Position numbers and translations under genes: made by a program
Notes under the pieces: generated by a model
Seen by the model: the letters and a program-made list of their open reading frames with translations, nothing else
Database searches by the model: none
Told to the model about the DNA's origin: nothing
Part shown: positions 1-64,000 of the stretch, piece by piece
Position numbering within the stretch: the first letter of the stretch is position 1
How the letters are laid out: the number at the start of each line of letters is the position of its first letter
Assembly: GCA_018654845.1 (NCBI GenBank)
Contig: JABIKU010000002.1
Location: 13,729 to 77,728, forward strand
Origin: Methanobacteriota archaeon
GTDB lineage: Archaea > Thermoplasmatota > Poseidoniia > Poseidoniales > Thalassarchaeaceae
Length of the DNA: 64,000 nucleotides
Reading direction: 5' to 3'

Positions 1-207
1 AACGTCGGCACCACGCAGTGATTCGATTAATGCAGCCTTATTCTCGAAATCGAGAGGGTGAACTTCGACCTGCCCATCAAAGGGGTCATCGCGACCCACA
101 GCATTGGTCAAAGTTCGCACTTTTTTCCCTTGTTCCAATAATTGATGGGCAATCCATCTACCCGTGTATCCGAAGGCTCCGGTTACAACATGTAGTTCTT
201 CAGACAC
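1..207 (-). CDS. NAD(P)-binding Rossmann-fold protein (SDR/epimerase, NDUFA9/NmrA-like); N-terminal part, runs off the window
   Basis: Not in the ORF track. Manual translation from GTG at 207: MSEELHVVTGAFGYTGRWIAHQLLEQGKKVRTLT...LIESLRGADV, with the VTGAxGxxG dinucleotide-binding motif. Confidence 0.8.
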   Translation of the reverse strand, partial: MSEELHVVTGAFGYTGRWIAHQLLEQGKKVRTLTNAVGRDDPFDGQVEVHPLDFENKAALIESLRGADV

Positions 208-283
208 AAGTCAAGGCTCATCTTAAGTTGATAATAGAAACTATGGAAGAACCCTCAGAATTTATTGGTAATTCAACCAACAT

Positions 284-1918
284 TCAAGACATAACTTGTG
301 GGGATGCTGCGAGAACTTCCTTACTGCAGCCATCTTTGTATTGCTCGAAGTTCTCGATGAACATTTGAGCGAGTAAATTTGCTACATTGTCATATCGTTC
401 AGGCTCAGGCCAGGTTGTTCGAGGCTGAAGAATCTCATCAGGCACGCCCTCACAGGAAGTTGGAATTGTAAAGCCAAAACGATGGTCTTTAACAAAGATA
501 ACATCATCTAAATCACCGCTCAGTGCTGCGTTTAATAAGGCTCGAGTCCACTTAATACGGATTCGGCTGGATTCACCATATCCGCCAGCTACCCAACCTG
601 TATTGATTAACCAACAATTCGCATCATGCTCTCGTATTTTCTTTGATAGCAGATCTGCGTAAACACTTGGATGTCGGGGCATGAAAGGTGCACCAAAGCA
701 GGTTGAGAAAGTTGCTTGAGGCTCGGTTATTCCCATCTCAGTTCCAGCAACCTTTGCTGTATAACCCGACATGAAATGATAGGCGGCTTGTTCAGGAGAT
801 AGGCGGGAAAGAGGGGGTAAAACACCAAAAGCATCACAAGTCAAGAAAACAACATCTTTCGGATGACCGGCCATCGAATCTGGAGTTCTATTCTCTATCG
901 ACTCAATTGGATAGGAGCCACGGGTATTCTGAGTCAATGTGCCATCAGCAAAATTTGGAACTCCATCCGCATCGAGAATAACATTTTCAAGGACTGAACT
1001 AGGTATGCGGGTGGTTGCATAAATTGCTGGTTCATCCTCTTCAGAAAGCCCAATTAATTTTGCATAACAACCGCCTTCGAAATTGAAAATTCCTTCATCC
1101 GACCAACCATGCTCATCATCACCGACCAATGCTCGGCCTGGATCTGCTGATAGAGTGGTTTTTCCAGTTCCGGATAGACCGAAAAATAATGCTGAGTTTT
1201 TGTAATCAGTATTTGATGAACAGTGCATAGGCAATAATCCATCGGCGGGCAAAATATGGTTCATTATTGTAAAAATTGCTTTCTTAATCTCGCCAGCATA
1301 ATGTGTTCCGCCGATGATTACTAAACCACGATCGAGAGCAAGGATAACGAAGACGTCGGAATTTGTTCCATCTATATCAGGATCTGCAAGTAATTCCGGA
1401 GCGTGAAGAATTGTGTATTGTGGTTTGTGATTTAGCAATTCTGTTGGTTCACTGCGAACAAACATATTGTGGAAAAACGAAGCGTGCCAAGCCTTCTCGG
1501 TAATCAACCGTACCGGCATTGAATATTCTGGATCTGCTCCACAATGTGCGTCTTTTACGAATAACGTGTCGACTTCATCGAGATAGTTTTGGACTTTTTC
1601 TAATAAATTATCGAAAACTTCTGGCGTGGTAGATTTGTTAACATCTCCCCACCAGACATCCTCGGCTAATCCCGGCTCATCAATGATAAATCGGTCATTC
1701 GGAGAGCGACCTGTGCGCTCTCCTGTAGTAGCAAGTAAGACACCGTGCGCGGTAAGGCAGGCCTCACCACGCTCGACAGCAAGCCTATGCAATGCTTCCC
1801 AACCGAGATTCCAATGTACTGCGCCGCTGGGATTCAACCCATGTGTGGCTAGTGAGGTGGCGAATTCAGAGGGTCCAGTGCCCTTGGAGGTAATCTCCAT
1901 GGAGACCGACGATGCCAT
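284..1918 (-). CDS. pckA: Phosphoenolpyruvate carboxykinase (ATP)
   Basis: TGRSP, YAGEIKK, FFGLSGTGKTTLS P-loop, LVGDDEHGW, FNFEGGCYAK motifs. Confidence 0.97.
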   Translation of the reverse strand: MASSVSMEITSKGTGPSEFATSLATHGLNPSGAVHWNLGWEALHRLAVERGEACLTAHGVLLATTGERTGRSPNDRFIIDEPGLAEDVWWGDVNKSTTPEVFDNLLEKVQNYLDEVDTLFVKDAHCGADPEYSMPVRLITEKAWHASFFHNMFVRSEPTELLNHKPQYTILHAPELLADPDIDGTNSDVFVILALDRGLVIIGGTHYAGEIKKAIFTIMNHILPADGLLPMHCSSNTDYKNSALFFGLSGTGKTTLSADPGRALVGDDEHGWSDEGIFNFEGGCYAKLIGLSEEDEPAIYATTRIPSSVLENVILDADGVPNFADGTLTQNTRGSYPIESIENRTPDSMAGHPKDVVFLTCDAFGVLPPLSRLSPEQAAYHFMSGYTAKVAGTEMGITEPQATFSTCFGAPFMPRHPSVYADLLSKKIREHDANCWLINTGWVAGGYGESSRIRIKWTRALLNAALSGDLDDVIFVKDHRFGFTIPTSCEGVPDEILQPRTTWPEPERYDNVANLLAQMFIENFEQYKDGCSKEVLAASPQVMS

Positions 1919-2029
1919 CTCGCTTTCAATTTTTACGGCTGGTCGAACTCATCGACTACCTGAAGATATTCAATATAAATACAATAATTCACAGATGCAA
2001 TTAACCCTTAGCGACCTTTCACGCAAAGC

Positions 2030-5000
2030 GTGGTAGCAGAGGAGCAGGATGATTCCATCATTCGTCGAAGGGCGTTCAAGATTAGCGACTCAATTGAATT
2101 GGAAGATGTTCTAATCCCTCAAAAAGAAGAAATAAGTGTTGAAACAAATGCTGATGTCGAAATCGATGAAGCACTCGGTGACTTTTTCGACCCCTTTGCT
2201 GAAAACGATGAAAATACACCCGGGGTGATTGGTCGGGATGGAACGGTTAAGGTTGCACCAGATACGGATGTCATCACAGATTTGGCAAAAGAAGGTGAAA
2301 AAAGAGTAAATTGGGCTCTAATGATTGCAATGATTTTCGTGTTCTCAGGAGTAAGCTTACAGGCTGGAATTGCTCTTTCTCCATTGCTCGCGCTAATAGT
2401 TCTAATCGGTTTGGCAGGATTAGGATTTACATTGAGTGAATTATGGGTCCCAAAAGAAAATTTGCATTTACTCGGAATTACTTGGGCGATTATTTCGATG
2501 AAAATTCTCTATGGTTTAGCAATCGAACTTCACAGATGGGAATTCATTTCTACCACTTCACTCGGACCTCTCCTCCTCGGATTGGTAGCGGTCAATGTTT
2601 GGGTAGCATACCGCCATAACCATGATGCGATCGCGGCTCAATCTACTCTCATTCTACTTGCGATAGGCTCGAGTGCAGGCTCGATTCTAGGTGAAATCGG
2701 AGTTGCAGCGATGATACTCATCGCAACACTATTAGTCCACGGATTAGCACTTCACCGCAATTCAGGAAATCTCGCAGCCCTCGGTGTTGCAACAACAAAT
2801 TTGTGGGTTGGTATGCATGCTCTAACCGATGGAGTAAGCGTTGGTTCATTGGTAATATTACCATTGGAAACACCGCTTTTATTATTCTTATTATTGATGG
2901 TAATTACCTGTATCAACGCGACAATGGCTGCGCGCTTCGCGCGCGAAGAAAATTGGTTTTCAAGCGCTTTCAAATCTGTCGGGCTTGGTAAACCAGGACT
3001 CTGGGGTGTATCAATATCTTTGGGAATGATTGGCGCTATGTTAGCTGTCGCTGCAAATCGAGAAAATTTGGGCTATGCTTTAGGATTAATCACTTTCCTC
3101 GGCGCTGCTTTTGCTGGTTCCTATCTAGTAGTTCGAGGTGTAAGTTGGCAGCGAGTCACGAAACCACTATTGTTCGCTACTCCGTTTTTGACAATGATTC
3201 TTCTTTTAGGGGAACAATTTGATTTCGACCTCGGGATAGATTCCTACGTATTATTCACATTTCTCGGCTCGATTATCACCGGCTATGTAATACTAAGAGA
3301 TCAAGATTCAGTAAGTGACCGTGTTCTCTGGACGGGGGCAATCGCGATTCTTGGTCTACTCGTACTTTTAGTGCCAACTGAATCGAGTGATGCAGGTGGC
3401 GATGGCGGTAGACTTCTCCTCGCCGCCTTAGCATCACTCCATATCGGCACTGCCTACCTAGCAATCAAACGAAATTCACCGTCTCTTGCCGGAATTACCG
3501 TTCTATTGCCATGGATTTGGATATTAATTGAAGAAGTTGCTGAAGAAACTATTCGAACAATTCTTGTCGCAAACGAGATTAATGACCCAGGCTCGATAAT
3601 TGACATTGATCCAATTCCACTTTTCATCTATCTCGCTATTTCGTCGATTTTATTGATTATTGTCAACTTACGATTAGGCAAAACTGGAGTCAATTTAGCA
3701 TCTCAATTTCTTGGTCTTACTGAAATTTCAGCATCAATCCGTGATTCAGGATTACTACAATTATGGTCATTAGGACTTTGGCTACCGATGCTGACAATTC
3801 TATTTTTAGCAAGGTTCGGAGGCTTTACTGCACCCACACTATTAGTATTGTTATCGATTTTAACTGCCATGCACATCGGTTCAGAAATTTTCAGAAAAAG
3901 AGTTGGAAGCGCTTCTACGATGCTCATCATTATCGCAATTTTCTTTTTCGCTTTGCAATGGCAATTCGGCTTAGCCGAGCCATTGATGTTGATTTTTTGC
4001 ATTATGACAATGATTCTGTTATTCAAAGATGGAGGGGTTCACCAAGGACGATATACGATAGGCATGACCTTGATGGGTGTGCAATTATTATTGCTATTAG
4101 CTCAGCGTGATATCGGAATGATTTTACCAGAAATGAGTTCAATTCCTACTCTTCAATCCGACCAAATAGCGTTAATTTGCACATTGATTATTGTCGCATC
4201 TTATTTGCCTCAAGCGCCAAAAATGGAAAAATTACTCAATCCTGCTTTAGCCAGTTTATTTTTACTTTCAACAATGGTGGTATTAAGTTACAAAATAGGT
4301 GATTCCTTAATTCAATTTTCTTCACTTGGTCTATTCGCAGGCAGTACCGTATGGTTAGTAGCAAATGGAGAGATTCGTCACGAATTGAAATCTATCGCAA
4401 CTAGAGATGCAATTCGTGCTCAGGTGAAGGGAAGTGATGGAATCAAATCATTATCTGAGAGTGAAGGAAGCCTGTCGAATTTTGATCCACGAATCGCTGA
4501 AATGCAAGCAATAAGAAAGCAGAAGCGAGAGAAAGGTGATGCTGAAGATATCGAAGATTTGTATCTAACAGATAATACTCATAAGCCAATCATCGTCTCT
4601 TTAGTACTCATTCTTGTACTGATCTCAGCAACTATTCTTAGTTTACTTCTCGGGCCTCAACCAATCGTCCTCATAGGTGCTGGAATATTCGCGACTATCC
4701 TCGTCTCAGTAGCACGTTATCGCACTCAAGGCCTCGAACTGGAATTACCTCATTTTGCCGGCATGGAAATGCCGGTTGCAATCGCAATTAGCGGACTGGT
4801 TTTTGCCCACACCGCTGGTCATCTCGGACCGGGCGCGAGCAATCGAGAATTGTTTGATTTGGCCGTTTTGGTAATTCTCGTATTCGAATTAGGAGTTGTC
4901 TCTTTAATGAATCAGAAAAATATTCTCGAACGCCTTTCAATAGCAATTGATTGGTTCATTTTGCCTATATTAATCGGAAGATTAGTCGGAGCTACTCTAA

Positions 5001-5752
5001 TCGAAGCATTGCCTTTCCCATTGACTGTCGATCCGTTTGAAGGGAATTTGACTGAATGGAAATTACCATGGTTTCTACTTGAAGCAATTCTAATTCTATG
5101 TGTAGTCGGTAATGCTTGGATTAATCAAAAACGAAAAGAACTCGACAAAGAAGCCTCCAAAACCGAAGGTGCTCGTACGATTGCAGTTGTTCTATTGTCG
5201 TTTGGCCCAGCTGGAATTCTTTCAGTAATTTTTTCTTTAAATCATGTTTTGAAACACAAACAAACTACCGACCTAGGATTACTTATTCCAACAGGATTTA
5301 TTTCCCTCATCGCAATTTCTTCATGGAACGATGGACTAGGAGAATTTATTCCACATTTGACGCTCTGGCTTGGTATCCTCATCATGATTTCCTGTGCATT
5401 GACTGTTCCATACAAAGGTGGTGACTGGACAATGGTTTTGGCCATCGATGCTCACCTCCTAATTTTCATTGGAATTCTCTCGACTGGCCAATTGACTACG
5501 ATTATTATGCCTTTAATTCTAATTGCAATGTCAACGACAATTTGGGTAATTGGCATCCTAGAATTCCGCAAAGTTCTCAGAATTTGGGGTCTTGTCGATC
5601 TGCTAATTGCCATCCTCGCCTCATTGCTTTTCCTTGGCTCAACAATTCTCGAACCTACTACATTGTTGATTGCACTCATACTCCTTGCCAGCGAACTAGG
5701 ATTGGTCTCTTGGCTCGGCCTTGCAAATGAAAAAGAGTTAATCAAAGATTAA
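2030..5752 (+). CDS. Large polytopic membrane protein of unknown function (1240 aa, many TM helices; DUF2339-like architecture possible)
   Basis: Long ORF; acidic N-terminus followed by tens of hydrophobic segments. Confidence 0.75.
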   Translation: MVAEEQDDSIIRRRAFKISDSIELEDVLIPQKEEISVETNADVEIDEALGDFFDPFAENDENTPGVIGRDGTVKVAPDTDVITDLAKEGEKRVNWALMIAMIFVFSGVSLQAGIALSPLLALIVLIGLAGLGFTLSELWVPKENLHLLGITWAIISMKILYGLAIELHRWEFISTTSLGPLLLGLVAVNVWVAYRHNHDAIAAQSTLILLAIGSSAGSILGEIGVAAMILIATLLVHGLALHRNSGNLAALGVATTNLWVGMHALTDGVSVGSLVILPLETPLLLFLLLMVITCINATMAARFAREENWFSSAFKSVGLGKPGLWGVSISLGMIGAMLAVAANRENLGYALGLITFLGAAFAGSYLVVRGVSWQRVTKPLLFATPFLTMILLLGEQFDFDLGIDSYVLFTFLGSIITGYVILRDQDSVSDRVLWTGAIAILGLLVLLVPTESSDAGGDGGRLLLAALASLHIGTAYLAIKRNSPSLAGITVLLPWIWILIEEVAEETIRTILVANEINDPGSIIDIDPIPLFIYLAISSILLIIVNLRLGKTGVNLASQFLGLTEISASIRDSGLLQLWSLGLWLPMLTILFLARFGGFTAPTLLVLLSILTAMHIGSEIFRKRVGSASTMLIIIAIFFFALQWQFGLAEPLMLIFCIMTMILLFKDGGVHQGRYTIGMTLMGVQLLLLLAQRDIGMILPEMSSIPTLQSDQIALICTLIIVASYLPQAPKMEKLLNPALASLFLLSTMVVLSYKIGDSLIQFSSLGLFAGSTVWLVANGEIRHELKSIATRDAIRAQVKGSDGIKSLSESEGSLSNFDPRIAEMQAIRKQKREKGDAEDIEDLYLTDNTHKPIIVSLVLILVLISATILSLLLGPQPIVLIGAGIFATILVSVARYRTQGLELELPHFAGMEMPVAIAISGLVFAHTAGHLGPGASNRELFDLAVLVILVFELGVVSLMNQKNILERLSIAIDWFILPILIGRLVGATLIEALPFPLTVDPFEGNLTEWKLPWFLLEAILILCVVGNAWINQKRKELDKEASKTEGARTIAVVLLSFGPAGILSVIFSLNHVLKHKQTTDLGLLIPTGFISLIAISSWNDGLGEFIPHLTLWLGILIMISCALTVPYKGGDWTMVLAIDAHLLIFIGILSTGQLTTIIMPLILIAMSTTIWVIGILEFRKVLRIWGLVDLLIAILASLLFLGSTILEPTTLLIALILLASELGLVSWLGLANEKELIKD

Positions 5753-5850
5753 TTTGTCAAATCACCAAAATCATTGTACTCACAAGCGATTTGAAAATAA
5801 TATCACCAAATAATGCTATCACACCATAGGCTAACCTTGATGACGGACGG

Positions 5851-6810
5851 GTGCGACAAAGAACCATGACGAGGTCATGGATAGCCGATACCTCCGACGA
5901 GGTCGAGCATCCACCTATCCCATTAGGTCTCAATGAGATGGCGGTGCCGAGAGCCGCAATCTTACTCTCACTCGGCACCGCAGTCGTCATTCTAATCTCA
6001 GTAATTTGGCTCGGCTTTGCCGCATGGCAATTTCAAAAAGAATTGACAAATACTTTCGGTGCTGCTGATGAGACTCTTCTCAAAGATGGTGACCGATGGA
6101 ATTGGGAAGTTGATTTATTATTCGACACATGTGATTCTCGGCTCGGAGATTGGGATTGGCCAGAAGTCCTAGCCGAACAAGATGACAAATTCCTTTATCC
6201 AGGTGAATTAAGGTGCGATTGGGAACATCAAGGGAATTACGATCGAGCAAGTTTAGTGATCTATAATCGAGGTAATGCAACATTAGATTTAGTTCTTGAA
6301 ATCATAGGTGGAGCTGTCGAATTTGCTGCCGAAGGTGATTCAAATATGCTCGTAAATGGACTTCAAGGAAATGACACTATTATTATCGAATTACGATTAT
6401 TGGATGACGTAACAGAACAAAGTATCACGATTACTGCAACCCACGTTGCAGTGCAAGATGCAATCGTTACTCTCGATGTAAATCTGTTTAAGGGCACCGA
6501 AGAAGAAACTATTCATGGAAGCGATGGTGATCGATTAGAAGTCCATTACAAAGTTTGGGATGCCGATACCGATGAATTACTCGATGAAGGCGATTTATTG
6601 GTTACCGCAGGAGATGATTCAAACTATATCAAAGGATTTGGTTGGTCTGCGATTGGATTAGACATCGGCGACGATAGAGGGCTTTTGAGTCCAGGAACGA
6701 CTCATACGACGCTTCTGCCTCCCCCCATCGCTTACGGAAATAGTGATGGTCATCAATTACAAAACTCTTGGCTGAAGTTTGAATTGAAGGTAGATAGAGC
6801 ACTCGCCTGA
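5851..6810 (+). CDS. Membrane-anchored protein with a C-terminal FKBP-type PPIase-like domain
   Basis: N-terminal TM helix; C-terminal GDRLEVHY...IKGF...LPPPIAYG...LKFELKV resembles the FKBP fold. Confidence 0.6.
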   Translation: MRQRTMTRSWIADTSDEVEHPPIPLGLNEMAVPRAAILLSLGTAVVILISVIWLGFAAWQFQKELTNTFGAADETLLKDGDRWNWEVDLLFDTCDSRLGDWDWPEVLAEQDDKFLYPGELRCDWEHQGNYDRASLVIYNRGNATLDLVLEIIGGAVEFAAEGDSNMLVNGLQGNDTIIIELRLLDDVTEQSITITATHVAVQDAIVTLDVNLFKGTEEETIHGSDGDRLEVHYKVWDADTDELLDEGDLLVTAGDDSNYIKGFGWSAIGLDIGDDRGLLSPGTTHTTLLPPPIAYGNSDGHQLQNSWLKFELKVDRALA

Positions 6811-6857
6811 CCTAGTTAGATGGAAAATGACTTGACTGAGCATGTAGGGGCGAGATT

Positions 6858-8162
6858 GTGTCTGAGGCCTCGAAACATACTGCGTTGATTCCTTCCGAGA
6901 AGATAATTGCTGAAGCGCAGAAGCGTGCTGAAGCAAAATCTGCGCGTAAAGGCGAGCCGGCCTTCCACATGTCAGATGATATGCGCCGACTCTCGACTCC
7001 TTGGCCTGTATGCTTAGCTCGAGCTAGCCAAATCGATGCTGCTGATTTGCCAGCCGGAGTCATTCTCGATGCTGCGGCAGGTTCGGGCGCGCAATTGATG
7101 GCTCTTGCTAGCGTTTTATCGCGCCCGGCTCTCGGGATTGAATTGGATGGTAATGTCGCTGTAATGTGTGCGGCAAATATGCACCAAATAGCGCTTGAGG
7201 AGAAAGATTCACGTACATTAGATCGAGTAATTATCGGAGATGGTAGCGATGCTGATGGAGCGATTACAACTTATTGGAATAACTTGAGAGAAGCAGGAAC
7301 AAGAGCCCACCCACCCATCGCAATGCTGCATCTTGATCCTGCGCGTCCACGGGACGCGCAAAATCATCATCTCGATGAGATGCAGCCACCTATCGGGCCA
7401 TTACTATCCTCGTGGAAAGAATTCCTTCAGACTGGCCCAAGAGGGCCGGCAATCCTTCTTGATTTATCCCCTCGCCTAGGTGATGATCAACAGAGTATGA
7501 TCGATGCAATTGCTGCCATGACTTTTCCCGGTGTGAGCAAGACTTGGGAATGGCTCAGTCAAGGCGGTGGACGCATCGACAGACTCTCACTGTGGATAGG
7601 TGCAATTTCCTCTGAACAAACCCATAGATGCATTCGAATGGGGAGGAAAAATATCCTCGCTATTATCGAAGGAACTCCACAATCTTCAAACCAAGTTAAA
7701 CTAACATCTCCTCCCCCATATGGAGCTTATATTTCGATAATCGATCCGGCTTTGTTACAAAGCGGCCTACAAGAAAATTGGATTACTACTGCTATTCCGA
7801 AAGATACTGGATACTCGTGGATTCGAACCGAAGGTCGTCGTCCACTACTAATTCACACCGAAGCTCTAATCGATGACCCGAATGTGATGGGTTTTGTCGT
7901 CGCGTCAGGTAAGGTCAGCCAACACCGACTTGCACCACCAGAATTGCACTCTATTGACCAGATTGCTTCGGGTGTTGCAAGACACGATATTGGTAAGGTC
8001 ACTCTGCGTTGTAATCTAGATCCAAAAATACAACCGACGATACAACGCCGACTTGACAAGGCACTGAAAGAAATCGATGGTGAAAAAGCATTCATGATCG
8101 ATATAATGATGTCTCGAGGTGTGGGCAGTCACACACTCTATGTCGTTTGCAAAGAAGATTAA
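6858..8162 (+). CDS. Class I SAM-dependent methyltransferase with THUMP-like C-terminal region (putative RNA methyltransferase)
   Basis: ILDAAAGSG motif I, GIELD motif II, HLDPARP motif IV, LSP motif. Confidence 0.6.
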   Translation: MSEASKHTALIPSEKIIAEAQKRAEAKSARKGEPAFHMSDDMRRLSTPWPVCLARASQIDAADLPAGVILDAAAGSGAQLMALASVLSRPALGIELDGNVAVMCAANMHQIALEEKDSRTLDRVIIGDGSDADGAITTYWNNLREAGTRAHPPIAMLHLDPARPRDAQNHHLDEMQPPIGPLLSSWKEFLQTGPRGPAILLDLSPRLGDDQQSMIDAIAAMTFPGVSKTWEWLSQGGGRIDRLSLWIGAISSEQTHRCIRMGRKNILAIIEGTPQSSNQVKLTSPPPYGAYISIIDPALLQSGLQENWITTAIPKDTGYSWIRTEGRRPLLIHTEALIDDPNVMGFVVASGKVSQHRLAPPELHSIDQIASGVARHDIGKVTLRCNLDPKIQPTIQRRLDKALKEIDGEKAFMIDIMMSRGVGSHTLYVVCKED

Positions 8163-8280
8163 TCAGAAATATACCTAAAAATTCCCTACCTAAAGGTAGG
8201 CGGCTGCTTGAAATAGGGTTGGTAGGTCGCGAGGACGCCCAAAAGGCCACCGGAAACGGTGAACACGGGGGAACCGTACA

Positions 8281-8745
8281 ATGAGTAAGAAAACAGAAGA
8301 ACTTGGAGATGACTTCTCCTACATCATCAGATTGGCTGACAGTGACATAGACGGACTGAAGCCTATCGCCATTGGACTTACCTCGGTCAAGGGGGTCGGC
8401 GTTCGCACATCACAGCAACTCTGCCGACTCGCAATGATCGATGGAAAGAGGCTCGGCGGGCATCTGTCAAATGAGGAACAAGATCAACTCAGAGCAACAA
8501 TAGACGAATACGCGACCAAAGTTCCTTGGTGGTTAGTGAACCGCCAGCGAGACCTTGAATCGAATGAAGATGCACACCTAGTGGCAATGGATGTCAAGAT
8601 GATCTTGAAGGATGATATTTCCCGCCTCGCAGGAATGAAGACCTACCGCGGTCTACGCCACCGAAGTGGCCACAAGGTTCGCGGGCAGCGTCTTCGTAGC
8701 AACGGCCGTAGTGGCACTGCACTCGGTGTGCAGAGGAAGAAGTGA
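8281..8745 (+). CDS. rps13: 30S ribosomal protein S13 (uS13)
   Basis: LTSVKGVG, YRGLRHRSGHKVRGQRLRSNGR archaeal S13 signature. Confidence 0.97.
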   Translation: MSKKTEELGDDFSYIIRLADSDIDGLKPIAIGLTSVKGVGVRTSQQLCRLAMIDGKRLGGHLSNEEQDQLRATIDEYATKVPWWLVNRQRDLESNEDAHLVAMDVKMILKDDISRLAGMKTYRGLRHRSGHKVRGQRLRSNGRSGTALGVQRKK

Positions 8746-8755
8746 GGTGTTTTAA

Positions 8756-9451
8756 ATGGGAGATCCAAAATTTGCACGTTCTAAGACACAAACTCCAACC
8801 CACCCTTGGAAACAAGCTCGTATCGATGAAGAGCACGCTTTGAAGGAAAAGTACGGTTTGAAGAAAACCGGTGGAATGAATGAAATTTGGCGAGAAAAAT
8901 CCGCCCTACGTCGCCACCGAAATCAAGCGATGAAGTTAATCGGTCGAGTCGATACTTCTGAAGGACATTATGCACGTGAAGAAAACGACTTGGTAAATTC
9001 ATTATGCCGACAAGGATTGCTAGCTGAAGGAGCTCGAGTCGACGATGTTTTACAAATCGAGGTCGAGAACATGTTGTCTCGCAGATTACAATCCGTTGTA
9101 TATTATCGCGGATTCGCACCTTCAATGCGCGGTGCTCGAAATATGATTGTTCACGGCCATATATCGATTGGTGAACAACGTATGACTGTGCCAGGATACC
9201 ATATCCTCAAGTCCGAGGAAGAGCAACTTTGCTATTCCTCAAACTCAGTTTACAACAACCCAGACCACCCATTCCGTGTCGAGATGGAACAACTCCGTCT
9301 GACAATGGTTGCCGATGAAGAAGAGGAAGCGGTAGGCGGAGCATCGCCAGATGGTCCTCATGCAGCTACCGAAGAATTCGTAGAACAGATCAAGAAAGAT
9401 TCTGCTGAAGCTCCGATTGTAGAAGACACTATTCCTAAGGAGGCGAGCTGA
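8756..9451 (+). CDS. rps4: 30S ribosomal protein S4 (uS4) with acidic C-terminal extension
   Basis: MGDPK...HPW, KYGLK, RRLQSVVY, ARNMIVHGHI; preceded by SD GAGGTG. Confidence 0.96.
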   Translation: MGDPKFARSKTQTPTHPWKQARIDEEHALKEKYGLKKTGGMNEIWREKSALRRHRNQAMKLIGRVDTSEGHYAREENDLVNSLCRQGLLAEGARVDDVLQIEVENMLSRRLQSVVYYRGFAPSMRGARNMIVHGHISIGEQRMTVPGYHILKSEEEQLCYSSNSVYNNPDHPFRVEMEQLRLTMVADEEEEAVGGASPDGPHAATEEFVEQIKKDSAEAPIVEDTIPKEAS

Positions 9452-9831
9452 TGGGACACAAGGCAATTCTACATATTTTCAGTACTCACAATAATGTATT
9501 AATTACCGCTACCGATCTAACCGGCGCGGAAACAATCTGCAAGGTTTCGGGTGGAATGGTCACCAAGGGCGGAAGCGATTCTGGCGGACAGTTTGCATCT
9601 ACAAGAGCAGCTGAGCGAATCGCTGAAATGCTTTCCGAGAAGGAATTCGATCAAGTAATCGTCAAGTATCGCGGTGCTGGTGGAAACCGTTCACACAGCG
9701 CCCCAGGTGCTACTGCAGCAATCCGTGCTCTAACTCGTGCAGGGGTTCAAATCACACGAATCGAAGACGTCACTCCAATCCCAACGGATGGGACTAAGGC
9801 GAAGGGGGGCCGTCGTGGCCGTAGAGTTTGA
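9451..9831 (+). CDS. rps11: 30S ribosomal protein S11 (uS11)
   Basis: HIFSTHNN, TDLTGAET, IEDVTPIPTDG, GGRRGRRV. Confidence 0.97.
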   Translation: MGHKAILHIFSTHNNVLITATDLTGAETICKVSGGMVTKGGSDSGGQFASTRAAERIAEMLSEKEFDQVIVKYRGAGGNRSHSAPGATAAIRALTRAGVQITRIEDVTPIPTDGTKAKGGRRGRRV

Positions 9832-9842
9832 GGTGAAAAAAA

Positions 9843-10733
9843 ATGGTAGATATTACAATTCTTGAAGAATCTGATTCCAAGATAAAAATCTTGGTTGCAA
9901 AGACCGACCGCGCTTTCGTCAATTCGATTCGTCGTGCGTTAATTTCCGATATCCCCAAAATGGCTATCGAAACAGTTCGCTTCGAATTAGGCACCATCGA
10001 ACAGGATGATCACGTCTGGGAAACAACCGGACCTCTTCCCGATGAGATGATTGCTCAACGATTGGCAATGGTGCCAATTCCAACCGACCATGATGAATTT
10101 TATTTCCAAGACGAATGCCCAACTTGTGCTGAACTCATTGAAGCAGACCGTGGTTGCGTGCAGTGTTGCATGTTCTTTGGGTGCAAGGTTTTCGGTAGTG
10201 AAGAAGGTACTGAGGTTACAGCTGGTGATTTGAATTATCTCGGCGCTGACCTAGGTTTACAAATTCTAGATGAATACAAACCGATTGTTCTAACCAAATT
10301 ATTCCGTGGCCAAATGGTCGAGTTTTATGCTACAGCGATTATGGGCCGTGGAAGAGATCATGCAAAATGGTCCCCGGTTTGTGGCGTCACTTTCCAACCA
10401 AAATATGTTGGACAAATTAATATTAAGAGCCGAGCAAAGATGCTTTGGGATCTCGATCTCGAGATTAATGCAAAGGATTTCGATAAAGAAGGACGACTTG
10501 AAGATTATCAAAAGGTCGAGCAACTTATCGCTGACTTACATCATGTTGGAGCAGGTACCGAAGAATCACGAACATTCAAAAATGCAGTAACCGTAGAAGC
10601 AGTACCTGGTGAATTTATTCTTTCCTTCGAAACCGATGGTTCAATGACTCCGCGTGTGGCTTTTGAAAAGGCTTTTGCAGAACTTGCAGAACGATTTAGC
10701 CTAATCGATGAAGACTTCGCGGCAGTCCTCTAA
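9843..10733 (+). CDS. rpoD: DNA-directed RNA polymerase subunit D (Rpo3)
   Basis: NSIRRALISDIPKMAI, DEMIAQRLAMVP, GRGRDHAKWSP, ETDGSM; canonical S13-S4-S11-RpoD order. Confidence 0.95.
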   Translation: MVDITILEESDSKIKILVAKTDRAFVNSIRRALISDIPKMAIETVRFELGTIEQDDHVWETTGPLPDEMIAQRLAMVPIPTDHDEFYFQDECPTCAELIEADRGCVQCCMFFGCKVFGSEEGTEVTAGDLNYLGADLGLQILDEYKPIVLTKLFRGQMVEFYATAIMGRGRDHAKWSPVCGVTFQPKYVGQINIKSRAKMLWDLDLEINAKDFDKEGRLEDYQKVEQLIADLHHVGAGTEESRTFKNAVTVEAVPGEFILSFETDGSMTPRVAFEKAFAELAERFSLIDEDFAAVL

Positions 10734-10774
10734 TCAAAACGAGGATTTTATTTCTCAAAGGGATAGGCGAGCCT

Positions 10775-11752
10775 ATGTCGGTGCTCCTCGGACGAGGTAT
10801 GGCTGGTGCTCACATCACTCTAATTTTTACCGTTGAAGATCAAACAGAAGACCCGATTGAGCAAGGTAGCCTAGGAGCCGGCTTCTCACTTCACGATGGC
10901 ATTGAAGCCATCGCTCGAGGAATCGAAGGTGATTTTGGATTGCAAGTACGATTCCTTGATTGTGATGGCGATGAATCGTTGTACCGAGAAGTTCTCGAAA
11001 CATTAGCTTTCGAACTCCCCTCAACAAAGAATTACGCATGGGAAATCGCCATCAGAATGGCACTTCCTACATCTCAGGGATTTGGCATGTCTGCAGCAGG
11101 TGCTGTCGCAGCTGCTGCCGCATTCCTCAGAGCGATGGGGGAGCCACATGAAGAAAGCATGCGCAGATCATTTTTTCTCGCCCATCGAATCGAGCGAAAA
11201 CGCTCTTCCGGCTTAGGTGATGTAACAGCATTATCTGCGGGAGGAGTTGAACGAAGAATTAGAGCAGGTGCACCCTTTAGTGGGGAGTTATTAGATCGTG
11301 GGCCGGGCCGGGCAGATGGTTGGACTGAACATACTCCAGTACTGTTGGCATGGCGAAAAAAATCGGGAAAACACACATCAATCTACATTAATGATCCAAA
11401 ATGGAAACAATCAATTTCTGATGCTGGAAATGCTCAGATGGCTTCACTTTCTCAAGGAGATTGGAAATCATCGCGATGGAATGAATTGATTATTGGAGCG
11501 GAAAAATTTGCTGAAGAGAGTGGCTTGCTAACCGATTCTGAAAGAACTGGAATTATCGATATTGCGAAAAAATCTATTGATGAAATAAGCGCTTCAGATC
11601 GATTAACTCCACTACTCTGCATGCTTGGAGAAAGTGTCGTAATCGTACCATCAAATCTTGATTACGATGGTAGTGACTTCGAAAAATTGAATGCTTTATT
11701 GAATGAAGCAGGACTAAATTCAAAAATAAGTCGAATTGGTTCACTCTTCTGA
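10775..11752 (+). CDS. Pantoate kinase (GHMP kinase family)
   Basis: HITLIF, GSLGAGF, LPTSQGFGMSAAG, SGLGDV motifs of archaeal pantoate kinase. Confidence 0.85.
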   Translation: MSVLLGRGMAGAHITLIFTVEDQTEDPIEQGSLGAGFSLHDGIEAIARGIEGDFGLQVRFLDCDGDESLYREVLETLAFELPSTKNYAWEIAIRMALPTSQGFGMSAAGAVAAAAAFLRAMGEPHEESMRRSFFLAHRIERKRSSGLGDVTALSAGGVERRIRAGAPFSGELLDRGPGRADGWTEHTPVLLAWRKKSGKHTSIYINDPKWKQSISDAGNAQMASLSQGDWKSSRWNELIIGAEKFAEESGLLTDSERTGIIDIAKKSIDEISASDRLTPLLCMLGESVVIVPSNLDYDGSDFEKLNALLNEAGLNSKISRIGSLF

Positions 11753-12805
11753 ATTCTCACGCAATTTCTCGTGAAAATTTGCCAACGGTGTCAAATCGAG
11801 AGGGCTTGAATCGAGAAGAATTGCTCCTTTTAATTTCAGTCCATCACAGAAACCATGGCGATATACGATTGCGCCTTGACCATATTCGTTTACGTATCGG
11901 TTAACCTGCTTCTGAGTTTTCTTCCTCGGAAATCGTAAATCCGCGCCGAAGAAATGCTTGGCATCAATCCAGGCACAGGGAACTCCATTGATTCGAACAT
12001 CGTCGAGAAGAAGAAGATCTGGCGTAATGATTGCCCGACCTTCTGATTTCTTTTGTTCGGCGAGCAATTCTTCCTGACGTCGAAAGCGAACACCGGCCGA
12101 TTCAAAATAATCACAAAGAATGTCTTCGAAAACCTCTGCTGCGGTTTGGGTCTCTGATTGATTTACTGAGCTAACACGATCTGCCGCCTCAGCAGCTTCA
12201 AATTCTGATTGATCACGCTTATTCATTTTACTCGGTGCCTTCAGAGTTTCTTTAATCTTATTTTTTGACCATCCGCGCCCGGTCAAAATCGCACGAAATA
12301 CATTTACAGGGGGTGCATCAAATCGCTTCGAAAGTGTCAACACACCTTCGCCAGAATCATAGCGGCGACGCAATTCATTAGCTCGGCTCATCAAGCGTCC
12401 ATGAGAGTAAACACTCTTCTCTTGATTCAATGCACTGCGAAGAGATAATGCCTGTTCTAAAGTGATGTTTAATCCATCGATTTTCTTTGCGATTTGATCA
12501 ACCCTTTTCTGTGGAAGAAAGCCAAACTCTCCGGGAGAACAGACCATATTTCCTGCCTTTCTTTGAACGGATTTTGGAACTGAATTGACATGCCAATTCA
12601 CCTTGATTTTCTTTGCTGCTGGCTCGATATCCTGCGGAAATCCCATCGGTGCAGGATTAACAGTAAATCGATCTAGCGCCCGCTGAATAGACTCTTTATC
12701 ATCGCTCACCGACTTCTTTCCATGAGTCGAATTCGACCCACCGGAACGCCGGCGGCGTGGGCGGCGTCCTTGCCGCCTATCACCGTCCTTCTGTTCACTC
12801 AACAC
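11741..12805 (-). CDS. CDIN1/C15orf41 (TPD-domain) family PD-(D/E)xK nuclease-like protein
   Basis: TPDLLL...INGVPCAWIDAKHFFG...QVNRYVNEYGQGAIVYRHGF. Confidence 0.8.
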   Translation of the reverse strand: MLSEQKDGDRRQGRRPRRRRSGGSNSTHGKKSVSDDKESIQRALDRFTVNPAPMGFPQDIEPAAKKIKVNWHVNSVPKSVQRKAGNMVCSPGEFGFLPQKRVDQIAKKIDGLNITLEQALSLRSALNQEKSVYSHGRLMSRANELRRRYDSGEGVLTLSKRFDAPPVNVFRAILTGRGWSKNKIKETLKAPSKMNKRDQSEFEAAEAADRVSSVNQSETQTAAEVFEDILCDYFESAGVRFRRQEELLAEQKKSEGRAIITPDLLLLDDVRINGVPCAWIDAKHFFGADLRFPRKKTQKQVNRYVNEYGQGAIVYRHGFCDGLKLKGAILLDSSPLDLTPLANFHEKLRENSEE

Positions 12806-12847
12806 TCAGCCCAAAAGACGGCGCCCCATGAACCCACCGAGTCAGAT

Positions 12848-13177
12848 TCATCGATATTTTGCATGAATATCGTATACAAAGTCTCGGATAGGTAAAGGAA
12901 TAAACCAGCAGAAAGAGAGTATTGGAAAGGGCAGAGGAAGTCCGGTGGCGATACGTATCAAAGCGCCGCTTTTGTAAAACCATTTACCATTTTTAAATAG
13001 AAAAATAGAATCAAAATTACGAATTTTCTCTGGACAAATTTGTAAGAATGCTTCGCCATCTTCGCTATCTTGTGCAACCAATCTAAATTTATTTCCACGA
13101 TCTCTCGATTCAATTATTCGGCCCCACCGTGTACAAGTTGAACAATAACCATCAAACAGAATGATTTGTTCTGGCAT
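12848..13177 (-). CDS. DCC1-like thiol-disulfide oxidoreductase (DUF393)
   Basis: ILFDGYCSTC DxxCxxC motif; IRDFVY C-terminus. Confidence 0.85.
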   Translation of the reverse strand: MPEQIILFDGYCSTCTRWGRIIESRDRGNKFRLVAQDSEDGEAFLQICPEKIRNFDSIFLFKNGKWFYKSGALIRIATGLPLPFPILSFCWFIPLPIRDFVYDIHAKYR

Positions 13178-13185
13178 TCAATCAC

Positions 13186-16038
13186 TCAAATGAACGCAAT
13201 TCCAGGTTCTAATGGGAAAGCAACTCTCGCCTTTCCTGCTACATCCTCGCCTTCGCCTACTGGATATGCTATGATTGATTCGACACCGATTGTATTTGCG
13301 ATGAACTGGGAGTTTAAGGTGATGAAATCGGCTTCGATAAGTCCGCTTAATACCAATGATTTTTGATTATTGGTCCAAGTTAAAATTCGGCCGCGCTTTT
13401 TCTTGCTTCCAGTAGTTAATGCCATCCACAATTGAAAAATTTCTCCTCGCAGTTGCTCATTATTGAAAATTGGAAGCGATATAAGATAATCTTGTCCTTG
13501 CTTCTTAAAATCAAAATTTTCATCAGATAATTTGAGGGCGTTTACTGCGAGTTCGATTTTCCAAGACGCAGCGGTTTGAACAATGCATTTTGTCACAGCG
13601 CCTTCAGTATGCCGTTCAGCTAATCCTTTGACATTTCTCGCCGAATCGATAAATTCGCGAAGATAGGATTCGAGCGCGAGAATTACAGAATCTTCTTCGA
13701 GTGGAGCGAGGTTTGGAATTACGAACTGTACCAATAATTTATCTTCACCCAATCGTTGCCAAAATTCCTCGGCAATATGAGGTGTAGCGGGAGCTAGCAT
13801 TGGAATCCAATGGGTGAAAAATTCACGAGTTGTCGCAGCATTTGCTCCACCACGACGTAGGTACCATTGCCAATCAGCGAGCATTTCAAAGTGACTAATC
13901 ATCACGCCTTCACGTAGGCTTACAGCATCCATCGCTGCCCGCCAAGCGACGTGATGAGTACGTAGGCGAGCAAGTAACCAATTATCGATTTCAGAGGGAG
14001 ATTCCCCTAAATGCAAGCCAGTGTTGATGGCATCAATTATGGCTAATACCTGTTTGTGATTAGCCAATACAGCATTGTCAGACCAATCCATGCCGGCCTC
14101 AGGATTTGCTCCGAAGAGGATGAACAAACGCACAGTATCGGCTCCAAATTTCTCAACCATCTCACCAGGAGCAACGGTGTTACCGAGTGATTTGCTCATC
14201 TTTGCAGATCGTGAACCAAGCGGTTTTCCACAACCAGGACAATCTTTATCGAAATTGTCGATGTGATATTCAGTATTACAATAAACACAAAACGGAGCCG
14301 GAGCATTCAGCATTCCTTGACAAACGAGAGTCCCGAAAGGTTCGGATACCTGATTCATTCCTTCATCTCTAGTCGCCTTCGTGAAGAAACGAGCATACAA
14401 CAGATGCATCACTGCGTGTTCAATCCCACCGATGTACAAATCAACCCCCCCTTCGAGCCAATAATCGACGGCAGCGCGATCAAAAGGTGCTGATTCATTG
14501 TCAGCATCAGCGAAGCGCATGAAGTACCAAGACGAATCATAGAAAGTATCCATAGTGTCGGTTTCCCGACGTGCAGGACCACCGCACTGCGAGCAAGTCG
14601 TTGAAATGAAATCAGGATGTGAGGCCAGTGGGTTTCCGGATTGATCCTCACTGAATGTGACATCTAGGGGCAACTCAATTGGCAAATCTGTAGAGTTTAC
14701 TGGAACAACTCCACAATCCTCACAATGAACCATTGGAATTGGCGTACCCCAGAATCTCTGCCGGCTCAATAGCCAATCTTTCAATCGATATTGAATAGTC
14801 CCATGACCGGAATTTTCCTCCTCTAGAGCAGCAATAACTGCAGCCTTTGCATCATCGCCAAATAGGCCATCGAATTCAGGGCGGGAGGAATTAACCATCC
14901 AGCCAAGCCCGTCAAAGACAGGGTTTTCTTCAATGCCTTCACCACCCTCGCTCCTACACAACACGGGCTTGATTGTAATTCCATATTTCTGAGCAAAATC
15001 ATAGTCGCGCTGATCATGGCCAGGAACCGCCATAACAGCCCCAGTCCCATAACTTGCAACAACGAAATTTCCAGCATAGATTGGAACCTTTTCACCGTTC
15101 AAAGGATTTATTGCAAATCGGCCGAGTGGGACGCCTTTCTTTTCTTTCAGCATATTGATGCGCTCAAACTCAGAGAGTTTTGCGCACTCGTCAGCGAGTG
15201 CGCGCCAACCAGCCTCAAATTCTGTACCGACAACCAATTCTTCACAGAGTGGGTGTTCTGGAGAGAGGGTTACGAAAGTGACACCAAAAATCGTGTCTGG
15301 GCGGGTGGTAAAGGCACCAATTACAGCGTCTGAGTCAGCGACTTTGAAGTCGATATGAGCACCGTGAGATCGGCCTATCCAATTACGTTGCATTGCCTTA
15401 ACATTTTCAGGAAAAGCAATATTATCCAACTCATCGAGAAGTTCGTCAGCATAATTTGTCATTTTCAAAAACCATTGTGCCATGTCTTTCTGCACAACTT
15501 CTAAACCGCATCTCCAACAACGATTATTCTTGACCTGTTCATTCGCCAAAACCGTATCACAATCATTGCACCAATTTACCGGTGCAAACCTTCGCTCGAC
15601 CAATCCGCGTTCATAGAATTTGAGAAAAATTTCTTGATTCCATTTGTAATAATTTGAATCAGAAGTCGCAAACACTCTGCTCCAATCATACGAATATCCC
15701 ATCCGTTCCTGATCTGCTCGGATACTCGTAATATTTCTATGAGTTACTACATGAGGATGCCCTCCCTCCTTTTTCGCAGCATTTTCTGCGGGCATACCAA
15801 ACGAATCGTATCCCATCGGATAGAGGACATTTTTGCCCATCAAACGCTGAAAGCGTGCCATAGCATCGCCGATAGAATAGTTTCGAACATGACCCATATG
15901 CATGCTGCCAGATGGGTAAGGAAACATTTCAAGGCAGTAGAATTTCTCTTTTGATTCATCGACGCTTGCTGAAAAAGCATCGGATGCAACCCAAGCTTGC
16001 TGCCACTTCGATTCGATTTCAGCAGAATCATATGTCAT
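13186..16038 (-). CDS. leuS: Leucine--tRNA ligase
   Basis: MFPYPSG-HMGH, FTTRPDT editing domain, SRQRFWG, GGIEHA, KMSKS. Confidence 0.97.
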   Translation of the reverse strand: MTYDSAEIESKWQQAWVASDAFSASVDESKEKFYCLEMFPYPSGSMHMGHVRNYSIGDAMARFQRLMGKNVLYPMGYDSFGMPAENAAKKEGGHPHVVTHRNITSIRADQERMGYSYDWSRVFATSDSNYYKWNQEIFLKFYERGLVERRFAPVNWCNDCDTVLANEQVKNNRCWRCGLEVVQKDMAQWFLKMTNYADELLDELDNIAFPENVKAMQRNWIGRSHGAHIDFKVADSDAVIGAFTTRPDTIFGVTFVTLSPEHPLCEELVVGTEFEAGWRALADECAKLSEFERINMLKEKKGVPLGRFAINPLNGEKVPIYAGNFVVASYGTGAVMAVPGHDQRDYDFAQKYGITIKPVLCRSEGGEGIEENPVFDGLGWMVNSSRPEFDGLFGDDAKAAVIAALEEENSGHGTIQYRLKDWLLSRQRFWGTPIPMVHCEDCGVVPVNSTDLPIELPLDVTFSEDQSGNPLASHPDFISTTCSQCGGPARRETDTMDTFYDSSWYFMRFADADNESAPFDRAAVDYWLEGGVDLYIGGIEHAVMHLLYARFFTKATRDEGMNQVSEPFGTLVCQGMLNAPAPFCVYCNTEYHIDNFDKDCPGCGKPLGSRSAKMSKSLGNTVAPGEMVEKFGADTVRLFILFGANPEAGMDWSDNAVLANHKQVLAIIDAINTGLHLGESPSEIDNWLLARLRTHHVAWRAAMDAVSLREGVMISHFEMLADWQWYLRRGGANAATTREFFTHWIPMLAPATPHIAEEFWQRLGEDKLLVQFVIPNLAPLEEDSVILALESYLREFIDSARNVKGLAERHTEGAVTKCIVQTAASWKIELAVNALKLSDENFDFKKQGQDYLISLPIFNNEQLRGEIFQLWMALTTGSKKKRGRILTWTNNQKSLVLSGLIEADFITLNSQFIANTIGVESIIAYPVGEGEDVAGKARVAFPLEPGIAFI

Positions 16039-16208
16039 TTTTTCATTCCCTTGGATTTCTTTGGGAGCCTTTAGGCTCCCTGCAGAAGCAGTATAACGGG
16101 CGCGAGCCCGCCATCTCGGCGTAGTGAAGCGGACATTTGTGCCACAAGCCGGCCTCGCGAGGTCTCGATTTGAACACTTGCCTAATTAAACTGGAAAATT
16201 GGGCGAAG

Positions 16209-16478
16209 TCAGCAACACTTTGCAGCAGGTTCACTGCAAGATCCCGAATCAGAGGATGAAGAGTGATCGATGAAGGGTTCATCACAAATATCGATTAGTG
16301 TTTCTGCTTCTGGATAATACCCATCGGGGTAGGCACAACAGACCGCCATTATTCCCTCTGGAGTTTGTAATACTTTGCCGGTATAATTGTGATCTCGAAG
16401 ATATTGTTCTGCATCATTTGGAGTCTCAAAATATCTTGTACACTTGCTCGCAATCCATTCGCCCCATTTGTCTTCCAT
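16209..16478 (-). CDS. Small Cys-rich hypothetical protein ending in CC (89 aa)
   Basis: Downstream part of track ORF 16209..16757, from ATG 16478 (MEDKWGEW...EPAAKCC); this start avoids overlap with the divergent MBL gene. Confidence 0.55.
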   Translation of the reverse strand: MEDKWGEWIASKCTRYFETPNDAEQYLRDHNYTGKVLQTPEGIMAVCCAYPDGYYPEAETLIDICDEPFIDHSSSSDSGSCSEPAAKCC

Positions 16479-16566
16479 GAACTCAACTGGCGATTTATTT
16501 GTTTTCAATACTTCGGAAAAAAAAGAATCGCCACGCTCAAGCGCAAGAGTGGCTTCGCCTAACTTG

Positions 16567-17319
16567 ATGCTGGCGAATGGTGAGTTCGATATCCGCGATG
16601 GTGGTAACGGAATCGAAGTTTGGGTCACCCAAATGGGTGAATACATGAACATGAATACTGGTTGGATTGACCGTGCTTCTGGCACGGTTGCAATCATCGA
16701 CCCATTCGACTCCACTCGCTGGGTTGAAGCCCTCGCAGCTGAAGGGTTGCGCCCCACTCATCTGCTTTACACGCACACTCACAGAGACCATACTGCGGGC
16801 TATGATGAGATGAAGAAATTGGTCCCTGATGTCGAGGTTTGGGCTCATCGAGAAGCTGTTTCTGGAGATTATCTAAATAACTATGTTTTTGGAGAAATTG
16901 CTGCCGACTCTGAGTGGATTAATCCAGCAAACTCAACGGTAAAATGGTCGGCAGGTGGGATCACATTGGGAATTACTCACTCACCAGGACACGCCCCCGG
17001 CCATGTAACGATTCATGGCTACGGCGTTTACCATGCTGGTGATTTGCTTTTCACCGCAGCATCTGGAAGGGTTGACCTAGCTGGCTCAGACCCGACTGCA
17101 CAGTGGTTCAGCGTACTCTTCGCCCGCGGGCTGCTACGGGCTTTACCCGCTAATTGGCGGCTTATTCCAGGCCACCGATACGATTGGGTAGATGGTTCAA
17201 CTCCAGATTGGGTTAGCCTTGAGCAAGCCCTTGCCTACAATTACGCATTGAATGCTAAAGAATTGGAATTATTCGAACAGTTACCGTTTCAGCGATTTGA
17301 TGATGATATTGCAAATTAA
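16567..17319 (+). CDS. MBL-fold metallo-hydrolase (glyoxalase II-like)
   Basis: THTHRDH, HSPGHAPGH, AGDLLF, PGH motifs; start moved to ATG 16567. Confidence 0.88.
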   Translation: MLANGEFDIRDGGNGIEVWVTQMGEYMNMNTGWIDRASGTVAIIDPFDSTRWVEALAAEGLRPTHLLYTHTHRDHTAGYDEMKKLVPDVEVWAHREAVSGDYLNNYVFGEIAADSEWINPANSTVKWSAGGITLGITHSPGHAPGHVTIHGYGVYHAGDLLFTAASGRVDLAGSDPTAQWFSVLFARGLLRALPANWRLIPGHRYDWVDGSTPDWVSLEQALAYNYALNAKELELFEQLPFQRFDDDIAN

Positions 17320-17446
17320 CCGTTTTTTGATTAATTTGAAAGAATTATTTTGAAATTAGTATTATTTTCTCATAGCATAGTAAATGCGAAGCATAAAAAC
17401 ACCCGGGTTAGACGAACTGCTCCCCCTTATGGGGGGAGGTGACCAT

Positions 17447-19375
17447 ATGGCTGCTAAACCGAAATACCCGGGCATCCCAACAACTGCGGATGGTGCAACT
17501 AATGTTGTCCATGTTGAAACCAATATTACCGAAGGTTCAGCAGCCTATCCCATTACACCTTCGACTACAATGGGGGTAGGTTATGGTGATGCTGTTTCAA
17601 ATGGAAAAAAGAACATTTGGGGAACTCCGCTGGTCTTCCTTCAACCAGAGTCTGAACATTCAAGCGCTTCCGCTGCTGAAGGATACCAATTAGCTGGAGG
17701 AAGAGGTACAAATTTCACTTCAGGTCAAGGATTAATTTTGATGAAAGAGGTTCTTTACGTTATCAGTGGTAAAAGATTACCAATCGTATTTCACATTGGC
17801 TCGCGCGCTATGACGAGTCATTCGCTGAATGTTCACGCAGGTCATGACGATATCATGGGTGTTGCCGATGTAGGATGGGGGATAATTTTTGCAAGGAATG
17901 CAACTGAAGCAGGTGACCTAGCACTAATCGCTCGCCGAGCAGCTGAAAACTCAGATACCCCGTTTTTCAGCGTTCAAGATGGGTTTTTGACCACTCATAC
18001 AATCGAAAATGTGCTTCAATGTGAACCTGAATTGATGAAAGAATATATCGCTGACCCAGCAGATAATCTTCGAAATTTAATCGATCCATTCAATCCGATA
18101 ATGACTGGAATTGTTCAGAATCAAGATTCCTACATGAAAGGGAAAATTGCTCAACGCCACTTCACTGACACAGTGAAGCCAGCTCTTGAAGAGGCTATGG
18201 CTACATTCACCGAACTCACGGGACGACCATATTCACTCGTTGATGGCTATCAAATGGATGATGCTGAATACGCCATCATTGGAATTGGTTCAATGATTGA
18301 GACGACAACCACTGTTGTCGACCAATTACGCGCCAAAGGAGAAAAAGTTGGTTGCGTACACATCACTTGCTTCCGTCCATTCCCTGGTGCAGAAATTGTC
18401 GAAATGATTTCTGGATGTAAGGCAGTAGCTATTCTTGAGAGAATGGATGACCCGTTAAGTCAATCAAATCCACTTACGATGGAAATCAAATCATCGATTG
18501 CCGATGCAATACAAGGTGCAGAAGGCTATCCAAAAATCGATTCCATGCCAATTATGCATTCTGGCTCGTATGGACTTGGTAGTCGAGATGTTACGAGTGG
18601 AGATCTCGCAGCTGTTTTCGAAAAATTAACAAATTCGAATTCACCTGAATATTTCTCACTCGGAATCGAGCATGAAACAGCACTCAATCCAATTGACGGC
18701 CTTGATGGTCGCCCAGATGGGGCTTTTTCGATGCGTGGCCATAGCGTTGGTGGGTTTGGCAGTGTTACAACTAACAAAATCATTGCCAGTGTTTCTGAGG
18801 ATTTATTTGGTAAAACCGTTCAAGCCTATCCTAAATATGGCAGTGAAAAGAAAGGCTTGCCAACCAATTTCTATCTGACAATCGCTGATGAAAGAATCAG
18901 AATTCATCACGAACTCGATATTCTGGATTTCGTTGCAGTTCAAGATATCAATGCTTTCGATACGAGCTATCCACTCAGCGGATTGCGAGATGGTGGCACG
19001 ATTTTCATTCAATCAAAATCTCAAAGTATAGCCGAATTAATGGCAGAATTGCCTGCACAAACCGTTGATGAAATTATTGCAAGAAAAATTCGCGTGCTCT
19101 ATATTGATACCGCTGCAATCGCACGTAATGTTACAACATCAACCGACCTCATCATCAGAATGCAGGGAATTGTCTTACTTGGAATATTCCTTCGCAGCAC
19201 GCCATTCGCTCAAGGCATGCCAGAGAGCGCTCTTTATGCATCCATAGAGAAGAGTTTGCGTAAATATTTCGGCAAGCGCGGCGAGAAAGTCGTTCAAGAA
19301 AATCTCACTTGCGTTCGGCGCGGCTATGAAGAAGTCAATATTTGCGAACCAGAAATGATGGGGGTAAAAGTATGA
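17447..19375 (+). CDS. Pyruvate/2-oxoacid:ferredoxin oxidoreductase, NifJ-type alpha+gamma domains
   Basis: YPITPST, ESEHSSA, TSGQGL, DGFLTTH, GSYGLGSRD, GGFGSVT, YGSEKKG; SD GGAGGTGA before ATG 17447. Confidence 0.92.
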   Translation: MAAKPKYPGIPTTADGATNVVHVETNITEGSAAYPITPSTTMGVGYGDAVSNGKKNIWGTPLVFLQPESEHSSASAAEGYQLAGGRGTNFTSGQGLILMKEVLYVISGKRLPIVFHIGSRAMTSHSLNVHAGHDDIMGVADVGWGIIFARNATEAGDLALIARRAAENSDTPFFSVQDGFLTTHTIENVLQCEPELMKEYIADPADNLRNLIDPFNPIMTGIVQNQDSYMKGKIAQRHFTDTVKPALEEAMATFTELTGRPYSLVDGYQMDDAEYAIIGIGSMIETTTTVVDQLRAKGEKVGCVHITCFRPFPGAEIVEMISGCKAVAILERMDDPLSQSNPLTMEIKSSIADAIQGAEGYPKIDSMPIMHSGSYGLGSRDVTSGDLAAVFEKLTNSNSPEYFSLGIEHETALNPIDGLDGRPDGAFSMRGHSVGGFGSVTTNKIIASVSEDLFGKTVQAYPKYGSEKKGLPTNFYLTIADERIRIHHELDILDFVAVQDINAFDTSYPLSGLRDGGTIFIQSKSQSIAELMAELPAQTVDEIIARKIRVLYIDTAAIARNVTTSTDLIIRMQGIVLLGIFLRSTPFAQGMPESALYASIEKSLRKYFGKRGEKVVQENLTCVRRGYEEVNICEPEMMGVKV

Positions 19376-20985
19376 CTTTGACCGACCCTAATCCTGCGCG
19401 AAAAAAATCTGCCCACGATAAGGATTTCTTCAATCTTGAAGATTTCGAACAAAGAATTGTTGGATCTTACAATCAAGGTAATGCATCATCTAGTTTACCT
19501 GCAGATGCAGTTCATGCTCGGTCGCTAATTGGACCTGGTTCTGGCGTTCACAGGGATTTCTCTTACATCGCCACAGAAATCCCTGAATTCATTGCTGACC
19601 AATGTGTTGGATGCATGGATTGTGTAACAATGTGCCCAGATACTGCAATTCTTGGCAAGGTAGTAAGTGAAGAAACCCTTGAAGAAGGTCTTCTTGGTAT
19701 GAGTGAAGAGGCTGCTGAAGCGATGCAAGAAATGTGGCCACGCGTCAATAAATATTGGCGAAACCGAGAGAAAAAAGGCCAAACGCCTGGCAGATTTGGA
19801 ATATTTATTGACCCGAGCAAGTGCAAGGGTTGCGCAGAATGTGTCGATGTTTGTGGTTCAAAGAATGCTCTTACAATGGTTACGAAAGAAAAGAAAGGAC
19901 CTGAACAGCATCGAGCAGATTGGGATTTTTATACAAGCCTTGGCGATACGGATCAAGATTTTGTTAATGAAAAATCAGTCATAGATATAATGTTGAAAGA
20001 AAAATCTCTTCTCTATGTTGGAGGTGCTGGTTCATGTGCTGGATGTGGTGAAGCTACCGCACTTAGAATGATGGCCGCAGCAACCGGTTACGATTATGGC
20101 GCCGAAAATTTTGGTATTGTAAATTCAACGGGCTGCTCGACTGTTTATGGCTCGACATATCCGTACAATCCATGGTCAGTACCTTGGACAAACTCTCTTT
20201 TCGAAAATGGACCAACAGATGCGATGGGTGTCCGTGCGCGTTGGGATCAAATCGGTTGGGAGCAAAAGAAACTCTGGGTCATCGGCGGCGATGGCGCACT
20301 CTATGACATCGGATTTGGTGCATTATCGAGAATGTTATCTAGTGGAATGGACATTAAAGTCCTCGTATTAGATACTCAAGTTTACTCGAATACTGGAGGA
20401 CAGGCCTCGACAGCAACTTTTACTGGTCAAAATGCAAAAATGCAGGCTCATGGTTCAGCAATCGCTGGAAAACAAGAGTTCAGAAAAGAACTCGGTGCAA
20501 TCGCTGCGATGCACCCTCACACTTACGTTGCCCAAACTGTAACTAGTTTACCCAACCACTTCTATCGTGTTATTCGAGAAGCGAATGAGTTCAATGGTCC
20601 TGCCGTAGTTTCAGTTTATACTACCTGTCAGCCTGAACACGGGGTAGCTGACAATGCTAGTTATGAGCGCTCTAATATGGCATTGAAAACTCGAACTTGG
20701 CCTATTTTTGTACACGATCCAAGAAAGGGACCACGCTTCCAAGATTGTTGGGATTTGCGTGGAAACCCAAGTCCGAGAAATGACTGGCATCGAGTGAAAG
20801 ATGAAAATGGTGAATTTCAAGAATTGAAATTCAGAGATTTCGCTATCGGTGAAGGAAGATTTGGTAAGCAATTCAGTAAAGACGGTACCCCCTCAGAAAC
20901 AATTCTAGTCGGAGAAAATGATCGTCTGGCTTTTTGGAATCGGTTACAAGACATGGCTGGAATCGAAAGAAAAATCGAAGAATAA
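19372..20985 (+). CDS. Pyruvate/2-oxoacid:ferredoxin oxidoreductase, ferredoxin (delta) + TPP-binding beta domains
   Basis: CVGCMDCVTMCP and CKGCAECVDVC 4Fe-4S motifs; GSCAGCGE, TGCS, GGDGA, DTQVYSNTGGQ; ATGA overlap with the upstream gene. Confidence 0.92.
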   Translation: MTLTDPNPARKKSAHDKDFFNLEDFEQRIVGSYNQGNASSSLPADAVHARSLIGPGSGVHRDFSYIATEIPEFIADQCVGCMDCVTMCPDTAILGKVVSEETLEEGLLGMSEEAAEAMQEMWPRVNKYWRNREKKGQTPGRFGIFIDPSKCKGCAECVDVCGSKNALTMVTKEKKGPEQHRADWDFYTSLGDTDQDFVNEKSVIDIMLKEKSLLYVGGAGSCAGCGEATALRMMAAATGYDYGAENFGIVNSTGCSTVYGSTYPYNPWSVPWTNSLFENGPTDAMGVRARWDQIGWEQKKLWVIGGDGALYDIGFGALSRMLSSGMDIKVLVLDTQVYSNTGGQASTATFTGQNAKMQAHGSAIAGKQEFRKELGAIAAMHPHTYVAQTVTSLPNHFYRVIREANEFNGPAVVSVYTTCQPEHGVADNASYERSNMALKTRTWPIFVHDPRKGPRFQDCWDLRGNPSPRNDWHRVKDENGEFQELKFRDFAIGEGRFGKQFSKDGTPSETILVGENDRLAFWNRLQDMAGIERKIEE

Positions 20986-20991
20986 CAATGG

Positions 20992-21570
20992 TCAGGGCTT
21001 GCCCGGCCCAACTTGAATGACATGACATTCATGCACGGTTCGGACTCCGGCAACGGTAACTGCAGAATCTCCTGAGACACAGCGCTCACCATTCCAATCT
21101 CGCACTGTCTGCAAAACTGTTCCTTGACCTGCGAGATTGAGTGGGTCAACCTTCAATTCAATCATCATCGATTCTGCCTCCCCCATCCATGATAAAACGG
21201 CGTTGATTGATTTTCTAGCAAACCCGTGGCGTTGGGCAGAACTCCGAACCCAATAACCAAGATTCCATTTGGCTACGCTTGAGCGAGTGACATTATCGTA
21301 ACCAATTAGTCCAAGAAATCCATTATCCCAAGGACGAATCATCGCCCAATGATGCATTCTTCCAGTGCGCCCCAATCTCTCACTCTCTTCTAGAAAATCT
21401 TCAATTTGAGGTGGAATGGAGCGTTCTGGATTTATCCAAGGCATCGCCCTGCTAACTTCCGGCCAAGTTTCTTCAAATGCTTCAATCAATTCCTCTGCAT
21501 AATCCAACTTGACCGGTCGTAATACCAAGTTGTCATCGATACGGATTGAACTCGTCGTCCGCCGTACCAT
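20992..21570 (-). CDS. GNAT N-acetyltransferase, RimJ/RimL family
   Basis: LVLRP, MPW, LGYWVRSSAQRHGFA acetyl-CoA motif. Confidence 0.85.
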   Translation of the reverse strand: MVRRTTSSIRIDDNLVLRPVKLDYAEELIEAFEETWPEVSRAMPWINPERSIPPQIEDFLEESERLGRTGRMHHWAMIRPWDNGFLGLIGYDNVTRSSVAKWNLGYWVRSSAQRHGFARKSINAVLSWMGEAESMMIELKVDPLNLAGQGTVLQTVRDWNGERCVSGDSAVTVAGVRTVHECHVIQVGPGKP

Positions 21571-21623
21571 ATCGACATGGAGTTAGACCTCAGACATCAG
21601 GGCTACGGAAAGAAGATGCCTAT

Positions 21624-22793
21624 TCATGGTCGCAATTTAGATTTAGCAAGTCTGATATTTGAGTCGTTTGGGTAATTATTTTCGGCCATTGTTAGCATTT
21701 TATCAACCGATTGTGAACGACCAATTCTCTGCAATAAAGCTCCGATTGGATAGATTAATTTCGTCCGCTCACCCAGATGTGGGCCAACCTCATCAAGCAA
21801 CGTCGTTGCTTGAGCTGTATTCTTAGCCCGAGCTGCTTCCATCGCCGATTTTACCGCCAATGCAACCTTTCGATCTGGCCATTCTTCCTGTTGATCCCAT
21901 GGCCAGTAATTCATCTGAGGTTTTGACGCTGAAGTTAGGATATTATTGCCGGAAATAGGTGGTATTTTCGGAGGAGATGGGATCGATGGAATTTGAGGGG
22001 GAGGGGGGATGTTTGGAGGAGGAGGGATTGGTGCAGGTTCCGGTTCTGGTTCAAGTTCTTCTTCACCGAGAATTCTCGATGTTAGATCAGCTTTTGTTCC
22101 CTCGGTTGAAAGCCCTTCTTGAGTTGCGATTGAAATCAATTCATTCTTCGGTTTCTTCATTAAATTCGTGAAAGAAAATGGTTCAGGTTCAGGCTCAGGT
22201 TCCGGTTCAGGTTCAGACTCAAGTTCAGGCTCAGGTTCCGGTTCAGGTTCGGGCTCAGGTTCGGGCTCAGGCTCGGATTCAGGTTTCGATTCTGGTACAC
22301 CCACCGGTTGAATCAATTCTAATTTCTTATGTTGAATAACTTCTAAAGGTTCCAATTCTTCATCAGGAATTTCAAACTTTGTCACGAATTCAGGAGCATC
22401 CTCTGGTTTGAGATCATAATCTTCTTCTTCTTCATCTACGGGTTCAGGATGGTCGACTGTCATCGCAAGTATTGGATCTCCTTTCATGATAACTCCATTG
22501 TCATCACCATATTGTTGAATATCGATTGTGACATCATCGATTTCAAAGGTCATCTTCGACCAATCTATGATTTCTTCTTCATTTTCTTTATCTATATCGG
22601 CTAGCAGTTCATCGAATAGGTTTCCTGCATCCGCCTCGGCTACTGTCGCATCTTGCTGATGAGCCGCCTTCTGAAGTTGGTATTGACAAGTGCTACAACT
22701 CTCAGCATCGACTGAGTTTTTTTGTTGACAAAGGGGGCACTCAATGCCGGTTTCTTCCTCCTTTCTCCACTTTTTGAAACGGTCAAAGACCAT
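21624..22793 (-). CDS. Hypothetical protein: Zn-ribbon, acidic linker, PE repeats, SAP-like motif, Pro-rich stretch, helical C-terminus
   Basis: CPLC...CSTC; (PE)n; [32 protein letters not shown]. Confidence 0.7.
22180..22295 (-). repeat. Degenerate 6-nt coding tandem repeat encoding (Pro-Glu)n
   Basis: ggttca/ggctca/ggttcc hexamers on the + strand. Confidence 0.85.
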
Positions 22794-22930
22794 GGTACAC
22801 CCCGTATGACGTTTACACTCGCGAAAACATTCCGTATAATCCTCACTCGGTCATGGACTATCCATAGTAGGGGTGACTACGAAGAAAACTCACGAGAAAG
22901 CGTGATGAGTTTGATTGGTCACGAAGGGGC

Positions 22931-24856
22931 GTGAGTGATAGTCGCGCGGATATCCCAGCACGGTTTCAGCGGAGCCAAGATCATCACGAAGCCTATCTGA
23001 AATTGATTCGATGGGAATTAGATGATGAGATGGATGCAGTAACTGAAAAGTTGCAAAATTGGCCTCAAAAAAAGCTTGAAGCAAACGGAATAACCATATT
23101 CAATTTAGTTGGAAAGGCAGCAGGATGGTTATTCGGACAAAGAATTATAAAATTTACCAGTAAAGGCCGAGGGCCTCTCGGCGTACATCGATTTCGTCAA
23201 GGTGATATTGTCTTACTTTCAAGGAAAGATCCACTCAATGAATTGCCAGTTGAAGGAGTGATTTCATCGACAAGTCGGGCATCTATTAATGTAATATTAT
23301 CCGATATTCCAAAAGACCTGCGTAAAGATTCGTGGAGACTTGACAAAGGTGCTAATCGGGTTGCTTTTGATCGAATGCGAGATGCATTGAACACTGTTTT
23401 CGAAGAAGATGCTGGTGCTCCTTTGCGTGAATTAATTTTAGGATTAGTTCACGACCCGGTTGGTACCTCCGCTTTGACGCCGGAATTAGGCGGTGCACGA
23501 AACCGGACAACAACGCTTGCACCCGACCTCAACGAACCGCAATTATTAGCAGCGGAAGCAGCAATATCTCGACGATTTACTCTGATACAAGGCCCTCCAG
23601 GAACGGGTAAAACGCACACTGCAGTTAGAATTCTCGAAGCTTGGTCAAAACAAGATGTAGGTACAATACTCGCCACTGCGGATTCGAATGTTGCCGTCGA
23701 TAATTTACTCGAAGGGCTGTTGGCCCGAGGAGTTCGGGCGATTCGACTCGGACAGCCAGTCAAAGTTCGAGCAAGTTTACGAGCTGCAACTGTAGATGCC
23801 CATATGGAAAACCATCCTTTGCGACGAGATTTAGATACCCAATTAGAATTGAATGAAAAACTCAATCGTCGAATTAGTTCAATGAAAGGAAAAGAAAAAG
23901 GTCTCGCTCATCGAGATTTGAAACTCGGTTGGAAAGAAGTGAGAAAAATCGAAAATCAAATGCGGGATGATATCCTTGATCGAGCCCAAGTTCTCTGTTG
24001 TACCTGCATTGGTTCAGGCCACACTTTGCTCGATGGAAAAAGATTCCCTCAAGTTCTGATCGATGAAGCAACGCAAGCAACAGAACCTGCCGCTCTAGTG
24101 CCACTTATTCGCGGCGCGCGCCAAGTTGTTCTCGTTGGTGATCATCGACAATTGCCGCCGACAGTTATTTCATATCGGGCGGAAAACGGAGGACTGCGGC
24201 GCTCTTTATTCGAAAGAATGGTTGAGATGGGAATCGAACCATATCTGCTGACCAAACAGTACCGAATGCATCCAGCGATCTCAAAATTTCCTAATGACCA
24301 ATTCTATAATAGCCAGCTAGAAGATGGGGTCAGCGCGGCAAACAGAACTGCTCCAGCAGGACTTCTCTGGCCGGACTGGGAAAATCCAGTTGCATTCCTG
24401 CCGGTAAAAGGTGGAGAAGTGGTATCTCCTGATGGAACATCGAGAGAAAATCCAACCGAAGTTGCTTGGATCATTCGAATCCTCGATGATTTTCTCGATG
24501 CTGGAGAATTAGAGAAAGGAGACATCGGAGTAATCACACCATATGCAGGACAAGTTCGGGCGATTCGGCACAGTATGCGTGAAGCTCTGGATGATATTGA
24601 GGTTAGGAGCGTGGATGGTTATCAAGGACGCGAAAAAGAAGTCATCATATTTTCGTGTGTAAGATCGAATGATGATGGCAATATTGGCTTCCTTTCTGAT
24701 CCACGTCGACTGAATGTTGCGTTAACTAGAGCGAAGCGTGGTTTAATCGTCATTGGGGACCCAGATACGCTCCGCAGTGACCCGATTTGGACAAATTGGT
24801 TAGAGTACGTTAGCAGTCGGAACTTTGAGGCGTGGCACCTTCTCGGAATGGCTTGA
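22931..24856 (+). CDS. Superfamily 1 helicase, UPF1/IGHMBP2 (DNA2/NAM7)-like
   Basis: QGPPGTGKT, SNVAVDNL, DEATQ, GDHRQLPP, SLFER, QYRMHP, VDGYQGREK, RRLNVALTRAK. Confidence 0.93.
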   Translation: MSDSRADIPARFQRSQDHHEAYLKLIRWELDDEMDAVTEKLQNWPQKKLEANGITIFNLVGKAAGWLFGQRIIKFTSKGRGPLGVHRFRQGDIVLLSRKDPLNELPVEGVISSTSRASINVILSDIPKDLRKDSWRLDKGANRVAFDRMRDALNTVFEEDAGAPLRELILGLVHDPVGTSALTPELGGARNRTTTLAPDLNEPQLLAAEAAISRRFTLIQGPPGTGKTHTAVRILEAWSKQDVGTILATADSNVAVDNLLEGLLARGVRAIRLGQPVKVRASLRAATVDAHMENHPLRRDLDTQLELNEKLNRRISSMKGKEKGLAHRDLKLGWKEVRKIENQMRDDILDRAQVLCCTCIGSGHTLLDGKRFPQVLIDEATQATEPAALVPLIRGARQVVLVGDHRQLPPTVISYRAENGGLRRSLFERMVEMGIEPYLLTKQYRMHPAISKFPNDQFYNSQLEDGVSAANRTAPAGLLWPDWENPVAFLPVKGGEVVSPDGTSRENPTEVAWIIRILDDFLDAGELEKGDIGVITPYAGQVRAIRHSMREALDDIEVRSVDGYQGREKEVIIFSCVRSNDDGNIGFLSDPRRLNVALTRAKRGLIVIGDPDTLRSDPIWTNWLEYVSSRNFEAWHLLGMA

Positions 24857-24867
24857 GAGTGCAGAAT

Positions 24868-25443
24868 ATGTCAAGCCACGACTCGCCGATCTCATTATCT
24901 GGTTCAGCAACAAATTTAGCAAAATCAATCGTTGCTGAAGACGGTGGTCATTGGCCTGTTCCAGAAGGTACAATCCTAGCTTCTGCAGTACGCAGACTCA
25001 CTGCATTTGTTCTCGATAGTATTATCGTCTCTTCAATATTGATGGTTGCAACAAGAGGATTATTGATAGATGCGTGGAACCTAACATTATGGGTATCGAA
25101 GGATTTTCATTTTGCGCTCGCGATGGTTTTGATTTTGCTAGTAACTCACTGGCTTTATTGGCGCTTAACGGGCGTTCACTACTCCCGCTCTTTAGGGCAG
25201 AAAATGATGGGACTTGCCGTGGTTGCTGAAGATGGCTCTGAGATGACGAGCGAAATGTGGGATCAACGATCTGCTCGGAAGCTCCTCTATCTGATTTTTC
25301 CTTTCAGTGCTTACTTCGGCGGGTACGATTTGCTGAGAATTACCCGTCGACACACTCATCAATCAAATGTAGATTTACACGTTGGTTCAATCGTAGTCCA
25401 TTCTTTCTCTTTGCCGCCAGCAATGCGTCAGCACATCAAGTAG
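24868..25443 (+). CDS. RDD family membrane protein
   Basis: LASAVRRLTAFVLD, SLGQKMMGLAVV. Confidence 0.85.
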   Translation: MSSHDSPISLSGSATNLAKSIVAEDGGHWPVPEGTILASAVRRLTAFVLDSIIVSSILMVATRGLLIDAWNLTLWVSKDFHFALAMVLILLVTHWLYWRLTGVHYSRSLGQKMMGLAVVAEDGSEMTSEMWDQRSARKLLYLIFPFSAYFGGYDLLRITRRHTHQSNVDLHVGSIVVHSFSLPPAMRQHIK

Positions 25444-25451
25444 GTGAATGA

Positions 25452-26054
25452 ATGAATGATGCGATAACGGTGGTCGAAGCCGGTGGAATCATTGTCTATC
25501 CAACCTCGACTCAGCCGGCTCTCGGATGTTTGCCAACATCGGCTGCTCTCGATAAATTATTTAATGCAAAAAACCGCTCTGCGGAAATGCCGGTTAGCCT
25601 AGGTGTTGCTAATCTTTCACAGGCAGCGGCACTCGTTGAAGTTCCTGAAATGTTAGAAGGATTTCTAGCATCATTTCCAAAAGGTGCAATTACGGTAATC
25701 CTTCCTGCTCTGAGCCCTCTGGATTCACGTTTAGGAGAAGAAAAAATTGCTATTCGAGTAGTATCACATCCAACTGCGAAGACTTTGTTGCAACAAGTTG
25801 GCCCTCTCACTGCAACTTCTGCAAATATCAGTGGTGAAAAGCCGTACTTGAATTGCAAAGATGCTGCAATTGCGCTCTCCAAAGGGAAGAAAAATCTAGC
25901 ATTTATCGCTGGAATTTGCTCCAATGGGCCACCCAGCACCTTGATATCATGGCATTCAGCCTGTGATTCACCCGCGTGTCCGGACATCGTCGTATTGAGA
26001 GAAGGATTGGTAAAAAAATTGGAGATTCAAGCATGGTTGAAGAATCAGATTTGA
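25452..26054 (+). CDS. L-threonylcarbamoyladenylate synthase (YrdC/TsaC domain only)
   Basis: IVYPT, AKNR, IAIRV, PLTATSANISG, PSTL. Confidence 0.88.
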   Translation: MNDAITVVEAGGIIVYPTSTQPALGCLPTSAALDKLFNAKNRSAEMPVSLGVANLSQAAALVEVPEMLEGFLASFPKGAITVILPALSPLDSRLGEEKIAIRVVSHPTAKTLLQQVGPLTATSANISGEKPYLNCKDAAIALSKGKKNLAFIAGICSNGPPSTLISWHSACDSPACPDIVVLREGLVKKLEIQAWLKNQI

Positions 26055-27043
26055 AACAATGGCGGGATGCTGGCCATGTTGCTCGCCGAACTCTAGAAGG
26101 AATTCAAGACGAGATTATCGAAGGAAAAGCTTGGATTGATGTTATTGACTCAGCTGAGAGATTTATTCGCCGACACGGTGGTGAAGCGGCTTTCCCTGTC
26201 ACTATTTCTGTCAATGAAATCGCTGCTCACTTCACCGCCGATCATCTAAACCGACCTCCAGAGGGTTGGGAAGAGCCGATGGTTTTTCAGAAAGGTGATC
26301 TTGTCAAACTCGATGTCGGCGTTCATATCAAAGGTGCTCTAGCAGATAATGCGATGACTATTGAAGTTGGAAATGGCGGAAATCACACCGAACAAATCAA
26401 GGCTGCTTTAGAATCACGAGATGCTGCTATTGAGATGATGCACCCCGGCGTTGAATGGTACAAGATTGGTGCGGCTGCAGAACAGGTAAACATCGATGCA
26501 GGTTTTGAATCAGTTCGCAATCTCTCTGGTCATCAATTAGAGAGATGGAATCTGCACGCAGGCACGTCTGTTCCATCATATGCCTGCGGACCTAATTCTA
26601 ACTTCAAGGGTGGAACTGAGGTCGGCGGAATCTACGCAATTGAACCATTCAATACTACAGGAAAAAGTGGAATGATTGAGAATATTCCACCTGCGAGTTC
26701 ATCAAACATTCTTCGAATAACAGGGAATGTGAAGATTAGGAAAGCACTCTCAAAGGGTAAACTCAAACCACTCGGAGCAACCCTTGCTCGATATATGGAA
26801 GAGCGATACAATACTTTGCCATTTGCTGAAAGATGGGCATTTCCATTATTGGAGAAACCTTTCCCGGATGAAGATGAGGATGCTCTCCAGAAAAAATGGG
26901 ATGCATTGATCAAGAAACTAATTTCTATTCGTTTCTTAGAAGTTTACGCCGCACTCAGAGATGTCGATGGCGGCGATGTCGGGCAATTCGAACACACTGT
27001 TATTGTTACAGAAGGTGGCCCCGAAATTCTCACCGTCGCTTAA
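26033..27043 (+). CDS. map: Methionine aminopeptidase type II
   Basis: AFPVTISVNEIAAH, KLDVGVH, LSGH, LHAG, AIEPF, QFEHTVIV; start ATG 26033. Confidence 0.95.
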   Translation: MVEESDLKQWRDAGHVARRTLEGIQDEIIEGKAWIDVIDSAERFIRRHGGEAAFPVTISVNEIAAHFTADHLNRPPEGWEEPMVFQKGDLVKLDVGVHIKGALADNAMTIEVGNGGNHTEQIKAALESRDAAIEMMHPGVEWYKIGAAAEQVNIDAGFESVRNLSGHQLERWNLHAGTSVPSYACGPNSNFKGGTEVGGIYAIEPFNTTGKSGMIENIPPASSSNILRITGNVKIRKALSKGKLKPLGATLARYMEERYNTLPFAERWAFPLLEKPFPDEDEDALQKKWDALIKKLISIRFLEVYAALRDVDGGDVGQFEHTVIVTEGGPEILTVA

Positions 27044-27266
27044 ATGAGTCTCAATACAGCGTTTTCGCAATTTTCTAAGATATTTCGCATAACGATTATC
27101 AATCGAACACCCGTATGAGGGTTCGTACAGGGACGTTAGGTTCTGTTGAGTGCATCCCATCCCCTCGCTAATATCTCTCGCTCTGTACACCTAAATTCAA
27201 ACGGCTGTTAGGCTTTTTTTGCGATATTAAGAGAAAGTTCCTTTCGATGAATGCTCATCTCAAAGC

Positions 27267-28043
27267 ATGCCAGATGGCGACTCGGACCATGAGGAGGGTT
27301 TCGATGGTGATGAATTTGATGAAGATTGGGATGATGAAAATATTGATGATGAGTTCGATTTCATTGAAATCGTAAAATCAACTCTAAATTTATTACTCCG
27401 ATTTAGATTACCACTAATCGCGATACTCCTCGTTGGAATATTAATTGGCTCAGCAACAATAGTCGTTCCGATGTTATTTGCAAAAGAAGAGGTGAGCGGT
27501 CCGCAATCCCACCTCTGGAGGTTTGATGTCCAGCGAGTGAACGGAGGAACGGATCACAGCGTATTTGTCGAAGACGGAACTACCGAAGAAATATCCTTTG
27601 TCTTTGAACAACCAACTAATGTTTCACACGTCTATGTCGGTGCGCACTTTAGCGAAAATAACGAAAATGTTGGAATAAATCTTTGTGATTATGTGACCGT
27701 TGTCATCAATTTGCAAACCGTAAATCGTACCGATAGATACGAAACTAGTCAAACTGAATCACGAACTAATGATTGTAATGTAGAAGGTGATGCAATTTGG
27801 TACCACTACAATCTCACACTGCCATCAATTATTGAATTTGAAGGAACTGAAGAAGATGCTCGATCCCAATGGGAAAATGTTGTGGGAACCGGCGTTGGGA
27901 TTTGGATTATCGAGATTACTGTCGATTCTCAATCTATTTTAGTTGATGAGGGTGAGGATGTGGATATCACGATTATTTCTGAAGAATTTCAAGTATCGAT
28001 GGTCATCATCGAAGAGAGTGAAAATCCTCAAATCGAATCTTGA
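27267..28043 (+). CDS. Hypothetical membrane-anchored protein (acidic N-terminus, one TM, beta-rich ectodomain)
   Basis: ORF with a single hydrophobic segment; no family recognised. Confidence 0.65.
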   Translation: MPDGDSDHEEGFDGDEFDEDWDDENIDDEFDFIEIVKSTLNLLLRFRLPLIAILLVGILIGSATIVVPMLFAKEEVSGPQSHLWRFDVQRVNGGTDHSVFVEDGTTEEISFVFEQPTNVSHVYVGAHFSENNENVGINLCDYVTVVINLQTVNRTDRYETSQTESRTNDCNVEGDAIWYHYNLTLPSIIEFEGTEEDARSQWENVVGTGVGIWIIEITVDSQSILVDEGEDVDITIISEEFQVSMVIIEESENPQIES

Positions 28044-28077
28044 TGGCTTACTTGAATGGAGTGAATTCAAACCTTAT

Positions 28078-28998
28078 TCAGGCTTCGATTTCTGTATTCT
28101 CAGCACGTCCAAATAGAGTTACAGCGATGATTGCAGAGAAAATCAAAAACATTCCTAATGCCTGTTGCGTAGAGGGTTGTTCTGAAAGCAAGAGAATACC
28201 CCATAAAATGGTAAGAATCGGTTGAAGAAGAACTGCAAATGATGTATGGGCAGCAGGGAGGCGAGGGAGTGCATAGGTAATCGCTATCCAACCTATAACT
28301 TGGCAAGAAAGTGCGAGAATTAGTAACCAACCATGACCTGGAAATGTAATTGAAAAGTCTAGAGGTTCAATCCCACTGCTTGATAATGGCAAAAGGCCGA
28401 CTAAAAGTATACCACTGGCAGCGCCGGCTGTAGCGTCTAGTTGGAGATTTACTGATGGCGCTTGGACGCGATTGGAGTACCTATAGAGAATTAAGAAAGA
28501 CGAGTAGAATATTGCTGCAAACACACCTCCTATTACTCCTTTCACTGGATCTGAACCGTATGGATTCTCATCCCAAATTCCTGAAATTAACAGTAACCCG
28601 AGCATAACGATCGGTAGAGCAAAGAGAATGTAGCGATTTGGTCTCTCTCCAAACAGCCACCAACTTGCTAATGTTACGATAATAACTTGTGAATTACCAA
28701 TCATGGTAGCAATTCCGCTTCCAATGAAATCTATAGCACTGTGGTATCCAAGGAAATCAATGGCGAGCAGAACTCCGGCTCCAAAGGCCAGCATACGATC
28801 TCGTCTATTTCGTAAATCGTTACGTTTCAGTAACCAAACTAATGCTGCGAGCATCGGCAATGCGTAGAACATTCGAAAGAATGCCCCGGTTAACGGCGCT
28901 GTGTCAGATTGAATGTACAATAGCGGAGCAAAAGAAATCAGAGTAGCTCCTGCTAAAGCGATAACCATGGTTCGACGGTCTTCCCTGACCGCTGTCAT
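28078..28998 (-). CDS. DMT/EamA family transporter
   Basis: About 10 TM helices; FFRM, LFGERP, LLQP...LLSEQP. Confidence 0.9.
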   Translation of the reverse strand: MTAVREDRRTMVIALAGATLISFAPLLYIQSDTAPLTGAFFRMFYALPMLAALVWLLKRNDLRNRRDRMLAFGAGVLLAIDFLGYHSAIDFIGSGIATMIGNSQVIIVTLASWWLFGERPNRYILFALPIVMLGLLLISGIWDENPYGSDPVKGVIGGVFAAIFYSSFLILYRYSNRVQAPSVNLQLDATAGAASGILLVGLLPLSSSGIEPLDFSITFPGHGWLLILALSCQVIGWIAITYALPRLPAAHTSFAVLLQPILTILWGILLLSEQPSTQQALGMFLIFSAIIAVTLFGRAENTEIEA

Positions 28999-29007
28999 AT
29001 GAGCACC

Positions 29008-29343
29008 TCAGTTTGATTTCTCGCTACTAATCATCTCTTGCAATTCGCCGCTTTCATACATTTCCAGAGCGATGTCTGAACCACCAATCAGTTCTCCGTG
29101 AATGTAAATTTGTGGCATTGTTGGAAAATCTGCCCAAGCACAAACCGAAGGTATAGCCCTAGGATCGGTGAGAATATTGACGGAGGCAAATGGCACGCCA
29201 ACTTGTTGCAGAACCTTTGCCGCACGATTGCTAAAACCACATCGCGGTTCTTCTGGCGTACCTTTCATAAATAGGACGATTGAATGTTCGTCAACGATTG
29301 CTTGCAATTCTTCTGGTGTCCAATTAAAACTCATAATATTCAC
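29008..29343 (-). CDS. grxD: Monothiol glutaredoxin, Grx4 family
   Basis: LFMKGTPEEPRCGFS, FPTMPQIY, GGSDI. Confidence 0.93.
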   Translation of the reverse strand: MNIMSFNWTPEELQAIVDEHSIVLFMKGTPEEPRCGFSNRAAKVLQQVGVPFASVNILTDPRAIPSVCAWADFPTMPQIYIHGELIGGSDIALEMYESGELQEMISSEKSN

Positions 29344-29666
29344 TCCTTTTTCTCTCTTCGAATATGAATTCCGAAAAATTCTGTTTCTTTCCCCTTATGT
29401 GGATCAAACTTGGTTTCTCCCAATGCTGTTTCTTGATCTGGAGTCATGCACTTTAGGTCAAGTGCGTGTACGGTATTTGTCACAATATACTGTTTGAAAT
29501 GCGCGAGTATTGGGCGTTGACGTTGCAACGGACGTTGACCTTCATAAGATTGTGAAATTACTCTAACGTGAAAGTGATCGCCTGTTCCGTGTAAATCAGT
29601 GGCTTCGATGATGGCGCTTGGAACAACTTTGCCAACCTCATCAACCACCCACTGCTCTGTTACCAT
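29340..29666 (-). CDS. BolA/IbaG family protein
   Basis: GTGDHFHVRVIS, HAL motif; adjacent to Grx4. Confidence 0.9.
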   Translation of the reverse strand: MVTEQWVVDEVGKVVPSAIIEATDLHGTGDHFHVRVISQSYEGQRPLQRQRPILAHFKQYIVTNTVHALDLKCMTPDQETALGETKFDPHKGKETEFFGIHIRREKKE

Positions 29667-29734
29667 ACAACCTGTTGCTGAGGTAGGTATGTTTTGAATG
29701 CTCGCAGTAAGTTCATAGAAGAAGAAATTATGTT

Positions 29735-30436
29735 CTATGATAATATTCCGAGGGCATCATTGATTTCTGCAAGATTTTCTTTGATTGTACCATTATCATT
29801 AATGAGGCCACTACCGATAACTGCCACCTCGATTCCCCACTCGGAAACCTGAGCTGAATTGTGATATTTGATGCCGCCATCAATCATCAATTTCGTCTTA
29901 CGACCACCAGCAGCAATTTGTTCATCGATTGCCGTACGAAATTGTCTAACCTTTCCTTCCATTTCTGCCATGAACGATTGACCACCCATTCCAGGTACTA
30001 CCGACATTACAAGAACGAGGTCTAAATCGGCTAAAAATGGTAAAATCATATCGGCAGAAGTAGCTGGATTTAGCACCGCCCCTGCTTGACATCCGGCCTC
30101 TTGTAAATTTTTAATCAAGGCCGGAAAATCATCGACTGCTTCAACATGAGCAATTACCAAATCGACTCCTGCGTCGACATACTGCGGCCATGTTTCTTCT
30201 GCGTTAGTCACCATCAAATGGCAATCAATAAAAATATCCTTACCAACTCGATTACGCACGGATCTGATTAGAGCCGGCCCAAATGTAATCGTTTTATTTA
30301 CTACCCAATTTCCATCCATTACGTCGAGATGAATCCACTCAATTCCAGCATCAATCGCTTCATCAAGTGTTTTGCCCAGCGCTGCATAATCGGCTGTCAA
30401 AATACTCGGGGCGACCTGCATCTTCGGCATCCTCAT
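29735..30436 (-). CDS. rpe: Ribulose-phosphate 3-epimerase
   Basis: APSILTAD, IHLDVMDG, DCHLMV, VMSVVPG.GGQ, IDGGI. Confidence 0.95.
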   Translation of the reverse strand: MRMPKMQVAPSILTADYAALGKTLDEAIDAGIEWIHLDVMDGNWVVNKTITFGPALIRSVRNRVGKDIFIDCHLMVTNAEETWPQYVDAGVDLVIAHVEAVDDFPALIKNLQEAGCQAGAVLNPATSADMILPFLADLDLVLVMSVVPGMGGQSFMAEMEGKVRQFRTAIDEQIAAGGRKTKLMIDGGIKYHNSAQVSEWGIEVAVIGSGLINDNGTIKENLAEINDALGILS

Positions 30437-30591
30437 TCGGTCGGGAGAGGTGACTACTTCTCAATCATTATGCTGGAGTAAAGAGAATGTTACCATTTTC
30501 ATTTATATTAATTTCATAATGTTTTCTTTTAGAAATAGTGAAAGTTTGAACAAATTGTTCATAGAACAGTGGTCATCCGGAGTGAATATAG

Positions 30592-30918
30592 GTGAGTAAA
30601 ATGGGAAGAGTAGTTAACGCAAGTGATGCGGATTATGATATGGTAACAAAGAGTTCCGAGTGGGTATTAGTCGACTTCTGGGCACCATGGTGTGGACCTT
30701 GCAAAATGATTGCGCCATCTCTTGAGCAAATCGCTAACGAACGCGATATTACAATCGCTAAAGTCAACACCGATGCTAATCAATTAAAAATGGGCCAATT
30801 TGGCTTCCGTGGAATTCCTGCACTGGTTCTCTACCATAATGGTCAACCTATAGATCAACAGACTGGAGCTTTGCCAAAGGCTGGTTTCGATGATTGGTTA
30901 AACCGCCACATGAAATAA
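30592..30918 (+). CDS. trxA: Thioredoxin
   Basis: VDFWAPWCGPCK. Confidence 0.95.
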   Translation: MSKMGRVVNASDADYDMVTKSSEWVLVDFWAPWCGPCKMIAPSLEQIANERDITIAKVNTDANQLKMGQFGFRGIPALVLYHNGQPIDQQTGALPKAGFDDWLNRHMK

Positions 30919-30919
30919 T

Positions 30920-32467
30920 TCAGATTACTTCTGAAAGACGCTTTGCTCTCTCTTCATGGGGCGCGCCTACTTCACGAAGCAAGCGCGAACGCAATGCTTC
31001 GTGTAACCACATTCCGTCTTCTAATTCAAGCATCAAGCCGCGCTCGAGCAAATTTGCTGGGGGCTCCCCATCATACTCTGCTGCTTTTGCAAGAGCGCCC
31101 CATGGTACCGGACGGTCGGCAACTGCGAGAAGAGCGAGAAGGTCGCGGTGATCCTTTGGTAACACGTCAAGGATTTCTTCATCGAGAAAACGAAGCCAAT
31201 CTGCATGAAGTGTTTTACCGTATAATTCTAACAATTCAACTGCCAAAGGGTGACCGCCCGTCACTCGATGAATCTCTTCAGCGGGTGCATCATCTGGTAA
31301 ATCAAGAAAGTTAATCCACTCAGCAATTTCATTAAGAGTTAAGCCGGTTAGAACCAATTCTTCTACCCGACTTCTAGTATGGACATCGCGTCGGTCATAA
31401 AATGCTAAATTCGTTCGACTAATCAGCAATAATCTAACTGATGTTACTTCTGCTATCTGTAATAATGCACCGAAAAGATGAGTTCCTTCGGCTCCGATAT
31501 TATGGACGTCGTCCAATAATATGAGTAAACCGTCCAAATCATCTTTGCGCAGATTTTTTTCATCGTTTAAATGAGCGATTAACCGGCGCCGAAATACATC
31601 CAAATTCAACCCAGCACCAGGTTTCAATGGCAATGATTCGAGAATCCCATATGGATCCTCAGCTTCACCTTCAGAACCAATTCCAAGCCGGTGAAGCAAA
31701 CTCGTAGCAATACCCAATGGAGTGTCCCATGGCTGACAAGGATAATACATGACTTCTAGGTTTGGCGAAAGGCGAAGAATATCATCTACCCAATGAGAGA
31801 GAAGCGTAGTCTTACCACAACCAGCGATGCCGGAAAGCACGAACATTGGTGTCGAAGAATTATACCACGAATTGAGTCGTGATTTTTCATCTGTTCGTCC
31901 GTGAACCGTTCTGGTTTCTGGCGGCCGAATGTGATATGTTGAATGAGCACCTGACAGAAGTGTGAGTGAACCTGGTTTACTGGTTGGTGTAGATTCTGAG
32001 CGTATGATTGTGCCAAATCGAATATCACCAAAATTCAGTACGCCCTCATGTTGGGCGTGCATTAATACCTGTAGCAAAGTCAGGCCAGTTTGAAGATGTA
32101 CAGCGGCTTTATCTGCACGGATTTCCAAAAGATTGCCTTCGCGCTCACGGATTAAAATCATCATACTACGAAGCTTTTCAATCCGATTTCTAGCCTCTGT
32201 TCGACCTTCATCAGTCAACTGCCAAGTCTTCTGCCGTCGCTCATCTCCTCTGATTGTACGAGTATATTCACTAACGAGCCCATCTTGAATTAATTCACGC
32301 ATTGTTCGGGACACATTAGGAGGATGAAGAGCACAAACTTCAGCGATACCCGGTCTGGTCATTTCGAAACTGACCAGATAGTGATCCGCTTGGTGATCTT
32401 GTTCCCAAAGATGCAACAATACACGGTCGGCGACGGCGACATTGATTCTCACATCGCCCCTCGCCAT
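30920..32467 (-). CDS. Winged-helix + STAND-class NTPase putative transcriptional regulator
   Basis: N-terminal MarR-like wHTH; GIAGCGKTT Walker A, LILLDDVH Walker B, TGGHPLA GxP motif. Confidence 0.8.
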   Translation of the reverse strand: MARGDVRINVAVADRVLLHLWEQDHQADHYLVSFEMTRPGIAEVCALHPPNVSRTMRELIQDGLVSEYTRTIRGDERRQKTWQLTDEGRTEARNRIEKLRSMMILIREREGNLLEIRADKAAVHLQTGLTLLQVLMHAQHEGVLNFGDIRFGTIIRSESTPTSKPGSLTLLSGAHSTYHIRPPETRTVHGRTDEKSRLNSWYNSSTPMFVLSGIAGCGKTTLLSHWVDDILRLSPNLEVMYYPCQPWDTPLGIATSLLHRLGIGSEGEAEDPYGILESLPLKPGAGLNLDVFRRRLIAHLNDEKNLRKDDLDGLLILLDDVHNIGAEGTHLFGALLQIAEVTSVRLLLISRTNLAFYDRRDVHTRSRVEELVLTGLTLNEIAEWINFLDLPDDAPAEEIHRVTGGHPLAVELLELYGKTLHADWLRFLDEEILDVLPKDHRDLLALLAVADRPVPWGALAKAAEYDGEPPANLLERGLMLELEDGMWLHEALRSRLLREVGAPHEERAKRLSEVI

Positions 32468-32527
32468 CGCCTCTGCGTAGACAAAACAGGCATCAAGAGT
32501 TCGGGCATCTGTTGAGGTGGATTCAAC

Positions 32528-34399
32528 TCATTCTTCTGGAGCACATTGGGGATATTCTGTCTGCATCGGAGGTGAAAATAAATCATCACAATCGCGTTGA
32601 ACGACAGATAAGCTTAGCACGCTTGTTGTATCTAACGCCAAAGTAACCGGTAGAATTGAAACTGGGCTTGGAACATAATCCTCACCCGTTTGAGTAATAA
32701 TCAAATGAATTCCATCATCAGCAGGAATTACAACATCCATCCCGAAAAATTCCATTTTTGCCACAACGGTTTCACCGGGTGAAAGTGTTTCTCCGTCCTT
32801 TCCACCATCATGGAATCGCAAATCCATAACAGCATGACCGAGGTGCATACCAGTGCTTGCTTGAACCATTTCAACGAAGAGATGGCCACTGGTTGCTAAG
32901 AGTGAAATCGTTGCAGTTACATGGAATGTCGGTGTGCCAACAATTCTCGTTTCATATTCAAAAAATGGACATTCCATACGTAATTCAGAGGTAGCAGTGA
33001 CCGTTTCTCCACCACCTATAATCGAACAATCATCCATTGTATATGGCAACCAAATTTGGTCGAGAGGAGGATAAGAATCTTCGACTCGCCAGCCGCCTAT
33101 ATTATCTTGTATCTCAGCAATTAATCGTGGCTGAGGACCTTCGTTCTTTAGATAGAAATCAAACCACTCCAAAAGGTCATCAGCCCAATCCCAACGCAGT
33201 GTGAACGGTAATGCTTCAGCACCCCTGCCGCTGCTCAATCCTTCGTGACCACTTCGTCGGTCGGGGTAATCATGCCCCCATTGGCCATACAATCCTTTGA
33301 CATCAAAACCAGCATCTCGGAGAAGTTGATGGGTCGGGAATGCCATATGTGGATCGACATTCCAATCTTGCATACCGTGAACGATATACACTGAGCCGTT
33401 GTAATTCGCTAAAGCACGGTCGAGAAAAGTTCGCTCTTCCCAGTAATCGCTACCAGTCCAACCCAAATTATCGCCGGTAATATAAGCACCTGGACCCGCA
33501 TAATAGCCCTCCAAATAGCCTTCACAAATATTTTCAACATCTTCCAGATCACCATCGATTCCGAAGTTTCCATAGACGCCATTGTGCATTATCGCACCAC
33601 GAGCTTCCATGCTGCCATTACGCCACATTAAGTCATGAGCGCCAATTAAACCAGACATCGGCACAATGGTCTTGAGATATTGAGAACCCATCGCTGCCGC
33701 TTCCCAAGGAGTCGATCCGTCGTATGATTTTCCGATGATGCCGACGGCACCATTTGAGAACGGTGCTTGACCGAGATATTCTACTGCAGCGTGAATTCCT
33801 TCCTGTTCATCATAGCCCATTAAATCCATACAATGATTTGATTCGCCTGTACCAAATACGCTAATCTGGGCAACACCATAACCGTGTGGAACGAAATTTT
33901 CGATAAGAAAACGACCTAAGCGATCTGCGGGAGTTAGAGCATCTACATCACCATCATCATAATATGGGCCTATTTCAGACAAAATCGGAACTTTACATTC
34001 GTCAGCAATTTCAGCTGAGTCATAATCACACCCTTCGATAATAGGTAACCACAATCCCATGTGAACTTCTGCTCCACCAGTCACCCCCGCTCCTCCATCA
34101 GAAACTGAAATTGCAGGGACTGGGATGTAAATCGAGCGAGCTTCACCAATTCCATATGAACCATTAATCGATACTCGACTGAAAACATCATCATCGCGAT
34201 AAACCAAATTTGCTCGGTTTTCGACTGCAGGAAGCCAATGTTCCCCCTCTTCCTCGCCACTGGTCAAAACCTCACTGCCAAAGCAACCCGAAAGGGTCGG
34301 CATAAGCAGAATTAGAATGAGTAGCAAACTCAATGATTGGCCTTTCACGCGCTTCGCGCGTCTTAGACCACTCAAGACTGTTCTGATGTAGAGAGTCAA
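32528..34399 (-). CDS. CocE/NonD (peptidase S15, X-Pro dipeptidyl-peptidase-like) hydrolase, probable lipoprotein
   Basis: LSGC lipobox; [14 protein letters not shown] nucleophile elbow, [13 protein letters not shown]. Confidence 0.88.
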
Positions 34400-34428
34400 T
34401 GAATTAAGACTAGTATCATACCTGGTGA

Positions 34429-36045
34429 TTAATCTAATCTAATCTCGGCACTGACGAATTTGATGTAGCGCTGTTCCTCATTCTCCTCAAACGGATGCGG
34501 GCCAATATTCTGCTGGTAAGCGATACCGAGACGAGTTCCGTCTGCACTGATCACCGTTTCGAAAAAATCATGCAAAGCGTGTGTATCTCCTTCAGCCTCC
34601 TCGTAAGCAGTTACTGTGTGTAGCGGAGTAGGGTCAGCGACAGAGAATACCCAAGAGTCATTTTCCTGAGGGCTTTGAAGGGCTCCAGCGTAAAGGAACC
34701 ATTGCTTGCCAGCGGTATAATCATCCTCACTTGCATTTTGATTGAAATCAAGACCGTAAAAGGCAATAGACATCACATCATTATCTGAAATTGAAACAAA
34801 TGGATACATGCTTATTCCACGCTCAAAAGGAGTGATTTCCCAAGATGACCAGTTCAATCCTCTGTCATATGAAACAGCGATCCACATATCCCATGGTCCA
34901 GTTCCACCATCTGGACAATCTGCCCAAATTACTGCAACTGTCCCGTTCTCGTTGGTTTCAACGACAGGGTAGCCTTCGGGGCAGTTTCCATTTCTCGGAC
35001 CGAGTTCGATGGGAGTCTGCCAGGTGCCATCTGATGGGCTTGGACCAGTCCCCCTTCCGTAATCATCAGAAATTCGAATTTGCACTGTTCCGCTGTTTGA
35101 ATCAGCACTCTCTTGTGCGACGTAAACATAGGTTCCATTTTGTTCGGAGGCAATTGTCGACCAACCACCGGGCATTGCATAACACTGGCTAAATGATGCG
35201 CCACCATTTTCTGAATGATAGTACCAGTAGCGACCACTATCTCCACTGCATTCAGGTGGACTCGCTCCTGAATTCCCAAGGTAGTGAACGATGCCATCTC
35301 CTTGGGCAGCAACCCACGGTCTGTCATCAGCTGCCATCGTGTTCATTCGGTCACAAATGCCACCTTCGTAGATATTTCCACCATCGATGAATTTGTGCCA
35401 CCAATTATCTTCCAAAGTAGTGTCGAGATAGTATATCACATCCTCTCCATCGACTGCAATATCACCTTCATCACCGAGGCATTCCGAGCCACCGGCGAGG
35501 TAATTTGCAGTCAAATGATTGCCCGGAGTAGGATCGAAATTATCACCCGGGCTCCAAGTCAAACCTCCATCATTCGAAATCCAAAACCAACTGGCCCAAT
35601 AATCCCAAGATGTATCACGACCTTCTTCACACGCATACCATAATCCAAGATCTCCACCAAGAATTGGCCCGAAAGGAGTCGCTTCACCGCCCCAGCGCAG
35701 ATCTTTGTGGGCGGTGATGAACATATTTCCCTCCGAATCCATAGCAAGGCTCGGCTCGTAACCGATACCAAATTCTGGTAAATCTTGGCCATTAGATTCA
35801 TCGATACACTCTTCCGCACGCGGCATAAAAACCGCCTCATTCCATTCAAGATCGAGGGCATTTCGTTGCCTATCGTCATCTTTGATGATGAAATTCGTAG
35901 AAATCGACATGAGTGAAGCTGCAAGGACGATAGTGACGACAACAATAGCCGAAATACTGCCAATTACAAAGCGATGACGAAAGAATGTGCGCAGATCGCT
36001 GGCCGTTTCAAAAACAGCCCAGGCACCCTCAATTAGCTCGCGCAT
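34429..36045 (-). CDS. Membrane-anchored/secreted Asp-box (BNR) beta-propeller protein, sialidase-like
   Basis: [29 protein letters not shown] Asp-boxes; DDRPW; N-terminal TM. Confidence 0.8.
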
Positions 36046-36121
36046 TAGCCATCCGTCAACGGTGATGTTCTAAGTGTTCGTTCATAGATGAGTTCATGAG
36101 CAGAGGCATTAAGCGATTCTC

Positions 36122-37003
36122 GTGGAGGAATCCAACCGACGGAAATTGCTACGCTTACAGCGTATGGAAGCAACTGAAAAAGAGGTTTACCACCGCCTTG
36201 CCAAGCAACAAAGAGATCCTCTAAATGCTGCAATTCTTGAAGGAATTGCCCTTGAAGAGGAGCGACACGAATCCATAATTGCAGAAATGACTGATGAAAC
36301 AGTAAATCCGGCTATGTTTCGGGTGTGGCTACAAGTCATTTTAGCAAAATTACTTGGATTGACTTTTTCTGTCAAAATGATGGAAAAAACCGAGCGGGAT
36401 ATCTCAGCAGAATATCGGAAACTCGGACTTCATGATATCGCTGATGAAGAAGATGCCCATGAAGAGAAATTGATAGAGATGCTCGAAGAAGATGCTTTGC
36501 TTTACCTCGGAAGTGTGATTCTTGGGTTGTCCGATGCATTAGTCGAACTAACTGGCGCATTAGCAGGTCTTACTTTCGCATTTCAATCACTAAATTTGGT
36601 CGCACTGGCTGGACTTGTTACAGGTATTGCAGCATCTTTCAGCATGGCAGCATCAGAATATCTCTCTACAAAAGAAGAGTCAGATGGACGCTCCCCGTTC
36701 AAAGCGGCTGGATTTACCGGCATAGCTTACATCATCACAGTATTCTTGCTAGTAATGCCCTATTTGCTCCTACAAGCAGATGACCCGTTTCGTTACGGTC
36801 TTGCACCACATGTCCAAGCTCTTGGTTGCACACTCGGCATCGGCTTCGCTATAATTGCAACATTCAATGGTTATGTCGCCATCGCACAAGATGAACCTTT
36901 CAACAAGCGATTTGCAGAGATGGCGGGAATCTTAATCGTTGTCAGCGCTATTTCATTCGGAATTGGCATAGCGCTGCGTTCTTGGTTTGGCGTAGAAATA
37001 TAA
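36122..37003 (+). CDS. Ferritin/rubrerythrin-like domain fused to VIT1/CCC1 iron transporter
   Basis: EEERH and EEDAH diiron-type motifs; LGLSDALV and SMAASEYLS VIT1 motifs. Confidence 0.9.
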   Translation: MEESNRRKLLRLQRMEATEKEVYHRLAKQQRDPLNAAILEGIALEEERHESIIAEMTDETVNPAMFRVWLQVILAKLLGLTFSVKMMEKTERDISAEYRKLGLHDIADEEDAHEEKLIEMLEEDALLYLGSVILGLSDALVELTGALAGLTFAFQSLNLVALAGLVTGIAASFSMAASEYLSTKEESDGRSPFKAAGFTGIAYIITVFLLVMPYLLLQADDPFRYGLAPHVQALGCTLGIGFAIIATFNGYVAIAQDEPFNKRFAEMAGILIVVSAISFGIGIALRSWFGVEI

Positions 37004-37095
37004 TCGAAATACCTTCTTATTCATATTTTGACACAACACTCGACAATGTTGGATAATGTATCAACCCCTTAATTTTATATCTACGAGGCTGCTGA

Positions 37096-37548
37096 GTGAT
37101 ATTGAGAAATATGAAACGGCAACAATTTGCAACCTCTATGTTAACATTAGCAATGATAACATTCGCAGGTCTTCTGATAATGTTTGTACCTGCCAAAGAT
37201 AATGGCCAAGGAGCCGAGGGACAAAACTTAGGAGAAGTTACTAACCTTGATGAAACATCTTCTACGGACAACTCCTCTACTGCTGTATCTTCATCCAGTA
37301 ATCCGGAAGTTTTCGACACAGTCATGACAGATCATGATGATGATGATTGGGATGATGATGATGATTACGAAGATGACGAAGATTCTGAAGACGAAGAAGA
37401 TGACGGCGATTCAGAAGATGAGGAAGATGACGAGGATTCTGAAGACGAAGAAGATGACGGCGATTCAGAAGATGAGGAAGATGACGAGGATTCTGAAGAC
37501 GAAGAAGATGACGGCGATTCAGAAGATGACGAAGATGATGAAGACTGA
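37096..37548 (+). CDS. Small membrane-anchored/secreted protein with a D/E-rich repeat tail
   Basis: N-terminal hydrophobic helix, Ser/Thr linker, then an almost purely acidic tail. Confidence 0.7.
   Translation: MILRNMKRQQFATSMLTLAMITFAGLLIMFVPAKDNGQGAEGQNLGEVTNLDETSSTDNSSTAVSSSSNPEVFDTVMTDHDDDDWDDDDDYEDDEDSEDEEDDGDSEDEEDDEDSEDEEDDGDSEDEEDDEDSEDEEDDGDSEDDEDDED
37372..37545 (+). repeat. Coding tandem repeat, 27-nt unit alternating DDEDSEDEE/DDGDSEDEE (54-nt higher-order unit x3)
   Basis: gatgacgaRgattctgaagacgaagaa / gatgacggcgattcagaagatgaggaa repeated. Confidence 0.93.
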
Positions 37549-37557
37549 GGGTTTTCA

Positions 37558-38856
37558 TTGGATTCAAACAATTCATTCTCTCGATATTCATTTCTATTTG
37601 TAATCGTAGCCCTATTACTTGTAGGTGACAAAGTTAGTCCACCGATGATTCAAAGTGTCGACGCAGCTTCACAATCCTGCCAAAGTTGCCATGGATCGTA
37701 TCGAGAAGCAGGATTATCGATGTATTCATCCCAACCTCTTGTTGCGAGTGCAGAAAATACGCTACGATGGACTGTTTCTGCCCCTTGGAGAAACGATTGG
37801 ATCGAACCAAATATGGAAATCACAGTATTGAATGGAATTGTTGATAATACAAATTTTGTCCCTTGGCAAGGTAATTTAGCTGCAGGTAGCTCGATTTCAG
37901 GATGGCTCAACGTCACCCCAGATCATAATGCAACTGAAATTGAAATCGCCATCACTCTCGATGTTGTAGCATATTACGACCACGCTTCATCAAAACGGCC
38001 TGATCGTCAATTCGAATCGGTTAGAATCTCAATGGTTGTAATTGTTGAACAAAAAAATTTGGCATTGAGCCCATCATTGGTTTCACTCGAAGAAGGAAAC
38101 AATCAAACATCATCTAAATTGTTTAATCTCGGTTCACAAACAATTACTGAACTCAATGGAACGGCACAACGAGGAATTGTAAGATTCGCACAATTAATCA
38201 ATACATCTGGAGAGATTACAACGACAAATTATTCTGGAAGTTTAGAACCAGGGTGGGGCGTTATTGTATCATATACTGGCCCTGAACCTGCTTCGAATGG
38301 GACGGATGTTTTGATAACTGGAAAATTGCCTTCGGGAGTTACTACCAGTGCATCAATGAGTGTGATTCCTATCCCAATTCCAGCACAATTACCCGATCCT
38401 CCACTTTCAGGAAAAGTTGCAGTATTCTATGGCTGGCTCGGAGTTGTAGTATTGGGCTTATTGATGGTTCAAGGATTCTCAAAACGTGCACTCGATCGTA
38501 TCTACAAAGATAATTACAAATCTGCAAAAAAGCAAGAAATTGATTGGGATGCAGAAATGCCGGCTGAGCGGGCGACCTATTGGTGGTGGCTTCATTATTC
38601 CTTGTTGGGTGCAGTCATTACCTTCACTGCAATCCATGTACTTGGTTTTGGTATCTCTGATACGATGCCCCCTTTAAGCGCTGATATTTGGTTAGGTATT
38701 ATCGCTATTGCAATTATTGCAATTGCGGGATACTCAGGACTTTATCCAAAACTTTCACGGAAATATTTACCTTGGTTTTCTTTCCGAAAAGGGCACATGA
38801 TTTTGGCAATTATTGGAACTATTTTGGCTCTTTGGCATAGTTATATTCTATGGTGA
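37558..38856 (+). CDS. Putative heme protein: signal peptide, CxxCH motif, beta-rich ectodomain, C-terminal ferric-reductase-like/cytochrome b TM domain
   Basis: CQSCHG near the N-terminus; two TM H-x13-H pairs (WLH...AIH, GH...LWH). Confidence 0.65.
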   Translation: MDSNNSFSRYSFLFVIVALLLVGDKVSPPMIQSVDAASQSCQSCHGSYREAGLSMYSSQPLVASAENTLRWTVSAPWRNDWIEPNMEITVLNGIVDNTNFVPWQGNLAAGSSISGWLNVTPDHNATEIEIAITLDVVAYYDHASSKRPDRQFESVRISMVVIVEQKNLALSPSLVSLEEGNNQTSSKLFNLGSQTITELNGTAQRGIVRFAQLINTSGEITTTNYSGSLEPGWGVIVSYTGPEPASNGTDVLITGKLPSGVTTSASMSVIPIPIPAQLPDPPLSGKVAVFYGWLGVVVLGLLMVQGFSKRALDRIYKDNYKSAKKQEIDWDAEMPAERATYWWWLHYSLLGAVITFTAIHVLGFGISDTMPPLSADIWLGIIAIAIIAIAGYSGLYPKLSRKYLPWFSFRKGHMILAIIGTILALWHSYILW

Positions 38857-38932
38857 CTTTGATTTTCTAGAATTTGAAAATCCAATACCCTACATAGAAG
38901 GGTTTGATGATGCAAGCCTTCTCGCCGACTTT

Positions 38933-40435
38933 ATGAATGCGTATGATGAACTACTTGCACGACTGAAAGATATCGATTTGATTTCACAAATAGGGGGCCT
39001 GCTCGGATGGGATCAGGAAGTGATGATGCCACCGAAAGCTGCAGCACTCAGAGCTGAACAAATCTCATGGATTTCAAAGACTGGCCATTTGAAAATGACC
39101 GATGCGAGAATTGGCGAATTACTCGATGAATTAGAATCTCACAAAGATCTGGATGAAGTCCAAGTAGGAAATGTTCGACTCGCCCGAAACAGTTACGATA
39201 AAGCGACAAAATTGCCAACTGAATTCGTTGGTGAACTGGCAAAACATCAATCCAAATCTCAGATTTCTTGGACCGAAGCTCGTGCCAAAGATGACTTCTC
39301 TATCTTTCGTGATGACCTTGTAAAGATGGTTGAAATGAGCCGCCTGAAGGCGGATTATTTAGGATATGAAAACCTCCGTTACGATGCTCTTCTCGATCTT
39401 TATGAATCGGGCCTAACAGTTGCTCGTGTTGACCCACTTTTCGCAGGACTGCGCGACAATGTCGCACCTCTAGTCAAAGCTGTAATCGATAGCGGAAAAC
39501 GGCCAAACATGTCTTTTGTTGAAGATAATAAGTGGGGTCAAGCTGGTCAAGAAGCGCTTTCACACGCTGTTTCCGAGACCATTGGTTTCGACTTTTCTGC
39601 CGGCCGCCGCGACGCATCTACACACCCATTCTGTGGCGGCTCAAATCCAGATGATGTTCGATGGACGACCCGATATAGCGAGAGTGATCCATTCGGCTCG
39701 CTTTATGGTTCGATGCACGAAACCGGCCACGGACTCTACGAACAGGGCAGACCCCGCAGCCTAGATTTCCAACCAACAGGAAATGCGAATGGCCTCGGTG
39801 TGCACGAGAGTCAGAGTCGACTTTGGGAAAACCAAGTTGGTCGAAGCAGAGAATTTTGCGAGTGGGCTTTGCCATTATGGCAAGAAAGTTTTCCAGAATT
39901 TATGGAAGGTGTGAGTGCAGAGGATCTCTGGCGTGCGGTAAATCTAGTTGAGCCGAGTTTGATTCGGGTTGAAGCAGACGAGGCGACTTACAATCTACAC
40001 ATTATGATTCGATATGAAGTCGAAAAGCAACTGATTGCTGGAGAAATTGAAGTCGATGACCTTCCTCAAGTTTGGGACGATATGTATGAAGAATTCTTGG
40101 GAATCAGAGCACCAAACCACACTTTAGGCGTCCTACAAGACATTCACTGGTCCTTCGGAGCCTTCGGATATTTCCCGACTTACACATTGGGCAACCTCTA
40201 CTCAGCTCAGTTGTTAGAAGCTGCCCGCAAAGTTTTGCCTGATCACGATGAGCAGATCCGTAATGGTGAATTTGAGCCACTATTGGCATGGATGCGCGAG
40301 CATGTTCACGCACGTGGTAGCATTATCGAGCCGGCCGCCCTCATTGAGGAAGCAACCGGCTCGCCACCTTCGCCTGATGCATTTGTCGCGTACCTACGAG
40401 ACAAAATTGAACGACTTTACGGCGTTTCAGCATAA
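38933..40435 (+). CDS. Carboxypeptidase M32 (Taq-type)
   Basis: WDQEVMMP, HPF, HETGH, HESQS, IRVEADE, QDIHW, GYFPTY; start ATG 38933. Confidence 0.95.
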   Translation: MNAYDELLARLKDIDLISQIGGLLGWDQEVMMPPKAAALRAEQISWISKTGHLKMTDARIGELLDELESHKDLDEVQVGNVRLARNSYDKATKLPTEFVGELAKHQSKSQISWTEARAKDDFSIFRDDLVKMVEMSRLKADYLGYENLRYDALLDLYESGLTVARVDPLFAGLRDNVAPLVKAVIDSGKRPNMSFVEDNKWGQAGQEALSHAVSETIGFDFSAGRRDASTHPFCGGSNPDDVRWTTRYSESDPFGSLYGSMHETGHGLYEQGRPRSLDFQPTGNANGLGVHESQSRLWENQVGRSREFCEWALPLWQESFPEFMEGVSAEDLWRAVNLVEPSLIRVEADEATYNLHIMIRYEVEKQLIAGEIEVDDLPQVWDDMYEEFLGIRAPNHTLGVLQDIHWSFGAFGYFPTYTLGNLYSAQLLEAARKVLPDHDEQIRNGEFEPLLAWMREHVHARGSIIEPAALIEEATGSPPSPDAFVAYLRDKIERLYGVSA

Positions 40436-40482
40436 GATTATACCAACGGAAGCGAGAAAACAAACGACGCTTAGCATCGACC

Positions 40483-41547
40483 ATGTCGAAGCGAAGTCTT
40501 TCAAATCTAGCTTCGTTCATTCGCGACATTGGTAGTTCTTGTTCAAAGGTTAGAATCATCGATGGGGTATTGATTGCCGGCTCAATAAACGGCAAATTGA
40601 ATGGCTGGGCAACTTCGACTGGCGAACTGCTTTGGAGTGTCGAAATCGATGGTATCATCGCTGATTTCGATTTCGAAAATGATACAATTTACACAACCGG
40701 GCCGAATAAATTATTCGCATTCTCAACAAATACTGAAAAAATATTGTGGAGTGAAGAATTGGAGGGCGGTGGCGACTTTGTGCGAATAATCAATGAAGAA
40801 ATCTGGGTCACATCTTCAGTGTATGATATTGAAGTGTTTGATTTTATCGAGGCAACAACCCAGCGGTTTTCGAAGAGTGGAAAATTACTAGAAAAGTGGA
40901 TCATTAACGAACGGCCATGGTTCCTCGGCGCAACACAAGGGGATGTTATTCTCGGCTTAGGTCGCCCTCGTTGTGGTGGAGTTCGGGTTCTGCCTGGTGA
41001 GATGTCCGAGCATTTTTTGCTCAGTAGCAATCAACCTGTGACTTCAGGAGCGAATTCGATTGACCGAATTTATTTCGGTCATTCGGATGGGACTGTAAGC
41101 ACTATCGATTGCAAATCTTTGAAGATTAACGATACCGCTCATCCCTCGGATTCTCTCGTCACTTCGATTATTAGTTCAGAAAATGGTTGGATATCAGGCC
41201 ATGAAGATGGAACGATTTGTTTTGATAATATGGATTTTCATTTTGATGGTAAAATCGATTCCATCGCTAATTTTGATGGAAATTGTTGGGCTAGTTTTTC
41301 GAATAATGGTAAAACGAATCTTGTAATCATCGACTCTGCGCAAAGCCAAACTTTCCTGGCTCATGAAAATAGGGTTAGATTTACCCATTCCGCCGACAAG
41401 GGGCTTGCCCTCGGAGATGACTCGGGAAAAGTTCTATTTTTTGAAATTGAAGTTGTCAAGCGCAGACTCGCTGAAAGTAATAATTCAGAAAAAGATGAGA
41501 AAAAGAGGGGACTGCTCAAAGACCGTCTCCGTCAGCTTCGTAGTTGA
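40483..41547 (+). CDS. PQQ/WD40-like beta-propeller protein
   Basis: TGELLWSVE, TEKILWSEE, GHSDGTV, GHEDGTI, GDDSGKV blade-like repeats. Confidence 0.7.
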   Translation: MSKRSLSNLASFIRDIGSSCSKVRIIDGVLIAGSINGKLNGWATSTGELLWSVEIDGIIADFDFENDTIYTTGPNKLFAFSTNTEKILWSEELEGGGDFVRIINEEIWVTSSVYDIEVFDFIEATTQRFSKSGKLLEKWIINERPWFLGATQGDVILGLGRPRCGGVRVLPGEMSEHFLLSSNQPVTSGANSIDRIYFGHSDGTVSTIDCKSLKINDTAHPSDSLVTSIISSENGWISGHEDGTICFDNMDFHFDGKIDSIANFDGNCWASFSNNGKTNLVIIDSAQSQTFLAHENRVRFTHSADKGLALGDDSGKVLFFEIEVVKRRLAESNNSEKDEKKRGLLKDRLRQLRS

Positions 41548-41552
41548 TATTT

Positions 41553-41606
41553 TTACAGTGGAAATTAACAAAATCATACCCTTGCATACCCCTATTTCCA
41601 GTGGAC
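41553..41606. promoter_or_regulatory. Pair of inverted ORB-like (Orc1/Cdc6 box-like) motifs
   Basis: ttacagtggaaat at 41553-41565 (+) and gtccactggaaatagggg at 41606-41589 (-) resemble the archaeal ORB core TCCAnTGGAAA plus a G-string. Confidence 0.4.
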
Positions 41607-41621
41607 TGCGGCTCTATTGGA

Positions 41622-41633
41622 GAAAGGTTTATT
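41622..41633 (+). promoter_or_regulatory. Candidate archaeal BRE/TATA promoter for the downstream structured element
   Basis: gaaagg-tttatt about 25 nt upstream of the first cUUCGg hairpin. Confidence 0.45.
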
Positions 41634-41657
41634 GACCCGACCCGCACCTGAGAACTT

Positions 41658-42297
41658 TGCCGCTTCGGTGAAGGGGTGTGGGGCCGCTTAGGCGGAACCC
41701 GCGGGCCACAAGAACCGAGCCCCGGAAATGGGGCGGTAGAACCGGAGATCGAAAGAGAACCGGGGAAGAGTTGGAACGCCCTGTGGGCGGGAAAACAACG
41801 GGAGAACTGAGGTGGGAAGAACCGGACGAAAGGAAGGGGAAAGAAGCAACAGGGAAAGCTGAGGAAAACATAACCGAACTGTTTCGACAGGGAAAACACG
41901 ACCAAAACAGAAAACCATCCCGAAGAGGTAAACGAGCGAAGGGCGGGAACCAGCAATGGAACAGACCTGAGGCACGGGTACGGGAAAACGAAGAGGAAAA
42001 GAACTGGACGCAAGGAAGGGGAAAAGAAACGGAGAGGAAACGAACTGGGAACGAGAGCGCAGAAATGCGTGGAGGACCAATACCGAGACGTGAAAAGAAC
42101 TGGTGAGAGCTAGGGATGGAAGCGGAGACGGCGAAAGATGGAGAGATCCAACAAGAGTCGGAAAAGGACGAGGAGACACAAGTAGTCTCGGAGTCATCTA
42201 CCCTTGGAAAGCAGGGGCCTTAGGGCCCCGGCGGACCGGGGACCCTGCGGAGTAGCAGGGAAAATGCTCCCCCAATGTGCATTTTTCCTGCTGCTCC
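41658..42297 (+). ncRNA. Candidate large structured non-coding RNA (family not recognised)
   Basis: Intergenic; 33 T in 480 nt over 41701-42180; about 10 short hairpins with GNRA/UUCG/UUAG loops; G-U wobbles consistent with the + strand; repeated GAAC and GGAAAAC linkers. Confidence 0.65.
42249..42297 (+). other. 19-bp inverted repeat (3' stem of the candidate RNA, or a terminator-like hairpin between convergent units)
   Basis: ggagtagcagggaaaatgc (42249-42267) pairs with gcatttttcctgctgctcc (42279-42297); both deviations are G-U pairs on the + strand. Confidence 0.7.
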
Positions 42298-42352
42298 CAC
42301 CTAATTCAAAAGCCCATTATTTTCTAAGACCTTAGCGGAGCGTTTCTCAATT

Positions 42353-43954
42353 CTATTCTTTGGGCCCAATCATTAATTCTGGTCTGACCCATTCTTCGAA
42401 TTGTTGATCTGTTAACAATTTTAATTCGAGCGCGCTTTCTCTAAGCGTCAATCCTTTCGTGTGTGCATTTTTTGCTATTTTTGCAGCATTATCATAACCA
42501 ATATGTGGATTTAATGCTGTTACTAACATCAAGGAATTTTCAAGATGAGACTTGATATTATCTTCATTGGCTTCTAGACCAATTACACATTTATCGGAAA
42601 AAGATCGACAAGAATCTGAAATTATTCGAACGCTATGAAGAAGATTATGGATCATCATTGGCTTGTAGACATTGAGTTCAAAATTACCTTGGCTTCCACC
42701 GATTGAAATCGCAGTATTATTGCCCATAACTTGGCAACATACCATCGTCATCGCTTCAGCCTGGGTTGGGTTGACCTTGCCTGGCATGATACTAGATCCG
42801 GGTTCATTGGCCGGAAGTGCAAGTTCTCCAATACCGCATCGAGGACCTGATCCTAACCATCTGATATCATTGGCGATTTTCATTAGTGATGCAGCGAGTG
42901 TGTTAAGCGCTCCTGATGCAGCGACAATTGCATCATGTGCAGCCAATTGTGCAAATTTATTATCTGCGCTAATGAATTGTAATCCGGTTTTTTCAGCTAT
43001 TTTTTCTGCAACGTTTTCAGCAAAATCAGGATGTGTGTTCAGCCCTGTACCGACTGCCGTTCCACCTAGAGCAAGTTCCAGTAAATCGGTAAGTGCAGCA
43101 TCTATTCGGCGAAGATCGGCATCAAGCATCGAGACATATCCGCCAAATTCTTGACCGAGTGTCAAAGGTACGGCATCCATCAAATGGGTTCTACCAATTT
43201 TCACGATGTTTTCGAATTCTTTGGCTTTATTTGCGAGTACAGTGCGTAAATGACGTACTGCTGGAATTAATCGATGATGGAATTCCTCGGCTGCAGCGAT
43301 ATGCATTGCAGTCGGGAATGTGTCATTACTGGATTGTGCCCGATTGACATGGTCGTTCGGGTGAACTGGAGTTTTGCTTCCAAGAACACCATTTGTCAAC
43401 TCGATTGCACGGTTCGCAATAACTTCATTTGAATTCATGTTGGTTTGTGTTCCAGAACCAGTCTGCCAAATTCTGAGTGGAAAATGATCGTTGAGTGAAC
43501 CTGAAATTACTTCATCACAAACAACTGTAATCAAAGAACCGACCTGTTCATTGAGTTGACCGAGTTCGACATTGGTTTCGGCTGCTGCTTGTTTGAGAAT
43601 ACCAAAAGCGCGAATAATTGCATATGGCATTGTATCGGTTCCAATATCGAAGTTGATTAGTGAGCGGGCTGTTTGAGCGCCATAATATCGGTCTGCTTGA
43701 ACTTCCACTTCCCCCATAGTATCTTTTTCAATACGAATTTGTCCACTATCTGCACGAGCTGAACGGCTCGCAAACTCCGGCTCGAGTCTTCTTGGTTGAG
43801 CATCTGCTACAAGCGAGGTTTCAATCATTTTCGAAATTGTAGCAGAGCGCCCTCCTGTGCGCCCTTTGCCAACTCTTCTATCGAGTTTTTTTGCCAATTC
43901 TTCAGGTATACTGATGCTCATTATTCTGCGGTCGCCCGCTCGGTGCTTCACCAT
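42353..43954 (-). CDS. fumC: Class II fumarate hydratase with an N-terminal ribbon-helix-helix extension
   Basis: [49 protein letters not shown]; about 70 aa extra at the N-terminus. Confidence 0.96.
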
Positions 43955-44072
43955 ATTATTATCTGCGTTAATTAATTATTAATAAACTTCACCTTTTGAA
44001 GAGTAGTAACACGTTCGCACAAATTAATAAAGTCATATTATAGGAAAATACCCGAGATAATATCAGATAAAT

Positions 44073-44561
44073 TCAATCACGATCAACGCGAATAATCATC
44101 TGTGGTTCAGCGGGTTTGTCGCGGAAATCAGTTTGGATATTTTCGATTGCTCGAACTATTTCCATTCCATTGGTAACTTCGCCAAATACCGCATGGTTTC
44201 CATTCAACCAAGGCGTCTCTATAGTAGTCAAGAAAAATTGTGAACCACCTGTATTTCTGCCTGCATTTGCCATCGAGAATAGCCCTGGACGATCATGAGC
44301 CTTTGCGAGAGCTGATGGTTCGCATGGAATTTGCCAACCTGGCCCTCCTGTTCCAGCTGCGCGACTGTTTGGGTCCTTTGATTTTGGACAACCCCCTTGA
44401 ATCATGAAGTCCTTGATAATCCGATGGAAATGGAGTCCGTTGTAGAATCCAGAGTCAACTAATTTAAGGAAATTTGCAGTTGTGTCAGGGCAGTCGTCAG
44501 TGTAGAGTTTGATGTTAATGTCTCCAGCAGAGGTGTACATTGTTACGTTCGTCATGGGCAA
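44073..44561 (-). CDS. Cyclophilin-type peptidyl-prolyl isomerase
   Basis: FYNGLHFHRIIKDFMIQGG, SMANAG, GSQFF, HAVFGEV. Confidence 0.95.
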   Translation of the reverse strand: MPMTNVTMYTSAGDINIKLYTDDCPDTTANFLKLVDSGFYNGLHFHRIIKDFMIQGGCPKSKDPNSRAAGTGGPGWQIPCEPSALAKAHDRPGLFSMANAGRNTGGSQFFLTTIETPWLNGNHAVFGEVTNGMEIVRAIENIQTDFRDKPAEPQMIIRVDRD

Positions 44562-44613
44562 TCCTGTAGTCGGTTATTCAAGAGGATAATGGTCTAGTGC
44601 CGTAACAACACTA

Positions 44614-45726
44614 ATGGGTTACAATCAGTTTGATAGTGTCATGAGTGAACTAAGTGGACATGATTGTCCTCGGTGTAATCTAGAATTATACATAGAAACC
44701 AGTGGGCTGGATGAAGGCGCTGATTTATTGATTTGTAAAGAGTGCTGGGGGGTGGCGGTCGTCGCTAAATCGATGGAGTCAATCATTACAAATGGAAGAG
44801 AATTAGACGAAAAGAGTGCTGTCCCAGACACAAACAATATTGGATGCAATTGTCCGATTTGTTCAACTAAAATGAAAGAAATTGAATTAGACGTGCCTGA
44901 AGAAATCAGAGATAAATTAAATTTAATTGACGTGTCTGAATCTAAAAAGGTCATAATTGACTCTTGTGAGAATTGTCCTACCTTCTGGTTTGATGCTGGA
45001 GAATTAGATCTTCTAAATGGAATTCAACCTAAACTAAGGGGTGTGTTTTTTGAACCTGAATCGAATAGGCTAATAGATGATAAAACACTAACTGAAGAGG
45101 ATTTATACCGTAAAACAATGATTAGGAAAGGCGCGGGTTTTGGAGTATTAGTCTTCGCTGCTTTGATTGCATCTCTGGGCGACCCGGTTTTGATATTCGC
45201 AGCAGGAATTTTAGGGATTGGAGGAATAATTGCTATGTTGTCTAGTGACCCTGAACAAACTCTGGCTAAAGGCACCTGCGATAAATGTTTGAAGGAAAAT
45301 AAATCTCTAGCATGGAATTGCCAAAGAGGTGGGTGTTGGGCACATATTTGCACCGACTGTCAAACTGTGGACGTTGATCCAGTGGAAGCCTATGCCAAAA
45401 CTCTCGGAAAGGTTGCAGTTGGAGTAGTTATGGTAGGCATAGTAATCGCAGTCCTGCCAATGGGAGCTGGATCATTACCTTCTGGAGCACCTTTTGGAGC
45501 AAGTGAAAAGGAGGGAGAAAGGCCCGATTGGTGGGATATGTTACTCTGTAGGGAATGTGTGGAAGTGGCCAAAGAAGAGGCCGCTAAGGAAGGAGATGAA
45601 ATGAATCAACAAAATACGATTGAACCTATCTCGGATGGTTATTGCAATTACATAGATAGTCTAAATGGTAAAAAATGCAAAAGGCCAGATGTTAGAGACT
45701 CCGGTTATTGTTATGTCCATAAGTAA
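44614..45726 (+). CDS. Multi-zinc-finger membrane protein (zf-TFIIB-like ribbons, TM helices, C-terminal C3H finger)
   Basis: CPRC/CKEC, CPIC/CENC..FWFDAGEL, CDKC, CTDC, CREC, C..C..CYVH. Confidence 0.7.
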   Translation: MGYNQFDSVMSELSGHDCPRCNLELYIETSGLDEGADLLICKECWGVAVVAKSMESIITNGRELDEKSAVPDTNNIGCNCPICSTKMKEIELDVPEEIRDKLNLIDVSESKKVIIDSCENCPTFWFDAGELDLLNGIQPKLRGVFFEPESNRLIDDKTLTEEDLYRKTMIRKGAGFGVLVFAALIASLGDPVLIFAAGILGIGGIIAMLSSDPEQTLAKGTCDKCLKENKSLAWNCQRGGCWAHICTDCQTVDVDPVEAYAKTLGKVAVGVVMVGIVIAVLPMGAGSLPSGAPFGASEKEGERPDWWDMLLCRECVEVAKEEAAKEGDEMNQQNTIEPISDGYCNYIDSLNGKKCKRPDVRDSGYCYVHK

Positions 45727-45745
45727 GGATAAGAATTACTGAAGA

Positions 45746-46147
45746 TTAGGCTACAGTTGACCCTGGCAAAACACCATTCGGTATTTCTAGAAGGTTGACA
45801 GAACCATCTGGATCTAGTGCGCCCAATATAAGAAATTGAGATTTAAATCCAGTCGGTAGTGTCTTCTCACCGAGATTTATCGCACCAACAACCATCCTAC
45901 CAATCAATTGACTGCGTGGATAATTTGTAATTTGAGCAGAACTGGAAAGAGTTCCAACAACCGGTCCAAAATCTACATGAATTTTGTAAGAAGGTTTGCG
46001 CATTTCTGGGAATTCTTCAACATCAATTACCTTTCCAGCACGCATGTCGAGCGCGAAATAATCTCCAATTCCAACATACTCTTTGCGTTCAAGTTTTTCG
46101 GGATGATACGGCTCAACCTCTGAGTCGATTACGTGCTGATCACCCAT
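45746..46147 (-). CDS. csaA: tRNA-binding/chaperone protein CsaA (OB fold)
   Basis: LDMRAGKVIDVEEFPEMRKPSYK, DFGP, SSAQIT. Confidence 0.85.
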   Translation of the reverse strand: MGDQHVIDSEVEPYHPEKLERKEYVGIGDYFALDMRAGKVIDVEEFPEMRKPSYKIHVDFGPVVGTLSSSAQITNYPRSQLIGRMVVGAINLGEKTLPTGFKSQFLILGALDPDGSVNLLEIPNGVLPGSTVA

Positions 46148-46732
46148 TCACTCACCAGTAATATCAGATCGGACCAACAAAGGAACAAGATTTACTCCAG
46201 CCGATTCAAACGCTTCAGCTCCGCCTTCTTGACGATCGAGAATTGTGATGCAGGCTGCAACATCACAGCCCATATCACTTAGGCGAATCGCTGCCTTCAA
46301 AGCAGACCCGCCCGTTGTCGTCACATCTTCTAGCAACACTACACGGTCTCCACTTTGAATGGTCGACCCCTCAATTCCTGGAGGATTTCCCGTTTTTCTC
46401 CCTCCGCGCCCCTTTGGTTCCTTGCGAACCATGAAGCCGCGAAGCGTACTGCCTTTGCCTGCCTTCGCGATTGCAATTCCAGTGAGGGGAACGGCGCCGA
46501 GCTCTAGTCCACCAACCGCATCGACCGCACCGAGATTTTCAATCTCAGAATGAATCAGAACACCGAGTAGATGTGCGCATCCCGGATCCATCATCACCGG
46601 TTTCATATCGAAAAAATGTGGACTTTGACGGCCGCTTGCGAGTGTGAATAATTCGTTGGGAGAATAGAGATATGCTAATTCCTTGACCCTCTCGATTAAC
46701 TTCGATTTTGCTTCTCCAGCGCTCGTCGACAT
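46148..46732 (-). CDS. pyrE: Orotate phosphoribosyltransferase
   Basis: FTLASGRQS, ELGAVP, VRKEPK, VVLLEDVTTTGGS PRPP motif. Confidence 0.93.
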   Translation of the reverse strand: MSTSAGEAKSKLIERVKELAYLYSPNELFTLASGRQSPHFFDMKPVMMDPGCAHLLGVLIHSEIENLGAVDAVGGLELGAVPLTGIAIAKAGKGSTLRGFMVRKEPKGRGGRKTGNPPGIEGSTIQSGDRVVLLEDVTTTGGSALKAAIRLSDMGCDVAACITILDRQEGGAEAFESAGVNLVPLLVRSDITGE

Positions 46733-46870
46733 ACTTTCTCCCCACCCTGCGGTCACCTCGATTCGGATGAATGTTCTCTATGCTAACTACCCGAAAAGAC
46801 ACCATTTGCCCTGAATGTTCTTGGACGGCCGGTGTTGGTTATGTGATGTTGTCGCGGAGCCTGTAGTCTG

Positions 46871-49800
46871 ATGTCGAATAATGGAGCTGATTTATTGGCC
46901 ATCGATTCGGAACGGCTGAAGGCTGAATATGCAGCTTATGAGACATGGCTTGAGCGCCGAACTGAAGAGGTATATCAGTTGGCTAGTGAGGCGAAATCTA
47001 AAGGATTAGATTTTGAAAATTTTGTTGAAATTCCACGTGCGTCCGACCTTGCGAGCCGGACGGAAAAATTGCTTGAAACATATCTTGATGGAATGAAAAT
47101 TGAAGATGATTTGCGCGCTTTATTATTGACTACGGATCGTGAGAGTGCTTCGATTCAAATCGCCATCGATGTGTCGAAAAAAATGCATGAAGACACTGGT
47201 GATTTGCAAAAATCAATTGATTGTGGGCTGAGAGTTGGTTTGGCAGTATTGACAGAGGCGGTATTGGTTGCTCCACTCGACGGGATTGGTGATGTTCGAA
47301 TTCTGAATAATGCCGATGGTTCAGAATTTTTATCTATTGATTTTTGTGGTCCGATTCGGGCTGCCGGTGGTACGGCACAGGCGCTTGGGGTGTTGATTGG
47401 AGACAGTATTCGTAGAGAATTAGGAGTCTCGCGTTATATCCCAACAACTCCTGAAGTTGAGCGGGTCAAGGAAGAATTTGGATTGTACCGTTCTGGCTTG
47501 CAATACAAACCTCCTCCCGAGGAAATCGAAGTAATTGTTCGCGCTTGCCCAGTGATGGTCAACGGTGAAGAAACCGAGCGCATAGAATGTTCAGGATACA
47601 AGGAAGTTCGTAATATCGAAAATTCGAATGGGACCCCCAGAACAAGAATTCGCGGTGGAGTTATGCTAGTTATCGGCGAAGGACTTTGCCTGAAGGCGCC
47701 AAAAATTCAGAAACACACTGAACGGATGCAAATTCCGGGTTGGGAATTCATCGCTCAATTTGCAAAAAAAAGTAAGAGCGAAGAAATAACAATAGGTGCA
47801 TTCAAACCTAGAAAAATTCCTACAATTTCTAGATTCATGGACGATATTATCGCTGGGAGGCCGGTCTTTGGAGAGCCAGGCCAGCCAGGTGGATTCAGGC
47901 TTCGATATGGTCGAAGCAGAGCAACTGGTTTAGCTGCAGCTGGAATTCATCCTACCACAATGGAGGCGATGGGTGGGTTCCTTTCTGTCGGAACCCAGAT
48001 GAAAATTGAGCGGCCCGGAAAAGCCTGTGCTGTTACGCCTTGTACTGATCTAGAAGGTCCGACGGTTTTGTTGAATGATGGAACTTTTCGACGAATAGAA
48101 TCAATAACAGATTGGCGAAAAAATAAACCCAATGTCCTGACTATTTGGGATTCTGGCGAAATATTAATTGGCTATGGAGAATTCCTTGAAAATAACAAAA
48201 ATTTAGTTCCTTCACCCTACAATCGAGATTGGTGGTCTGTAGATTTAGCTGAGAGGCTTGACATGCCACAAAAAGTTGAGGACTTCGCTTCACTGCTAGA
48301 CTTTGATCGCTCGGAATTACCTCTCGGTTTACCATTTAATGGAGCAATAAAGCGAAGCGGGGAAGACCCGGTTGAACGTGTTTGGCGAAAGCGAAACTGG
48401 TCACATTACCTTCGTGATTTAGAACTGAGTTGGGAACAAATCAAAGAGATTTCAATTACCCACGGGACTGCAATTCCGCCGCCTTGGAATCTATGGTGGT
48501 CGGATTTGCCAATTTCTTTTTGTTCAAGTTTAATCGACAATATTTCTAAATCAATAATCGAAGAAAATTCTCTTCGATTTATCGGTGCTGCATCCGAATG
48601 GTCATCAGACCTTGACTTGGAAGATATCGGTTTACCGGATCCAACTACTAGCGAATGGCCGCTATGGACCCAAGTGAAAAATCATGGAATAGTAAAATCA
48701 TCACTGATGACCCTTGGTATTTCTCATCATCACGATGGAGAAGATATAGTCATTGAATCCGGATGGGAGGGTCTGTTGGAAGGTTTTGGCTTCAACATCG
48801 TAAATGGTTCTGCAAGAGTTAGGGTTGAGGCCGCCCCACATATCGAATATCGATTACAACAAATCCGTGGTGCAACGAATATTATTGAACAAGAAGAACT
48901 TAGATTGAAGGAACTTGAATCTCGCCGCGATGTCGAACGGATTGCGGCTACTACTACCGCTCGACAGGTAGGGAAAAGCATTAGTGAAACTGAACAAATT
49001 GGTGATGCTGCTGCTGCAAAAATTACCGATGAAGGACCTGATGATGATGCAGCCCTCCTTCAATCAAGAAAAATTCTTGACGACCACGAGGTCGATCGCT
49101 GCCTTTGGCTGGTCAGAAAATTATCCACATTACGTTGGGAAGATGCAGTTCCTGTTCGTATTGGAGCAAGGATGGGGCGACCCGAAAAAGCTGCTCGTCG
49201 GGAAATGAAACCTCTAACTCACGCCCTTTATCCAATCGGTGAAAACGGCGGCCCACAAAGATTGATGGGGAAGGCTGCAGAAAAAGGTCGTATCAGAGTT
49301 GAGCTTTGTCGACGATATTGCTCAAAGTGCGGACAAGAATCGCCGAATCTCAATTGCCACCACAGACCTGATCCGGAAATTCCGAAGGAATGTGGGGGCA
49401 AAACCGCCGAACGTGAGAGGAAGCCTGGGGCGATGATAAGAAGGCGAAGAGGTAGAAATTCGTGGGTTCATTTGGATCGTTTACTAGAGGTGAAGCGGCG
49501 CACCTTAGGACTCGATCGTTTGCCGCAAAAAATCAAATCTGTCAAAGTATTAACTTCTGAATCTCAAACACCAGAACCTATTGAAAAAGGCATACTGCGC
49601 GGCAAACATCAACTTTCAGTTTTCCGCGATGGCACTGCTAGATACGATATGATAGATGTTCCCGTCACTCACTTTAGGCCAAGTGAAATTAGAACTTCGT
49701 GGCGCGAATTAAAAGACCTTGGATATACCACCGATGTCAAAGGAAATGAATTGATTTCTGATGAGCAAATTCTCGAATTGTTTCCTCAAGATATTATTCC

Positions 49801-50851
49801 TTCTCTCAATTCTAAAGACCACCTTCTTGCCACATGCGATTTCGTAGATGAATTACTGGTTCGATTCTATGGGATGGCTCCGTTTTACAAGGCCGGATCC
49901 TTAGCAGATTTAGTTGGACAATTAGCAATCGGCCTCGCACCTCACACCAGCGGAGGAGTTCTTTGCCGAATCATTGGCTGGACCTCGTCCTCCGCAGGTT
50001 ATGCTCACCCCCTCTTCCACGCCGCAAAGCGACGAAATTGTGATGGTGATGAAGATAGTATTCTGATGTTACTCGATGGTTTGCTAAATTTTTCAAAACA
50101 AATTCTGCCATCAGGGCGCGGGGGCAGAATGGATGCGCCACTAGTTTTGACAACACGACTTAATCCAGCTGAAATTGATAAAGAAGCCTTGAATGTAGAT
50201 TGTTCTTATGGCTATTCACGAGCCTTTTATGAAGCAACTTTGGCGCAACCACACCCAAATGAATTACTCAAATTGGTCGAGACGGTAAACGATCGCCTTG
50301 GAACGATTGGTGATGTTCGTGGATATGGATGGACTCACGAATCTGGAGCGCTCGATGCTGGACCTGAAAACTCTTCATACAAAACTTTGGTTTCAATGGA
50401 AGATAAAATGCATGGGCAACTCGCCATCGGTCGACTACTGAGATCGGTTAGAGTGGAAAGAGTTGCTTCGCAAGTTATTGAATCTCACTTCCTGCCTGAC
50501 CTGCGAGGTAATCTCGTCGCATTCACCCGCCAAAAAACTCGCTGCGTGAAATGCGGGCATTCGTATCGACGAATCCCGCTGGCGGGTTCATGCATCCAAG
50601 AACAAAAGGGCGGTATCGTTGGAGGATTGACTGCTAGAAGAGAAGAAGAAACTACTCGATGTGGGGGCAATGTTGTTCTGACAGTTTCCGAAGGTGCAGT
50701 TCGAAAATACATCAAGGTAACAAATAGTATTATCGAAAATTATGGCGTCGACCTCTATACAAAACAACGAGTCCAATGGCTTACTGATAGCGCTGATTCC
50801 CTATTCGGTAACGATCGAGTGACCGTAATGACTCTCAACGATTTTTTGTGA
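46871..50851 (+). CDS. polC: DNA polymerase II (PolD) large subunit DP2
   Basis: GPIRAAGGTAQA, GGFRLRYGRSR, ERPGKA, GARMGRPEK, HAAKRRNCDGDED, GGRMDAPLVL; C-terminal PIP-like TLNDFL. Confidence 0.97.
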   Translation: MSNNGADLLAIDSERLKAEYAAYETWLERRTEEVYQLASEAKSKGLDFENFVEIPRASDLASRTEKLLETYLDGMKIEDDLRALLLTTDRESASIQIAIDVSKKMHEDTGDLQKSIDCGLRVGLAVLTEAVLVAPLDGIGDVRILNNADGSEFLSIDFCGPIRAAGGTAQALGVLIGDSIRRELGVSRYIPTTPEVERVKEEFGLYRSGLQYKPPPEEIEVIVRACPVMVNGEETERIECSGYKEVRNIENSNGTPRTRIRGGVMLVIGEGLCLKAPKIQKHTERMQIPGWEFIAQFAKKSKSEEITIGAFKPRKIPTISRFMDDIIAGRPVFGEPGQPGGFRLRYGRSRATGLAAAGIHPTTMEAMGGFLSVGTQMKIERPGKACAVTPCTDLEGPTVLLNDGTFRRIESITDWRKNKPNVLTIWDSGEILIGYGEFLENNKNLVPSPYNRDWWSVDLAERLDMPQKVEDFASLLDFDRSELPLGLPFNGAIKRSGEDPVERVWRKRNWSHYLRDLELSWEQIKEISITHGTAIPPPWNLWWSDLPISFCSSLIDNISKSIIEENSLRFIGAASEWSSDLDLEDIGLPDPTTSEWPLWTQVKNHGIVKSSLMTLGISHHHDGEDIVIESGWEGLLEGFGFNIVNGSARVRVEAAPHIEYRLQQIRGATNIIEQEELRLKELESRRDVERIAATTTARQVGKSISETEQIGDAAAAKITDEGPDDDAALLQSRKILDDHEVDRCLWLVRKLSTLRWEDAVPVRIGARMGRPEKAARREMKPLTHALYPIGENGGPQRLMGKAAEKGRIRVELCRRYCSKCGQESPNLNCHHRPDPEIPKECGGKTAERERKPGAMIRRRRGRNSWVHLDRLLEVKRRTLGLDRLPQKIKSVKVLTSESQTPEPIEKGILRGKHQLSVFRDGTARYDMIDVPVTHFRPSEIRTSWRELKDLGYTTDVKGNELISDEQILELFPQDIIPSLNSKDHLLATCDFVDELLVRFYGMAPFYKAGSLADLVGQLAIGLAPHTSGGVLCRIIGWTSSSAGYAHPLFHAAKRRNCDGDEDSILMLLDGLLNFSKQILPSGRGGRMDAPLVLTTRLNPAEIDKEALNVDCSYGYSRAFYEATLAQPHPNELLKLVETVNDRLGTIGDVRGYGWTHESGALDAGPENSSYKTLVSMEDKMHGQLAIGRLLRSVRVERVASQVIESHFLPDLRGNLVAFTRQKTRCVKCGHSYRRIPLAGSCIQEQKGGIVGGLTARREEETTRCGGNVVLTVSEGAVRKYIKVTNSIIENYGVDLYTKQRVQWLTDSADSLFGNDRVTVMTLNDFL

Positions 50852-50852
50852 C

Positions 50853-51608
50853 TCAATAATCGACTCCGAGGGTTCGAATTATCCTATCCATCCATTGTAA
50901 TTTGACTAATTTACGCTCGGGGTCGGTCGCACCTGACCATTTCCCAACAATATCGCTGCGAGTACCTAGCATCTTTATTCGCTCTGCATCCAAACCGAGA
51001 GCGATAAGAAAACATACTGCACGATCACCGTCTGTAAAGCCACCAGGATTGTGCATTCCAGCGATTTGATTTGGGGTTTGATGAGTCAAAACTAATGGCG
51101 AAGGGTTTGCAGTATTTTCAGCCGATTTCAATAAGCTACGCCACGATTTTTCATTATCACCATGGCTGTGAAGAATGAATGGCACACCTCTTTTCACAGC
51201 AGCAAGTGTACCTGAGCCACCGTCTCCATCACTGACAACACAAACTAGGCGCGACCATGCGCGGTCTGCTATGGTTTCAGGTAAATCTTGCAACACCCCA
51301 ACCGCCCCGTCAGCACCTACTAACAAAGTGGGCTTGTCAAGAATTGAGATTACTTCTGATACTTCGACGGCAGCACCGAGAACTGCTACATTTACCTCAC
51401 GCAATACCAATCGGCGGCGTAAATCTGCAATCGTCGCCGCTCGACGATGTCGAGTCCAAGATTCTACTGAAGATTCTTCAACCACTCGAAGCAAAGATTC
51501 TGCACTCTCGACATCGGCAGATAATTTCCAACCGAAATGAGAACGAACCTCATCTTGTAATTCGATTAAAGAATAATCGAGCGCAGTTAGATCGGTTGGG
51601 TGAGACAT
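50853..51608 (-). CDS. 6-hydroxymethyl-7,8-dihydropterin pyrophosphokinase MptE-like (DUF115)
   Basis: ADGA, VSDGDG, HSHGDN, NPGGFTDGDRA, KLVKL; start moved to ATG 51608 to remove overlap with priL. Confidence 0.8.
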   Translation of the reverse strand: MSHPTDLTALDYSLIELQDEVRSHFGWKLSADVESAESLLRVVEESSVESWTRHRRAATIADLRRRLVLREVNVAVLGAAVEVSEVISILDKPTLLVGADGAVGVLQDLPETIADRAWSRLVCVVSDGDGGSGTLAAVKRGVPFILHSHGDNEKSWRSLLKSAENTANPSPLVLTHQTPNQIAGMHNPGGFTDGDRAVCFLIALGLDAERIKMLGTRSDIVGKWSGATDPERKLVKLQWMDRIIRTLGVDY

Positions 51609-51673
51609 TCGGAAGATCTCCAGTAGAAGCAGACGGTGAGTATTGAAGAACCCTCGTCGCCTATGGTGTTGAT

Positions 51674-52849
51674 ATGCCGATGCCGCTGATGATGCCGAGC
51701 ATCGATGATGAAGGATTATTGTCGCGTTATCCATTTCTACCTCAAGGGAAGGAGCACCTCAAGCATGTTCTCAAATCTAATGGAATTACAGTTAAGGAAT
51801 TAATCGATGCCCCCTGGTTAGAAGACGTTCGCGCTCGTGGAAGGCTTCGCTTGATGGAAGCTGTAGTTCACAAAGATGGGATCGATGCAGCAACAACCGT
51901 CGACCTGTCTAGCGATATCGGGAAGATGACTGAATCTCTTTCTTTTCTCTATGCCATGCTAATCGTTTGTGCTTCTTTCAATGACCGTCTTCTCAACCGA
52001 TGGATTGAGGGTGAAGCGAGCCGAGCTGATCAGTTATTCGGGATGGATGGTGAAAATTTTCTCAACCTCGCTCGATGTTATATTTCTGATATTCGCGAAG
52101 TTGTGGGCCAAGCACGCGATGACCCAACATATTGGATTCCAATGAATGATTTTATCGAACTTTGCCCACGAATCTCCGGTCATTATTGGCGATTGATAAA
52201 TCGCCCGGTAAAAGAAGGATGGGTCTGCATGGATTCAGGTGTTGGAGAAACTAGTAGACAGCGTACTGCGAGGCTATTAAAAGAGAGAATTCGAGAAGAT
52301 TTGACAAACACCTGTGTGGAGAGGATGAGTAGAATCGATGAAGAATTTGCTAGTTTATTCATCGAGCCAATCGAGCGTGTCAGCAAACTTCTGGAAACTC
52401 AGGTGCAAGATGAAATGCCAATGACTGCTGCTATTCGTGAAGATTGGCCGCCTTGTTTTGAGTCTGCGGTTGCCGAATTAAATCAGGGAATTAACGTAAA
52501 TCACACCGGGCGTGTTTTCTTAGCTGCAATGTGTTCAAAAATGGAAATTCCTCAAGAACAGGCTTGCTCATTTTTCGCAAATGCGCCCGATTATAATGCA
52601 GACACAACATCTTACCAAATCAACCAAGTTTACGAGCGAGAATACACCCCTCATGGATGTTCAGCTCTGAAAACAGCAGCTCGATGTCCAGTTTCTGCAG
52701 GTGATGATTATCTCTGTGACCAAGAATGGATGAAACACCCTTTGATCTATTTGAGGGCTAAGCAACGACGACGATATCAAGAGGACCGTTATCAAGATGA
52801 GGCCCAACAATCCGAGCCAGATACAACCAAACAAGACAATTCTTCATAG
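51674..52849 (+). CDS. priL: DNA primase large subunit
   Basis: RYPFL, WRLINRPVKEGWV, WPPC, HTGR, APDYN...TSYQ, YTPHGC..C..C, HPL. Confidence 0.92.
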   Translation: MPMPLMMPSIDDEGLLSRYPFLPQGKEHLKHVLKSNGITVKELIDAPWLEDVRARGRLRLMEAVVHKDGIDAATTVDLSSDIGKMTESLSFLYAMLIVCASFNDRLLNRWIEGEASRADQLFGMDGENFLNLARCYISDIREVVGQARDDPTYWIPMNDFIELCPRISGHYWRLINRPVKEGWVCMDSGVGETSRQRTARLLKERIREDLTNTCVERMSRIDEEFASLFIEPIERVSKLLETQVQDEMPMTAAIREDWPPCFESAVAELNQGINVNHTGRVFLAAMCSKMEIPQEQACSFFANAPDYNADTTSYQINQVYEREYTPHGCSALKTAARCPVSAGDDYLCDQEWMKHPLIYLRAKQRRRYQEDRYQDEAQQSEPDTTKQDNSS

Positions 52850-52889
52850 GGAACCTAATCGACAGGCGCTTTGCTAAGGAGGGGTCAAG

Positions 52890-54011
52890 ATGGTACGCTC
52901 ACTTGTTTTGACTGTAGACCGAGACAATGATCTCGGGGTCAAAGCAGGAATTCGCGGCCCAGTAATCGGGCGCAAAGCAACCTTGACCGCGGCACTTCGC
53001 CTAGGGATTGCCGACCCAGAAGAATCTGACACAAACGCGATTCTTGGTGCGCTTCATCATCATGATCGGCTCGTCGAGAATGCCGATGTACACGATGAAG
53101 TCGAAATTGCATTACTGACTGGTGATGTTCGAGTCGGTCCGCGAAGTGACCGGGCGATAGCGAGTCAACTCGACGAAGTCATTCAAGAATTTCAACCGGA
53201 TGTTGCAATCCTCGTTACCGATGGAGCTGATGATGAAGCTTCTATGCCAATAATTACGTCTAGAGTTCGAGTTGAACATGTTGAAAAAATCATCGTTCGG
53301 CAATCAAAAGGTATCGAATCAACATATTATTACATCGCTAAAGCAATCGAAGATCCACGTTGGCGAGCAAAACTTCTCGTACCAATTTCAGTCTTTTTAA
53401 TGATAATTGGCCTTGGATTAATTATCCCAAATGGCGGTGTTTTAATTGGTGCAATGCCACTTATTGTTGGAATATGGATGTTTGCAAAAGGCCTAGGATG
53501 GGAGGAACAACTTGAACGATTAATGCTCGATTTACGCGAGAGTGCGACTGGGGGGATATTTTCTTCGATGCTATGGGCAATATCGATTTTCTCGATAATA
53601 TTAGGATTTGTCACCGCATATCAAGTATTCACCAATATGGAGTATGTCGAATATTCAAATTTGCGAATTTGGACAGTAGCTATCGATGAAGCACTACAAT
53701 GGATTGTTGTATCGACCTTCGCATTCACACTCTCTATAGGCGTCCTCAGGTGGACTGAAGGGAGTTTTACCGGCCGTTCCATCCTACTGATCGGTTTCGG
53801 AACAGTTGTCTATACGATTGCGGAAGCAACCCTCGATGTAATTCGAATCGGTTTGAGTGGGGCAATTTATATTTTGGATTTCGAAACAGTATCGAATGAT
53901 TGGGGCTTACCTCTTTTCACCATCGCATTGTATTATCTATTGAGGACTATTATTGAATCGATAGCAAAAGAAGATGAAACCGGCCCGACCAATAAATTTT
54001 GGGGAGTATGA
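52890..54011 (+). CDS. DUF373 family archaeal membrane protein
   Basis: LVLTVDRDNDLG, DPEESDTN, DGADDE, VRQSKGIESTYY. Confidence 0.88.
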   Translation: MVRSLVLTVDRDNDLGVKAGIRGPVIGRKATLTAALRLGIADPEESDTNAILGALHHHDRLVENADVHDEVEIALLTGDVRVGPRSDRAIASQLDEVIQEFQPDVAILVTDGADDEASMPIITSRVRVEHVEKIIVRQSKGIESTYYYIAKAIEDPRWRAKLLVPISVFLMIIGLGLIIPNGGVLIGAMPLIVGIWMFAKGLGWEEQLERLMLDLRESATGGIFSSMLWAISIFSIILGFVTAYQVFTNMEYVEYSNLRIWTVAIDEALQWIVVSTFAFTLSIGVLRWTEGSFTGRSILLIGFGTVVYTIAEATLDVIRIGLSGAIYILDFETVSNDWGLPLFTIALYYLLRTIIESIAKEDETGPTNKFWGV

Positions 54012-54021
54012 GAAATTCCCC

Positions 54022-54432
54022 TCATTTTTCGAATGTTGTATCCATCATACAAGATGGGCAGGTTATTCGTATCGGCCTAGTTGGTGGAATTCCAAGAGCG
54101 GCTTTACAATGTGGGCACATTATTGCTTGCTTAGCATTCGATTGCCGCTCAGTTGCCTCTTTACTAGGGTCATAAGTAAACCTGTATCTGTGGGCTTCAT
54201 CAAGAAATTTCGGTGCACCTTCAACAGGTTCTTCTGCTGATTCAAATTGAGGTTCTTTAGACGGTACCCCAGCTGCTGCAGTGAAATCTTGAGGAGGGTC
54301 TGGTGTAAATCCATCACTGCTGAATGCCTCGACTTCTTTTTCGACTTGAGCTGACGTAATGCCTAATTCACGAGCGACTCGTTCGATTGTGAGCATACGT
54401 TCGTAATCATCCATTCCGATGAATTGCTGCAA
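54022..54432 (-). CDS. Hypothetical protein with a C-terminal Zn-ribbon
   Basis: CPHC...CPSC; start uncertain. Confidence 0.6.
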   Translation of the reverse strand: MQQFIGMDDYERMLTIERVARELGITSAQVEKEVEAFSSDGFTPDPPQDFTAAAGVPSKEPQFESAEEPVEGAPKFLDEAHRYRFTYDPSKEATERQSNAKQAIMCPHCKAALGIPPTRPIRITCPSCMMDTTFEK

Positions 54433-54562
54433 TATTGTTGCTGGTATCGATGTAATGGCAATTCCCCCTCTATCTGACGGCAGTATTCACCCCCTAAGAA
54501 GTACAGCCGTTCTCGTTTGTTATCCAGTATCCTTTAGAGCGGTCAATTTCAATTCCTAACTA

Positions 54563-55786
54563 ATGTTCCCCGAGTGCATCGACTGTAGAGGTATTCGAGG
54601 AGAGTGTGGCATCTCTCCATGCCCCTTGCTCGCTGAAGTGCGTTCTCAATTACCGAAGACACAAACCAGTTCCTTCGATGAAATGGTTGGACCAAGTCCG
54701 CCTTCACTTTTTGTTGGTAGGTATGGCTATCCAGATGTGCGAGCCGGGCCCAGTGCGGCCTGGCTGGCAGATGATTCAAACTCACAATTAATTTCGAGTG
54801 GAGATCCTGCTGATTTATTCGGCGCACCGCTCGAAGAAGTTGCTGTCCGCCATGCAAATATCATCACTGGTGGACAACGAATGAAAGTTCAGAGCGCAAT
54901 TGCTCCGGAAAAAATTCTTGAGGCAACTCAAGAAATCGCTTTATCATCGAAATCGGTCGATATTGAATTGGATTTCACAAGACCAATCATAGTTGGTTCA
55001 ACCCCTACTTTTGATAGTATGAGCACCCCCCTAGGCCCGACTGGAGAAATATTACGAGTTGAGGTCATTGGCAATGCAAGCATTCCAAGAAAAGTTGATT
55101 CCATCTCAGGTGAAACCGATTTGTTGGCTACTGATGCAATCGATGAATTACAACGCTCTTCAATTGGTGAATCACACATTTCTCGACTTCTCTCGACAGG
55201 GATTCTAGGCAAGAAAGAAAATCGACGATTAGTACCTACGAGATGGAGCATTACCGCTACAGATGATTCGATGGGAAAGCATCTTTGGAAGAAGGTGCGT
55301 GATTATCGAACAATCGACAAAATTTTTGTCTATGAAGCAACTTATCTAGATAATAAATTTCACATCATCCTGACCCCAGGCCTGTGGGCATTTCAGATGT
55401 TAGAAGCATGGATGAGGGGCTCGCTGTGGAGTGAAGGTGGCAAAGTTCTCGGAGATTGGGAGGAACTGAAACCGAGGACCAAATATGCCAGTCGAGTAAC
55501 CGGGGCTTACTATGCTGCTCGTCTTGGAGTTCTAGAGCACCTTGAATCTATTCAGCGATCTGCTGCATGTTTAATTTGGCGCGATATAGGCGCAGGATAT
55601 TGGGCACCCGTAGGAGTCTGGTTGATTCGAGAAACCGTTCGTGAAGCGATGAAACAGACTCCGAAACAATTCGACTCATTATCGCAAGCTATCAACTATG
55701 TTGGTCCTAGAATCTCTGTTCAAGAGGATTTGCGAAATTCTTGGTTCGTTAAACGTGAAGCACAGACTAGATTAGATTCATTTTGA
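54563..55786 (+). CDS. Nre family DNA repair protein (NreA-like)
   Basis: N-terminal C4 motif, SPPSLFVGRYGYP, RRLVPTRWSITATDD, GAYYAARL, PVGVWLIRE; C-terminal PIP box QTRLDSF. Confidence 0.9.
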   Translation: MFPECIDCRGIRGECGISPCPLLAEVRSQLPKTQTSSFDEMVGPSPPSLFVGRYGYPDVRAGPSAAWLADDSNSQLISSGDPADLFGAPLEEVAVRHANIITGGQRMKVQSAIAPEKILEATQEIALSSKSVDIELDFTRPIIVGSTPTFDSMSTPLGPTGEILRVEVIGNASIPRKVDSISGETDLLATDAIDELQRSSIGESHISRLLSTGILGKKENRRLVPTRWSITATDDSMGKHLWKKVRDYRTIDKIFVYEATYLDNKFHIILTPGLWAFQMLEAWMRGSLWSEGGKVLGDWEELKPRTKYASRVTGAYYAARLGVLEHLESIQRSAACLIWRDIGAGYWAPVGVWLIRETVREAMKQTPKQFDSLSQAINYVGPRISVQEDLRNSWFVKREAQTRLDSF

Positions 55787-56422
55787 GCGTTTTAAGAAAC
55801 CGCCAACAATCTCGCTTTCGGCTTTGACAAGTTGCTCAGCAACAGAGGATTTCGATAATCCCAACTTCGTTGCAAGGTCACGAATTGAGATCTTCTTCGG
55901 AACTTCATACCAACCACTATCATGAGCGACTTTGATGATGCGATGCTGCTGTAAAGTCGGGCCTCGAACAACCAAACCCTCCATACCTTTTGCCGCCGTC
56001 ACACGCTCAACAGGCATTTCACCCCTTACTGAATTAAGGAATGAAATCATTGATGATTGACGGCCGGAAAGTTGTAAAATTAGTCCAGAAGAAGTAAGGT
56101 TTGTACCAGCTAGTAAACACAAATCGTTGCCGATAAAATGCTGACCAATTAATTCGGCTGCAAACTCTAATACCATCAAATGATGAGTTAAATAATCAGA
56201 ATTCCATTCTTCAAGAATTTCGATTACACGGACCCCTCCTATTTCGAATCCAGGAACAGGACATTTCGAATCAGTCGTTATGCATTCAACCATCATTCGT
56301 AAATTTCCGTCGAAAACACCAAGAATTCCACGAAAATCCCAACTGACCGATTCAAGAGCCTTTCGAATACGTAAATCATGCTCGATAGAGGGCAGGGCGC
56401 ACTCAACTCGAACAGCTCTCAT
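55778..56422 (-). CDS. HTH-10 (bacterio-opsin activator-type HTH) transcription regulator
   Basis: TLQQHRIIKVAHDSGWYEVPKKISIRDLATKLGLSKSSVAEQLVKAE. Confidence 0.85.
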   Translation of the reverse strand: MRAVRVECALPSIEHDLRIRKALESVSWDFRGILGVFDGNLRMMVECITTDSKCPVPGFEIGGVRVIEILEEWNSDYLTHHLMVLEFAAELIGQHFIGNDLCLLAGTNLTSSGLILQLSGRQSSMISFLNSVRGEMPVERVTAAKGMEGLVVRGPTLQQHRIIKVAHDSGWYEVPKKISIRDLATKLGLSKSSVAEQLVKAESEIVGGFLKRSK

Positions 56423-56531
56423 CGCAGACTTCCTCGTCCCTGAGTTCCACCATCAGGTTATCAAAACAACTCTTTTTTGTTCAATTTTTCTTAGTTTCAA
56501 CAATTATTGGAATTATTACTCCAAATTTAGT

Positions 56532-59500
56532 TCAAATTTCACCATCTCTAACAAGCTCTTCGTTTTCGAGAATTGCCCGTGCAACTTCAGGAGAATAACC
56601 GATATCTGTCAGATCTTCGACCGTCTTTTCAACCGGTTGCCGCTCAATGTCCCAATCATCGTTCATAATCGATTCGACCCTAGCAGTGTGGTCTTGGGCT
56701 CCACGAGCAACTGGTCGCTTCCTTTGGACCAAGACGAGTGCTGCAAGTAAGATTACAGTCATGGAAACAATTCCCGCGGTGATTACAGAGTTGGAGGTGA
56801 GCAATTGAATCATACTCATCTGAACATTCGTATCTTCGGTTGCATCCATACAACCATCTCGATCCATATCGTTCTTTTTATTTGAGTTCCAATTAGTTAT
56901 TCCAGTCGGGCACTTATCTCTTGAATCAGGAATTCCATCCCCGTCATCGTCTAGATCTTGGGTTTCATCATCACATCCATCTTGATCTAAATCGCTGAAA
57001 ACATATTCGCCGCCAAGACAGTTATCATTGCCATCGAGGATACCGTCGCCATCATCATCTGCATCTTCGGTCAAATCATGGCAACCGTCGCGATCAGCAT
57101 CATCTGTAATGGTTGAAATCCAACCAGAAGTTGGGTTTTGTTCACAATTATCAATCGAAGATTCAATCCCATCATTGTCCAAATCTGTGTCTTCAATGAA
57201 ATCATAACATCCATCATTATCCAAATCTGTGGTATCATCTGGATTCATCACACTGCGCTGGCATTGGTCCATAGAATCTGCAAATCCATCATTATCATCG
57301 TCAGAATCTTCGCTAGCATCATTGCATCCATCAACATCCCAATCATTGAGAGTTGTAGAGGTCCAATCCGACATACCCATCGAACAATCATCATCAACAT
57401 CTAGAATACCATCATTATCGCGGTCATCGTCTTCAACCGAGTCTAAACAACCATCTCCATCTTGGTCACTCGCTGCATCTGATAACCATAGGATAACTCC
57501 GTGCGGGCAACTATCATCTACATCTAGGACGCCGTCATTATCATCGTCCTCATCATCGAAAACATCGTGGCAACCATCGCCATCATGATCGAAGAAGAGA
57601 TCTGTCCACCAAGTTGCACCATCTGAACAATCATCATCCAAATCAAGATATGGATCGTTGTCATCATTATCATCTTCGTCACCATCTCGGCAACCATCAC
57701 CATCATGGTCAACAGAAAATTCGCCCCAATATTGAGCGCCGTTCGGGCAAAGATCAAACTCGTTCAGAACGCCATCGCCATCTGTGTCATAATCTTCCAG
57801 AATATCATCGCAACCGTCGTAATCTGCATCGATAATTTCGCCGATTACACCGATTGGACAACCATCTTCTTCATCGTAAATGCCATCATTATCATCATCA
57901 TCATCTTCACTTGAATCGCGGCATCCATCACCATCATGATCTGTGAGTTCTGCTGAAGTCCAACCCGAATCGCCGAATTGGCAATCATCTTCTGCGTCAG
58001 GAATACCGTCATTATCGTCATCATTCCAGTCACCTTCATTGACCAAATCAATTCTAATCAATTTCGAAATAGTCCCTTCTTCCTTCGTTGAAGAAGTTAA
58101 GGTAAGCGTCAACCAGATGATTTGGTCATCATTGACCTGTGCAAGCGTAGGTGCGCGTAGGAATAAATCGAGTTCTGATGTCTGACCCTCGACGAGAGTC
58201 GTCGTGTGTTGGTAAGTTCCAGCGAAACCGGCGTCGACGAACCAGTAATCAGGAACGCCACTAACAGTTATCGAAGCAATATCGGAAGTTCCTGAAATTT
58301 TGATCGCTTCAACCAATAAATCGATATTAATAGACTGAGATGGCTGCAATTCAACGACCTCATCCATTCCTGAAGCGAAGTTGATTCCTACATTCCAGAC
58401 ATTTTCAGACCACATACAAACTTCCCACTGATCCTCTGTAACCGTTTCCGTATCACTACATTCATCGGTCGTCCAAACAATATCCCGGTTCGGCCAATCA
58501 AAGTTAACAATCGGTTGTGAACTGGATTCTAAACTCGAACCAAATATTCCCATTAGATTATTCGCACTTGATGCGATTATTCTCGTGTTGATTACCGCAT
58601 AAGATTCGATTAAACTCTTACCAATTCGAAGAATTCCTTGATCATTAAATTGTGGAACATTAATTCGTGTCCAACGCAATTCGACTCGACTATCTTCATC
58701 TGATTCTCCTTGCATCGATTCAAACCAGGTGATGTGAACCGAACCGTCATTATCGAAATCAACTCGAGGATTGGCTCCAAAGGTCATGTCTGATCCTTGA
58801 ACTGCTGAATCGACGACTACTGCAACCTCTGCGAGATTCAAGCCATTCGCCTCTCCATCCAAAGCTCCTGCACGATCCAAATCTAACTGCATGTAGTGCA
58901 GTTGAGAAGGTGCGCCACGGCTCGGCATCGAATCACGTCCATCAACCCATACAACGTGTACATTTCCATCATCATCTACGTTGACATCAGGGTTGACCGA
59001 CCATCCATGGCCACTCGTTAAACGAGTATCATTGACCAAAACGAAGTGGCCAATCGTGCCCCAGCCGGTGCCATCTTGCCAAACATAATCCACTGCTGGC
59101 CCAATGTCCTCGACATATTGTCCAGAATCATCAATGGTGTGAGCAGACATTCCACTCGTCCAAGTGAAGCGTGGGTTGTTGAGTATAGAATATGGATTCA
59201 AAACAGTTAGGAATGTTTCAGTTGAACCGCTTCCAGAGGTTAGACCGATGATTTCATTGACTAAGGCATTAAGCTCTTGAGTATAATTTGCAATAGGAAC
59301 TACAACATCATCAATCCATGCTGCATCGCTACCAGAACTTAAACTTCCATCCTTAACATAAACCCATTTCAGAGTGTGTTGACCCAAAGAGACTGGAGTA
59401 GAGAAATTGCCGTCTTGTACGCCCGACCATTGTGCGAGTTGTACGCCATCAATGAAGAAGCGAAGGAAATCATAATTTGCTTCAGAAGAAACATTGTAAG

Positions 59501-61709
59501 AAAATGAAACCGTTCCAGCAGCCAACATTCCTGTAAATTCTAAATTGGCATTATCGCCGTCAGAAATGTTTCCAGATTGAGCAGAATAAATGCCTGAAAT
59601 TGGAGTAGATGGTGGATTTGTTGCTGATACATATGAGCAACAATCAGCAGATGCAGATGTTCCCCCATCGCCATAACTATCATTGAGGTATATCGTGTAA
59701 TTTCCTGCAACCGTATAAGTTGCTAATACACCCGAAAAACCACTATATACATCACTCGAATTAAATGCATCAACTGTTCCATTCGGCAAAATAATATCCA
59801 TACTAAATTCATTAGGCCAAATGTCGACTGTAACAAAAATTTCCACTGTTTCGTTAGCTGGATGAGCGTAATTGCACGTCACTGCTGAGAAAGCGGGGGA
59901 GTTAGTGCTGCCACCGATTCCGCAGAGATTAGTTGAAGAATAGACGATTCCATTATTGGCATCTTCGACCGACCAAGTATTCGAAGAAGAACCCGAAACT
60001 CCCCAGCCATTCGTTAAATGACCTGATTCAAAGTCACCCTCAAAATTTGCCATATTATTCGACGGGTAGAGGTACATCTCTCCACCCGCATCTTTGGTTG
60101 CCCAAGTAGTATCATCACAAGTTCGTTGATGTGTTCCTGTAACAGAGTCAGGGCATTGTGCTAGATCCATCATATGAGAGCGCACATGAGTATCATTAGC
60201 CCAAATTGTTGAAGCGCCATAAGATGTTGTTCCGGCGATTGGGACTGGAATGATTCCTGCCTTTGCACAAGCATCGTGAGCTTCAGAAATACTTTGGTAG
60301 TCATCTGCATTTTGTGCTTGCTGACCATTTCCTGAGCCGCCATAAGGCCCTTCATCAGAAACGGGAATAATCAGACGGGTTGCATTTGGATTCCATTGAT
60401 GATCGTATGTAGTCGCTGGATTGCCTGGGACGTTTCCTGCATTATCTCTCCAAGAAAGACACGCCCACGTCGAGCCGGGGCCCCACATCTCTGAGTAATG
60501 ACCCCAATCGGTTGGGATGTTCAGGCTCGAGCCGTTATACATTACATCGGAAAGTGCTCTAATTCCACCCGATGTGTCAGTTGAATTTTGGCCGAGATGG
60601 TTTGATCGGGGTCCATCGCCAAAACCGCCGACTTCGTAAGCATCCTCACAATTCTTTTGGTTATTCGCAAAAGACATCTGTCCACTCAATGCATACAAAG
60701 TTTCGAGAACAGTGATACTCGCTGCTTCAAGTAATGGTTTCACACCTTGGAAGAATTCTCCGCTGCTAAGGTTTCCACCATAAAATACCGCACACATATC
60801 GATCCATTCGGTCGTCATCGAACCAGAGGAGTCAATTAATCCGACATATTCAATCAATGAACCGCGAGTATCTTCCCACACGATTACAACCGTATTATTC
60901 GTCCCCATCGAAACCGCAGGATTGCCTTTGTAGCCAATTGCAGGGGTGACGATGGTGTTATTGATTTGAGTCGAGAGAGCATTGCTACCGGAAGCATTCC
61001 ATGCAAGCATAGCATAGTAAATCAGAGGTGCGCCGAAAAACGTCCCCTGAGCATCATAAGTATCAACCCAGACAACGTGTGCTGCATCGAAAGAATCGAT
61101 TGCAATATCTGGATCGTTGCGCACACCCGATCCATCAGCGATAATATGAGTTGAAACGAGAGACATATTGGCAATATCGCCAGGACTTCCATCTTGATTG
61201 TCGAGTGCAGGATTCAGTAAAGCATAGAGAATATGAGTGTCAGTAATCGCCCAAACAATGTGGGCTTTGTATTCTGAATCGATAACCAGAGAGGGGCTTG
61301 AGAGCGCATATGTGCTATTTTGACCAACAGGTGTGCTAGCAATTAGAACAGTATCGACACCTGATGTCGCAATCAAAGCATAGTGAACTTGAGGCATTGT
61401 GCCATTCTCTATCCAAACTAGATGAACTCGTTGCAAATCATCCATTACACCTGTTACTTCTATTGGATTAGAAGTATTGAGGTTTGAGAGAAGAGTTGTA
61501 GTGGATGTGTCATCAAGTGTTCCATTTGCTGTAAAATATCTCTCCGATGTAGGTTCGAGAGTCGACGAGACGGATGACAGGGAAGGAGCTGCAATTGATG
61601 TTATCATTAGGAAAACTAGTGTTAATGAAAGGCGGAAATTACGACGATTGCCATTTGTTAATTTCCATGTTTGTTTGTCATTTCTTTGTTCGTCGGCCTC
61701 TCTAACCAT
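56532..61709 (-). CDS. Giant cell-surface protein: propeller-like repeats, vWA domain, thrombospondin type-3-like Ca-binding repeats, C-terminal TM
   Basis: Signal-like N-terminus; xHVVW repeats; LIDSSGSM MIDAS; DxDGDGCxD..DDDNDGxxDxxDxCP repeats; C-terminal TM. Confidence 0.85.
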   Translation of the reverse strand: MVREADEQRNDKQTWKLTNGNRRNFRLSLTLVFLMITSIAAPSLSSVSSTLEPTSERYFTANGTLDDTSTTTLLSNLNTSNPIEVTGVMDDLQRVHLVWIENGTMPQVHYALIATSGVDTVLIASTPVGQNSTYALSSPSLVIDSEYKAHIVWAITDTHILYALLNPALDNQDGSPGDIANMSLVSTHIIADGSGVRNDPDIAIDSFDAAHVVWVDTYDAQGTFFGAPLIYYAMLAWNASGSNALSTQINNTIVTPAIGYKGNPAVSMGTNNTVVIVWEDTRGSLIEYVGLIDSSGSMTTEWIDMCAVFYGGNLSSGEFFQGVKPLLEAASITVLETLYALSGQMSFANNQKNCEDAYEVGGFGDGPRSNHLGQNSTDTSGGIRALSDVMYNGSSLNIPTDWGHYSEMWGPGSTWACLSWRDNAGNVPGNPATTYDHQWNPNATRLIIPVSDEGPYGGSGNGQQAQNADDYQSISEAHDACAKAGIIPVPIAGTTSYGASTIWANDTHVRSHMMDLAQCPDSVTGTHQRTCDDTTWATKDAGGEMYLYPSNNMANFEGDFESGHLTNGWGVSGSSSNTWSVEDANNGIVYSSTNLCGIGGSTNSPAFSAVTCNYAHPANETVEIFVTVDIWPNEFSMDIILPNGTVDAFNSSDVYSGFSGVLATYTVAGNYTIYLNDSYGDGGTSASADCCSYVSATNPPSTPISGIYSAQSGNISDGDNANLEFTGMLAAGTVSFSYNVSSEANYDFLRFFIDGVQLAQWSGVQDGNFSTPVSLGQHTLKWVYVKDGSLSSGSDAAWIDDVVVPIANYTQELNALVNEIIGLTSGSGSTETFLTVLNPYSILNNPRFTWTSGMSAHTIDDSGQYVEDIGPAVDYVWQDGTGWGTIGHFVLVNDTRLTSGHGWSVNPDVNVDDDGNVHVVWVDGRDSMPSRGAPSQLHYMQLDLDRAGALDGEANGLNLAEVAVVVDSAVQGSDMTFGANPRVDFDNDGSVHITWFESMQGESDEDSRVELRWTRINVPQFNDQGILRIGKSLIESYAVINTRIIASSANNLMGIFGSSLESSSQPIVNFDWPNRDIVWTTDECSDTETVTEDQWEVCMWSENVWNVGINFASGMDEVVELQPSQSINIDLLVEAIKISGTSDIASITVSGVPDYWFVDAGFAGTYQHTTTLVEGQTSELDLFLRAPTLAQVNDDQIIWLTLTLTSSTKEEGTISKLIRIDLVNEGDWNDDDNDGIPDAEDDCQFGDSGWTSAELTDHDGDGCRDSSEDDDDDNDGIYDEEDGCPIGVIGEIIDADYDGCDDILEDYDTDGDGVLNEFDLCPNGAQYWGEFSVDHDGDGCRDGDEDDNDDNDPYLDLDDDCSDGATWWTDLFFDHDGDGCHDVFDDEDDDNDGVLDVDDSCPHGVILWLSDAASDQDGDGCLDSVEDDDRDNDGILDVDDDCSMGMSDWTSTTLNDWDVDGCNDASEDSDDDNDGFADSMDQCQRSVMNPDDTTDLDNDGCYDFIEDTDLDNDGIESSIDNCEQNPTSGWISTITDDADRDGCHDLTEDADDDGDGILDGNDNCLGGEYVFSDLDQDGCDDETQDLDDDGDGIPDSRDKCPTGITNWNSNKKNDMDRDGCMDATEDTNVQMSMIQLLTSNSVITAGIVSMTVILLAALVLVQRKRPVARGAQDHTARVESIMNDDWDIERQPVEKTVEDLTDIGYSPEVARAILENEELVRDGEI
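56840..58025 (-). repeat. Degenerate TSP3-like Asp-rich repeat array inside the surface protein
   Basis: About a dozen ~30-33 aa units with DxDxDGC and DxDG motifs. Confidence 0.8.
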
Positions 61710-61770
61710 GCTGGTGCTTAACCTCTATTACCCATAGAAGGCAAGCCGGACATGTCCGAAATAGACAAAT

Positions 61771-63435
61771 TTACGACTGTTTTTCTGCGAGGTGAGAAGC
61801 TTTCCTAGTGATATAATCAGTATAGTTCCCAGGCCAAACCCAGAGACTTCCATCACCAGGTAATTCCCAAATTGTATCACAAATTTTGTCAAGGAACCAC
61901 CGATCGTGACTGACGGTGATTATTCCGCCATCATATTCCATCAACGCCTCTTCAAGAGCCTCTTTTGCATCGGTATCAAGATGATTCGTGGGTTCGTCCA
62001 ATAGTAACATGTTATTATCTTCAAGAAGTAATTTCAACAAAGCGATTCGTGCCCTCTCTCCACCACTTAATTTCTCAAGTTTAGTAGAAACCATATCTGA
62101 GGTAAATTGGAATTGCCCGAGCATTGCCCTGATGTCTCCATAATCCATCCGCGGTTTAAGATGCTGAATCTGCTCGATGGGTGTTAAATTAAAATTCAAA
62201 GATCGATGGTCTTGATGGAAGTATCCTGCCTCAACCCCTGGGCGGATATCGAGTTTTCCTGAGTCGAGTTTTAATTCACCAATAATTAAGCGCAATATAC
62301 TGGTTTTTCCCGCACCGTTTGGGCCGACGATACCAATTTTTTGGCCTCGGCGAACACCTACTTCAAGCCCGTGTAAAATTGGCCTTTTCATCCCTTCAAA
62401 TTGTAGGTGAGCCTTGTGAAAATCAAGAACTTCAAGGCTACTTTTTTCTGTTGCCTGCAAAGAGAAGTTCAAGTTTCTGCGTTGTTTTGGTTTAATCGAT
62501 TTAAGCCATTTCAATTCGCGTTGAGCACGCATAATCATGAAGTGCTTTTGAGATATCGATTTGTCGAATTTATTATTTCTTTTCATCGACATCATGGCGC
62601 CTTTCAATCGCTTCAATTCCTTTGACGTTTTCTTAATTCGCTCATCCAAAGTTTGTAAGAATAATTCCTTTTGCTTTAGGAATGAAGAATAATTGCCAGG
62701 ATATCCTTTGAGATGTGCATCTTGAATCTCTGCAACATTATTACAAACGCGGTCAAGGAAATACCTGTCGTGGCTAACTATAAGGAGAGCTCCTTGGTAC
62801 CTTAAAAGGAATTTTTCTAACCAATCTAGAGTTTGAAAATCCAAGTGGTTAGTTGGCTCGTCAAGGAAAAGTAGGTCTATCTCGTTCAATCCTACCAATT
62901 GCCGAGCCAATGCTACCTTTGCTCGCTCCCCCCCTGACAAAGAGGTTAGTTGAACATCCATTTGGTGATGAGCAAGGTCGAGAGCCTTGAGAATTTCAGA
63001 AGCATGTCCTGCGACATCACCGCCGCCGGAACGTGCCATCAGGGCCTGTAATTCTTGGTAACGATCCATTGTCGGTTGCCAATTGCCATCATAAAATGAA
63101 GGATTGGCCATCTGTAATTCGATGCCTGCTATTTCATCTTCCAATTCTTTGAACTGGCGACCGCGTCGATTGAGCTCTTCACCTAGGGTTGCACTCTCAT
63201 CAATATCTCTAATTTGTGTCAGATATGCAAGGCGTAATCCTGGAGCAAAATGAAGGTCTCCGAGGTCTTGATCTTGGTTTGAAATTGTACGCAGTAGTGT
63301 GGTTTTTCCTGCCCCATTATGGCCTACTACACCTATTCTATCGCCCTCATCAATTCGAAGGTTAACACCCTCAAGAATTGTCAAAGGGCCGAAGGTTCGG
63401 TGGATCTCCTCCAGCCGAACCAACTCTCGTACCAT
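61771..63435 (-). CDS. ABC-F family ATP-binding protein (translation factor-like)
   Basis: Two NBDs (GHNGAGKTT, GPNGAGKTS), LSGGE x2, LDEPTNHLD x2, no TM; start ATG 63435. Confidence 0.93.
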   Translation of the reverse strand: MVRELVRLEEIHRTFGPLTILEGVNLRIDEGDRIGVVGHNGAGKTTLLRTISNQDQDLGDLHFAPGLRLAYLTQIRDIDESATLGEELNRRGRQFKELEDEIAGIELQMANPSFYDGNWQPTMDRYQELQALMARSGGGDVAGHASEILKALDLAHHQMDVQLTSLSGGERAKVALARQLVGLNEIDLLFLDEPTNHLDFQTLDWLEKFLLRYQGALLIVSHDRYFLDRVCNNVAEIQDAHLKGYPGNYSSFLKQKELFLQTLDERIKKTSKELKRLKGAMMSMKRNNKFDKSISQKHFMIMRAQRELKWLKSIKPKQRRNLNFSLQATEKSSLEVLDFHKAHLQFEGMKRPILHGLEVGVRRGQKIGIVGPNGAGKTSILRLIIGELKLDSGKLDIRPGVEAGYFHQDHRSLNFNLTPIEQIQHLKPRMDYGDIRAMLGQFQFTSDMVSTKLEKLSGGERARIALLKLLLEDNNMLLLDEPTNHLDTDAKEALEEALMEYDGGIITVSHDRWFLDKICDTIWELPGDGSLWVWPGNYTDYITRKASHLAEKQS

Positions 63436-63472
63436 GGCTGGGCGGCCGACCACCTGTTCAAGTGTGATTCGG

Positions 63473-64000
63473 TCAAGATTGAAGTTGTTCAATTCGAGTT
63501 TGGTCAATTTTTTCCCATGCAAACTCGCCTTTCTCTGTAGTTGGTCGGCCGAAATGTCCGCCCGCTGCAGTAATCAGATATTGTGGGCGGCGCAAATCTA
63601 AGGCTCGAATAATTGCTGCTGGCTTAAAATCAAAAACTCGGCGGACTCGCTTGGCTAATTCTGAATTAGAAAATTTTCCTGTACCAAAAGCATCGACGAG
63701 CAAACTAACCGGTTCTGCGACTCCAATGACATAAGCGACTTGAATCTCAACACGGTCGGCAAGGTCAGCTGCAACTAGGTGTTTAGCTGCCCAACGAGCA
63801 AAATATGCTGCGGAACGATCAACTTTTGTTGGATCTTTGCCACTGAAAGCCCCGCCACCATGGCGGCCCATTCCCCCATATGTATCGACAACGATTTTGC
63901 GGCCGGTGATTCCTGCGTCCGAATAGGGCCCACCAGGGTCTGCAAACCTTCCAGTCCCATTTACGATTAGTCGATAATCATCAGGCAACCAATGGGATGG
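63473..64000 (-). CDS. metK: Methionine adenosyltransferase, bacterial/eukaryotic type (C-terminal part)
   Basis: [46 protein letters not shown]. Confidence 0.95.

What the first reader, a model, noticed from the sequence alone, without database searches (positions are those of the whole stretch)
41658..42297. Candidate new class of large (~640 nt) U-poor, multi-hairpin ncRNA in an MGII-like archaeon
Seen: a long gap between convergent genes in an otherwise tightly packed genome, with only 33 T in 480 nt (41701-42180). Short stems carry stable RNA tetraloops: cgc-UUCG-gug (~41661), ccgc-UUAG-gcgg (41684-41695), gccccg-GAAA-uggggc (41719-41734), cugu-UUCG-acag (41879-41890), cca-GCAA-ugg (41950-41959), cgca-GAAA-ugcg (42058-42069), cuggu-GAGA-gcuag (42100-42113), ugga-GAGA-ucca (42139-42150), ggggcc-UUAG-ggcccc (42214-42229), then a 19-bp end stem. 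The imperfect pairs in these stems are G-U on the + strand and would be A-C mismatches on the - strand. A BRE/TATA-like gaaaggtttatt lies ~25 nt upstream. Known: GNRA/UUCG enrichment and strand-specific wobbles mark RNA-level selection; large bacterial ncRNAs such as OLE, GOLLD, ROOL and IMES are of broadly comparable scale. Inference: a stable RNA acting as a scaffold or protein sponge, matching no archaeal RNA I recognise.
Basis: partly seen in the sequence, partly recalled or inferred. Interest (0 to 1): 0.88.

Follow-up and report, generated by a model that had tools for sequence, protein, structure and literature searches.

The report
Large structured RNA in marine archaea
A stretch of about 650 bases between two protein genes of an ocean archaeon is a gene for a heavily folded non-coding RNA that is kept across its whole family, turns up in seawater RNA libraries from several studies, and matches no catalogued RNA family.

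Summary
Window 41659 to about 42305 (+) is a real gene for a large structured non-coding RNA. It has exactly 33 T in 41701-42180, the lowest count of any 480-nt span in the window. TTTA lies at a fixed distance upstream in 98 of 98 testable homologues. A 157-pair consensus structure is 90.9% canonical, and 102 of its pairs show compensatory change (44-55 in slid controls). G-U outnumbers A-C 971 to 213, which points to the + strand. Coding is rejected. Rfam gives no hit, and RNase P and SRP RNAs lie elsewhere in the genome. Homologues of 494-940 nt occupy the same slot (beta-propeller gene, RNA, convergent fumC). A model search found them in 66 of 74 genomes of the same family, named Thalassarchaeaceae (MGIIb) in several record titles, and in 5 of 74 of a sister family. 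It found essentially none outside the order. Contigs from four marine RNA libraries cover the RNA, but in three of them not the upstream gene. I read it as a stable architectural RNA with a conserved 5'/3' core and a modular hairpin array. Its function is untested. The ends and the strand are not measured. Identity with the unpublished-sequence 229-nt 'Tan1' RNA (2016) could not be checked.

The parts
41556..41609 (.). Upstream inverted repeat (arms 41556-41565 and 41594-41603) and conserved box ATTTCCAGTGGACTGC (41594-41609), just 5' of the promoter. It may be an operator or the end of the upstream gene's transcript.
   Evidence: Inverted repeat I3. The box is seen upstream of the promoter in the homologues listed. 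It is the only match with at most 2 mismatches in the 1.55-Mb genome that lies next to a promoter (4 loose matches, and only this one has the palindrome plus promoter).
41622..41635 (+). Archaeal BRE/TATA-like promoter GAAAGG-TTTATTGA.
   Evidence: TTTA lies exactly 29 nt before the UUGCCGCU anchor in 98 of 98 testable homologues. G-A-A-A at -35 to -32 occurs in 95-97 of 98. GAAA[GT]GTTTA[TA] occurs only twice in the genome. Promoter function is inferred, not measured.
41659..42305 (+). Body of the non-coding RNA, about 647 nt. The start is predicted from the TATA spacing and the end from the last conserved block CUCCCACC.
   Evidence: Conservation and covariation. RNA-library contigs cover 41676-42159 (X1) and many pieces between 41709 and 42314 (X2-X4). 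The ends are not measured.
41659..41677 (+). P1, the 5'-terminal hairpin (8 bp, 3-nt loop). It belongs to the universal 5' core UUGCCGCUYY...RRAGUGGUG.
   Evidence: 98.8% of cells paired and 3 pairs with double change in A2. 5 independent double-change events on the tree. Kept in the distant homologues L134 and L158-L165.
41678..41702 (+). P2 hairpin, with a UNCG-type loop in most homologues.
   Evidence: 6 of 9 pairs with double change. 10 events on the tree. Loop is UNCG in 60 of 79.
41703..41718 (+). Conserved joining segment GGGCCACAAGAACCGA. It holds the invariant block GCGGGCCAC (41701-41709). RNAalifold predicts its 5' part to pair with 42240-42245 (P3).
   Evidence: Conservation. P3 pairs are invariant (0 events), so the helix is unproven, and its 3' strand is not kept in distant homologues.
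41719..41734 (+). P4 hairpin.
   Evidence: 3 of 5 pairs with double change. 12 events on the tree.
41735..41740 (+). 5' strand of the predicted long-range helix P5. Its partner is 42197-42202, inside the conserved GAGUCAUCUACCC.
   Evidence: RNAalifold on 111 sequences. Only 1 double-change event, so support is weak.
41742..41796 (+). P6 (41742-41763, GNRA loop) and P7 (41770-41796).
   Evidence: P6: 6 of 6 pairs have events and 20 events in total. P7: 19 events. P6 loop is GNRA in 77 of 79.
41799..41922 (+). Domain closed by the long-range helix P8 (41799-41803 with 41918-41922). It holds P8a (41807-41852) and the optional module P8b (41859-41910).
   Evidence: P8: about 100% of cells canonical per pair, 4 of 5 pairs covary, 9 events. 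P8b is absent in groups 7 and 9, which is 34 of 111 sequences. P8a loop is GNRA in 78 of 79.
41927..42084 (+). Domain closed by the long-range helix P9 (41927-41931 with 42080-42084). It holds P9a (41933-41976), P9b (41980-42043, a paralogue of P8a) and P9c (42046-42079).
   Evidence: Events on the tree: P9 3, P9a 13, P9b 22, P9c 17. Internal duplication 41798-41842 against 41980-42024, 80% identical.
42089..42195 (+). P10 (42089-42124), P11 (42129-42160) and P12 (42167-42195).
   Evidence: Events on the tree: 20, 32 and 11. GNRA loops in 52 of 79 (P10) and 77 of 79 (P11).
42204..42299 (+). 3' domain. It comprises P13 (42204-42239), the block GGACCCUGCGGAGU (42240-42253), and the long terminal hairpin P14 (42246-42299) with the conserved loop CCCCCA and the closing GGAGU/GCUCC.
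   Evidence: P13 13 events and P14 20 events. A 3' core of the form GCGGAG-hairpin-CUCCCA is kept in distant homologues found by the 5' model alone. The invariance of the two blocks within the 108-sequence set is partly by construction, because they were the retrieval pattern.
42318..42326 (+). T-rich run TTATTTTCT, about 20 nt after the last conserved block. It is a candidate archaeal oligo-T terminator.
   Evidence: Read directly. A run of at least 4 T lies within 60 nt downstream in 57 of 94 homologues examined. One RNA contig in X3 ends with adapter sequence at 42314. Inferred only.
40483..41547 (+). Upstream neighbour: a 354-aa beta-propeller-like protein (weak PQQ_2 / WD40 matches), always directly upstream of the RNA.
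   Evidence: Pfam (below the curated cut-offs). Synteny. It also occurs directly against fumC in a genome that lacks the RNA (G032), so it does not depend on the RNA.
42353..43954 (-). Downstream neighbour: fumarate hydratase class II (fumC), convergent with the RNA.
   Evidence: Lyase_1 at 4.1e-112 and FumaraseC_C at 2.3e-25. Convergent fumC is seen wherever the locus reaches far enough, apart from L026 and L112.

Best explanation
Window 41659 to about 42305 (+) is a free-standing gene for a large (about 650 nt here, 494-940 nt in relatives), purine-rich, U-poor, highly structured non-coding RNA.

It is transcribed from its own strong BRE/TATA promoter (41622-41635) and probably ends at a T-run about 20 nt after its last hairpin. 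The RNA works as a folded molecule. It does not work through a protein product or as a leader of a neighbouring gene.

A universally conserved core is built from the two ends. At the 5' end are hairpins P1 and P2 plus the GCGGGCCAC...AACCGA joiner. At the 3' end is GCGGAG-long hairpin-CUCCCA. This core frames a hierarchical array of about a dozen short hairpins. The hairpins are grouped by long-range helices P8 and P9, capped mostly by GNRA or UNCG tetraloops, and linked by A-rich (A)GAAC-type segments. Modules in this array have been duplicated, lost or expanded during evolution.

I read it as a stable, abundant architectural RNA, that is, the scaffold of a ribonucleoprotein or of an RNA assembly with a housekeeping-type role in Poseidoniales cells. 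The core would be the functional centre and the hairpin array a fold-stabilising and binding platform.

Shown: conservation, secondary structure, non-coding nature, fixed genomic slot, and presence in RNA libraries.
Inferred: strand, ends, promoter use, stability and the scaffold role.
For: (1) Conservation. A DNA match was found in 15 of 17 other genomes of the genus at 74-96% identity over the full length. An exact two-block pattern found 108 stretches among one genome each of 185,579 species. Of these, 107 are homologues by nhmmer, and the one exception is a Microbacterium record. The 5'-domain covariance model R1 hit 66 of 74 genomes of the family, 5 of 74 of a sister family and 0 of 2 of a third. 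Outside the order it gave only 1 marginal hit (E 0.0076) in about 126 genomes. Two genomes of genus g3 that R1 missed carry an approximately 850-nt homologue at the same site.

(2) Structure. RNAalifold on 111 sequences gives 157 pairs. On 79 representatives below 97% identity, 90.9% of cells are canonical. 102 pairs have a change on both sides, against 44-55 with the partner slid by 1-3 columns and 79.3 +/- 3.3 in 200 column shuffles. For the 5' domain in A2, 24 of 36 pairs have double change against 6-15 when slid, and 0 of 500 shuffles reach any of the five measures. Parsimony on a tree gives 250 independent canonical-to-canonical double changes. Every helix has 3-32 of them, except P3 (0) and P5 (1).

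(3) Loop class is kept while loop sequence varies. GNRA occurs in 77/79 (P6), 78/79 (P8a), 77/79 (P11) and 68/79 (P9c). UNCG occurs in 60/79 (P2).

(4) Strand. G-U cells number 971 and A-C cells 213. In G000 the counts are 14 G-U and 0 A-C. The promoter is on the + strand. Fold z is -4.42 on + against -2.23 on -.

(5) Not coding. 12 of 242 indels are multiples of three. 76 of 78 homologues have in-frame stops in the longest + ORF. There is no codon periodicity (258/299/272). Pfam gives no hit.

(6) Defined architecture rather than a loose repeat array. Segment lengths between landmarks are nearly constant across nine sequence groups, for example 43-45, 38-40 and 56-59 nt.

(7) Transcription. 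18 runs on record as RNA, among 20 holders from 14 studies, hold the stretch. 17 runs hold half or more of the query's words. The RNA makes up 0.68 of the 951-nt query and the best shares are 0.70. In the four runs laid, RNA-library contigs cover the RNA. The upstream gene (41416-41631) has no contig in any of them, and 41200-41415 has one only in X2. Contig word depths on the RNA are 1e4 to 4.5e5 in X2-X4, against 0-717 on the flanks. By the tool's own caveat this is indicative only.

(8) Single copy, chromosomal and vertically inherited. The slot beta-propeller, RNA, convergent fumC is seen wherever flanks are held, apart from L026 and L112 where no fumC match was found. The genome holds no paralogue. 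Nothing was found in viral contigs or phage records.
Against: - No function has been tested. 'Scaffold' is an inference from architecture, abundance and distribution.
- The strand, the 5' end and the 3' end are not measured, because the runs laid were contigs, which cannot show them.
- The two helices that would tie the 3' domain to the 5' part have essentially no covariation (P3: 0 events, P5: 1 event). The 3' strand of P3 is not conserved in distant homologues.
- The 108-sequence set was retrieved with a pattern taken from the 3' core. Invariance of that core within the set is therefore partly circular.
- My MAFFT alignment is not structure-guided, and the structure was derived from the same alignment, which favours it over the slid controls.
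- The words AACCG, GAACC and AGAAC are the most over-represented (z 8-11). One lineage carries a run of GGAAC repeats. Both fit a multivalent binding (sponge) role as well as a scaffold.
- The RNA was not found in sister-family genera g10, g11 and g13 (0 of 54). In G032 the flanking genes abut. It is therefore dispensable for some Poseidoniales.
Confidence: 0.55

Rival explanations
1. Protein (or RNA) sponge. The RNA's job is to present many copies of a short purine-rich motif, (A)GAAC(C/U)G or GGAAC, on a hairpin array. It would thereby titrate a regulator, as CsrB/RsmZ do with GGA motifs in bacteria.
For: AACCG (66 observed, 18.3 expected, z 10.9), GAACC (z 9.3) and AGAAC (z 8.0) are the most enriched words across 11 lineage representatives. 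G000 has 15 GAAC, most of them just 5' of a stem. The g3 homologue has a run of at least 8 GGAAC at 8-11-nt spacing. Modules are duplicated and vary in number. The RNA is abundant in RNA libraries.
Against: GAAC copy number ranges from 2 to 21, and the most populous group has only 4. Helix positions, lengths and loop classes are fixed, which is unlike known sponges. The most conserved parts are the unique 5'/3' core, not the repeats. The word counts are not independent across related sequences. I recall no CsrA-like partner in archaea; this was not tested here.
Confidence: 0.2
2. Large ribozyme or catalytic RNP. The invariant unpaired nucleotides of the 5'/3' core form an active site, and the hairpin array is peripheral stabilising structure, as in RNase P or group I/II introns.
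For: The RNA has a conserved core with variable periphery. Invariant single-stranded blocks sit in junctions. Many GNRA loops are kept by class, which is typical of RNAs with tetraloop-receptor tertiary folds. The domain architecture is hierarchical.
Against: There is no match to any ribozyme family in Rfam. No substrate or reaction is suggested by the context. There is no evidence of self-cleavage or splicing joints, and the only joints seen are lineage indel variants.
Confidence: 0.08
3. Precursor that is processed. The conserved 5' and 3' ends would be processing signals, and the stable product would be a shorter internal RNA, possibly including the 229-nt Tan1 reported in 2016.
For: Tan1 is described as an abundant, structured MG-II RNA with homologues at 75-79% identity, all from Thalassoarchaea (PMC5069720, passages). 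That is the same clade and the same divergence range as here. Contigs carrying adapter sequence begin at 41673, 41679 and 41700 and end at 41799, 42080 and 42314.
Against: Covariation runs through the whole length, including P13 and P14. Adapter junctions in contigs are fragment ends, not proven RNA ends. The same paper's lengths for RNase P (292-306 nt) and SRP RNA (305-315 nt) look accurate, so a 229-nt RNA is more likely a different gene. No circular or back-joined contig was reported.
Confidence: 0.08
4. Cis-acting element of a neighbour: a long 3' UTR or terminator region of the beta-propeller gene, or an antisense or convergent-transcription regulator of fumC.
For: The position next to both genes is invariant. 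One RNA-library contig in X2 (1890 nt) and one in X4 (790 nt) run from inside the RNA into fumC.
Against: The RNA has its own conserved promoter 75 nt after the upstream stop codon. The upstream gene is not assembled in three of four RNA libraries that hold the RNA. Both neighbours exist without the RNA in G032. About 650 nt of covarying structure is far beyond a terminator or UTR element.
Confidence: 0.03
5. Protein-coding gene for a low-complexity, disordered protein: the 142-aa + strand ORF or the 165-169-aa - strand ORFs.
For: Long ORFs exist on both strands. Gene callers have deposited such 'proteins': 7 clusters for the - strand ORF and 3 clusters for a + strand ORF of a relative.
Against: ORFs are expected by composition, because all three stop codons need T on the + strand and A on the - strand, and both are scarce. 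12 of 242 indels keep frame. 76 of 78 homologues carry in-frame stops. There is no third-position excess. There is no Pfam family, and the only source-given name is 'hypothetical protein'.
Confidence: 0.01

Closest known systems
OLE RNA (ornate, large, extremophilic; bacterial Firmicutes)
   Same: It is about 600 nt, intricately structured, exceptionally highly expressed, single copy in a conserved gene neighbourhood, and has no known biochemical activity. It acts as an RNP scaffold with partner proteins. (I saw the abstract of PMC3413148 in the listing. The rest is recalled.)
   Different: No sequence or structure match: the Rfam scan at E<=10 gave no OLE hit. This RNA is in Archaea, not Bacteria. 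It has its own promoter rather than sitting in an operon. No partner gene was identified next to it, and the adjacent beta-propeller also exists without the RNA.
ROOL and GOLLD RNAs (giant ornate bacterial/phage RNAs that form RNA-only multimeric cages)
   Same: The size class (about 600-800 nt) is similar, as are the many hairpins with structured loops and the unknown function. A self-assembling RNA-only particle is a possible reading here. (I saw the abstract of 10.1101/2024.12.08.627333 in the listing.)
   Different: No Rfam match. This RNA is chromosomal, single copy and vertically inherited, and is not found in viral contigs or phage records. It is not tRNA-associated: the 64-kb window has no tRNA hit at all. 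Multimerisation is untested.
Tan1 (Thalassoarchaea ncRNA 1; Hou et al. 2016, PMC5069720)
   Same: It is an abundant non-coding RNA of MG-II / Thalassoarchaea in marine metatranscriptomes. It has a 'complex secondary structure' and homologues at 75-79% identity (passages read).
   Different: It is reported as 229 nt, against about 650 nt here. Its sequence is only in a figure and supplements that I could not see, so identity, overlap or independence could not be tested. It has no Rfam family that hits this window.
Archaeal RNase P RNA and SRP RNA
   Same: These are abundant, structured, single-copy housekeeping RNAs with a conserved core and variable periphery. They share the same kind of GC-rich island in an AT-rich genome.
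   Different: Both are present elsewhere in this genome: RNase P at 234.4 bits on contig C6 and SRP at 120.2 bits on C14. This RNA is twice their length and matches neither model.
CsrB/RsmZ-type sponge RNAs
   Same: They are multi-hairpin, abundant RNAs with a short purine motif repeated many times.
   Different: Those are bacterial, shorter, carry the motif in loops, and have loosely conserved architecture. Here the helix order, lengths and loop classes are fixed, and the unique core is the most conserved part.

Membership tests
Archaeal RNase P RNA (RF00373) | Match to the covariance model at or above 84 bits (conserved P4 core) | tested here: not met
   No hit in the window at gathering level or at E<=10. 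The genome's RNase P RNA is at G000:C6:16946-17240, 234.4 bits.
Archaeal SRP RNA (RF01857) | Match to the covariance model at or above 96.5 bits | tested here: not met
   No hit in the window. The genome's SRP RNA is at G000:C14:36719-37031, 120.2 bits.
Any Rfam 15 family (4227 models). From recall, these include OLE, ROOL, GOLLD, HEARO, IMES-1 to 4, ribozymes and riboswitches. | Score at or above the family's gathering threshold | tested here: not met
   0 matches in 64 kb at gathering level. At E<=10 on 41400-42500 there are only mir-451, mir-761 and mir-1976 on the end hairpin and snoZ178. All are 15-26 bits against thresholds of 66-100.
Tan1 (Hou et al. 2016) | Sequence identity or overlap with the published 229-nt RNA | not testable with these tools
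   The sequence is not in the text held (three mentions, and the figure legend gives only a title). Supplements are closed.
Structured non-coding RNA (general) | Compensatory base-pair changes above controls, and no reading-frame conservation | tested here: met
   102 of 157 pairs have double change against 44-55 when slid. 24 of 36 against 6-15, with 0 of 500 shuffles reaching the observed values. 250 independent events on the tree. Coding tests are negative.
Structured non-coding RNA (general) | Transcribed as a discrete RNA from the predicted strand | tested here: inconclusive
   Contigs of four RNA libraries cover it. The adjacent upstream gene is absent in three of them and barely present in one. 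Contigs cannot give strand or ends.
CsrB-like sponge RNA | Many copies of one short motif exposed in loops or linkers, with copy number the main conserved trait | tested here: inconclusive
   GAAC-type words are enriched (z 6-11), but copy number is 2-21 per homologue and the architecture is fixed.
Box C/D sRNA cluster or precursor | C box RUGAUGA and D box CUGA pairs flanking guides | tested here: not met
   Reading the sequence, I found no UGAUGA in 41659-42305. CUGA occurs, but without a C-box partner. The only Rfam snoRNA hit is 15.4 bits against a threshold of 100.
Protein-coding gene | Frame-preserving indels, third-position bias, and an open frame in homologues | tested here: not met
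   12 of 242 indels are multiples of 3. Substitutions by codon position are 258/299/272. 76 of 78 homologues have in-frame stops.
Mobile or viral element RNA (as ROOL/GOLLD often are) | Occurrence in viral or plasmid records, variable location, multiple copies | tested here: not met
   0 matches in viral contigs and in phage records. One copy per genome. The exception is G071 with two hits on two contigs. Synteny is conserved.

The most novel reading that the evidence does not exclude
This is the first 'giant ornate' RNA class of Archaea. It would be a 0.5-0.9-kb RNA with a compact, GNRA-stitched three-dimensional fold that forms an abundant RNP or RNA-only particle, or a new ribozyme. It would also be among the most abundant non-ribosomal transcripts of MGIIb cells in the surface ocean.

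One corollary follows. The 2016 report that 93% of euryarchaeal RNA-seq reads came from 13 'mRNAs' for intrinsically disordered proteins (one cluster annotated as collagen-like) would be explained by spurious ORFs called over this RNA. The + strand of the RNA translates to G/E/K/R-rich low-complexity sequence. In one lineage the GGAAC repeats translate to Gly-Thr-Glu repeats.
Probability: 0.25. Interest if true: 0.95.

Novelty: categorically new. Interest (0 to 1): 0.86.

Why it matters
Marine Group II archaea are among the most abundant planktonic archaea of the surface ocean and remain uncultured (abstract of PMC6461757 in the listing).

Every genus of one of their two main families that I sampled turns out to carry a 0.5-0.9-kb RNA gene. 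It has its own strong promoter, a deeply covarying fold and heavy representation in seawater RNA libraries. It appears in no RNA database and is not named in the MGII transcript paper I checked by term search (PMC9723583). From recall, apart from rRNA no structured non-coding RNA class of this size is established in Archaea. The known giant ornate RNAs (OLE, ROOL, GOLLD) are bacterial or phage-borne.

The find gives RNA structural biology a new, well-sampled family: more than 100 species-level sequences, three or more length classes, and natural module deletions.

It gives marine microbiology a marker transcript for MGIIb activity. It also gives a concrete reason to re-examine reads assigned to 'hypothetical' or 'disordered' proteins at this locus. 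Gene callers have already deposited at least ten spurious protein clusters over it.

Tried and rejected
Rfam at both thresholds: nothing usable. The miRNA-type hits merely reflect the long end hairpin.

RNase P or SRP identity: rejected, because both RNAs are elsewhere in the genome.

Coding: rejected.

Tandem repeat: TRF finds none. There is only a diverged 45-nt internal duplication.

Antisense regulator with long targets: a blastn-short search of the RNA against its own genome gives only 13-15-nt matches at E >= 0.78. This offers no support.

Regulon for the upstream box: there is no second promoter-linked copy in the genome.

Mobile or viral origin: no match in viral contigs or phage records.

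RNA ends and relative abundance of parts from read laying:
- Summed contig depth is low in 41632-41685.
- Depth falls after about 42117 (X2), 42162 (X3), 42206 (X4) and 42159 (X1).
- The 3' hairpin region sits on contigs of depth 5.6-717 that run on into fumC.
- I considered a shorter mature RNA ending before P13.
- I do not rest anything on this. The fall lies at a different place in each run. Contigs give one depth each. The tool states that such holes and depths cannot rank parts of a gene.
- The 'skips 152' and 'skips 119' joints carry other letters between the two sides. They match lineage variants that lack module P8b, not splicing.

Looking for a separate 229-nt Tan1 candidate:
- I listed ORF-free stretches of at least 150 nt in the laid genome by GC content (214 regions).
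- I fetched 16 of the top ones and scanned them with Rfam. The hits were 7 tRNAs, 5S rRNA and 23S rRNA, and nothing else.
- The remaining regions were not studied further, so this neither finds nor excludes another abundant RNA.

Link to the 'collagen-like' or IDP genes of Hou et al.: protein searches with the - strand ORF (7 clusters) and with a + strand ORF of relative L165 (3 clusters) returned only unnamed entries or 'hypothetical protein'. The link remains a lead. Table S5 and Figure S6 of that paper, which I could not see, would settle it.

Alternative pairings of invariant blocks were considered by eye. These were 41699-41705 with 42244-42250, 41675-41683 with 42294-42301, and 5' CCGC with 3' GCGG. 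I did not adopt them. They compete with P1, P2 and P14, which have covariation, and they cannot themselves be tested on invariant columns.

K-turn or K-loop reading of the repeated CC-GGA-C-GNRA-G-GAA-GG module: the 3' strand reads G-A-A next to the stem rather than the G-A required (recalled consensus), so I did not file it as a K-turn.

Two runs labelled rhizosphere and peat metagenome hold about half of the words.

Literature searches for a prior description and term searches in PMC8049014 and PMC9723583 found only Tan1. Shi et al. 2009 and Weinberg et al. 2009 are not held, so an earlier sighting among their marine RNAs cannot be excluded.


Full report
What is in the sequence.

Between the stop codon of a + strand ORF (40483-41547) and the stop codon of a - strand fumarase C gene (42353-43954) lies an 805-nt gap. 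The ORF encodes a beta-propeller-like protein with only weak PQQ_2/WD40 matches. The core of the gap is compositionally unlike anything else in the 64-kb window. Positions 41701-42180 hold A188, G173, C86 and T33. 33 is the lowest T count of any 480-nt span in the window (median 130, 1st percentile 90). GC rises to 0.52-0.60 from 0.34-0.45 in the flanks. The + strand folds at -214.3 kcal/mol (z = -4.42 against 20 dinucleotide shuffles). The - strand gives z = -2.23.

It is conserved far beyond an intergenic spacer.

A DNA search of relatives found the whole approximately 655-nt stretch in 15 of 17 other genomes of the genus at 74-96% identity. It also found it in three further genera of the family. 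It found nothing in 16 genomes of two sister families. A two-block exact pattern from the 3' end found 108 stretches among one genome each of 185,579 species. Of the 80 titles shown, 79 are Poseidoniales, Thalassarchaeaceae, MGII or unclassified archaeal MAGs, and one is a Microbacterium. The Microbacterium record has no further similarity. Of the 108 stretches, 100 hold the element from its 5' core to its 3' core. Seven are cut by contig ends. Lengths run from 494 to 865 nt, with modes at 586 and 660-675. Three apparently longer ones contain runs of N.

A covariance model of the 5' 143 positions (R1) hit 66 of 74 sampled genomes of the family, 0 of 2 of a second family and 5 of 74 of a third. 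The third-family hits were in genera g20 (2/2) and g12 (3/10). Genera g10, g11 and g13 gave 0 of 54. Outside the order there was one marginal hit (E 0.0076) among about 126 genomes of the phylum.

The model under-counts. Genus g3 scored 0 of 3, yet two of its genomes carry an approximately 850-nt homologue at the expected site, with promoter, 5' core and 3' core. GC-rich genus g2 keeps only the two cores around a different, UUCG-capped hairpin array. The homologue in G024 is about 940 nt.

The genomic slot is the same wherever flanks are held, except that L026 and L112 gave no fumC match. The order is M32 carboxypeptidase, beta-propeller gene, RNA, then convergent fumC. In G032 (g11) the propeller gene abuts fumC with no room for the RNA. 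In G026, G031, G028 and G034 another gene lies there, and nothing RNA-like is seen. The element is thus an old, vertically inherited, single-copy chromosomal gene of Poseidoniales. It is present in all 14 family genera sampled and is patchy in the sister family. It was not found in viral contigs or phage records.

It is an RNA, not a protein gene.

Long ORFs exist on both strands, but they follow from composition. All three stop codons need T on the + strand and A on the - strand, and both are scarce. Against relatives, 12 of 242 indels are multiples of three. Substitutions fall evenly on the three codon positions (258/299/272). 76 of 78 homologues carry in-frame stops in the longest + ORF. 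Pfam finds nothing.

The alignment is instead full of compensatory changes. RNAalifold on 18 sequences gave 132 pairs, 52 of them with double changes. On 111 sequences it gave 157 pairs. From the 118 sequences I had dropped 7: four longer than 830 nt, three of which hold runs of N, and three with more than 3 N.

On 79 representatives below 97% identity, 90.9% of pair cells are canonical, against 35-45% when the 3' partner is slid by 1-3 columns. 102 pairs show a change on both sides, against 44-55 when slid and 79.3 +/- 3.3 in 200 column shuffles. The session's pair-counting tool, run on an independent MAFFT alignment of the 5' domain (31 sequences, 36 pairs), gave 91.3% paired. 24 pairs had double change, against 6-15 when slid. 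0 of 500 shuffles reached any of the five measures.

Counting events rather than sequences, Fitch parsimony on a FastTree tree gives 250 independent canonical-to-canonical double changes. Every helix has 3-32 of them, except P3 (0) and P5 (1).

Hairpin loops are kept by class while their letters change. GNRA occurs in 77/79 (P6), 78/79 (P8a), 77/79 (P11), 68/79 (P9c), 62/79 (P9b), 59/79 (P9a tip) and 52/79 (P10). UNCG occurs in 60/79 (P2).

Caveats apply. The structure was derived from the same alignment. The alignment is not structure-guided, and many 'non-canonical' events in P9a, P11 and P13 look like misalignment. The sequence set was retrieved by a 3' pattern.

Strand, promoter and ends.

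G-U pairs outnumber A-C oppositions 971 to 213 across the family and 14 to 0 in this genome. This is expected only if the + strand is the RNA. GAAAGG-TTTATTGA (41622-41635) is a textbook archaeal BRE/TATA (recalled consensus). TTTA lies exactly 29 nt before the conserved UUGCCGCU in 98 of 98 testable homologues, and G-A-A-A precedes it in 95-97 of 98. With the usual spacing of about 24-27 nt from the TATA centre (recalled), the start falls at about 41657-41660, at the foot of hairpin P1. After the last conserved block (CUCCCACC, to 42301) comes a T-rich run at 42318-42326. A run of at least 4 T lies within 60 nt in 57 of 94 homologues. Both ends are inferred.

Upstream of the promoter, a 10-nt inverted repeat and the box ATTTCCAGTGGACTGC are conserved across the family. 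They have no second promoter-linked copy in the genome.

Transcription.

20 runs from 14 studies hold the 951-nt query, 18 of them on record as RNA. 17 runs hold half or more of its words. The top shares (0.70) equal the share of the query that the RNA occupies (0.68). I laid four runs from four studies, and all were Logan contigs. In each, contigs at least 90% alike cover the RNA. In X1 they cover 41676-42049 and 42020-42159, and in X2-X4 there are dozens to hundreds of short contigs. The upstream gene has no contig in X1, X3 and X4, and one contig of depth 5 in X2. DNA contamination therefore cannot explain the cover. Contig word depths on the RNA reach 1e4 to 4.5e5 in X2-X4, against 0-717 on the flanks. 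The tool warns that such depths cannot rank genes, so I take them only as a sign of high abundance. Contigs cannot show strand or ends. What I tried on the ends is under Tried and rejected.

Architecture (window coordinates).
- P1: 41659-41677.
- P2: 41678-41702.
- Invariant joiner: GCGGGCCAC...AACCGA.
- P4: 41719-41734.
- P6: 41742-41763.
- P7: 41770-41796.
- P8 domain: closed by the long-range helix 41799-41803 / 41918-41922. About 100% of cells are canonical per pair, and 4 of 5 pairs covary. It holds P8a and P8b.
- P9 domain: closed by 41927-41931 / 42080-42084. It holds P9a, P9b and P9c.
- P10: 42089-42124.
- P11: 42129-42160.
- P12: 42167-42195.
- P13: 42204-42239.
- P14: the long terminal hairpin 42246-42299.

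RNAalifold also predicts two enclosing helices, P3 (41703-07 / 42240-45) and P5 (41735-40 / 42197-202). They rest on invariant columns and are unproven.

P8a and P9b are paralogous modules (45 nt, 80% identical). P8b is missing from two sequence groups, which is 34 of 111 sequences. Other groups carry expansions in P8a, P8b, P9b and P12. All other segment lengths are nearly constant.

Across the most distant homologues, only three elements stay alignable. These are the promoter, the 5' core (UUGCCGCUYY-loop-RRAGUGGUG, P2 and an AAACCGAG motif) and the 3' core (GCGGAG-long hairpin-CUCCCA).

The linkers are A-rich and repeatedly read (A)GAAC(C/U)G. AACCG, GAACC and AGAAC are the most over-represented words (z 8-11). 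The g3 homologue has a run of at least 8 GGAAC.

How it most likely works.

The fixed order, length and loop class of the helices point to a defined three-dimensional fold. So do the hierarchical long-range closures, the invariant junction nucleotides, the conserved core with variable periphery, the strong dedicated promoter, the abundance and the family-wide vertical inheritance. An RNA with these traits acts as such, as RNase P RNA, SRP RNA or the bacterial OLE RNA do. I therefore commit to an abundant architectural RNA, the scaffold of an RNP or RNA assembly, at about 0.55.

A multivalent sponge is the main rival (0.2). The repeated GAAC motif and module duplication support it. The wide range of motif copy number (2-21) and the rigid architecture weaken it. 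The other rivals are a ribozyme (0.08), a processed precursor (0.08), a cis element of a neighbour (0.03) and a coding gene (0.01).

The U-poverty may serve to avoid internal oligo-U termination and AU-directed decay in an AT-rich genome. This is my inference and is untested.

Comparison with what is known, and novelty.

Rfam 15 (4227 models) has nothing for it. The genome's RNase P and SRP RNAs are elsewhere. Eight full-text searches found one possibly related report. Hou et al. 2016 (PMC5069720; abstract and passages read) describe 'Tan1'. It is a 229-nt abundant MG-II RNA with five homologues at 75-79% identity in Thalassoarchaea metagenomes. Its sequence is only in a figure and supplements that I could not see.

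That paper's lengths for RNase P and SRP RNAs are accurate, so a 229-nt RNA may well be a different gene. I cannot exclude that it is part of this one.

The same paper reports that 93% of euryarchaeal RNA-seq reads came from 13 'mRNAs', all for intrinsically disordered proteins, with one cluster annotated as collagen-like. The + strand of this RNA translates into G/E/K/R-rich low-complexity sequence. In g3 the GGAAC repeats translate into Gly-Thr-Glu repeats. Gene callers have deposited ORFs over this RNA as proteins. This makes a mis-annotation explanation plausible, but it is unproven.

A 2021 MGII transcript study (PMC9723583) gave no match for 'hypothetical' or 'unannotated' in a term search, and none of the passages shown mentions such an RNA. 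Two older marine small-RNA papers are not held.

On present evidence this is a new RNA class with no detectable relative. From recall, it is the largest structured non-ribosomal RNA family seen so far in Archaea.

Noticed in passing
window 41556-41609: A 10-nt inverted repeat (CAGTGGAAAT / ATTTCCAGTG, 28 nt apart) and the box ATTTCCAGTGGACTGC sit just upstream of the RNA's BRE/TATA. A GGAAAT...ATTTCC palindrome is kept even in sister-family homologues. It could be an operator for a regulator of the RNA, or the end of the upstream transcript.
   Followed up: partly
PMC5069720, relative to window 41659-42305: Hou et al. 2016 attribute 93% of euryarchaeal RNA-seq reads to 13 mRNAs for 'intrinsically disordered proteins', with one cluster annotated as collagen-like. 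Spurious ORFs over this purine-rich RNA would look exactly like that. Their Table S5 and Figure S6 could not be seen.
   Followed up: partly
L165 (G019, genus g3), within the RNA; printed: The approximately 850-nt g3 homologue holds a run of at least 8 GGAAC motifs at 8-11-nt spacing. In one frame this translates as Gly-Thr-Glu repeats.
   Followed up: partly
window 41688-42197 (-) and L165:1010-1399 (+): Public protein collections hold gene-caller 'proteins' predicted over this RNA. There are 7 clusters for the - strand ORF and 3 for a + strand ORF of a relative. They are unnamed or 'hypothetical protein'. These are probably annotation artefacts.
   Followed up: yes
G071:C34:72762-72907 and G071:C42:2938-3083: One genome of genus g16 (97% complete, 3% contamination) has two full-score hits of the 5' domain on two contigs. 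Every other genome has one. This could be a duplication, two strains binned together, or contamination.
   Followed up: no
window 40483-41547 (+): The beta-propeller-like gene upstream evolves much faster than its neighbours. It is 28-45% identical between genera, against 70-88% for fumC and the M32 carboxypeptidase. It ends in a K/E/R-rich tail. Its Pfam matches are below the curated cut-offs.
   Followed up: no
window 1-64000: The Rfam gathering-level scan found no RNA gene of any kind, not even a tRNA, in the whole 64-kb window.
   Followed up: no
runs X10 and X11: Two RNA runs labelled rhizosphere and peat metagenome hold about half of the query's words, like the seawater runs. Cross-sample carry-over or mislabelling is possible.
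   Followed up: no
joints 41842>41995 (X2, X3) and 41878>41998 (X4): RNA-library contigs join across 119-152 nt of the RNA, with 4-33 other letters in between. This is as expected if co-occurring lineages with a shorter P8b/P9a region are also transcribed.
   Followed up: partly

Follow-up and report, generated by a model that had tools for sequence, protein, structure and literature searches.

The window analyzed here is a stretch of 64,000 nucleotides from contig JABIKU010000002.1 of an archaeon of the order Poseidoniales. On its minus strand lies an ORF of 533 residues (43954..42353), open from its ATG, which encodes a ribbon-helix-helix (RHH)-like domain, a linker and a class II fumarase. 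A basic N-terminal arm (residues 1–9) and the RHH-like domain together make up residues 1–48 (43811..43954, minus strand; pI 11.3). The domain is laid out as a predicted β-strand (residues 10–16), helix A (residues 18–28), a loop consisting of G35-R36-S37 and helix B, which starts at residue 36. The linker (residues 49–73; 43736..43810, minus strand) is variable in sequence, with a mean identity of 22%, and nearly constant in length. The FumC core (residues 74–533 and the stop codon; 42353..43735, minus strand) is a class II fumarate hydratase in which the catalytic positions are kept. A candidate operator (43968..43986, minus strand), the top match to our matrix genome-wide, is located over the TATA position of the gene. 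Further upstream, on the same strand, is a gene for a cyclophilin-type PPIase (44073..44561), which precedes fused and unfused fumC alike.

The first-pass annotation reported about 70 residues preceding the FumC start with no methionine next to it, which is correct: the fumarase starts with RIEKDTMG at R74, leaving an N-terminal extension of 73 residues, and the peptide quoted there corresponds to residues 9–48. Codons 44–73 contain no in-frame ATG, GTG or TTG, and the only Met codons of the extension are M1, M12 and M43. An open run of 73 codons has, by itself, a probability of about 1.4% of arising by chance, which is not the whole story since 28 of the 38 relatives that have a full fumC carry the extension and all 120 of the protein-database homologues listed cover it. 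Among 29 fused genes, residues 2–48 have a mean identity of 72% and a pN/pS of 0.26, the core 79% and 0.19, and the linker (residues 49–72) 22% and 0.78, the ratios being uncorrected proportions. The RHH-like domain is under purifying selection, as is the core.

Public gene calls frequently start at M12 (522 residues) or M43 (491 residues), as would be expected if the extension were untranslated or an annotation artefact. The selection on the domain makes this extremely improbable, as do several other observations. The start position is conserved in the fused genes, with an ATG in 82 of 84 and a GTG in the remaining two, and 78 of the 84 have no ATG in the last eight codons before the core. 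Start and core are separated by 69–74 residues in 81 of the 84 fused proteins. Contigs from five of eight marine RNA libraries, which as contigs carry no strand or start information, run through the domain, linker and core. In four runs an RNA contig ends within the first 62 bases of fumC and in three the intergenic region is crossed; all eight runs are assembled contigs, from which the transcription start is not readable. Full-length members are named only fumarase in public annotation, and one fragment carries the NCBI name 'ribbon-helix-helix domain-containing protein'. This naming, together with the clipping of the domain from gene calls, may explain why the fusion was missed.

The assignment of this region to the RHH superfamily, made in the first-pass annotation, is supported by profile, fold model, signature residues and selection, although the window sequence itself lies below the Pfam cut-off. 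In the comparison with Pfam RHH_1 (PF01402) that was suggested there, all 24 aligned members match at E≤1 (best E 1.2e-5), but the window domain scores 16.6 bits (E 0.0076), under the curated cut-off of 20.5 bits. The family profile finds its top PDB matches, at weak E values (0.25–0.5), in H. pylori NikR and B. subtilis MazE, in each case within the RHH domain, and the profile alignment with NikR is gapless across 39 residues. An AlphaFold2 model of residues 1–52 (pLDDT 80) contains helices at residues 18–28 and 36–51, and no strand is assigned by DSSP in this single chain. The proposed fold check nevertheless came out in favor of an RHH domain, as a search of 48,161 chains gave RHH proteins (ArtA, AmrZ, NikR, SvtR, PutA52, Arc and CopG) as its top structural matches, with Z scores of 4–5.1, which are low in absolute terms, as expected for a model of 52 residues. 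Foldseek also placed RHH proteins on top, but none at E≤0.001, and a two-copy complex prediction of residues 1–52 scored 0.29 against a mark of 0.42, which we count neither for nor against the fold. A search of 1.84 billion representatives gave 51 matches, the best 41 of which are the same Poseidoniales domain. The weak tail of 10 matches consists of free RHH proteins, and all five that were scanned match RHH_1.

Conservation within the domain follows the RHH signature. R10, I11, S15, P17 and S37 are invariant in all 84 fused proteins, as is a Ser or Thr at position 13, while R36 is found in 83 and G35 in 81. Positions 12, 14 and 16 are always hydrophobic. In the register taken from the NikR alignment, I11, S/T13 and S15 occupy the outward-facing strand positions, the first of which is presumably an arginine in H. 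pylori NikR. G35-R36-S37 fits the G-X-S/T/N loop that precedes helix B in RHH proteins and that, together with strand residues, contacts phosphates and bases, as described in the available text of PMC2777438. Thus, the domain is predicted to be a member of the RHH superfamily by fold and signature, though not by the Pfam cut-off. The isoleucine at the first outward-facing position could also be taken to mean that the domain has lost DNA binding and now acts as a dimerisation clamp or docking module, as the RHH domain mediates dimerisation in E. coli PutA (PMC5293562, in the portion available). We consider this improbable, as the invariant residues are precisely the predicted DNA-facing strand and loop positions and a clamp would leave the promoter motif described below unexplained. 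In addition, FumC is tetrameric without any RHH domain.

The fumarase core (residues 74–533) matches TIGR00979 with 787.8 bits (cut-off 664.75), and its score against aspA TIGR00839 (488.1 bits) is below the cut-off of that family (681.2). It aligns without gaps to residues 3–461 of E. coli FumC, with 271 of 458 positions identical. T187, H188, S318, K324, N326 and E331 of E. coli FumC correspond to T256, H257, S387, K393, N395 and E400, which we take to be the Thr-His pair, the SS-loop serine and the catalytic Lys, Asn and Glu; for most of these residues, PDB titles name mutants. The six positions are invariant in 86/86 fused and 49/49 unfused Poseidoniales sequences. Class I fumarase was not found in any of the 41 genomes searched, and the same search was positive in 5 of 14 control genomes; fumC is therefore probably the housekeeping fumarase of the cell.

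The fusion is found in most Marine Group II ocean archaea, and about three in ten Poseidoniales genomes are without the domain. Among 201 Poseidoniales genomes, fumC is present in 195 and the N-terminal domain in 139 (136 strong matches and three divergent fused forms), with one further genome matching by a separate small protein only. Nearly all genomes of the window's family have the domain (91 of 99), and its occurrence in the second large family is patchy (47 of 99, a figure that includes one false match). The first-pass annotation named absence from close relatives as evidence against its reading; the domain occurs in all 11 genomes of the window's genus, and its absence applies to the roughly three in ten genomes of the order. 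Outside Poseidoniales, no match extends to residue 1, and the RHH strand pattern was not seen before the core in the seven other Thermoplasmatota and four bacterial homologues examined. An additional 98 short matches to the main domain form small clusters, many of them on short contigs or labelled partial. In the window's genome, the sole other RHH_1 match is a stand-alone protein of 125 residues (L174:1480-1854, on G000:C9), and no other RHH-enzyme fusion was detected in that genome.

Fused and unfused genes are interspersed on trees of the fumarase core, from which two short-core rows were excluded and in which two others are unlabelled. The state changes 9 times in a FastTree tree of 149 rows and 11–12 times in an IQ-TREE tree (LG+G4) of 51 chosen rows, and the strongly supported branches require at least five changes. 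None of 200 bootstrap trees groups the fused, or the unfused, genes as one clade. The locus lies behind the cyclophilin gene in 25 of 49 unfused and 51 of 80 fused cases with sufficient flank. Judged on the fumarase-core gene trees alone, the simplest reading would be a single gain followed by repeated losses. A search of the 400 bases before 50 unfused genes gave no decayed RHH remnant (best protein E 0.13); three divergent fused genes used as controls were recovered at protein E values of 4.5e-8 to 2.9e-6 and were missed by the DNA profile.

A divergent type of the RHH domain is found in L060, L063, L070, L177, L179 and L181 (genera g12 and g133). Its N-terminal arm differs and its linker is shorter, with 59–62 residues to the core where measured. 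It has no Pfam match, but it retains the strand and loop residues as well as the promoter motif. All six of its matches among 401 genomes sit at fumC, and no free donor copy was found in five unfused genomes. In g12, the fused genes of this type branch from among unfused ones, and regain or recombination may have occurred in this genus. The unfused fumC genes of L036, L053, L055, L057, L061 and L068 (g12) and of L090 and L091 (g19) have an identical replacement promoter sequence, which hints at shared loss or transfer. In L077 (G194:C9), a g11 genome, fumC and its promoter are nearly identical to those of g10 genomes, which may reflect binning contamination or transfer.

The region upstream of fumC (43955–44072) is A/T-rich, as the first-pass annotation stated, and its suggestion that this region is a target of the protein is supported by a candidate motif that tracks the fusion across lineages. 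The motif, TTA(A/T)TAA, was derived from the first 29 fused upstream regions and afterwards counted in all. It occurs within 45 bases before the start in 85 of 85 fused genes and in 0 of 50 unfused genes, and still in none of the 50 when one mismatch is permitted; one fused locus without upstream sequence was left out of the count. Three genes with the divergent RHH type, found later, all have the motif, giving 88 of 88. In 83 of the 85, the first copy occupies −31 to −25, and the motif persists even in loci of about 60% G+C. In the window, counted from the ATG, TTATTAA is located at −31, an overlapping TTAATAA at −28 and a copy with one mismatch at −20. A second non-overlapping site, with one mismatch allowed, is present downstream of the TATA position in 60 of 85 fused promoters, mostly at a spacing of 8 or 11 bp and at 20 bp in genus g13; the other 25 have one site and no second non-overlapping copy. 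Five g13 loci (L027-L029, L044 and L144) carry an RHH variant with an altered start of helix B. Two copies of the motif are 20 bp apart in four of these five promoters, and the variant and its spacing form a natural pair for studying the co-variation of protein and operator.

The motif is also rare. The heptamer is found upstream of only 7 of 1237 ORFs in the window's genome, and the full element has a matrix score of 25.4, compared to 15.9 for the next genomic site. In 15 fused genomes picked for having a 10-bp palindrome at fumC, this palindrome is a single copy in 13 and has extra copies in two; of 15 unfused genomes, 14 lack it and one has it. A wider regulon was considered and rejected, as there is no second strong site in the genome and the next matrix matches are mostly intragenic. 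Since the motif and the RHH coding sequence adjoin, one deletion or start shift would remove both, and their joint loss is partly expected without any binding. Independent fused/unfused pairs agree in five of five cases (p 0.0625), a number of pairs that cannot reach significance. As read from the sequences, the best point against mere linkage is that the divergent RHH type kept both the strand and loop residues and the motif.

The TATA position in the window's genome is T-rich at −30 to −28 and A-rich at −27 to −25, and the first copy of the motif coincides with it. The motif could, thus, be an unusually strong TATA box, and the RHH domain might instead activate transcription, bind degenerate sites or loosely tether fumarase to the chromosome. 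The strongly basic character of the domain would suit such roles, a strongly expressed neighbouring ncRNA has a similar element with one mismatch, and the RHH protein AmrZ activates as well as represses (PMC3325190, available portion). However, ordinary promoters near −30, tRNA genes included, have degenerate words of the TTGAA/TTCAA/TTCAT type and no canonical TATA box, which suggests an unusual TBP specificity in this lineage, and the heptamer is present in only 1 of 42 tRNA upstream regions, away from the TATA position. A TATA box would also account poorly for the second site downstream in most fused promoters, for the survival of the motif at high G+C and for its uniqueness as a strong site. 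Therefore, we regard this alternative as rather unlikely.

We consider it likely that the predicted RHH domain binds the TTA(A/T)TAA element in one mode or another. The reading we prefer, with a confidence slightly better than even, is that the RHH-fumarase binds this element, which lies over the fumC promoter, and represses the gene that encodes it. The motif is rare, accompanies the fused gene in every case and is unique in the genome as a full element, which points to the autoregulation of one gene. In this mechanism, the four RHH chains of a FumC tetramer would pair into two dimers, each chain attached by a flexible linker whose length is fixed. The dimers would bind TTA(A/T)TAA at approximately −31 to −25, where a leaderless gene has its TATA element, and in many cases the second site 8 or 11 bp downstream as well. 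The occupied TATA region would then block TBP/TFB and repress fumC. Such a loop would hold the only fumarase detected in the cell at a set level, sensing the amount of enzyme rather than substrate, and its regulon would be fumC alone. Repression is the most likely outcome compared to activation, as read from the position of the site only. An archaeal precedent is SvtR, an RHH protein that represses its own promoter near the TATA box, probably by competing with TBP/TFB (PMC5569661, in the part available). Separately, the stand-alone 125-residue RHH_1 protein of this genome may be another binder of the motif.

The first-pass annotation further proposed that the regulator responds to fumarate or malate. 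A true trigger enzyme of this kind would have its autoregulation switched by fumarate, malate or active-site occupancy, with substrate freeing the tetramer from the promoter, in the way that proline frees PutA. It has a precedent in PutA, in which an N-terminal RHH domain on a metabolic enzyme forms a switchable autogenous repressor (PMC5293562, as far as its available text goes). The narrow range of start-to-core distances suggests a geometric constraint, and the fusion has been kept across the depth of the order, though a free RHH protein could presumably repress equally well. Substrate gating, as judged from these sequences, has no support, however: the linker appears to drift freely, with its constant length unexplained, and the protein has no sensing domain. 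A column comparison revealed no fusion-specific docking surface on the core. Only four columns, scattered over the core, are kept in the fused proteins but differ in at least three unfused lineages, compared to 23 in the reverse comparison, so that no docking patch is visible; these columns neither show nor exclude gating. R126 and K127 of E. coli FumC, the former of which we take to belong to its activator site, are replaced by T195 and P196 in the window protein. We therefore regard a trigger enzyme as possible but doubtful. Similarly tentative is the fuller proposal that two RHH dimers hold the tetramer on the TATA box of its gene until fumarate or malate releases it, and that domain and operator were lost in some lineages, and perhaps regained, as a unit. 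If true, fumarase would be the first enzyme of the Krebs cycle to double as transcription factor of its own gene and as flux sensor, and archaea would have a trigger enzyme of the PutA type.

The adjacent ncRNA was also named in the first-pass annotation as a possible target, which we did not find supported: its promoter holds only a one-mismatch copy at the TATA position (41629–41635), which lies outside the 40 best genome-wide matrix matches. The ncRNA region itself (41628–42310) is a G+C- and purine-rich non-coding stretch just beyond the fumC stop. Its contig word depth reaches 1e4 to 4e5 in four of four marine RNA libraries, in which fumC is mostly at 3–20, and all 16 loci of the same genus have it downstream of fumC. 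No Rfam match reaches the gathering score in 38000–48000, and the ncRNA gives chance hairpin matches only. Elsewhere in the neighborhood, 44614–45726 (plus strand) encodes a protein of 370 residues that has hydrophobic segments, several zinc-ribbon-like Cys-X2-Cys motifs and sub-threshold Pfam matches only. An ORF of 150 residues at 37096–37548 (plus strand) has an N-terminal hydrophobic segment and a long C-terminal Asp/Glu tandem repeat.

Marine Group II archaea are among the most abundant uncultured archaea of the ocean, and their gene regulation is almost unknown. The fusion would tie the TCA cycle directly to transcription in these organisms. As both the protein sequence and a short candidate operator are known, binding, repression and gating can be tested in vitro without culture, and the natural unfused orthologues at the same locus provide built-in controls.

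Few enzymes carry a DNA-binding domain of their own, and among those with an RHH domain the textbook case is PutA. The trifunctional (type C) PutA of E. coli likewise has an N-terminal RHH domain in frame with an enzyme of central metabolism, and PutA52 (2rbf) is among the structural matches of our model (Z 4.5, rmsd 2.4, 43 aligned residues). The two RHH domains are only 9% identical, which argues for an independent fusion. PutA combines PRODH and P5CDH with a flavin and a membrane-binding switch, whereas the RHH-fumarase is a class II fumarase with none of these; PRODH and P5CDH domains were not found in it, and Pfam and NCBIfam give lyase/fumarase domains and a weak RHH only. PutA dimerises via its RHH domain, in contrast to FumC, which is known as a tetramer without such a domain, and the promoter of the RHH-fumarase, unlike that of PutA, is of the archaeal TBP/TFB type. 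Autogenous repression is established for PutA (PMC5293562, available text), while for the RHH-fumarase we infer it. The RHH-fumarase is, thus, not a PutA; it is PutA-like in architecture and, at most, in working. Compared to E. coli FumC, the core is alike and the RHH-bearing extension of 73 residues sets the window protein apart. With stand-alone RHH repressors of the CopG/NikR/Arc/MetJ type (PF01402) it shares the strand-helix-helix pattern and the G-X-S loop, but it differs from them in being fused to an enzyme, in having no nickel-binding or antitoxin domain and in its Poseidoniales-specific sequence family. We found no description of an RHH-fumarase fusion in the open literature, to which our search was confined, and in the available text of a survey of archaeal fusions (PMC11237513) FumC appears only unfused or with an acetyltransferase. 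What is new here is the contrast between fused and unfused genes and the candidate operator motif.
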